From: Octopus bimaculoides
Taxonomy: Eukaryota
NCBI RefSeq assembly: GCF_001194135.2
Contig: NC_068991.1
Span: 22,422,816 to 22,464,572 of the forward strand
Length of the DNA: 41,757 nt
Direction: 5' to 3'
In this document: positions 1 to 41,757 of the stretch, piece after piece
Position numbering within the stretch: position 1 is the first letter of the stretch
How the letters are laid out: the number at the start of each line of letters is the position of its first letter
Program-made: the position numbers and the translations under genes
Notes under the pieces: model-generated
What the model saw: only the letters and a program-made list of their open reading frames with translations
What the model was told of the DNA's origin: nothing
Databases searched by the model: none

Positions 1-29
1 AAGTGTAAGAAACTATAGGAAATGTAGGT

Positions 30-120
30 GAATGAAGGAAGAGAGAGGGAAAGAGAGAGAGAGAAAGAGAGAGAGAGAGAAAGAGAGAGAGAAGGAAGGA
101 GGGAGGGAGGGAGGGAGGAA
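30..120. repeat. (GA)n/(GGGA)n purine microsatellite
   Basis: Direct reading; it explains the low-complexity ORFs 13..279 and 28..243. Confidence 0.9.
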
Positions 121-519
121 AGAAAACTGGTCAGTCAGACAGACAAGTGGGCAGACATTCTGACAGACATTAGAGATATGTGGGTTAATTCTGTAAATGT
201 CAAATTCTGTTCCAGTCACATCCAGTTCTGGGAAATTAAATGATTCATCCCCCACCCTTATTTCTACTCTCATATCCAATCCTAGCTGCTACCCTCAACC
301 ATTCCACTACCCTGCCACCCTGATAGGCACATTCTATTTTTCACATTTGTTTATCTACCACACTTTCCTACCACCTGCTTTTGTCTCTGAATTATGGAAT
401 TACTGCTTTCCTGTTAATTAACATCAAAGTGGCAGAAAGGAAATTAGTGCCAGGCAGTATGTTGCTGGAGGTCAATTCAAGGAATAGAGGTCAGGGGTTA
501 TGTGTTAGGTGGTTAAGGT

Positions 520-612
520 TGAGTGGGTGAGAAGTGATAATGTATTTCAGAGATCTAAACAGTGTCCAAGTAAATAATGGATTAGCTGAATCAGATCCAG
601 GAACTTAAATGA
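520..612. repeat. Dispersed repeat copy; inverted counterpart at about 5806-5900
   Basis: gagtgggtgagaagtgataatgtatttcaga...gtgtccaagtaaataatggattagctgaatcaga is the reverse complement of ctgattcagctaatc...atccattatttacttggacac...tctgaaatgcattatcacttctcacccactca at about 5.81-5.90 kb. Confidence 0.75.
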
Positions 613-628
613 GTTTCTTAATGTACAT

Positions 629-630
<2 letters not shown>

Positions 631-695
<65 letters not shown>
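631..695. repeat. (GT)n(GA)n compound microsatellite
   Basis: Direct reading. Confidence 0.95.
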
Positions 696-799
696 CATGC
701 ATGCATGTGTGTATATCTAAAAGTTTAATCTTGCTCCACCAGTATTGCATTCAAAATGATAACTGAACTGTGGAAATTTAATTTAAAAGATATAATCTT

Positions 800-1290
800 A
801 TGAATATGCAGACTAGTTCTGCAATGCACCAACAGATGGCAGCCCATGGTTGCATTCCACAGTGAGAGCTAGGAGTGACCTTCATGAAGCAGTGTGCTAA
901 GTGATATCACTGTGTTTACTTTGCAAGTTGTGAAATTTGTGTTTTGTAATCATGTGTATGTTGTAGTCTGCGATTTTTGTCATGGACTGGAAGTTGAAAC
1001 AAAGAGCCAATGTGAAATTTTGCGTTAAACTTGGGAAGTCTGCTTCAGAAACATTGAGCATGCTTTGGCAAGCTTATGGTGATGATGTAATGGGTCATAC
1101 ACAATGTTTCAAGTGGCATGCATGCTTCAAAAGGGGAAGAACGTCCCTGGAAAATGAAGAGTAATTTGGAAGACCTGCCACAAGCACTACCCCCAGAACT
1201 GTGGAGAAAATTCATCAGCTTGTGCATGAGGATCATTGGAGGACAATCAATGACATTACTGATGTTATTGGTCTGTCGTATGGGACAGTT
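800..1290 (+). mobile_element. Mariner transposon 5' fragment (N-terminal HTH region), truncated by the adjacent inverted-repeat element
   Basis: ORF 982..1164 MDWKLKQRANVKFCVKLGKSASETLSMLWQAYGDDVMGHTQCFKWHACFKRGRTSLENEE reads through a stop into FGRPATSTTPRTVEKIHQLVHEDHWRTINDITDVIGLSYGTV. This is a typical mariner paired-like HTH with the GRP linker. Confidence 0.9.
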
Positions 1291-1340
1291 TCAAAATAAG
1301 GTGATTAAAAACAAAATAAGCAACAGGATATCCAGAGGTA

Positions 1341-1428
1341 ACGCAGTACAATCATGTCAAGCAACTCCATTTAATTGAACAATGCAACCATTACATCAAT
1401 TTAAATGCAGAGCAATCCTCAGCTGCAT
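1341..1428 (-). ncRNA. Hammerhead ribozyme motif (type I), degenerate copy with GAAA changed to GACA
   Basis: Minus strand: ATGCAG-CTGAGGA-long stem II-GACA-TGATT-GTA-CTGCGT. Confidence 0.55.
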
Positions 1429-1718
1429 AAATACATAGAATTAAATTAAATTAAAACAGATGGACACATTAGTATAATTTTACCTAAAACCTCCAAGAAG
1501 GTAAGGAGATAGACAAAGAACATGCTGTCTTCACTTCAGCTTAGAAGCTACTAAGGTATCAGGAAGAAAGACTTGTTAGAGATCTAGCTTGTCACTGTTT
1601 TTTGGGGTCAGTTTTAATTTGGAGGTTTTAGGTAAAATTATAGTTTTAATTTGGAGGTTTTAGGTAGAATTATACTAATATGTCCATCTGTTTTAATTTA
1701 ATTTAATTCTATGTATTT

Positions 1719-1806
1719 ATGCAGCTGATGATTGCTCTGCATTTAAATTGATGTAATGGTTGCATTGTTTAATTAAATGGAGTCGCTTGAAACAATCGTA
1801 CTGCAT
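1719..1806 (+). ncRNA. Hammerhead ribozyme motif (type I), canonical core
   Basis: Stem I ATGCAG(1719-24)/CTGCAT(1801-06), core CTGATGA(1725-31), extended stem II hairpin (1732-88), GAAA(1789-92), stem III AC-aatc-GT and cleavage triplet GUA(1798-1800). Confidence 0.72.
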
Positions 1807-1866
1807 TAGCTCTNNNNNNNNNNNNNNNNNNNNNNNNNNNNNNNNNNNNNNNNNNNNNNNNNNNNN

Positions 1867-3112
1867 TAGTAAGGTATATGGTAAACTTTGACAGCTGCTC
1901 ATTTTCTGCCATTATTATATTTTGATAATATTCATTTTTTGTTAGAAAACTGACACATCTATTTCTTTATTCTAACTCATTTTTCACTTTATAAAGTATT
2001 TATAAATCGTTTTTTGCTATTTTTGTTAAGAGATAGATAAGTCAGAAATTCGTACAGTTTTGAAATATGAGTTTTTTCTTGGAAATACAACATCACAGAC
2101 AGCTCAGAATATTAATGGAGTATTTCATTCTAATGTTGTTACACAGCAAACAGTATCAAATTGGTTTGCAAAATTTCGTTCTGGCAACTTTGACCTCACA
2201 AATGTGCAACACGGTCAACCAGAAACAAAGGTGGATAATGACGAACTGAAAGCCACTGTTGAGTAAGATCCATCTCAAAGTGCCCGTGAATTATCGTTGT
2301 TGTTTGGTGTTAGCGAACAAACAATATTGACTCACCTAGTTCAAATTGGTAAAGTGAAAAAGTTGGATAAGTGGGTTCCACATGAACTCAATGAAAATCA
2401 GAAACAGCAACGTTTGGAAGCCTGCATTATGCTACTTTCTTGTCACAAAAATGAATCATTTTTTAATTGAATTGTAAGATATGATGAGAAATGGATCTAA
2501 TACAACAACTGTAAATGTTCAGCACAAAGATGAGCCACCAAAACAGTCCAAAAAGCAAAATTCATCAAAAGAAGCTGATGGTGTGTGTTTGGTGGTCTTG
2601 CGCAAGTGTGGTCCATTATGATTTCATTAAACCTGGTTCATCAATCACAGCCAAAGTATACTGTAGCCAACTGGACCAAATGATGCAGAAACTTACAAAA
2701 AAACAGCCTAGATTAGTCAACAGATCCACTCCTATTTTATTGCAAGACAATACCAGACCACACATTGCAAAATGACATTGGCGAAACTACAGGAGCAGGA
2801 GTTGGAAGTTCTCCATCATCCACCATACTCACCTGATCTTGCCCCCACTGACTACCACTTCTTCCAGAATTTGGATAACTGTTTGATAGGAAAAAAATTT
2901 AATTTCAACGATGCTGTAAACAGGCCTTCCAAGATTTTATTGACTCTAGATTGCCAGGCTTTTACAGTTCCAGGCTGGAGAAGCTACCGCTGAAATGGCA
3001 AACGCGTATTGACAATATAGGTGCATACTTTGATGAATAAAACTATTCCTTGTATTCATAAAACATTAGTAAACTTTTTTCTTTTCTACAAATTTCATAC
3101 TTGATGACCTAA
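1867..3112 (+). mobile_element. Near full-length defective mariner transposon (Hsmar1/Mos1-like, D,D34D)
   Basis: Broken frames give MKYEFFLGNTTSQTAQNINGVF..., KWVPHEL, YDEKWI, LLQDNTRPH and HPPYSPDLAPTDYHFFQNLDN. The right TIR-like end is ...ttgatgacctaa at 3112; the left TIR probably lies in the N gap. Confidence 0.95.
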
Positions 3113-3264
3113 TCTATATATATAAAATGTAGCTCATGGGCTGGTTCTTTTGCGTATGACAATGTATTTATGGGGTAGCACATATAATTATGTACATATA
3201 ATATACACGTGTATGCACCCACAAGCACATATATGCATAAATACATACACACATATATGTATTC

Positions 3265-3470
3265 ACCATGATAGATCGCTAGCCACTACACATTCTTTAT
3301 TTTCTCTCCTTGTTTCTTTCTGTGTTCCTTTCTGTGGAAGAGCATAGGCTTGAAACGTTGAAGACTTTTTCACTTCCCAAGCGTTATACTAATACATCTG
3401 TTTGTTGTCTACACCACCTGTCTTCGTCTTTTGTTTTCTTTTGTGAATTTTCCCTATATATATATATATA
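3265..3470 (+). mobile_element. Short Penelope-derived or SINE-like element ending in (TA)n, containing a minimal hammerhead-like motif
   Basis: Discrete CT-rich module ending ...ttttccc(TA)n, with an internal motif at 3328-3363. Confidence 0.55.
3328..3363 (+). ncRNA. Minimal hammerhead-like motif with variant core (U at position 6)
   Basis: CTTT-CTGTGGA-A-GAGC atag GCTT-GAAA-CGTT-GAAG, with the palindrome AACGTT at stem III. Confidence 0.45.
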
Positions 3471-3904
3471 TAAACAAATAACAACAGATGGATAATGAGT
3501 CAGTCCACTATGGCTGTTTCCAGCAAGTTTTTAATTGATTAATGGAGAAATTACATCATTAGAAAAAACTGTTTTCATCAGGTTAATACATAAATCACAA
3601 CATTCAAAAACATTCAAAAGCCAACAGTTTGTGCCACTTCATAATTCTATGCAGGTCATAAGAATGAATTTGTTCAGTTTGGCTGTATCATAGGAGAAAA
3701 ATGCTGTGAGGTTAGGAGTGGTTAGTGGGGTAACAAAGATTTATAACAATGAAGGAGGTTAGAGGATGGGCTAAGAGGAAAATCAGATAGCAAAGCATCT
3801 CGCCCCTACAACTAAGATAGAGTTAATTTTTTTATCTTTTATTTCTATTCAACAAGAGGGTTTGGGGCTAAGTTCAAAGGTCAAGGTTAACCAATTACTT
3901 ATTT

Positions 3905-5350
3905 ATTTATTTAACAACCTTCTATATGCCTCGACATATTTCCAAGTTTTTTTGTTTATAATGGTGATATCACTTCTAGTGTCTAATTTCATTTTAACAT
4001 TTATATTTCTGATTTTTACCTTCACGAATTTCCTCATCGTTATATTACCAATTTCTCCCAATGATATACTATTTATTCTTTTTCCTTTTGTTCTGACGTT
4101 TTGTCATCTTCGTTCTACAATGCATCTTTATATGTCCTCTATTTCCACAATGACAGCACTCCGCTTTCTTAAATGGACAATTTTTTCCCCCGATGTATAC
4201 CTCCACATACAAAACATGAGTCTATTTCCTGATTTTTGTTGTGTTTTTTAAAAAACACTTTATCTCTATTCTGACTATTTCGCACTTGCTCGTCTTAATT
4301 TGACTATCCTTTCACATTCTTCTGACACTTGCTGTAGGGTTACATCTAGTTTTGTTCTTGCTTTGTGAGAATTTTAGTTCTGTGTCCTTTTTGGCAGTAA
4401 GTCCCTGTGTAAAAATCAGGCATTTGAACATAACTGGCATTAATTCATCCAGCTTAAACTTCTCGCATTCCCTGCTTACTCTACCAGTATATGTGATGTA
4501 GTCCTCGTCATTGTTTTTCTCTATGTTCAGATATTTCTAATGTGTGTTGAACAATGAGCTTTTTTCACAGCAAAATTTTACACAATATATCTATTGTTTC
4601 AATACAGTTTACATCCGAAGGTTTTCTTGAGAGTACATAATTACTGTATCGTTCATGATCTGCAGCTACCAGTTTTCTCAAGATTAAGCACATTTTCATC
4701 TTATTGTCCCAATCTTTACATTCTTTCTCAAAGATTTGCTCATATCTTCTGTAGTATTCTTTGAAGGTAACTCCTTCGCCAGGTTTGTATTTCAACTCTG
4801 TTATGGAATTTGCAACATAGTCTGACGAGAACATTTTTTCTGAATTCCCTGACAACTTCAGTAATTGCAGCATTTGTTGCTGTAATATTATTTGTTGTTG
4901 TTGCTTCTATTGTTGCCCTTGCAGTTGTATCTGCTGTTGTTGTTGCTGTTTTTGCAACTTGAGCAAAGTTTCCAACAAATTTTCCATACTTTTACGATTT
5001 TTCATGAAATTCGTACACCAACTTTATGAGTTCATAAACACCTCTTCAAGTTTCTATTAACTTCATGTGAATTGGTTTATCCTTATCAAATTTATTAATT
5101 CCTCATGAGTTGTTTAAGTCCTCATCACCACTGTTATAATCCTTAAAAATGTTGGATTGTTATAATATCCACTTTGGTATACAGTATACTTAGTAAAATC
5201 AGTAAAGAACAACTATCTCTGACCACCTACTACATACTACGGTACTTCACGTACTTCTCTTTACTTATAGTAACTATGTTATTCCAGTCATCATGTGGGA
5301 GGGGTTACTATTATTACTAATTTCCTACAACAAATAGAATATATGATAAC
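3905..5350 (-). mobile_element. Ty3/gypsy LTR retrotransposon 5' fragment (LTR end, PBS, gag, zinc knuckle, start of protease)
   Basis: Minus-strand translation includes FSSDYVANSITELKYKPGEGVTFKEYYRRYEQIF...LILRKL, RECEKFKLDELMPVMFKCLIFTQGL, CFVCGGIH...CCHCGNRGHIKMHC (CX2CX4HX4C) and VKMKLDTRSDITII (protease D-T-G changed to D-T-R). The LTR end ...ATAACA is at 5132. The far LTR boundary is approximate. Confidence 0.88.
5119..5130 (-). promoter_or_regulatory. Primer-binding site, probably tRNA-Ser(GCU)
   Basis: TGGTGATGAGGA lies one base after the LTR end ATAACA. It equals TGGCGACGAGGA, the complement of the tRNA-Ser(GCU) 3' end, with two CpG-to-TpG changes. Confidence 0.65.
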
Positions 5351-6384
5351 CATAGTTCAATAATTCTAATAATGTAATTTCTCCATTAATTAAAAACTCA
5401 TTGGATACAGCTGTAGTGGATTGACACAATATCCATCTGTTGTTATTTGTTTATTTATTATTCGCCACTCTCAGAACCTGCTCCTTACATGGATCTGAAG
5501 TATATTGTGGACCGTACATTTCGTGCAATGTACGTTTCCTAGTGTAGCCTTAGGGCTCATGATATACTCAGTCAGGTGCAATTAATTGTATACATGTCCT
5601 GAATATCTTTCTACCTGTACTTTGGTACCCACATATATATTCCTCTACTTTTGTTGTGCATTTTTGACCCGACTTGGTGCCTTACCATTTGAGTGCCATA
5701 TTCACTCAAATCCTGATCTATTATATTCTTTTATTCTTTTACTTGTTTCAGTCATTTAACTGCAACAATGCTGGAGCAATATATATATATATTATATTTA
5801 GGTCCCAGGGTCTGATTCAGCTAATCTATTATTTAATCCATTATTTACTTGGACACGATCCAGATGTCTGAAATGCATTATCACTTCTCACCCACTCACC
5901 CATAAGAGTTTATCTTATATATAGTATTTGATATGCATTTATTTGTCTATATATAGGCTCCTAGTGTAAAGTTTCCCTCGCCTCGTCTTACAAGCTGCAT
6001 GGCAACCTCACAAGTGTTGGTGGTTAAAAACAAAAACACAGAGCACATATAAATCATGTACATGCATGTTTGTATATGTATATGTGTATGTGTGTGTGTG
6101 TGTGTGTGTCTGTGTGTGTCAGTATGTATGTGTGTGAAGATGTATATATGTATGTATGTCTATCTGGCAGCCTGTCTGTGTGTCTGTCTGTATGTATATG
6201 AGTAAATTCTGATGTTACCTGTACAGAGGAACATAAAGCACTTAGAATAAAGATCTCAAAATTTTAGGACTGATTGTCAATGTTTTCTTAAAGCTGCAAA
6301 TTCAAGAAAATGCTGTTCATTTCATTGAATATCATACATTGTAATGAAATATATATGAAGATGTGTATAATTGAATCATTATAA

Positions 6385-6560
6385 ATCGTCAAGCACCCAC
6401 TACACTCTCGGAGTGGTTGGCATTAGGAAGGGCATCCAGCTGTAGAAACTCTGCCAAATCAGATTGGAGCCTGGTGTAGCTTCCTGGTCCACCAGTCCTC
6501 AGTCAAATCGTCCAACCCATGCTAGCATGGAAAGCGGACGTTAAACGATGACAACGATGA
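6385..6560 (+). mobile_element. SINE 3' part with RTE-like tail ending in (GAT)n
   Basis: Near-identical reverse complement of 41530-41710 (ggaagggcatccagctgtagaaactctgccaaatcagattggagcctgg...catgctagcatggaaagcggacgttaaacgatga). Confidence 0.85.
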
Positions 6561-7269
6561 AGTTCCTGGTTTTAACATTTAAAATCTGACCACTACACTC
6601 TCCACTAAAGAACCTTCAGTTTACTTGGCTTCTTTCGTCTCGACCTGCTTACTGTTTCACCTTCTCAGAACTGTAGCTTCCTACATGTTCCTTTCTCATC
6701 ATGTTTTCCCACCATTCATTGCCCTACGGAAGTTCAAGCTGAATGTTAATTGTATTTACATCACTAATCTGAAAAGGTTTCTGAATGTTTGGGGTTCAAC
6801 TCCTTTTTGTCAGGCCAACTTATAAAATAAATATAAATGGCAGAACTGAAATAACAGGTTTGAAAATGGGAGAGAGACATAGAATGAATCTTCATCAAAT
6901 AATTATTTGAGATTTAGCTTTCCTTCGAGAGCTCAGTGCTGAATATATATGTTTGTTGTCGTTGTTTAGCCCCAGGACAACCAGGATTGAGAAGGCCTAT
7001 GATCAAAGACATTCCATCTTCTTTGTAGACATGGCACACCTTAGGCTACATTACCAATGCACCTTCCTGTTTTAAGATATTAGGTGTTATTTGAAGTCGA
7101 TTTCATTGTCAATCCAGGTAAATTGAATGACTGCTAGCTTGTTGAAATATAATTATCTACATTGGTAGATTCCACTAATGAATTAATTACCTTTCACTTT
7201 AAAACATATGTGGCTTTAGTCTGAAACAATTTTCACAAAACACACACACACACACACATATGTGCAAGC

Positions 7270-7370
7270 AGAGAGAGAGAAAGAGAGCGAGAGAGAAAGA
7301 GAGCGAGAGAGAAAGAGAGCGAGAGAGAAAGAGAGCGAGAGAGAAAGAGAGCGAGAGAGAGAGAGAGTCA
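7270..7370. repeat. Tandem 12-mer (GAGAGAAAGAGC)n
   Basis: Direct reading. Confidence 0.9.
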
Positions 7371-8619
7371 GTTAGTTGAATTAAAGAAAGAAAATCTGCA
7401 TGGAATTGAATATGTTGTACAATATTTTGACGGTGAGTGAGAATAGAGATTAAAGCAGTCTGTGAGTGTCTGGTCAGAGACATGAATTAATGAAGAGAAT
7501 AGCTGGTGTAATCGATAGAAAAATAATGAAAGATATTTTTTTTACACTGCCTGTATCAGTGAAGAAGCCTGTTTTTAGGTGCTCAGCCTACTAGAAACAG
7601 CAGCCAAATCTTCCCGAAATTAAATCCTAGTCTTTTTAAAAAGGAAACATTGGATACTATAGAGCCTAGATATTTTTTAATGGCTTAGCCAGAGGAGTAA
7701 GTAGTAAGTCCATGACCATTTTAAGGGCCTTTCAGATTAATGGGAAGAAGTTATCTTCAGATAGGATCCTGGTTCAAATGCTTGCAACAGAGTGGACTTT
7801 GCTAAAGACTCCTAGGAGTCAGATAACAGTATTATACTAGATGACTGATAGAGTCTACCACTCAAGAGCAAGAATGACTCCAACACCAATGAGCCTCTAT
7901 ATAGTTTCTATCAATCAAACATTACCTACAAGGTATAGGTTGATATGACCGCACTATGGTCAAGGCTGAATTAAGGTTACTGAGGCTTAGCAACAACAAT
8001 GTCACCATTGACAACACCAGCAGCAGCACCAACAACAACAAAATAAACAAAAACAAAAAGGCTAGCAGAATTGTGGTGAAGTCATCAAGTAACATAAACA
8101 AGTTAGTAACCAAATAAATTTCTGATTGATGAGCATATTATGAGAACAGTTGTTGTTGCTTAACTACAGGCTAACCCTGATTAGGCAGTCATATAAGCAG
8201 GAAGCATTCCAACCATAACCAACTCTTTTTTTTTCCAACTTACAATGTGTGTGTGTGTGTATGTGTGTGTGCGTGCGCGCGCGCGTGTTTTTGTGTGTGT
8301 ATGTGTGTACATAGGTATATATGCATTGTATCTATACATTTTATTTATTTATTTATGTGTTTCAGCCAAGTGGCTGCGGTCATGCTGGTGCACCACCGTG
8401 GTATATATATTTTATATATATATACACACATAAAGTTTGACTGTCTACTTTGTATATATACAAGTTCTACTGTCTGTTTTGTCATGACTTCTATGGGTAG
8501 ATGCCCTTCTTAACACCAGCCATTTTGCAGAGTGTACCAGGTGCTTTTTATGTGGCACTAGCACCAGTGACCTCACTAAGTAACTTACGAGACTGAATGC
8601 GGGAGTAGTATTGAAGAAG

Positions 8620-8673
<54 letters not shown>

Positions 8674-8676
<3 letters not shown>

Positions 8677-9763
8677 TAGCTGAGCTACCCAGTAATACCC
8701 GGGAACAGGGATATTCCCAGTACCCATTACAATGCCTAATTTCTCTCAGTTGAAAAATGAAATCAAGACATAGGACAGATAACAGAAGGTATTAGTAAAA
8801 TCATTGACAAAACAATAATACAAATAAATACGTGTGGAATCAGAAAATGACAATCGTTTGGTCAGATGAGTGGAAAGCTGCAAATATATAATCAATGGAA
8901 ACATCAAGAGAATTGTAAAGGAGTGCTATGAAAAAAAAAAAGAACATAAAAGTTTGAAAAGTAAACAAAAAATTAAATTGAGAAAAGAGATTTTATACTT
9001 ACAAAAATGGCTGAAATGGAGAGGCAACAACGTGGTGGTTATAAGAGTCGTAAGATGCTACGAGGAGGAAGAAAAAGCTTACAAATATGGTGATTTTTGT
9101 CATTTTTGGGCAAATTCTCTTGCAACCCAAGAGAAAATTTTAAGTGCACACATACTTAATTTGACGATTGTGTATAGTTCCACTGATCGTGAAAATCAAA
9201 TATCGATTGCAACGGTTAGAACCAACAATTTAAGTGCAGGTGTTAAGAAAATACATGTTTTAACACACAACGCAGCAACATTTAGAATCGATAATTTTAT
9301 GTTACAGCAACCTGAGAATGCTGAAATAATTGATGAACATTTTTAATCCCACAACAATTTAGGCCAAATTTCGTAAATCAGGTAATCAAAAATCATCTTA
9401 TGCTTTGTTTGAGTGGCCTAGATAAAAAATTATTTGTCTCAACCCATCCTTAGTGCATATTCCATCTGTGTATAAAATTTCAAGAAAATCGGTTGAAACT
9501 TTAAAAGTTATGGCAAAAAATAACATTCATATGAGAATTTGCATTGAAATGCCCTATCGATCTTTGAAAAATCGATGCTGATAAAAAATTATCGATGTTT
9601 TTGAAATTTCAAGTGTGTAAGTAACTACATGGACATAAACCGTCCACATGTGTCAAGTTTCATCAAGATCAGTTGAATAGTCTTGGAGGAGTTAAAGTAA
9701 CAAATTCATGAACACACACATACAGCCACAAACAGACAGAAATTGCCATTTATGTATATAGAT
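8674..9763 (+). mobile_element. Non-autonomous Helitron/Helentron-associated (DINE-1-like) element
   Basis: Starts TACTAGC...ACCC inside a (TA)n tract and ends ...CATTTATGTATATAGAT. It has the internally repeated core aaatttcaagaaaatcggttga / aagtttcatcaagatcagttga and a short 5' hairpin GGGA-TAT-TCCC. Confidence 0.6.
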
Positions 9764-9764
9764 G

Positions 9765-9766
9765 GT

Positions 9767-9816
<50 letters not shown>

Positions 9817-9847
9817 CTATATCTATCTATCTATCTATCTATCTACA

Positions 9848-9883
<36 letters not shown>

Positions 9884-9895
9884 TATTTATATATA
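9765..9895. repeat. (CA)n(TATC)n(TACA)n(TA)n compound microsatellite
   Basis: Direct reading. Confidence 0.95.
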
Positions 9896-10044
9896 TNNNN
9901 NNNNNNNNNNNNNNNNNNNNNNNNNNNNNNNNNNNNNNNNNNNNNNNNNNNNNNNNNATATATATATATATATATATACACATATATAAATACATGGAAG
10001 GTGCTCATTAAACAATGATGATGATGATAATATATATACATACA

Positions 10045-11233
10045 CACAGAGGATGCAAGGGATATTTGAAGACATTTAATTATCAGTACGCAAATTAAAA
10101 GGTCTTTATTTCTTTCCGGTTCTCCAATGACAGATATAATGCAAGAAATGAAAAGACATCCAGTCACTGTTGCCGTATGTGCAGAACACACCGATTTAGA
10201 AATTGCCAACTTTCTTAATGTTGCAAGATGTTTTGTACACAGTGTTTGGATGGAATTGGAAATCTCTGGTTGAAATATTTCAACTGTACATTCTAAATAC
10301 CTAAATGTTCAAAGACTATAAGGACACCACAATTTCATTCAACAGGTTCAAAACATTATCAACTATGAATCTGGAAAATAAATGAAGACCATTGTCAAAG
10401 AACTTCAAGTGCCATAGTGGACTACCAAAACTGTGGTGCGTGAGGACGTTCAATGCTGTGTACTGAGGGGAGGCCAGTTCATGTTTGCAAAGACACAGAG
10501 AAACTGTTTCATCTGTGCCAAGCCATCACTTAACAAGCTTAAAATCTCTTGTGAACATGGCATGCTTTGATTCTTCAACTAGACCAAAAGTCTAATGAGT
10601 GGAATGATAGATGCTCAGTGCAGATATTACTGATGTCCACAGAATGATGTGCACTAAATTTTCAGTGACTGTGATAGATTTAGGAGTGGTGAGTAATGAA
10701 AATGGTGCTACCTCATATTATTCCACAAGGTCTTAGAATTAATGCCAAGGTTCTGGAAACAGTTGATAAGTCATGGATGGATGAAATATGCAGTGGAAGG
10801 CCATATGTGTTTCAACAAGACTCAACACCTTCTGACAAAGCCCATAGTAAAACAAGAATGGATGTCAGACAATCTTTATGATCCTGTAACACCAAATTTG
10901 TGGACTCTATACTTACTGGATTTAATCCCATGAACTAATACTTTTAGAGCAGTGTTGAAAGAAAGACTAATTGACACCTACACAGTATTATAAGTTTCAC
11001 TGAAGGCCACCATTATTCAGTTGAATAAGGATCACTTAATGCAGGCATATCAACAATCTGAGTTTGGCACTGAAGCATTCATCAAGGTTGAAGTCAGATT
11101 CATGGAATAATCTTGTAAAAATGTTTATTGAGAACATATGCACAAATTTTTATTAAAATACATTTGGTTTTGCTAGATTAGAGTAATTTTAATAAATTAC
11201 CAAATATCTCCTCAAACACCTCACTCACCCTGA
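10045..11233 (+). mobile_element. Defective Tc1/mariner-superfamily transposon, maT/Bmmar1-like (DD37D)
   Basis: Fragments EMKRHPVTVAVCAEHTDLEIANFLNVARCFVH, LPHIIPQGLRINAKVLETVDKSWMDEICSGRPYVFQQDSTPSDK and QEWMSDNLYDPVTPNLWTLYLLDLIP (a degenerate WPPNSPDLNP). The termini are loosely inverted. Confidence 0.8.
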
Positions 11234-12599
11234 ATATATATAATATATAATATACAAACATGTATGCATACATACATGCATACATACGCACATACATACA
11301 TACATACATACATACATACATACATACATACAATTGCATCCCCCTGTGTATCTTTCCCATTTTAAGATGATAATGTGTGATTTGCAAAATATCTGGTTGT
11401 TATTTCAAGCAGATGGATTAACAACATTATAGAAGCTCCCATCTCGTTTCACAAGAGAGCAGTTATTGTCATAATCAAGTATAATTAAGTTTTTTGTTTG
11501 TTTGTTTTTAATTCTTCCATTGGAATCATTTTTTGACTAAGACTAGAAATATATAATTTAACATTATCTGCACATAATTTTTAAGGGGCTGGTCTGATAA
11601 CTGATATGATATCATAGATATAAATGAGAAGAAGAACAGGGCCCAAAAGATTACCTTGCAGAACATCTCTCTCAACTTGAAGATATTGAAGAATGGTATT
11701 CAATATGACCAAACTAAATTCTCTCAGATAATCTTTAACCCATCCTATTCCTTATGCATTAAAATGATATTACTGCATTATTTGTATGAATTTTCTGTGA
11801 CTAACAGCAATGTATGCGTAAATGTAGAAAATATCTATAGTGTTATTATTATCTGTTTCTTTTGTCCAAGTGTCTAGATAAGACAGTAGATGAGTAATTG
11901 TAGAGTAATATGGTGGAAAGCATTGTTGATTAATTGATAAAAGTTCATTATATTTCCATTGACATTTAAGAGGTATTGTAGTAATATAATCTTATCTAGG
12001 ATGTGACAGAAATTTATTTTATGCCTCCAGAAAGATAGGAAGCAAACTCGACCTTGGTAGGATTTGAGCTCATAACACAAAGATTGTTACTAAACACCAT
12101 CAAAAACAAAATACCAGACAAGTACTAAGATCAATTTAATAATACCATAACATATGCAAGTTATGAATGAAATTACAGGTTTGTTAACCTTCCTGCATTG
12201 CATGAGAATTTCCAGCGGCATTCACCATCTCTTCATGCATTCAAACAATTCCACAAAATTTCTTGCATTTTAGAAATTCTCCATTATTTATGATGTTTTA
12301 TCATGTCTCATTGTCCCTTTATGGAACATTGCCAGTAGCATATTGATTTGGTCTATCCTTTGGTTCATTCTGAAATATGTGGGGAAAAAAAAATGGCATG
12401 CTGTTATTGGTTTAAACAAAGTTTACTTTTTAATGTATAAGAAATCATGTTGAATGTGCAATTGAAATCAAAATACTTCTAGGCATATATGTGACAGAAC
12501 ATTGGATGAATCTCTGGTAGCGAAGCAATGGAGGTTAACTTTCGCAAAACTTGCACCAACTAAAGCTGATATGAAATTCAATCCAAAGCATACATCCAT

Positions 12600-13290
12600 C
12601 CATTTTTGATGTTCACTATTCCAGGGAGGGCTGTGGAGGGTGTGGTCCTCAGGTACCTCCTCCATAGAGTTTTATCAATAACAATTGTCATTAGACTTTC
12701 TTGCTGGATTCCCAAGCATGACCAGTTAAGACTGAGTATTATCCAACCACCTTGTTCATAGTCTACCCCTAAGTCTCCTGCAGCTTGGCTCATCTTGAAG
12801 AATCTGTTTTGTGATCCCTTCCTGTGACATTTTCACCACATATTCATAGTACTGGAGCCGAGATTTCTCAATACAGAGAAGTAGTGGCTCAGTCTGGAGA
12901 GATTCTCTGATCTCTGAGTTATGCATCATGTTGAATAATGTTATTCTAGATCTCCTTCAGAGGAACTCCATTTCAGCCACTTGTGTACACTAAAATACGT
13001 TTTGGTCATTCCCAACATTCATGATTATAGGTGAGGATAAGCACAAAAACCAAATTGAAGATAACAAATTTAGCTTTCTTATCGACCTCTCCTCTTTTGA
13101 GGATCAAATGCTGAAGCTGGTGCATAACTGTACTAGCAGCTGCAAAACTAACATCCAGTTCAGCCTTTTGCACCCCCACCATTTGTGAATATGGTTACAA
13201 GATATTTAAACTTCTACAAATGCACAGCATAAAGGGTGTTTGTGAGGTGTGTGTTTGCAAAACATAGACTTTATGTATCAGAGCACAAAG
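12600..13290 (-). mobile_element. RTE-clade (RTE-X/Expander-like) LINE, 3' part of the RT ORF, degenerate
   Basis: Minus-strand frames give FKYLVTIFTNGG, AASTVMHQL..KKAKFVIFNLVFVLILTYNHECW and HNSEIRESLQTEPLLLCIEKSRLQYY..KMSQE, matching the RTE thumb and C-terminal consensus. Confidence 0.8.
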
Positions 13291-13499
13291 GACATCATTT
13301 GCCATGTTGCCATAAAAATGCACATAAGAAATACTGAAATGGCAGATTCAGAAAAGATTACATTTGCTATTTGTCATGATGCTCATTTGGCTGATAAAGT
13401 ACAGTAACAGTTATTATTCATGAATATGAAAGCTTTAATGAAAGCTTCAATTTATACACAGATTTTGATTATAAATGTGGAGGTTTAAAGCTGAAATCC

Positions 13500-13630
13500 T
13501 CATGACTCAGCATAACATTTCTATGAAAATCAATGATGATCTGAGTCTCCTGTTGACAAAATATTTCCAGACAGCAAAATTGCAAAGAAGTACAGTTCTG
13601 CAAAAGTGAAAGCCTTGCATGTTAAATGGA
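13500..13630 (+). mobile_element. hAT-like transposase fragment
   Basis: TQHNISMKINDDLS followed by a frameshift into KIFPDSKIAKKYSSAKVKA, resembling the FPDSKIAKKFSCGRTK motif of hAT-superfamily transposases. Confidence 0.55.
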
Positions 13631-14120
13631 TCTGTAGCTCTTACTTTTAAAGGTGATATCACCTTTTCTTATTACAGCAAAACTGAGAAGACAAAGAGCT
13701 GTGTTATTAATATAAACCACACAGGAACATGAATCTGCATGGAAAGGAGCTACACATGGAATATAATACTGAACACGGTAAACAGTAGAATATATAGTTT
13801 AGTGTATGTGTTATTATATATCGGCCATGTAAATTTACATGATATTACTGGAGTAATATGAAAGTAAATGAACTATGTCATTTTAGTCCTTTATGTGTGT
13901 ACAATGTCTGTATTTCCTACTATGACAACAACTGAGAAACTTGTAAATAGATCTAAATAAGCAAACATGTTTATTCATGAATAATAGGTACTAGTGTATA
14001 ACAGGTATACCACTAATAGTAGATGAAGAGGTTTTGGAAAAAAATAATACACATGTATAATCTGCACTGTAGGCTGGTGCTAAAATGATTGCAGTGTAGG
14101 TCATATATATATGTACGTAC

Positions 14121-14151
<31 letters not shown>

Positions 14152-14166
14152 TGTATGTATATATAC

Positions 14167-15050
14167 ACTCTATCCACTACAAACACACAGACTCACATTC
14201 ATACCTCAACTTCACCTCCCACCCTAAACACACCAAGTTCTCCATCCCCTATTCCCAATTCCTCTGTTTATGCAGGCTCTGCAGTGACGACCATGACTTT
14301 GCGACTCAGTCTCTATTCATGGCTTGCTACTTCATCCTACGTTGATATCCCCTCACCACTATCCACACCACCCTTGCCAGAGCACGTTCCGTGGACCGTG
14401 CATCTGCTCTCTTCCCCCCTCACCTGCCCCACTGTCACCCATCTCCCGTTTCCCCTCACCTACCATCCCACCACCCTACCTCTCTAACGCAGCATTCTCC
14501 AAGCCTTCTGGCAACTCCAGTCCGACCCCTCCACTTCGCACATCTTCCTAACCGACGCCCCCCTCCTTCAAACGAGCCGACAACCTACGAGACCTCTTGG
14601 TCCACAGCTTCTTCCCTAATCCAACCTCCCAATCCAGCTCATTCCCCTGCTCCCGCCCATGCTACCGCACTTTCCCTTACCTCTCCAACACCACCATCCT
14701 CACAGGCACCGATCATTGTCCCTATCATATCACTGACTCCTTCACCTGCACTTCTAGCAATGTCATTTACTGCATCTCCTGCTCTCTCTGTCCTACTTTA
14801 TACATCGATCAAATGGGATGCCGCTTAGCTGACCAGTTCGCGGAACACCTCCAAGACACGACTCGGCAACAACACCCCAGTCTTGCGCCATTTCCACTCT
14901 ACTGGTCACTCTTTGCAACACCTGTCTGTGTTCAGACTGTCCTTGCACAGGGGCCATCCAGACTCGCATCTTCGCCATGAGCAGGGATTAATCTTCTCTC
15001 TTCACTCCTTTGCACCATGTGTGCTCAACTCTTCTCCCCTCTTCATCTAA
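14167..15050 (+). mobile_element. Penelope-like element (Neptune-type): RT C-terminus plus GIY-YIG endonuclease, degenerate
   Basis: SIHYKHTDSHSYLNFTSHPKHTKFSIPYSQFLCLCRLCSDDHDF...ARARSVDRASAL, then FPCSRPCYRTFPYLS...DSFTCTSSNVIYCISCSLCPTLYIDQMGCRLADQFAEHL. The element's 3' end runs into a pyrimidine tract and an N gap. Confidence 0.92.
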
Positions 15051-15835
15051 CCCTCCTCCTCTTTCCTCTCTTCCTTCCACACCTACTTCTTCCCTCCCAC
15101 CTCTCCTCTCTTGCTCTGGCACCTACTTCCTTTCTTCACTCCTACCCACTTTCTTCCTTCCACCCTCTCCTTTCGTCATCACCCCTCCCTCATTACCCCA
15201 CCCCTACACATTCCAACCCCACCATCCCTATACATCCCAGCCCACCCCAACCCATCCCTTAGACTCCATNNNNNNNNNNNNNNNNNNNNNNNNNNNNNNN
15301 NNNNNNNNNNNNNNNNNNNNNNNNNNNNNNNNNNNNNNNNNNNNNNNNNNNNNNNNNNNNNNNNNNNNNNNNNNNNNNNNNNNNNNNNNNNNNNNNNNNN
15401 NNNNNNNNNNNNNNNNNNNNNNNNNNNNNNNNNNNNNNNNNNNNNNNNNNNNNNNNNNNNNNNNNNNNNNNNNNNNNNNNNNNNNNNNNNNNNNNNNNNN
15501 NNNNNNNNNNNNNNNNNNNNNNNNNNNNNNNNNNNNNNNNNNNNNNNNNNNNNNNNNNNNNNNNNNNNNNNNNNNNNNNNNNNNNNNNNNNNNNNNNNNN
15601 NNNNNNNNNNNNNNNNNNNNNNNNNNNNNNNNNNNNNNNNNNNNNNNNNNNNNNNNNNNNNNNNNNNNNNNNNNNNNNNNNNNNNNNNNNNNNNNNNNNN
15701 NNNNNNNNNNNNNNNNNNNNNNNNNNNNNNNNNNNNNNNNNNNNNNNNNNNNNNNNNNNNNNNNNNNNNNNNNNNNNNNNNNNNNNNNNNNNNNNNNNNN
15801 NNNNNNNNNNNNNNNNNNNNNNNNNNNNNNNNNNN

Positions 15836-15872
<37 letters not shown>

Positions 15873-16309
15873 TAGATAGATAGATATGTTTTTTATTAAT
15901 AATTGGCAGAAGTTATAGAGTGGCTCAAGGGCCAAGTGTTCAAGTGCCATTGTATGAAACTCTCATGTCTTGGTACTTCTCAGAATGAAACATTATCAGA
16001 GAGTCACTCTGAAACTTCTGCAAATTATTGAAAAGTAACAAATATACACTCATGTTTTGAGTTCTCTTTTCCTGTTTGTTTCACTAAGCCTATATAGCTG
16101 GCCGCTGACGAATTTTCCTGACGAATGCTAGAAATGATGAGTAGATAGACAGCTGACAACTGATGAAGGGTCATTCTTTGTGTTACTTGTGCTATTTTCC
16201 ATTTGTTTCTCTTGTTGTTTGCATATTGAAGTCATTTGTTTTTGTATTTCATGTTGTTTACTGTTGATGACGTTCTACCCATATATGCATATGTATATGT
16301 GTGTGTGTG

Positions 16310-16460
16310 TGTAATATTCGAGCGAGATTGTTGCCAGTGCCGCTGGACTGGTTCCTGTGCAGGTGGCATGTAAAAAACACCATTCGAGCATGGCTGTTGC
16401 CAGTACCGCCTGACTGGCCCTTGTGCTAGTGGCATGTAAACGCACTTACTACACTCTCGT
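16310..16460 (+). mobile_element. SINE internal fragment with two tandem subrepeats (same family as 6385 and 41530)
   Basis: gttgccagt(g/a)ccgc(t/c)(g/t)gactgg...gtggcatgtaaa occurs twice and ends in cactacactctcg-like sequence. Confidence 0.7.
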
Positions 16461-16978
16461 GAACCTCAAGACAAGAAATAATACATGTTCAATTTATATT
16501 ATAGAAGAATATATATATATACATACATACATACATACATACATACATACATACATACACACACACAGACACTCACAATTTGATGTTTTAGCAACATTTC
16601 CACGTTCAATATTAGCTAAATTTTTTAACAATCAATTTCTAATCATATGAACTCTGCATTCTAATAAGTTGTTGTTTATATTTGAAAATTTCTAAACATA
16701 GTCCTCAAATAAGTTATCTCATATTTGAAGACCAGAAAATATACTTACTTTTCCCTGAAGATATTTGACAATAGATCGTTTATTACATCTATAACAGTTA
16801 GGATTTTTTTGGCTATTTTTTTTATTGTCTTGTTGATCCAGTTCCTCTTATATTTATTCTTATAGGCATCTCTTTTAATTTGCATTACTTTTCCATTCTG
16901 GTACAAATAAAATGAATCAAGCATCTATTATATTTTTTCTTCTCCATTTTCTTTTATTAACTTTATAATTTATAAGAC

Positions 16979-17021
<43 letters not shown>

Positions 17022-17222
17022 ATCGTCAATAGTTCATATTCAGAAAGTTAATTCTTATGGCCAGTCAGAAAGCTTAACAAATTGTAAAGAGGTTATGTGC
17101 CTTCAGCCTTTTGAGTTGGACAAGTCGCCTATACAGCTAAGTGGTTTATAGGTGCAAGATCAATGGCCACTCTCTGACTGGCCTTAGCAATTAACTTCCT
17201 AAAAATATCATTTACATATATA

Positions 17223-17479
17223 TATATTTATATAAGGGGCATTACTACAGAATAATGCCACACACTGGACTTCTCAAAATAAACACATTTAGTACCGAAT
17301 GCGAGGAAAAACAACCAACAGAAGATCAACTTTCTTTTAAATAACTCAACTATGTTATTTAAAAGAAAGTTGGTCTTCTTCTGTTGGTCGTTTTTCCTCG
17401 CATTCGGTACTAAATGTGCTTATTTTGGGAAGTCCAGTGTGTGGCATTATTCTGTAGTAATGTCCCTTATATAAATATA
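17223..17479. repeat. Near-perfect long inverted repeat (arms 17223-17345 and 17354-17479, 8-nt centre)
   Basis: The arms are reverse complements of about 123/126 bp with a few substitutions and one 3-nt indel. Both outer ends finish in cccttatataaatata. Confidence 0.95.
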
Positions 17480-17668
17480 AACGAATAATTATATTCTTGG
17501 GAATAGAAATTTCCCTTATGAATTTTTTTACACACTGGCTTCTTGATAAAATTCTTGTAAAAGATTTTTATCCCTTTTTGAATNNNNNNNNNNNNNNNNN
17601 NNNNNNNNNNNNNNNNNNNNNNNNNNNNNNNNNNNNNNNNNNNNNNNNNNNNNNNNNNNNNNNNNNNN

Positions 17669-17706
<38 letters not shown>

Positions 17707-18056
17707 CTCTTGTTTCAGTATCAAGTTAATATAAAACCAATTTAATATGAAACTGAAGCAGTACTCGGTACTCTTAGTAGAGTATGAGTCTATTGAACTT
17801 TTACAAGTACAGGGGTGACATGACTTTTAAGTTTCAGCCTGCTAGCCTTCATTGGCTAGACAAGTAACAAGCAAGTGGATTTGGTTTCGAATCTCAGGCA
17901 GAGCCAAGCAAAGTCCCTACACACACACACACACATATATATATATACACACTGTCTAAGAATCCATAAGTCAGAAAAAATATGTACTTGTATATTTGTT
18001 AATAATGTGAATATATTAATCGATGTGTACAGTATCATATATCCATTACAGCTGAT

Positions 18057-18140
18057 CTTTACCAATCGGTTTCGCACTAGGGGTTCGACAAAGTGTTAGG
18101 TAACAGCCTGATTATGTAACCCTGCATTCTTCAGAGGTGG
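18057..18140 (-). ncRNA. Hammerhead-like motif within a short (TA)n-flanked element
   Basis: Minus strand: CTGAAGA-a-tGCA GGG...CCC ctag TGC-GAAA-CC gatt GG-TA. Stem I pairs poorly in this copy. Confidence 0.45.
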
Positions 18141-18146
18141 CAGTTC

Positions 18147-18182
<36 letters not shown>

Positions 18183-18555
18183 AACTCACAATTTCTTTTG
18201 TGCCAAACTAGTTCTTGTGTATAATATGCGTCTTTAATTTTAAGGTCTTAAAAAGATGGAAAAATGTGAAATAAGCCCAGTAATATACGAAAGTACTCAA
18301 AAGTAACTGACAGCTATAAAAAAAAAAACTATTGTAATTTAGGTTTATCATTTTTCCAGTGTTTCTGTAAAGTTTTTAAATTTTTTTTATTTAGATACCT
18401 CAATTATAAAAGAAAACCTAAGACTGATGAAGTGAAAGGATATGAAAAAATAGTAAGGAATAAACAAAAAGCGATAAAGCAATTATTGCAAATTTGATCA
18501 TCCGTAGAAAGTATAAAAAAAACAAACTAGTAGGAGTATAAGAGAAGTGAGAAGT

Positions 18556-18656
18556 CCAATCCGTTATCCGCCCTCTGCTCAGTTGTGTGAATGCAAGCGA
18601 GCGAGCGAGTTGAAGTGCGCATGCGTCAGTCGTTGATCTAGCCAAGATGATGGCGG
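18556..18656 (+). promoter_or_regulatory. Housekeeping-type promoter of PACS: CCAAT box, GC box, NRF1/Ewg-like site, YY1-like core at the start codon
   Basis: CCAAT at 18556-60, CCGCCC at 18568-73, TGCGCATGCGT at 18616-26 and ATGGCGG at 18650-56. No TATA box is evident. Confidence 0.6.
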
Positions 18657-18765
18657 ATTCTAAATATTCTAAAGGACTGACAGTCATGTCAGGCACAAAA
18701 CCCGTACCCATGAAATTGTTTGCTACACGGGAAATAGAGAAATCGTCGCCCAGTTGTGTCCCGAG
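18647..18765 (+). CDS. PACS2: Phosphofurin acidic cluster sorting protein (single invertebrate PACS1/PACS2 orthologue), first coding exon
   Basis: MMADSKYSKGLTVMSGTKPVPMKLFATREIEKSSPSCVP(R) matches the PACS furin-binding-region start (human PACS2 [22 protein letters not shown]). There is an in-frame upstream stop TGA at 18611, a start context GCCAAGATG, and a strong phase-2 donor AG|GTAAGT at the position where I recall vertebrate exon 1 ending. The exon is too short for the ORF track. Confidence 0.93.
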
Positions 18766-20689
18766 GTAAGTGGTCAGCTTTGAAACTAGCCGCCCCTGAC
18801 ATTTGTAGTCTCTTACTTTCTCTCTTTATAACCTGTCCGCATAAATATGTATATTATTACATTTAACCCATTCATTTCTCATCTGTCTCCGTGAAATGAG
18901 AAACTGGAAGATTTGTGGGGAGATTTTTGTTTTCTCCTCTCACTCATCTGTCATGTGATTATTCGGCTTCCTTTTCTCCATTGATATCATATGGAAAATT
19001 TGAAGGAAAATGAAAAACTGACTGTCGCTGATATTTGTTTGTTCTGTGGTCAGCCTGTTTTTACCAACTCTTGTTCTCTTTATATTCTTCTTATTAGAAA
19101 TGTGGATTCTTATTTAGTTTCTTCTCTGCAACAGCCAAAAAAGAATAAATGAAACTATTTAGCATCGACCGTGTCTCGTTTATAATTCTGAGGGTTTGTA
19201 CCTATATTAAACTGAAGTGATCCCGCAACCCGGGTTACTGTTTATATCTCTTTCTCACATGATACATTGTCCTATGGCAAAAGCATAGATGTCTCGATCT
19301 TCATTCCTTCCTTCATCTCAAAAGCTCATGCTGCGTGTCTGTAATACATTATTACAGTTTTGTCTTGTTCGAACAGCAGTGTTTATGTATTGCATAAACA
19401 TGTAAAAATACTCCTATACATAGTTTCACATAAGAGACGTGCGTTCCTACACACCACACTCGAGACATACGTGCGGATACATATTCATATAAACGCTTAC
19501 ACATATATACACATATTCACACTAAAACATACACACACATATATATATATAGCGAAGTGTGTGTTTACATATACATAGTGGCATGTTTATAGGATACATA
19601 ATCATGTATATGTTTACAACCATAGGCATGTAGATATATCAACTCATGTACTCGTTTACATACTTGTTCGCCTATATACACGTACAGTTAATTATCGTGT
19701 AAGATATACACATACATAGTGACACATAAGAACGTACACACCCCAATATGTATACACGAATCCCAAAAGCCCAATGTTCCAATACAGTGACGCAGACCAA
19801 CAGATTTACTGACGCACACGCAACTTGTTTAGTCATTTTTCTGATGTAAACATACATACTAACAAATGCACACATAGTCATGTTCCTGGCCCACTCTCGT
19901 ATATTTAGATATATAAATGCACACATCTATGACACAAGCAATAGCAACACACACATAGCGTAGTCCCAAAAATGAAATTGAAAAATATTAAAACACTAAG
20001 CGTATCTTTTCATATACATATTCAAATTAATATTCCTCACATTCCTAATTCGACCTACTACAAATAGTTGACAGATCTTCATATCCTCTCTTTCTAAAAA
20101 AAAAAAAAAAGTACACTTTAGTTAATGTAGTTTTATAAACGAAAAAAATAGAAATACAGACAAAAGCCGATATGATCACGGCTTTCATCAGAAGTCTGTT
20201 TAATCAGAGCTGACTTGGGCCTTTACAACGAAAACATCACAGTTTCTTTTACATACATACGAAATATATGCATTCACTGAGTATTTTTTCTCCCTGGTCC
20301 TTACAAATAGGGATTCATGCATAATCCTCCCACATTTACATTGCCTTTTAGATCCTCACACAAACATGTTCTCTATTTTTCACACACATATACACCGTCT
20401 TTTTAGTGTTTTGGCGCATTGCTCCTATGATTCCCCAAAACATCAACTGTATGTCAGCTCTCATGAGCCGGCACTACGACGACCCTTTTCTTTCGTAAAC
20501 TATGCTAATTATTAGTCGGTAGTTGTAAAGGTGATTGATTGCTATGGCGTTGATGTGTGCCTGGTAGATGTTTGTGGTATCATCTGTCTGTTGTGGGTGT
20601 GTCTCTTATGGTGGTCATCATGTATGTTTTGATTTGTGACATGTACATGTATCTCTTGTGTGCGTGCACTGTGGTTGTGTGTGTGTGTA

Positions 20690-20740
<51 letters not shown>
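20690..20740. repeat. (CA)n microsatellite
   Basis: Direct reading. Confidence 0.95.
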
Positions 20741-20743
<3 letters not shown>

Positions 20744-21559
20744 GTGTTGTAGTATTTGGACAAATTTTAAACGCAAGTAACTAACTAAGACTGAAAGAAG
20801 TGCATTGTAAAATAAAATATGCTCCATCATTATGAGACACCATATATATGTATATATATTCATTTATTTCACACCTCGTATAGCATATGAAGATGGTGAG
20901 TTTTCTAGTCCCTTATCATCTCTTTAAAATCGTATCGAATGATCGAATCACCTGTCTTTTCTCTACTGCTCACATCTGCTTTATTGTTGTTACCTCCTCT
21001 ACCGTTAGTGCTAGCCAGGTCAGTACTATGCTGTGCTAGTGATAATCTCGGTGCCGGTGCCTCTGCCCATGTCACTGAAACCGTATGTGTATTTTTTCAT
21101 CTCCAACCAATATCACCATTATTACTACCACCACCACACTATTATTACCAATGCAATTACGAATACTACTACCAGTGGTATTAGTAGTAGTAGTTACATT
21201 AGTATCACTCCCATCATCTACCAGCAACAAACACTATTATAACTATATTGAAAAACCATAAACATTATGCTGGATGCCATCCATCTTTCAAATTTTCATT
21301 ATAATTTCCTGTGCAGTGAGCAAGGAGATGTTTGTTGAGGAAGAATTAAAAGAAAAATTTAACATTGTTTATTGAAGACAGAAAAGTATAAACGTCAAAA
21401 CAAAACACAAAGAAATCCAAGAATATTGCGTTGAACTTGTCACAAGACTTTTTTGTCTTCCACTTATGATACTGCCACAGCCGAATCCATTTCCAACTCC
21501 CTTTCTATAAATTACTTTTTTTGTTCCCCTTGAAATTGCTGTTGTTGTTTCGCCCCTCC

Positions 21560-22930
21560 CCCTTGTCAGTCCTAATCTAGCAGACCTATGATCAAACACA
21601 CTCCGTCAGTGACCATCTCGTCTTTTTTTTTTTTATATTCTCGATTACATCATTATCTGTTATATCTTTGCCCTTTTTTTAGGGTGCGATTTGAGCGTGG
21701 TGACCTTCATCCAAGTTGCTAATAACGTTTTAAAGGAATTTATCTATCTGCAGATTTTACGTCACAATCGGAAAGTTATATATATATTTCTCCAATGATC
21801 CAATTGGAGACCAAGGTTTCTTTTTTCCATTTTTCCATCCAAGCTCTTTCGAACCCATGTATAAAGTTCGCTAGTTAAATCAAATTTGTTGCTGTTTAAT
21901 CAAGGCTTGATCGGCGAAAGCATTTAAAATTTTTCTTATCAAAGCAGAACATTGTATTAGCAAAAACGTGCTTAATATTACAATGAGTACCCAATTAAGA
22001 GATGGAAAAATTAAATAAAATTAATCGAGTCCTCACATTTTCTTTTCTTTCATACATAATAAGTCTTCGTTCATATTGAGCATGTTTCACAGTTTCAAGC
22101 TGTAAACATGTGTTTGTCGTTCGATCCCAGATTAGCCAAACTAAATGCGATTGATATATGTATACTGGACATTTGCTAATGATATGAGGGAATGTAATAA
22201 TATTAATCCATTTTTGTAGTTAGTTAATCTCAGGGACAAGTGAGCGGTTATGTTCTGCCACTTCTTCCTTTTCTTTCTGGTCAGTGCTCGTTTCGCCCCA
22301 GAACCGCTTTAACCGTGCAGACCTTTGATCAAAAGTGTTTCAACGGTGACCATCCCGTCTCATACCAGATATATTATATCCAGTCAATGCTTTTCTTATT
22401 GTTGGTCAAGTTCGATTGAGCACTTATAATCCAAGGCATTCCAGCCATGACTATCTTTTTGATATATCAAAGATTACACTATCCAATGTATTCTTATCTT
22501 AAGACGATAGGGCACACTTTGAGGGGAGATTTGGTAGTTATTTATTGCAGGTCGGACGACTATGCGGAAGCTCTCTCTTTTAGCGCGTAATAGTATATTT
22601 ATGTGTATTGAAGGGTTATTTTAAATTAAAAATATCGATGAAGTTCGTAACAGTAACTGTCAGTCTACATTTGTAATTTTCAATCTCATTTTTGGTTGAA
22701 AGGAGCTTCGACGTGGCCGCACTATATACTAGAAGTAGCAGTCAAATCATTCTCAAACCAAAAACTCGACCGTCTTAAAATATTAAAAAAAAACTCATTG
22801 GATAATGTAATTCTAGATGCATTGTAACTGGGGATACAAAACAGACTGGGTGGTCACCACTGGAATGTCATTCGATCGTAGGTTTGTTTGATCAGACCTG
22901 ACCTGGGGTTAAACCGCAACAACAACCTGT
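21560..22930. repeat. Several old copies of a dispersed repeat (core cagacct[a/t]tgatcaaa...cca[g/t]gaccatc); other copies near 6960, 8160, 20160 and 37050
   Basis: The motif recurs at about 21575, 22310, 22415 and (reverse) 22850-22920. Confidence 0.6.
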
Positions 22931-23763
22931 CTAAAGAAGACTTATCGTGACGCAAGATGTCGCATTGGCCATTAAACTTGAAAAGTCTGGTGTTGCTGTT
23001 GTTAATGTTGGTAGTAATAATACTGATGACGATATTACTGCTGCTGCTGTTATTAGCAGTGTTGTTTTCCCCTTTATCTCTATTGGGTCCGCACCACCAC
23101 CATCTTCCCCCCACCTGCCCCCCTTGTCCGTTTGTATCTGTCATTTCTCGTCACAGGTAGCAACCATCCATTCCATACGTTCACATTAGTGTTGTTTCCA
23201 CACGACATTATTGCAATTTTATTTATTCTCCATATAACAGCATAGTAGCATTTTAAGACTCGCGCACATTTTTTCCTTCACTATACTGTCGTTCAATTAA
23301 TTCACTCTGTCGTCCTTCTCTCACTCTTCAATTCTTTCTGTGTGTGTGTGTGTCACACTGACTCTTGTTTTCTTTCTCATTCCGTTACACTCTCGAACTA
23401 TTTCTCTTCTCTTTCCTCCTCTTTCTGTTTCACTCTCTCTCTCTCTTTATGTTATACTCTATCTTTCTCTCTCTTTATGTTATACTCTATCTTTCTCTCT
23501 CTCGCTCTCTTACTCACGCACACGCATTTTCTGCCTCGCACTCTTTTTGTCTTTTCCCTCCTCTCTCTCTCTCTCTCTCTCTCTCCGTGTCTCTCGCACA
23601 CACAAACACACTGTCACAGTTTCACACTGTTTCTGTCTGTGTCATTTACTTTCATTGATCTGTTAAAACAAATTGGTTTTTCATATTATTAAAATAACTT
23701 CGTTCATAAATTCTGCTGCATTAAAAAAAAAATTAACTATAATAATATACTTAGCAACCTAGC

Positions 23764-23802
<39 letters not shown>

Positions 23803-24314
23803 CGTATAATTATATTTTATTTAGTACAATAACCTATTAAAAGTTGTCTCTATAAACCATGTTTTCTTAAAAATTTTTTTTTAAATCATTAGTTTGAATA
23901 TAATATTTTGCAGAGCAAAATAAATCAAGTTACCTCAAAATACACACAAATTACAATATTTCTAATGAATTTCCAAAAACACATGGCGCATCTAACATGA
24001 AACTCTATGAAATGTTTCTTTAGCAATATTTCGCATTATCAATCTGCAGCTTGCTTTGATCTTTCTAAAAGCGCCTCTAGCAGTCTTCAAATTAAGAGCA
24101 AAATGGCAGGAATATTTCTTCGGTGAATAATTCAATCATTTAATAGGTTACCAGAAGTGTATTCCAAAGATATTTTATCATTTCCTTGCAACGCTTTTCT
24201 TCTGTTTTAAGCACCATGTGTCTTGTAAGTTTTTCAGGTTGTTAAAAATCAAAAAAAAAAAAAAAACGAAAAGGAAACGCACGACGAAGCTGATTTATTA
24301 AATTTTTATCATTT

Positions 24315-24670
24315 ATTTGTTTCAGTCCTGGGGCACTATCCTTAAAGATTTTAGTTGAACATATTGACACCCCTGTAATTATTTTAATTATTTGTAAGTC
24401 TAGTACTTATTCTATCGAACTTTCTTTGTTGAATTTAGCAGTTCGATAAACCAACACCAGTTGCCTTGCAGTGGTAGGAGACAGACAAAAGATGCACACG
24501 TGTATACAAACACACATGATAGGCTTCCACACGATTTCCATCAACCAAATTCACCCAACGCTTGGTTGGCCCAAGGCTATAATTAGAAGACATTTGCCTC
24601 CGGTACCACACAGTAGAACTGTACCTGATACTGCAAGGTCGCAAAGCAAATTCCTTAACTAGACACCCCA
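24315..24670 (-). mobile_element. tRNA-derived SINE (family 1), degenerate
   Basis: Aligns by eye with the copies at 25975, 39985 and 40965 (tagtacttattctatc...ggctata.tagaagaca.ttgcc). Confidence 0.7.
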
Positions 24671-25176
24671 TGCCTATGCTGCAAATACAATAATTATAAA
24701 AAAAGTCAAATAACTAAGGAAGGTAACATTGGTCAATGTAGTTCTTAGTATCTAAAAACAAAAGGGTGGGGGTTATGTGGTGGGACCTTCTTTTTGATCA
24801 TAGATCTACTGAATTAAGACTAACCTGGAGTTAAACGATAGCAACTACAATTAATATTTATAAATTGCATGTTGTCTGTTTCAAATATTGTTTTCTGTCA
24901 GGTTTCTCTGGTCGTCTATCGATGTATTGTGATTGATTTTTGTTATTTTAATCCAACAACTTTTGTGAATTAAAATCATGTGTTGAACCTCATTAAAATG
25001 CAGCAGCAAGATACTTTATGAAAAATATAACAATGCAAATATCAAGAGATAATTCTAAATAAACTTGAAATAGATGAATAAATGACTCTATATCAGTTCT
25101 CACTTGAAGATTGCAATGGCATGAAAAACAAATTGTGAGACAAAATTTTGATTTCTGATTCAATGAAAAAAGAAAC

Positions 25177-25660
25177 TTAGGTTGGAAAGGAAGTCCATTT
25201 CACAATGGGAAAGAAATAAATGCATTTTTGATCTTAATTGATATCTTTAACCAAGTTAATATTCCTCTTCAGTATTAGTAACATAATTTCACCGATTTTT
25301 CTAATTGTCTAGCTTTCAGGCATAAAATTCTTCAGGTTTCAAAAAGGAGTAACATTGAATATTATTTTTTTAACCTTTTCACAATTAATAAAACTGTCTT
25401 CCCCCTAAATAATGTTACAATGATTGGTAAAGATGATAATCAGATGAAGCAAGGTCAGGAGAGTAAAAGAGGATGAAGCAAAAATTCCATATTTAGTGCT
25501 GTAATCTTTTTCTGTGTTACTTTGGCAATATGTGGTCTTGCATTACAACTGACCAATAATGGACACATTTTCTTCAAATCTTTATGGAATACTTCTAGTT
25601 GATGACAGTACCTCTCTCCATTAATTGTTGCATTTTGATTCAAGTGAACCATCTACTCAG
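25177..25660 (-). mobile_element. Mariner transposon 3' fragment with TIR
   Basis: ORF 25455..25652 (INGERYCHQLE...CNARPHIAKVTQKKI...LLHPLLLS is a degenerate DNARPH / HPPYSPDL) and a TIR-like ttaggttggaaaggaagt at 25177. Confidence 0.8.
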
Positions 25661-25974
25661 TGAACTAGCATGTAAGTGGCTGAGTACTCCACAGACACAC
25701 GTATCCTTGATGTAATCCTCATGCATAATCAGTGTGACACAATGTATGAGACAATCATTCTAACAGTTTCATCCAGAAGCTTTGAATTAACCGGAGGTTT
25801 ATTATAAAAGATGTCATGCAATGAGGTCGACATGGAACTTCATGGTTGCAAAACAAACTTCTTCACAATTTGACCATGCCATATCCAGCACTCAAAACAT
25901 AGAGTGGGGAAGAAACCCTGTCCCATTTCTGTCACTTGACTGTTTATCTGTTAATCTGGTATTTTATCTCTATC

Positions 25975-26335
25975 CTTTACTTGTTTCAGTCATTGGACTG
26001 TGGCCATGTTGGGTCTCACTTGAATAAATTATAAATTGACTCCAGTACATACTTTTTAAACCTGGTACTTATTCCATCATTTTCTTTTGCCAAACTGCAT
26101 ATGCTACAGGGATGTAAGCAAACACTAGTTGTCAAGCAGTGGTGGGAGAGACCCGCACGCACATCACACACATACGCACCACATGCACACAGTCACACAA
26201 CAGGTTTCTTTCAGTTTTCGTCTACCGAATTCCTTCATAAGGCTTTATTCAGCCCAGGCTCTAATAGAAGATACTTGCCCAAAATGCCATGCATTGAAAC
26301 GGAGCATGATGTCAAGTGGTTGGGAAGCAACTTTC
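25975..26335 (-). mobile_element. tRNA-derived SINE (family 1)
   Basis: Shares tacttgtttcagtcatt.gactg.ggccatg and tttcagttt.cgtctacc.aatt...tagaaga.acttgccca blocks with the other copies. Confidence 0.8.
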
Positions 26336-28029
26336 TAAGATTTGTTTCCACTTTCTAAGATACTGATTTTGGTGACCAGACTCGTAGCTGGGAGTGCTAC
26401 TGCATAGCTATGCAGAATGGAGCTTAATGTAATCCTTGTGATGGAAATTTGAGTTGGGTGTTGAAACCTGTAGTATTGTTGACAATTTTCTTCTCTGTCT
26501 TGCAGCACTTAACTATTAATGTTAATGTCATCATCAGCCCATTATTTGTTCAATTAGTAGATTTTGTTTAATTTATTTTAATCTGTAATTGATAACGTGC
26601 TATTCATGCTACACTGAAATAACAGTTAGTGATATTTTATCTTCAGAAGATAAGTTAATGTTTCATTATCAAGTTAACCTATATTTATAAACTTAATGGA
26701 TATTTTAAAAATATATTTTCTATTTTTAATCAGTTTACAGGTATATTTTACATGTTTATGTGTTCACTGTACTATTTTTATTTACACTGCATTCATGTTT
26801 CCAGAGAAATCGGTGTTATTAGTCCTCCTAGGATTCAATAAATCTATGATCATTAAAAGCAGTCAATCCATGACTGTCCTGTTATTCTAGATACTGTAAT
26901 TCAGACTACTTTGTTCAAAGTGTTCTCTTGTTTAGGTGACATGTTTAGCATGGTGTTTAGAAATAGGAGGAAGTACTGGAGTTAAGTAGGTTTAAGTTGT
27001 AGTTGGTAGAGCTCCAGAACTTCGTAAACAGAAACTTATAGAAAAGGTAGTTTCCTTGTAGACCAATGTTGTAGAGTTGTGATTTAAGAATGTTGATGAT
27101 TAAAAGTCTCGCTTATTAATTAGAGGGCACTTCGTTTATGGTCCAGATTGTATTTTGTGCAGGGGTTTCATTGCTGTCTGTATTTAAGACAAAGTCAGTC
27201 ATGACAAAGCAACTCTATGGTAATCCCATCTTCTCCTGAGATCCATTGCATGCAAAACCAATGCCCAATGGCAAGTCTTGGTGTTTATGCCTCTCCTAAG
27301 AATGTTAATCCTATACATCCCCTAATATGTAAAAATAAAGGACAAACAAACAAGACAATAAGATATTCCCCTCCCCCAACTTATTTAGAGTTGGCCATAA
27401 AACAGCATATACAAATAAAAAATACCACTCAGGCTTAGTATGAAGAGGAATAACTAAAGGATTGTTGTTTAGCTCCAGATCATCCCCATCAAGTATCAAA
27501 ATTATTCCAGCTTCATTTTTTTTTTCCTACCTGAATTTTTTTAAAGGTAAGCTGTGATTTGAGGAAGATTTGGTTACTATTTCATTTTTTAAGCAATGAC
27601 ATAGAGGCTCTGTGTATGTGTGGATGAGTGAGTGTATGCACACATGTACAGTAAGTGCTTGAGACTTGTGTCAAATTGGTTGGTTGTTAGGAGAAATCAT
27701 ATTCTAAGTAGAATCTTGGTGAAGTAGGTATTTAAAAGTTTGTTTTTCACCTGTGAAAGAAGATTACTTTTAAAATATCAAGTTACTCATATCTTCTCAC
27801 TATTTGAACTTCTACCTCTGCAGGTGTGAAAAAAATTTTTTTCCTCTTTTTTGTTTTGTCTTCATTTTTCCTGGTACATGTTATTGTTTGTGTGTATAGA
27901 TCTTTGCTAAAAGTTTTAGGAAATGTTTTTGAATGTCTTAGATGAATATTTTTATTATTAAGGCAGTAAACTGGCAGAATGGGTACCATGTTGACCAAGA
28001 TATTTAGTGGGCAGTTCTTATGATTCTTT

Positions 28030-28590
28030 CACATTCCAAGTTCTGGGGTCTTATAAAATAAGTACCAGTTAAATACTAGGGTCAATGTAATCAACTTGGG
28101 CCCCTTCCTTCGAAATTGCTGGCTTTGAGCCAAAATTTGGAACCATGATTATTATTATTATTATTATTATTAGTTTTAGTTGGTAAGCTAGCAGAATTTT
28201 TAGCATATTGGACAAAATGTTTAGTGATTGTTTACATTTTGAGTTCAAATATTGCCAAGGTCAACTTTGCTTTTCATTGTTACAGAATTGATAATATAAG
28301 TACCAGTCAAGTACTGGGGTCAATGTAATCAACTTACTCTCTCCCCTAACATTACTAGCCTTGTTGCCAAAATTTGAAACTGTTAAACAGTAAGCTGGCA
28401 GAGTCGATACTACATCAGAGAATGTGCTTAGCAGCATTTCTTCCAGCTTTGGGTTCTGTGTTCAAATTCTGCTGTGATTGACTTTGTCTTGCATCCTTTC
28501 ATGGTCTATAAAATAAGTACCAGTCAATCTATTCAACTTGCTATGCCCTCCAAAATTTCAGACCTTGTGCCTATAGCAGAAAAGATTATT
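28030..28590 (+). mobile_element. Cluster of tRNA-derived SINEs (family 2); main copies at 28165-28380 and 28388-28590
   Basis: A-box-like gctggcaga(a/g)t, B-box-like gagttcaaat, and body aggtcaactttgcttttca...aagtaccagt...ggggtcaatgtaatcaactt. Confidence 0.8.
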
Positions 28591-29399
28591 ATCATTATTT
28601 GGGATTGTAGATTGACTGAAATGGTAGACCATCAAATAAAATGTATTATGATATTTAGCTGTGTCACTGCAGATTCTGATTTCAAATCTGTTGGGCTCAA
28701 CTTTGCAGCTGATGAAATATGTACTAATCTAAGTATTGGAGTTGATTAAATCTGTTAATTTGTTATTCTTCTCCCACTAAATTTTCATCCTTGTGCCTAT
28801 GTAAAAAAAAATTTTTTGAAGTAGATTATTGTAAATTTTTGGGTCAGGTTTTTGTTTATTTTTCCATAAGTATGGGACACAGATCTCAAAGCTATATAAG
28901 ATGTAAAATATGAATTTGTGATGCTATTTCCCAAGGACATTAGTGACATGTATGCATGGCACTTGGAGTATTTTGGAACTGGTGCCTGGTTGTAAGACCT
29001 TATTTCATTATGTCTTTGTATTTGCATAAAGCTCTATTCACATGTACGTGTCTTTTGTGCTTTGTGTAAAACTTAAATCAGTTTATAAGCCATTCAACAT
29101 TTTACTCACCTTTCCAAATATGACTCACCACATATTGTATTTTATATATAGATAGATATGTGTATATGAGAGAGTTTATTGTATTTTCTAAATTATTGAA
29201 TACAAGTAGGTTTACTCATAATGCCAAATGAACACTGCTGCTGTTGCTATTTGTATGCAGATTTGTTTCATATATGCCATAATGTCTATTTGAGAGCTTA
29301 ACTCGATATACAAAATATATTTACTTTAACAACACTAAGATTTCAGTTCTGAAAAATATAAAAAAATAAAAAAAATTCGATCTTCTGAATGTCGCATGC

Positions 29400-29630
29400 T
29401 GCAAATAATAATCCTTTCTACTATAGGCACAAAGCCTGAAATTTAGGTGGAGCGGGATAGTCAGTTATATTGACACCAGTAAGTATTCAGCTAGTATTTA
29501 TTTTATCAACCCCCGCCTAATGGACGAGTGGCAAAGTCAATCTTTGCAGAATTTGAACGCAGAACATAGACAAACAAAACGCTACTATGCATTTTGTCTG
29601 ATGTGCTAACGATTCTGCTAGTATTGATTA
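29400..29630 (-). mobile_element. tRNA-derived SINE (family 2)
   Basis: Reverse complement of the family 2 body (ggcaaagtcaatct..gcagaatttgaac..agaac). Confidence 0.7.
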
Positions 29631-30469
29631 GAACCAATCTAACCCCCACTTTTTTTTTTCTAGAGACAATGAAAATCTCTTGAATCAAAACCAAAATCTT
29701 GCAATTGTGAACGCAACAGACTAACTACTAGGCCATGTGCCTTCACAATATATACATCTGATGTAGTATTAATTACTGGTCTAGATTTCTTGTCTACATC
29801 AAATTCTTTGCATCTAGCATTCATCAGATGGATTTGAAAATGACATCTTGTGAAATAAAGAATTTACTTTCATAATATGTATGTAAAGATTTTGTTGTAG
29901 ACAAGAGCATTTGTCATAGACTAGAAATTTAACATCAACTACTATATAATAATATTTTGTTCCCTTATATATTGAGTATCTTTATTTTGCTTGAAATAGC
30001 ACATGTCTGTATGGATATGATGGTTGTATGCATGCAAACACACATACACATTCATACACATATATATGATGGGTGTCATCACAATTTCTATCTACCAAAT
30101 TCCATTCACAAGGCGTTAGTCAACCTGAAATTATTGTAAAATACATTTGCCTCCATGGTCCAATAAATTCTTTAAAAGGTGGGTGAAAATAGTGAATTTG
30201 GTACCTGTAAATTGGCCTACTCTGAGCATGCCACTGTAGGCTAGAAAATGAAATTTGGGAAAGGGTTCTTGCTCTGGGGAGTCAGTCATTGAGATTTTGT
30301 AGAATTTCCTTGATTGGCCCTCAGCAGTTATCCCTCTATTAACGTTTGCTGGAATTTTGTTGTTACTTTGCTATCACTTTTTATATCATGAAAATTCTCA
30401 CCTTGATTTGCATTTTGTCTTTTGGGTTCTTTAAGCCCTTGTGGCTAATATAGAAATCCTCATTATAAA

Positions 30470-30720
30470 ATAATTAATCAAGTTCTGGGGCCAGTGTAAT
30501 CGACTAACTCCCTCCCTTGAAGTTTCAGGCCTTGTACTTATAGTAGAAAGGATTATCATCATCATCAAGGCAACAAGCTGTCAGAATTGTTAGTATTCCA
30601 GACAAAATGCTTAGTGGTATTTCATACGTTTTTACGTATTGAATTCAAATGCCGCCAAGATCGACTTTACCTTTTCATTCTTTCAAGGTTGATGAAATAA
30701 GCACCAATTGAGTGAGTGTT
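30470..30720 (+). mobile_element. tRNA-derived SINE (family 2) copies
   Basis: gctgtcagaattgttag...gaattcaaatgccgccaagatcgactttacc...aagcacca. Confidence 0.75.
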
Positions 30721-30999
30721 CGACTGGTAGAAAGGATTATTATTATCTCACATTGCCATATATTTGGTGGGGGCGGGGGGCGGGAGAGTGTGATAACTTG
30801 AATACCTGACTGGTACTTATTTTGTCAGCTTCACAGGGATTTTAACTCAGTCTTGTGGAACTAAACTAATTTCTGTAAAACATTATGCAAAATCATAGTG
30901 TAATCTTTTCCTTCTCCCGATATTGCATATCTTGTTTACTCCATCTTTCTTTTCTTCCTTTGTTTCTGTTCACTTTCTCTTTTCTCCTTTTTCTCCCCC

Positions 31000-31865
31000 T
31001 CTCTGCATTTTACTTATTTCATCACTCTTATCACACTCTAGCTCTTGCTTTCTCTACCTCTCTCTCTTGCTGTCTAGTGCTCTCTCTCTCTCTTGCTCTT
31101 TAGCGCTCTCTTGATCTCTAGCGCTCTCTCTAGTGCTCTCTCGCTCTCCCTCTCTCTAGTACTCTCTAGTGCTCTCGCTCTCTCTCACACTACCTCTTGC
31201 TCTCTCTCACTCTCTTCTCTTTCCCTCTCTAGTTCTCGTCTGTCTCTTTCTCTCTCCCATTCTCGTCTCTCTCTTTCCCTCTTGAGTTCTCATCTGTGTC
31301 TCTTTCTCTCATGAGGTCTCGTCTGTGTCTCTTTCTCTCATGAGGTCTCGTCTGTCTCTCTTTCTCTCATGAGGTCTCGTCTGTCTCTCTTTCTCTCATG
31401 AGGTCTCGTCTGTCTCTCTTTCTCTCATGAGGTCTCGTCTGTCTCTCTTTCTCTGTCGAGACCCCGTCAGATGAGACAGACAGGGACGAGACAGATGGCT
31501 CTCGTCACTCTCTCTCTCTCTGTTGCTCTCGTCTCTCTCTCTACCTCTCGTCCCCCCTCTCTCTCTCTACCTCTCGTCTCCCTCTCTCTACCTCTCGTCT
31601 ACCTCTCTCTACCCCCCCTCTCTCTTCCTCTTGTCTCCCTCTCTCTACCCCCTCTCTCTTCCTCTTGTCTCCCTCTCTCTCTCTCTCTCTCTCTNNNNNN
31701 NNNNNNNNNNNNNNNNNNNNNNNNNNNNNNNNNNNNNNNNNNNNNNNNNNNNNNNNNNNNNNCTCTACCTCTCTCTCTCTCTACCTCTCTCTCTCTCTAC
31801 CTCTCTCTCTCTCTACCTCTTGTCTCCCTATCTCTCTACCTCTCCTCTCTCTCTCTTTCTCTCTT

Positions 31866-31900
<35 letters not shown>
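31000..31900. repeat. CT-rich low-complexity region including a 29-bp tandem array (five atgagg cores at 31311, 31340, 31369, 31398 and 31427)
   Basis: Unit ctctttctctcatgaggtctcgtctgt[g/c]t, read directly. Confidence 0.9.
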
Positions 31901-31904
<4 letters not shown>

Positions 31905-33179
31905 AGCTCTCTTCTCTCTCTGTCTAGTTTTTACTCCTCTGTCCCTTTTATCTTCTATTTCCTCTTTTCTTTCCGGCTTTCCTCTTCCCACCTCCTTTTT
32001 TTCTCCAAAGTAAATGGTTAACAAAAGGGAAAAACCAAACTATTCAGTATTGCAATAGTCTATTAAACATGGTGTCTAAGCAAGATGTTTCCTATTAGAT
32101 TGAACATAATCTAAGTTGCCGTAATCATCTAAATCTTTTTCCTCTTGGCATTCTCTTGACTGTTTATTGCAGTTTCTGCCTGCTTTATATTATTACTGTT
32201 AACACTAAAACTTAACTGAAACACACTGACCTCTCTTTGCTTTCCTTTCCTCTCTCTCTCTCTCATACTTTCTCCAAACTTCATCTCCGTCTCTGTCTGG
32301 CATACTCCATCTTTGGTTATCCGTCTCTTTTACTTCTTACACTTCCTGGTGTAGTTAAATGAGGGAACGGAACTGTGTCGTATATTTGTGGCCATATTAA
32401 TATCTGGAAGCTGAAATGTGACATGTTTTATCTTTCTCTTTTTAATAAAATAAAGCAGGATATGTTTTTCATCCCTCCTCCCTTTTAAAAAATTTTTTTT
32501 TTTTTTTTTTTTTTTGAATAGTTGGGACTCTGACTAGCCAACACCCTTTTAATTCTTCATTATTTATTTGTTAATCTGAGAAAGTATACACTGAAATCTC
32601 ATAGTTTTGCCTTAATTTTATGTGTGCTTTTTCCATGTTGGTAAAGGTTGGAGGTAGCTTCTAGTGACATTATTCTACTGCCAAATGCCTTTCCTTACAT
32701 CATCCTTTTAGAAGATAAATGGTCAAGACCTTGCTCTATCAAGAGAGTAACTGCAATACATCCATAGGGGCGGCATCCATGGTTGTGTAACCAGCAATGA
32801 AAGGTTTGCTATTGCTCAAGCTCCCAATTCAGAATCATAATAATGGAATTGGTTGGAGACAGAGAGTCACGGGAACTTGCAAAAGCAGTGCAATAGAAGA
32901 ATAACATATTCTGCTAGATTTCACATTATCCTTAATCCATTATAAACTGCAATGTGCTATATGCACTGCACCTCTTTATCAATACATTTAAGGATTAAAG
33001 GAAAACAACTGAATTGTCTGATTTGCTGTTGAACGAATGTCTCTTATTAGTCTAAAAGGTTGCAAAATGGCAAGCATTAGAGAAGTCCTGAGAAAACTGT
33101 AAACCACAGGACAAAAAAGATTACCTCAAAATTCTTTTGTTGTAGATAGATATAGATAGATAGATATAGTTATAGATAT

Positions 33180-33220
<41 letters not shown>

Positions 33221-33319
33221 TCAGTAAATAGTGGGGTTGCATGAACCGCACATGGAGAAATAGTAGGAAAATGAAGAATAAGGCAGAATGCTAAATTGGA
33301 AGCATATTTTAATAAAGAT

Positions 33320-33357
33320 TTCTAACCGGCTTTCATTGCGAAGCAAATTTTCAAGAA
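33320..33357 (-). ncRNA. Minimal hammerhead motif, U3-A8 core (left-arm copy)
   Basis: Exact reverse complement of 33881-33918. Confidence 0.6.
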
Positions 33358-33880
33358 GGAGACTGAAAATGTTTTCTACAAAGTACAAAATGAAGAAAAT
33401 AATATATAAAATAAATGATATATAAAAAAATAACAATACCAATACATTATATTGTCTTTGAGCTTTTGAAGTTCAATGGTAGTTCATGTATATAATGGTT
33501 GGAAAAATAAGGATGCATGAGAATTGAGAGTTGTGTTAGGTTTAAAAAAAGGGTTAAAAGTTTGTGTTAAGCAGGAAATGTGGTGTCAAAACAGGAAGTG
33601 TGTGTAAGGGGAGACAAATGTTTTTAGTTGCAGTTATGAACTCTTTTTCAACAGGAAGTTTGTCTGTTCCTAGAGAAATTAGGTCACCCCTCAGTAAACC
33701 TAACACAGTAGACCTAACACGACTCTCAATTCTCATGCATCCTTATTTTTCCAACCATTATATACATGAACTACCATTGAACTTCAAAAGCTCAAAGACA
33801 ATATAATGTATTGGTATTGTTGTTTTTTTTATATATTATTTTCTTCATTTTGTACTTTGTAAAAAACATTTTCATTCTCC

Positions 33881-33918
33881 TTCTTGAAAATTTGCTTCGC
33901 AATGAAAGCCGGTTAGAA
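33881..33918 (+). ncRNA. Minimal hammerhead motif, U3-A8 core (right-arm copy)
   Basis: TTC-TTGAAAA-T-TTGC ttc GCAA-T-GAAA-GCCGGT-TA-GAA: stem I TTC/GAA, near-palindromic AGCCGGTT stem III, UA cleavage site. Confidence 0.6.
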
Positions 33919-33970
33919 ATCTTTATTAAAATATGCTTCCAATTTAGCATTCTGCCTTATTCTTCATTTT

Positions 33971-34009
<39 letters not shown>

Positions 34010-34327
34010 AAAATAAGTACTGGACTAAAATAAGTGTTAAGATCAATATGACTAAAGGTGATACACTAGTGTGGCTACAGTCCAATAATTGAAACCAATA
34101 ACAGAATGAAAGAATATGTATATCTATGCAATATATATGTGTGTGTGCATGTAAAACTATATTTTCTTTTTTAATTAGTCTGAGAAGGAAGAAGAATGCC
34201 AATAACTTTCTCAGGCTTGTCTGGTCTGAGTGGGAAAGTCTAATATCCAATAATAATTGATTGAGGTTTGGTATTTTTGTTTGGCTTGAAAAATTTGTTT
34301 AGAAAATCTAGCTGGTCACCCTCCTCT

Positions 34328-34529
34328 CTAACCCTTTCGTTACCATGCCAGCTGAAACCAGTTCTTGCTCTGAGTACAATAAAATCTTCCACCAAACCTT
34401 AGTCACAGTTTATGTTCCTAACACTAACTGAATGATAACTAAGTTATTTTACTAAATTCTTTATTATATTTAAAGTAATTGAAAGAAATGCAGAGCATCT
34501 CAAAATAAATACAGTAACAAAAGGGTTAA
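34328..34529. mobile_element. piggyBac-like MITE
   Basis: TIRs CCCTTTCGTTAC / GTAACAAAAGGG flanked by (c)TAA and TTAA. The internal agttattttactaaattc block is shared with the copies at 40.8 kb and (reverse) 35.8 kb. Confidence 0.8.
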
Positions 34530-34624
34530 TGACCTCTTTCGTCCAAAGTTAGGGTGTGCTCAGTGTTACGTGTCCTTTATGGCACAAGCTGAAAGTCGCT
34601 AGTTTCTAGTTCAATATTTAGTAT

Positions 34625-35210
34625 ACTTGGCTGTATGGTTAAGAAGTTTGCTTTGCTACCATATGGTTTTGGGTTCAGTCTCACTGTATGGTACACTTTG
34701 GCAAGTGTCTTCTACTATAACTTTAGGCCAGTGGTTCTCAGTTAGGGTCCATATAAGATTTTGTTGTTAAAATTGATGTCCAATATAATTAGTTATGCTT
34801 CTAAAAATATTTCAACAATTTTTTTATAAGACAATTCCTAATAATATACAATTATAAAAGTATAATAGAATTTTATTTAAACACTGAATGGCTGGGGGTG
34901 GGGGTGGGCATCTGAGTAAAATAGGAATTAAAGGGGTCCATAGGCAAAAAATGGTTGAGAACCACTGTTCCAGGCCAACCAATACCTTGAGAGAATTTGG
35001 TGGACAGAAACTGTCTGGAAGCATGTTGTGTGTATGTGTTTGTCCCTCCCCCACTGCTTGACAACCAGTGTTGATTTGTTTACATCTCTGTAACTTAGTG
35101 ATTCAGCAAAAGACTAAGAAAATAAGTACTAGAGTTGGTTTGTTCAACAAACCTTTTCAAGGTGGTACTCCAGCATGGCCACAGTCCAATGACTGAAACA
35201 AGGAAACGTC
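34625..35210 (+). mobile_element. tRNA-derived SINE (family 1) interrupted by a hAT-type MITE
   Basis: Head tggctgtatggttaagaagtttgc...gggttcagtctcactg (A/B boxes). The body resumes after 34975 with caggccaaccaataccttgagagaatttggtggacagaaactg. Confidence 0.8.
34729..34967. mobile_element. hAT/Charlie-type MITE
   Basis: Perfect 12-bp TIRs CAGTGGTTCTCA / TGAGAACCACTG, with a degenerate 8-bp TSD ctttaggc / ttccaggc. Confidence 0.85.
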
Positions 35211-36457
35211 AAAGGTTTTCATTTTTCTTATTGCATAATTGTGGGAGAAAAGACAGCACCTATGACTCTATTCAAGGTCTCTGGAACTGGTAAGAGGACG
35301 AAAGGAAGCTATTATTTGGAATTTACCAACAATTATTTGACAAAAATTACAAATAAATAAAATGTTTTTATCAAAAGGCCCTAAAGTAAAAGGATGTAAA
35401 AGAAATTATAATGATACAATAAAAAAGAATCAGAAACATCATTGATGCATTTTAGATTTTCAAATTTGTATACTAAGTTGAAACTAAATGATTAACACCT
35501 AAAACAACCTTTTAAAAAAAATGACTTATTAAAAATAAAACCAACTCTAATTGTGTTTATATATAATCCTTTGCCTGTACAAATCATTTTCATAAGTTTG
35601 TCCTAAACATCCATGCTTGTTTTGAGATCTTTTCATTGGCCTTTCCTTTCTTAAGTCCTAAGTTACTCTGGTGGTTGAAAAAATTGGGAATGTGCATCAT
35701 ACATATATGCTGCATGGACATCAAGGAAATTGTGTCCTGTGTGTATCATGATATACATGACGACAGGCAAAGGGTTAACACATTTGAGGCCATGTTTCTG
35801 TTAAAATTTACTGTTTTTGCTTAAATTAATTTTGAAAATAAGGAAGAATTTAGTAAAATATGTTTTTCTGCTGATGTTTGGCACATAAATTAGCATGAAA
35901 GTTTGATGAAAGCTTTTAGATTAGATCGGAGGCAGTTTCAGACAGGTTGGCATTAAAAAGATTAAAGTATTGTTTGAATATAAATTTAAAGTGAATATAA
36001 CATGAAGAATTACATTAAATGAAATAAAAATTATATTACCAAACAACCAAAAAGTTTATCCCTTTGAAATTTAGTCAAGAAACATTGCATCTATAGAACA
36101 GGGTTAAGTTGGAAATCTATACCCTAAATTTACCAGTGTCTCATTCTTCAAAACAGAATTGCTTCTACTAGAACCTTCTTCATAAACACCCTTAAATCTG
36201 ACTTGATTATTTTCAGTGTGATATCTATGAAATTGAAAATTTTAGCAGATTATTACAATTAACCCTTTTGTTACCATATTTCTGTTAAAATACAATGCAT
36301 TTTTTTTTTTCGTTTTTGGATTTGGTTTGCAAGATTTTTTTATGTGATTTCGTGTGTTGAAGCATATTCTGTTGTGTCTGGGGAGAGTCATTTTCTTATC
36401 GTGCCTTAAAATTTAACACACTCACTGTTAAAATTTCCACTTATTATTTTTATTTTC

Positions 36458-36494
36458 CTAAAATTTTCGTTGCGTCTTGCAACCTTTTCAATAG
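36458..36494 (-). ncRNA. Minimal hammerhead motif, U3-A8 core (left-arm copy)
   Basis: Exact reverse complement of 36506-36542. Confidence 0.65.
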
Positions 36495-36505
36495 TTTTGA
36501 CTAGA

Positions 36506-36542
36506 CTATTGAAAAGGTTGCAAGACGCAACGAAAATTTTAG
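36506..36542 (+). ncRNA. Minimal hammerhead motif, U3-A8 core (right-arm copy)
   Basis: CTA-TTGAAAA-G-GTTGC aagac GCAAC-GAAA-ATT-T-TAG: stem I CTA/TAG, perfect 5-bp stem II, palindromic AAAATTTT stem III, UU cleavage site. Confidence 0.65.
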
Positions 36543-36704
36543 GAAAATAAAAATAAGTGGAAATTTTAACAGTGAGTGTGTTAAATTTTAAGGCACGATA
36601 AAAAAATGACTCTCCCCAGACACAACAGAATACACTGCATTTGTTTCAGTTGATTTTGAAAATAATGAATTTAATAAAATAAGTTTATCATTATTAATCT
36701 GGTG

Positions 36705-36890
36705 TAAGGTAGAGCTGGCTGGATCATTATCATTTTGTCCATCTTTACGTTCTGAGTTCAAATTCTGCCAAGGTCAACTTTGCTTTTCACCCTTTTGGAG
36801 TTGATAAAATAAGTACCAGTTGAGCGTTGGGCTTGATGTAATTGACTTGCCCCTTCCTCAAGAATTACTGGCTTTGTGTCAAAATTTTAG
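36705..36890 (+). mobile_element. tRNA-derived SINE (family 2)
   Basis: tttacgttctgagttcaaattctgccaaggtcaactttgcttttcacccttttggagttgataaaataagtaccagtt. Confidence 0.85.
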
Positions 36891-38654
36891 ATCATTATTA
36901 ATCTGGTGTTAATCAAAATCTCTATAAAACAGGGAACTTGCATCATAGAGCCAAAGGCAGTTTCTGGCAATTTGGTATCAAAAGGATTAACCAGTAAGTG
37001 CATTTTTATGAACTCCGCTTCAGTCAATTCCTCCTGGCTCCATGACTTCAACACTATAGCCCTGGATGGCAGGCGCTCCATCCATGACCATCTTGTCTTT
37101 TTCTGAGGTAAAGTGTGCCCAGGACCACATTGTCCAATGTGTTCATCTCTAAGATAGTAGGGTATGATTTGAGTGAGATTTGGAAGCTAATTCTAACGTA
37201 CCACATGACTATGTAGAGTCTCCCTAATTTTATTTAGGTAAACAATTTATGTGTTGATCCTAATATAGTTATATCATGAGTACAATTTATGTATTTTTTC
37301 TAGATCTGATGATCCTTATATATTCTGTTTTTACAGATTATTTATAATTATGAGTTTTAAGTTAGTCATGATATAATAGTTAAATCACAGCTTAGCATTA
37401 CATTGTGACTTGTGTGTTCTAGGTGTGCTGTTTACTTACGTAGTTTAGTTAGGGATTAATAATTAATAGATTCTGATAAGTGTTCCCAGATGTGATGATA
37501 TATTTAAGTCAGGGATTAGTATTATATTACAACGTATGTTTCAAGATATGTAACTATTGATATAGTTGTCATGTTGGAACATTATAGATTAATAGTTAAT
37601 TAGAACTAATCACATCTTGAACATGAATTTCATTAATTACTAATCTTTATGGTTTCCAGGTGATTTAATTATAATATCAATACTATAACATTTTAAACAT
37701 TTATAAATAATGGCTTACACATGATGCCAAGCAATGCCAAGCTGAGCTCATGTTACAGTTTAGCTTTCTATTCATTAACTTTTTTTCCCCCCTTATGGCT
37801 TCATCAGTGACGGAAGGGATACACCCATGACCTTTTCAAGACCTCCAAGACTAGTGGGTGAGGGAAAAGAAGAAACAATGAATCTGACTAAATGTGTGCA
37901 TGTGTGTGTGTTTAAACATGTTTTGCAGCCAGTGCACAAAAGTTGTGTGAAAAAATAATGCAGTAATTAATAATTATGCTTAAAATTAATTAAATGTTTT
38001 TGAAACAGTTTATAGGAATTCAATGTTTTTTTCATGAAGTTCTTAAAGCCTAGTAGTAGTGGTTTTGATAAGTTTATCTTGTTAAAATTCCTAAAAATAT
38101 TTTTAACATACTTTCTTTAGAATAATTTTTACACAAGATTAAAGGTTTTGTTGGTAGGATTTTCATAAGGCCCTCATTAAGATATTCTATTACAGTTTTA
38201 TTAGCCATGATGGATAGGCTGTGCCAAAATTTTCTGTATACAATATCAAATTTACATTTGAGCACAACATAAAAGTTTTTCCATAAATTTACTACTAGAA
38301 ATTAGAAGGGTCATTACTTATGGGTTACTAAACATTACTTTCAGCTTTATAATATTCCTGCTGGAAGCCATTGTTGATGGATGGGCCTGCCAGCTAATAA
38401 AGCAGCTCCCCAGATATATCACAGAGAATTAGAACATGAATTTCATTAACTACTGAATTGGATCATAGGTATGTTGTATGAGGGACAGAATTCATTTCTC
38501 AAACTCGATTGTAGTATCATATGAATTTGCTTTAATGCAACAGGAAGATTATGACCATTATAACATCTCATTTATTCCTCACTCTAAAATACATTGGTTT
38601 CATGTCAGTAAAACTGCATCCAAATCAGGCCGAAAGAGGAGAAGGGCAGTTGAT

Positions 38655-38882
38655 CTGTGGTTCTAAAATGGTGTCCACATAAGATTAGTTATATAAGCTA
38701 GTTATATGTCTACAAGACACAAAATAGCTTTAATAGTTTTTCATACAATTCTTAATAATATTTAACTTTAAAAATATAATAGGATTTTTTAAACATAGAA
38801 TGGCTCCATCTGAGTAAAATAGGAATCAAAGGGGTGGGGTTAGTTAGTTGGTTAGGGGACAAAAAATGGTTGAGAACCACTG
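38655..38882. mobile_element. Second, more degenerate copy of the hAT-type MITE
   Basis: Left end ctgtggttcta and right end aaaaaatggttgagaaccactg. The internal catctgagtaaaataggaat block is shared with 34729-34967. Confidence 0.7.
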
Positions 38883-38945
38883 ATCTAAGCAAAGCTAGCA
38901 TTTATAGAACCAGAATGGCTGAATTAATACAATTGTAACAGAGTG

Positions 38946-38982
<37 letters not shown>

Positions 38983-39984
38983 GTGCATCAGCATTGACGC
39001 AGCTCTAAGCTGAAACTATAAAAGATAAAATATATATATATATATATCAAGTTTAGTTTCACTACAATTGTTGGTGTATTTGTGCAGTACACCTAGTTTT
39101 GTGCACCTCTATACATTTACATTGTTAAGAATCAACAACAGATCATGGAAAGAATTTTACTGATCCAGTGTTTTCAGAACTGGAGCAAAGCATTGGTCAT
39201 GAAAAGCCCATCTGTTCTTTGGAAATATATAGTATTGCCGAGTTACTGGCTTGGAAAGAGATGTGTTCTGCAAGTCTGCTTTAATTTTAACACATTACAT
39301 GCACTGGTTATTGTTTACTCTCCAAGTCCTTGATTGAGAAGACTTGTGATTAAAGATGCTCTAGCCATTATTATCTTATGTGTGTTTCCCTTTTTAAAGA
39401 CAGTAGGGGTTGTAAAGGAGATTCATTTGTTTCTGGCATATCAAGTGATCAAGTAGATACTTCCTCATTGGCTCATGGCATGGTGTGATTAGAATGAATT
39501 TGGCTGTTATTTCATCCAGGCTGAGGGACCACAGTCTCCCTTAGTGGTTAATGGTAGAGTGATCTGAAGGCATTTGGTTGCCATTGTTAGCTGGTTGAGT
39601 AAACTGCATAGAGGCTCTGTTGTTAACTATGGTGTTTCAGTGACCCAGTTAGTTGAATGATAGCTATTAATATTGTTTAGTTACTTGATAGCCTAGAAAT
39701 ATGAATCTAATAGTGTACAGGTTTGATCCACAATGAACTGGCTTCAGAAAAATGCATTTTGAGAAGTAGCAGTTACTTAGTTTAATCCTTTAGTATACAG
39801 GTTACTCTGTCAAATGCAATGCTTATTTATTCAGGGTTTTGATTTAGTCATGTATTAACCCACAACTTTGAGCTTGAAGATGTGATTGCTTATTTTGAGA
39901 ATGATATTGTAGGGTAAGTGGAAGAGGTTGGATCTAGCTGGTTTGAATCCAAAACAGAATATTTGACCCAGATAACTTTTATCT

Positions 39985-40340
39985 TTTACTTGTTTCAGTC
40001 ATTTAACTGCAACCATGCTGCAGCACTGCTTTGAAGGGTTATAGTTGAACAAATCGATCCCAGGACTTATTCTTTTGAGCCTAGTACTTATTCTATCAGT
40101 CTCTTTTGCTGAACTGCTAAGTTATGGTTGCCAAACAGTGGGGAGGATGACACACACACACACATATTTAGATATACACACACACACGTGCAATGAGATT
40201 ATTTCAGTTTCTGTCTACCAAATCCTCTCACAAGGCTTTAGTAGAAGGATATAGTGGAAGACACTTGCCAAGGTACCATACAGTGGACACAGAACCTGAA
40301 ACTGTGGTTGGGAAGGGAGATTCTTACCACACAGCCATGT
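39985..40340 (-). mobile_element. tRNA-derived SINE (family 1)
   Basis: Same blocks as the 25975 and 40965 copies, with the head end ...cttaccacacagcca. Confidence 0.85.
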
Positions 40341-40731
40341 CTGTTTAAATGCTAAAAGTTAAGTCAATCCTATAGTGAGGCAAACATGATTAAATGGGTT
40401 AACCATCCTTTTTTTTTTTTTTGCAGGCATAGTATATCCAGGTTTAAATTATTCAAATGTCTTCCATTTTAAACTGTAAAGTGTTTATGGTTAAAAGGAA
40501 ATTTAAGTGAAATTTCTTGCAGTTCAAGCAACAACAAAGAGGCACCTTTGTTGGGTTGTAATAGAAAANNNNNNNNNNAAGGAAATTTAAGTGAAATTTC
40601 TTGCAGTTCAAGCAACAACAAAGAGGCACCTTTGTTGGGTTGTAATAGAAAATGTAGAAGTAGGTGAAAGAAAATTTGGAATTGAATAGAAGAGAGTTAA
40701 TAAGAATTAAGTCAAAAGACTCAGACAGGGG

Positions 40732-40938
40732 TTAACTCACCCTTTTGATACTGGTCTGACTATTGCCACTCCTGGTTTAATGATACAAATTTTGTTTTAA
40801 AGCTATCTAAATAAAAGCCTTCCGTTAAAATTTCATGTTAATTTATGTTCCAAGCACCAAAGTAAAATGGCAGTTATTTTACTAAATTCATCATTATTTT
40901 CAGAATTAATTGAAGCAATGGTGGTAACAAAAGATTAA
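40732..40938. mobile_element. piggyBac-like MITE, degenerate
   Basis: ttaa..cccttttgatac ... ggtaacaaaagattaa, with the shared internal block agttattttactaaattc. Confidence 0.65.
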
Positions 40939-40964
40939 ACTATGTATATCTCCTTTCTTTTCCT

Positions 40965-41355
40965 TGCTTCAGTCATTGGACTGCAGCCTTGCTAGAGTAC
41001 CACTTTGAAGTGTTTAGCTGAACAAATCAACCCCAGTGCTTAGTTTTTTAAAGTTTGGAATTTATTCTATTGTTCTCTTCTGCCAAACTGTTCAGTAAGA
41101 GGATGTAAGCAAACCAATGTCATTTGTCGAGCTGGGTAAATACGCACGCACACGCACACGCACACCCTTTTTAAATGACTCTCTCATTCTCACTCTCATG
41201 ATGGGCTTCCACACAAATTTCCTCTTCAAAATTCGCTCACATGGTGTCAGTTAGCCTGTGCCTACAGTAGGAGACACTTTCCTAAGGTGTTGCATAGTGG
41301 AACTGAACCTGAAATCACATGGTTGCGAAGCAAACTTCTTAACTACACCACCATG
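40965..41355 (-). mobile_element. tRNA-derived SINE (family 1)
   Basis: Same family blocks as the other family 1 copies. Confidence 0.8.
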
Positions 41356-41437
41356 CCTATGTTTATGCTGTGTAGTATCTATTCACAATGATAATATATA
41401 TATTACAATGATATATATATATATATATATATATATC

Positions 41438-41502
41438 GCAGGAGTGACTGTGTGGTAAGTAGCTTGCTTACTAACTACATGGTTCTGGGTTCAGTTCCAC
41501 TG
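41438..41502 (+). mobile_element. SINE tRNA-like head only
   Basis: gcaggagtgactgtgtggtaagtagcttgc...gggttcagttccactg, with A-box and B-box. Confidence 0.75.
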
Positions 41503-41529
41503 ATTTATAAGTATATATTATATATATAT

Positions 41530-41757
41530 CATCATCATCATCATCATCGTTTAACGTCCGCTTTCCATGCTAGCATGGGTTGGACGATTTGACTGAGGAC
41601 TGGTGAAACCGGATGGCAACACCAGGCTCCAGTCTGATTTGGCAGAGTTTCTACAGCTGGATGCCCTTCCTAACGCCAACCACTCAGAGAGTGTAGTGGG
41701 TGCTTTTACGTGTCACCCGCACGAAAACGGCCACGCTCGAAATGGTGTCTTTTATGT
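41530..41757 (-). mobile_element. SINE 3' part with RTE-like (ATG)n tail; continues beyond the window
   Basis: (CAT)n followed by the reverse complement of the 6385-6560 copy. Confidence 0.88.

What the first reader, a model, noticed from the sequence alone, without database searches (positions are those of the whole stretch)
36289..36642. Complete fold-back retro-insertion with TSD, A-tail and paired U3-A8 hammerheads, nested in a piggyBac MITE
Seen: a 14-nt target duplication AATACA[A/C]TGCATTT flanks the insert. The minus-strand copy runs to an A-run at about 36300, and a truncated plus-strand copy is joined head-to-head with a 9-nt centre. Each arm starts with CTA-TTGAAAA-G-GTTGC aagac GCAAC-GAAA-ATT-T-TAG, which has a perfect stem II, a palindromic AAAATTTT stem III for dimer formation and a 3-bp stem I. 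The inversion junction sits 1 nt and 10 nt upstream of the two ribozyme motifs. Inference: target-primed insertion of a short ribozyme-bearing RNA with 5' inversion. This is an independent family from 33.3-34.0 kb yet uses the same U3-A8 core.
Basis: partly seen in the sequence, partly recalled or inferred. Interest (0 to 1): 0.82.

Follow-up and report, generated by a model that had tools for sequence, protein, structure and literature searches.

The report
Penelope-type hammerhead fold-back retro-insertion
A real, cleanly bounded 326-bp hairpin-shaped retro-insertion in an octopus-like genome carries two copies of a minimal hammerhead-ribozyme motif; it matches what is already known for Penelope-like retroelements, so it is a good example of a known kind and not a new one.

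Summary
A 326-bp insert (36303-36628) sits in a TTAA-bounded MITE. It is flanked by a 13/14-identical 14-bp duplication, and uninterrupted MITE copies in the same window carry that 14-mer only once. The insert is two head-to-head copies of one sequence (1 mismatch and one 3-nt indel over about 128 nt, with a 9-nt centre). Each copy starts with CUA-UUGAAAA-G-GUUGC/GCAAC-GAAA-AU-U-U-UAG.

The interpretation needs re-filing. The motif has the published grammar of the minimal hammerheads of Penelope-like elements (PLEs): one unpaired nucleotide after A9, a G10.1-C11.1 pair, palindromic 15.2-16.2, a short helix I, and the U3-A8 covariation already reported in Schistosoma. A descriptor built on that grammar recovers the Anolis PLE hammerhead as a control, hits only these two arms in the window, and gave 0 hits in 1500 shuffles.

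Three further features are PLE signatures: the head-to-head arrangement, a 62-66-nt extension at one end only, and an AC-rich motif 81-88 nt after the predicted cut. It is not an L1-style 5' inversion, because both arms carry the same sequence.

Not shown: catalysis, conservation across copies (no other copy was reachable) and a linked PLE ORF.

Verdict: new member of a known kind, moderate interest.

The parts
36259..36990 (.). Host element: piggyBac-type (TTAA-bounded) MITE, interrupted by this insertion and by a second nested insertion.
   Evidence: TTAA at both ends, terminal repeats matching 11/13. Other copies in the window at 35775-35965, 34440-34545 and about 40.9 kb.
36289..36302 (+). 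Left copy of the target-site duplication, AATACAATGCATTT.
   Evidence: Present once in uninterrupted MITE copies. The last 3 T overlap the T-run of the insert.
36303..36364 (-). One-sided 3' extension ('tail') of the minus-strand copy, ending in an 8-11 nt A-run. It is absent from the other arm.
   Evidence: Gapped alignment of the two arms. Compare the optional one-sided tail of PLE insertions.
36365..36495 (-). Left arm: the minus-strand copy of the unit, with its 5' end at the centre.
36458..36494 (-). Minimal hammerhead-like motif, minus-strand copy: CUA-UUGAAAA-G-GUUGC(AAGAC)GCAAC-GAAA-AU-U-U-UAG.
   Evidence: Exact match. Descriptor hits.
36496..36504 (.). 9-nt centre, TTTGACTAG, between the arms. 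This is the head-to-head junction and can be assigned to either copy.
36506..36542 (+). Minimal hammerhead-like motif, plus-strand copy. Predicted cleavage is after U17 at 36539.
   Evidence: A local 56-nt fold gives stem I plus stem II as the minimum-free-energy structure.
36505..36632 (+). Right arm: the plus-strand copy, with no tail. It joins the target through a 4-nt AATA microhomology.
36620..36627 (+). AC-rich ACACAACA, 81-88 nt after the predicted cut and 1-5 nt before the arm end. Candidate internal start site for reverse transcription.
   Evidence: Spacing computed. The Anolis PLE starts RT in ACAACACA, 82-89 nt after its cut.
36629..36642 (+). Right copy of the target-site duplication, AATACACTGCATTT.

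Best explanation
This is a Penelope-like-element (PLE) type retro-insertion. The inserted RNA was the hammerhead-bearing 3'-terminal (pseudo-LTR-type) part of a PLE, or a short non-autonomous derivative of one. It was copied into a staggered break in an older TTAA MITE of an octopus-like genome.

Shown:
- The break left a 10-14 bp duplication.
- The + strand 3'-OH at ...GCATT(T) is continuous with the complement of the unit's A-rich 3' end.
- The opposite 3'-OH (...TGTATT) is continuous with the complement of the same unit starting 62-66 nt further in, next to an AC-rich ACACAACA motif, through a 4-nt AAUA/TATT overlap.
- Both copies run to the same point just upstream of the hammerhead motif and are joined head to head.

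Inferred:
- Both target 3' ends primed reverse transcription on two RNA molecules, one from the outer and one from the inner start site. This is what the purified Anolis PLE protein does in vitro.
- Alternatively, about equally likely, one cDNA snapped back on itself at the RNA 5' end, copied itself, and was joined to the target by microhomology.

The motif is a PLE-type minimal hammerhead with the U3-A8 covariation. It has no usable helix III as a monomer, so if it is active at all it would cut after U17 only when two copies pair through the AAUU/AAAAUUUU palindrome. In its present genomic form, a transcript through both arms would fold into a ~130-bp hairpin instead.
For: - Real insertion: a single 14-mer in empty-site MITE copies. 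The arms are nearly identical and the TSD copies differ at 1 of 14 positions, so the fold-back most likely dates from the insertion.
- Descriptor test: the strict descriptor finds the Anolis PAc hammerhead with the same parameters (1 bulged nt, 2-nt helix III, 3-bp stem I). It finds only the two arms in 41.7 kb on both strands, with 0 hits in 1500 dinucleotide shuffles. The looser descriptor expects 0.027 hits per window.
- Opposite-strand pairs: 'dual min-HHRs ... 100-700 bp apart but in opposite strands' are reported for truncated PLEs.
- Insertion architecture: an inverted copy adjacent at the 5' end and a tail at one end only are stated hallmarks of PLE insertions.
- Anolis PLE biochemistry: PAc cleaves and extends both target strands, prefers ATT, and starts RT internally in an AC-rich site 111-118 nt into the ORF. 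That is 82-89 nt after its hammerhead cut.
- Match here: ACACAACA lies 81-88 nt after the cut, and both TSD ends can be read as cuts after ATT.
- PLEs in this genome: the window ORF at 14597-14980 has 1012 homologues. The full-length ones carry RVT_1 plus a C-terminal GIY-YIG domain.
- Second example in the window: the fold-back at 33225-33974 shows the same head-to-head layout, a one-sided 44-nt tail and (TA)n flanks.
- No SINE head: no tRNA, 5S or 7SL signal.
Against: - No other copy of this family could be retrieved: none in the window, two metagenome scans or 40 kb of Octopus sinensis. Conservation, covariation, true unit ends and linkage to a PLE ORF are therefore untested.
- Rfam gives no hammerhead match, even at E<=10.
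- Stem II (5 bp) and stem I (3 bp) are at the short end of the published range.
- The extension (62-66 nt) is longer than the published 30-40 bp tail.
- It ends in an A-run next to a T-rich nick, which also fits LINE-type priming on a poly(A) tail.
- ATT and AC-rich motifs are not rare in a 33% GC genome, and the comparison with PAc rests on one lizard element.
- The descriptor was written after seeing the motif.
- The whole 205-nt unit is no more structured than shuffles (z = 0.30).
- Published PLE min-HHRs cleave poorly even as dimers.
Confidence: 0.62

Rival explanations
1. A short SINE-like, LINE-mobilised retroposon. A ~200-nt polyadenylated RNA was inserted by ordinary target-primed reverse transcription at a T-rich nick. 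The second arm arose by snap-back (hairpin-primed) second-strand synthesis. The hammerhead-like motif is a passenger or relic, and no PLE machinery is involved.
For: - An 8-11 nt A-run lies exactly at the 3' junction, next to ...GCATTT.
- A 14-bp TSD is in the normal range for LINE-type insertions (own knowledge).
- The same MITE carries another insertion with a 19-bp perfect TSD (36687-36705 / 36891-36909), so long-TSD retro-insertion is active in this genome.
- Snap-back automatically explains why both arms start at the same nucleotide.
Against: - There is no tRNA, 5S or 7SL head.
- The A-run is short and embedded in A-rich sequence (AAAAACGAAAAAAAA).
- The motif matches the PLE grammar in features not needed for a chance or relic motif.
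- The inner arm end lies at an AC-rich site with PLE-like spacing.
- The one-sided extension and head-to-head layout recur in the unrelated fold-back at 33.2-34.0 kb, which has no A-run at all.
Confidence: 0.2
2. The fold-back insertion is real, but the 'hammerhead' is a chance resemblance in AT-rich DNA: a GC-rich 5-bp hairpin flanked by TTGAAAA and GAAAATTTT, with no ribozyme ancestry or activity.
For: - Rfam finds no hammerhead.
- The core-only pattern [CT]TGAN[GA]A...GAAA occurs 21 times in the window.
- Stem I has only 3 bp.
- A13 and A14 can be drawn into the AAAAUUUU duplex.
- The two arms are one event, so there is a single independent observation.
Against: - The strict descriptor gave 0 hits in 1500 shuffled windows, and the loose one expects 0.027 per window.
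- Features outside the catalytic boxes agree with the published family (bulge after A9, G10.1-C11.1, palindromic 15.2-16.2).
- The context is an insertion with PLE-type architecture, in a genome that has PLEs.
Confidence: 0.12
3. Not a retro-insertion: either a DNA transposon or MITE with long terminal inverted repeats, or an assembly or library palindrome artefact.
For: - Long, nearly perfect inverted repeats with a short loop are typical of fold-back MITEs and of some sequencing artefacts.
- The window has other fold-backs (17223-17479, 1334-1813) and assembly gaps.
Against: - The arms are asymmetric: 62-66 nt are present at one end only.
- A 10-14 bp TSD is unlike cut-and-paste families (own knowledge).
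- The TSD and the arms have accumulated differences (1/14; 1 mismatch plus a 3-nt indel), which an artefact would not show.
- The flanks are colinear with empty-site MITE copies.
- There is no gap within 36-37 kb.
Confidence: 0.04

Closest known systems
Minimal hammerhead ribozymes of Penelope-like elements (min-HHR; Cervera & de la Pena 2014, PMC4209133), including the U3-A8 variant of Schistosoma Cercyon elements
   Same: - Type I layout with no real helix III.
- One unpaired nucleotide between A9 and 10.1.
- G10.1-C11.1 pair and palindromic 15.2-16.2.
- Short helix I.
- U3-A8 in place of C3-G8.
- Occurs as single motifs or opposite-strand pairs 100-700 bp apart in truncated copies.
   Different: - Helix II is 5 bp, against 6-8 bp in the described families.
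- Helix I is 3 bp, against 4-5 bp in most families (3 in Anolis PAc by my parse, 2 in D. virilis).
- The two motifs here are only 14 nt apart.
- The host is a cephalopod, for which the held literature reports no hammerheads.
- No linked PLE ORF was found.
Poseidon PLE of Anolis carolinensis (PAc), biochemically characterised (PMC11167929)
   Same: - Same motif grammar, and recognised by the same descriptor.
- An AC-rich octamer about 82-89 nt after the hammerhead cut, where RT starts.
- Two alternative 3' ends that define a 'tail'.
- Both target strands are cleaved, preferentially at ATT, and both are extended.
   Different: - No sequence homology outside the motif.
- PAc has C3-G8.
- The tail here is 62-66 nt, not 30-40 nt, and ends in an A-run.
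- PAc hammerhead cleavage was not needed for insertion in vitro.
Complex tandem or inverted PLE insertions (Craig et al. 2021, PMC8557442)
   Same: - Strong 5' truncation.
- An inverted copy abutting the 5' end, which forms inverted repeats.
- An extension at one end only.
- (TA)n target bias, seen for the second fold-back at 33.2-34.0 kb.
   Different: Here both copies end at the same 5' nucleotide (within 9 nt), and the whole insert is only 326 bp with no ORF.
Metazoan non-LTR retrozymes and Schistosoma Sm-alpha SINE-like elements
   Same: Short, non-coding, hammerhead-bearing retroelements, thought to be non-autonomous relatives of PLE pseudo-LTRs.
   Different: - Retrozymes are defined by head-to-tail tandem units with canonical type I hammerheads and circular RNAs. 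No tandem is present here.
- Sm-alpha has a pol III promoter and a canonical hammerhead. No such head is found here.
L1 twin-priming 5' inversions
   Same: Both target 3' ends can be used as primers, and microhomology at an internal RNA site fits the right junction.
   Different: Twin priming gives two different, adjacent segments of the element in opposite orientation (own knowledge). Here the same ~128 nt is present twice.

Membership tests
PLE minimal hammerhead (min-HHR) | Catalytic boxes CUGANGA ... GAAA, with C3-G8 or the covarying U3-A8 | tested here: met
   UUGAAAA ... GAAA, that is U3-A8. The variant is published.
PLE minimal hammerhead (min-HHR) | One unpaired nucleotide between A9 and 10.1 | tested here: met
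   G at 36516 (+) and 36484 (-). The descriptor requires it, and the feature is listed.
PLE minimal hammerhead (min-HHR) | G10.1-C11.1 closing pair and an extended helix II | tested here: met
   GUUGC/GCAAC with G10.1-C11.1. Its 5 bp is shorter than the 6-8 bp of the described families.
PLE minimal hammerhead (min-HHR) | No stable helix III; positions 15.2-16.2 palindromic, allowing a dimer | tested here: met
   A15.1-A-U-U16.1 (AAUU), within AAAAUUUU.
PLE minimal hammerhead (min-HHR) | Short helix I and H17 not G | tested here: met
   CUA/UAG, 3 bp, and U17. The PAc control also gives 3 bp.
PLE minimal hammerhead (min-HHR) | Consensus family in the genome with covariation and compensatory changes | not testable with these tools
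   Only the two near-identical arms are available. No other copy was found.
PLE minimal hammerhead (min-HHR) | Located in the pseudo-LTR of an element encoding RT plus GIY-YIG | not testable with these tools
   A PLE endonuclease remnant exists in the window at 14.2-15.3 kb, but it is 21 kb away and its 3' part runs into a gap.
PLE minimal hammerhead (min-HHR) | Site-specific self-cleavage as a dimer | not testable with these tools
   Needs in vitro transcription. The local fold is hammerhead-compatible.
Rfam hammerhead families | Match to a curated hammerhead covariance model | tested here: not met
   No hammerhead family at gathering score or at E<=10. Only generic hairpin matches to miRNA precursor models appeared.
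PLE insertion architecture | Inverted copy abutting the 5' end of a 5'-truncated copy | tested here: met
   Head-to-head arms with a 9-nt centre. Definition.
PLE insertion architecture | Optional 30-40 bp tail at one end only, lying between two RT start sites | tested here: inconclusive
   A one-sided extension is present but is 62-66 nt long and ends in an A-run. The second fold-back has a 44-nt one-sided tail.
PLE insertion architecture | Internal RT start in an AC-rich site downstream of the hammerhead; cuts at ATT on both strands (known for PAc only) | tested here: inconclusive
   ACACAACA lies 81-88 nt after the cut, against 82-89 nt in PAc. Both junctions are compatible with ATT, but microhomology blurs the exact nicks. 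This is a single comparison.
L1-type twin-priming inversion | Inverted and direct segments are different, adjacent parts of the element | tested here: not met
   Both arms carry the same sequence.
Non-LTR retrozyme | At least two head-to-tail tandem units, each with a type I hammerhead | tested here: not met
   No direct tandem copy in the region or the window.
SINE | tRNA-, 5S- or 7SL-derived pol III head | tested here: not met
   ARAGORN finds none. No such Rfam match at E<=10.
piggyBac-type MITE (host) | TTAA target duplication and short terminal inverted repeats starting with CCC | tested here: met
   TTAA at 36259 and 36987; CCCTTTTGTTACC against TCCTTTTGATACC. Several copies in the window. 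A link to a piggyBac transposase was not tested.

The most novel reading that the evidence does not exclude
The unit is a distinct, ultra-short (~200 nt) non-autonomous parasite of PLEs whose RNA begins at the hammerhead. Under this reading the palindromic helix III acts mainly as an RNA dimerisation signal, not as part of a working ribozyme. Two RNAs held together at their 5' hammerheads would be reverse-transcribed from the two ends of one double-strand break. This would directly produce the head-to-head inverted structure, and would explain why PLE insertions so often carry an inverted copy.
Probability: 0.1. Interest if true: 0.7.

Novelty: new member of a known kind. Interest (0 to 1): 0.33.

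Why it matters
The locus shows every junction of a PLE-type event at nucleotide resolution: a verifiable empty site, both target junctions with their microhomologies, two different 3' ends in one insertion, and the 5'-5' joint beside the ribozyme motif.

It extends the U3-A8 minimal hammerhead to a cephalopod; the published case is from a flatworm. It also offers a compact substrate for two questions:
- whether PLE reverse transcriptases prime from both strands in vivo, as the Anolis enzyme does in vitro;
- whether hammerhead dimerisation plays any part in that.

It does not reveal a new kind of element or ribozyme.

Tried and rejected
- **Rfam.** The whole window at gathering score, and the region and a single arm at E<=10, gave no hammerhead. 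The only hits were generic long-hairpin matches to miRNA precursor models, which I do not read as miRNA genes.
- **More copies of the family.** All searches failed: blastn of the window against itself, two metagenome scans with 20-mers (one search found none; one search gave one GC-rich bacterial chance hit), two 20-kb Octopus sinensis loci, and exact look-ups of window ORFs that span the junctions.
- **Octopus PLE with its 3' end.** The word-indexed protein search with the endonuclease remnant found nothing. The exhaustive search worked, but the closest relative sits on a 1-kb Logan contig with no informative 3' region.
- **Is the 62-nt tail a degenerate second hammerhead, or complementary to stem II?** Local alignments are no better than shuffles, so this was rejected.
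- **Structure of the 205-nt unit.** It is not unusually structured (z = 0.30).
- **Homology to Anolis PAc.** There is no global sequence homology; only the motif grammar and spacing agree.
- **tRNA-like head.** None found.

Full report
**Setting.** The window is AT-rich (32-41% GC per 2-kb window, mostly 32-36%) eukaryotic DNA with microsatellites and assembly gaps. A gag-like DUF7083 ORF at 4565-4873 is 69-70% identical to two Octopus sinensis proteins. Stretches of the window are 84-87% identical to an O. sinensis locus. The source is therefore an octopus or a close cephalopod relative.

**Observation.**
- The insert spans 36303-36628.
- It is flanked by AATACAATGCATTT (36289-36302) and AATACACTGCATTT (36629-36642).
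Two uninterrupted copies of the host MITE in the same window (35775-35965 on +, 34440-34545 on -) read straight through the site and contain the 14-mer once. The duplication was therefore created by the insertion.
- The host is bounded by TTAA (36259 and 36987-36990), with terminal repeats CCCTTTTGTTACC and TCCTTTTGATACC. This fits a piggyBac-type MITE.
- The insert consists of two inverted copies of one sequence. A gapped alignment shows 1 mismatch and one 3-nt indel over about 128 nt, with a 9-nt centre, TTTGACTAG.
- The minus-strand copy runs 62-66 nt further at its outer (3') end and finishes in 8-11 A.
- The plus-strand copy stops at ...CAACAGAATA and shares AATA with the target. The shorter arm is therefore short at its 3' end, not its 5' end.

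**The motif.** Each arm begins with CUA-UUGAAAA-G-GUUGC(AAGAC)GCAAC-GAAA-AU-U-U-UAG. It is exact on both strands, with none expected by chance.
- Rfam gives no hammerhead match at any threshold tried.
- The features that look irregular for a textbook hammerhead are the ones published for the minimal hammerheads of Penelope-like elements (PLEs). [quoted passage not shown] A U3-A8 covariation of the core was found in Schistosoma Cercyon elements with about 1300 hits.
- A loose descriptor finds only the two arms in the window and expects 0.027 hits per shuffled window.
- A strict descriptor encoding the published grammar recovers the hammerhead of the Anolis Poseidon element PAc from the RNA sequence printed in PMC11167929. 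It does so with the same parameters (one bulged nucleotide, 2-nt helix III, 3-bp stem I). It again finds only the two arms, with no hit in 1500 dinucleotide shuffles.
- The descriptor was written after seeing the motif, and the two arms are one event. The evidence is therefore strong against chance but is not proof of function.
- A 56-nt local fold gives stem I plus stem II as the minimum-free-energy structure. The whole 205-nt unit is no more structured than shuffles.

**Architecture.** The literature describes PLE insertions as follows:
- They are strongly 5'-truncated and often have an inverted copy abutting the 5' end.
- They carry an optional extension ('tail') at one end only.
- Min-HHRs occur as opposite-strand pairs 100-700 bp apart.
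- The purified Anolis PLE protein cleaves and extends both target strands, prefers ATT, and starts reverse transcription at two internal sites. The tail is the sequence between those sites, and the main site is an AC-rich element 111-118 nt into the ORF. That site reads ACAACACA and lies 82-89 nt after the hammerhead cut as I parse it.

In the present insert:
- ACACAACA (36620-36627) lies 81-88 nt after the predicted cut at 36539 and 1-5 nt before the end of the tail-less arm.
- Both target junctions can be read as nicks after ATT (GCATT^T on the top strand, TGTATT^ on the bottom). Microhomology blurs the exact positions.
- These agreements rest on a single lizard element and on motifs that are not rare in AT-rich DNA. 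I count them as supportive only.

**PLEs in this genome.** The ORF at 14597-14980 has no Pfam hit of its own but has 1012 homologues in an exhaustive search. The full-length ones (816-891 aa) carry RVT_1 followed by a C-terminal GIY-YIG domain. A 78%-identical copy exists on an octopus Logan contig. This remnant is 21 kb from the finding and cannot be linked to it.

**The second fold-back (33225-33974).**
- It has no sequence similarity to the first.
- It has the same layout: two copies head to head with their 3' ends outward, a 44-nt extension at one end only, and (TA)n on both sides. One search lists (TA)n as a preferred PLE target.
- Its UUGAAAA-...-GAAA-GCCGGU motif has a good palindrome for a dimeric helix III. 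It lacks G10.1-C11.1, has a 4-bp stem II and fails both descriptors.
- The claim of the same U3-A8 core in an independent family is therefore only weakly supported. The claim that both are PLE-type insertions is reasonably supported.

**Mechanism.**
- *Shown by the sequence:* a staggered break of 10-14 bp; the top-strand 3' end continuous with the complement of the A-rich end of the unit; the bottom-strand 3' end continuous with the complement of the unit from an internal point, with a 4-nt overlap; both copies ending within 9 nt of each other just upstream of the motif.
- *Inferred, model A:* reverse transcription was primed from both 3' ends on two RNA molecules, and the two cDNA ends were then joined.
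- *Inferred, model B:* a single cDNA folded back at the RNA 5' end (a 3-nt ACT/AGT overlap is available), copied itself, and was captured by microhomology.
- I cannot separate these two models with one locus.
- The arms contain the whole ribozyme. The RNA 5' end was therefore not produced by this ribozyme's own cleavage, which would leave the core on the upstream fragment.
- An L1-style twin-priming inversion is excluded as such, because the two arms are the same sequence and not adjacent segments.

**What is not shown.** Catalytic activity, conservation among copies, the true ends of the family, and the identity of the mobilising enzyme all remain open. A LINE-mobilised, polyadenylated short retroposon with snap-back remains a serious rival (about 0.2), mainly because of the terminal A-run.

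**Verdict.** The feature is best filed as a new (cephalopod) member of the known class of PLE-associated minimal hammerhead insertions. Its value is as an unusually clean locus, not as a novelty.

Noticed in passing
window 36687-36909: A second nested insertion in the same MITE. A ~185-bp segment (36706-36890) is flanked by a perfect 19-bp direct repeat, ATCATTATTAATCTGGTGT. It is related (70-77% identity) to repeats at 28053-28524 and 29428-29568. The sequence has B-box-like GAGTTCAAATTCTGCC, so it may be a tRNA-derived SINE, but ARAGORN and Rfam report nothing.
   Followed up: partly
window 33225-33974: A fold-back of an unrelated sequence. The arms (33264-33544 and 33709-33974) are about 93% identical by BLAST, or 98% outside a 15-nt indel. 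The centre is 164 nt. A one-sided 44-nt extension lies at the left end (about 33225-33263), and (TA)n flanks both sides. It carries a UUGAAAA...GAAA-GCCGGU motif at 33884 (+) and 33354 (-). The architecture is PLE-like, but the motif fails the hammerhead descriptor.
   Followed up: partly
window 14165-15270: Degenerate 3' part of a Penelope-like element. It has a GIY-YIG endonuclease remnant and a decayed CxxxC..C linker. It starts at a (TATG)n/(TA)n microsatellite and runs into an N gap. The strand is strikingly pyrimidine-rich (GC skew -0.475), and a 78%-identical copy on a Logan contig (SRR11869394) differs mostly by transitions. The cause of the skew is unexplained.
   Followed up: partly
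window 17223-17479: A 103-nt-arm fold-back (96% complementary, 51-nt centre) flanked by TA-rich sequence on both sides. It could be a TA-target MITE or another inverted retro-insertion. No hammerhead-like core is present.
   Followed up: no
window 1334-1813: A 163-nt-arm fold-back (93% complementary, 154-nt centre) with a short internal direct duplication (GTTTTAATTTGGAGGTTTTAGGTA). It abuts an assembly gap at 1815, so an assembly effect is possible.
   Followed up: no
window 4565-4873: A DUF7083 (retrotransposon gag-like) ORF, 69-70% identical to two Octopus sinensis proteins. The surrounding 4572-5204 is 84-85% identical to O. sinensis chromosome CM016862.1. This identifies the source as an octopus-like cephalopod.
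   Followed up: yes
window 36444-36556: The innermost 52 nt of each arm, which hold the hammerhead motif, are 100% complementary. All arm differences (1 mismatch, one 3-nt indel) lie further out. With so few differences this may be chance, but it could also reflect hairpin-proximal correction or selection.
   Followed up: no
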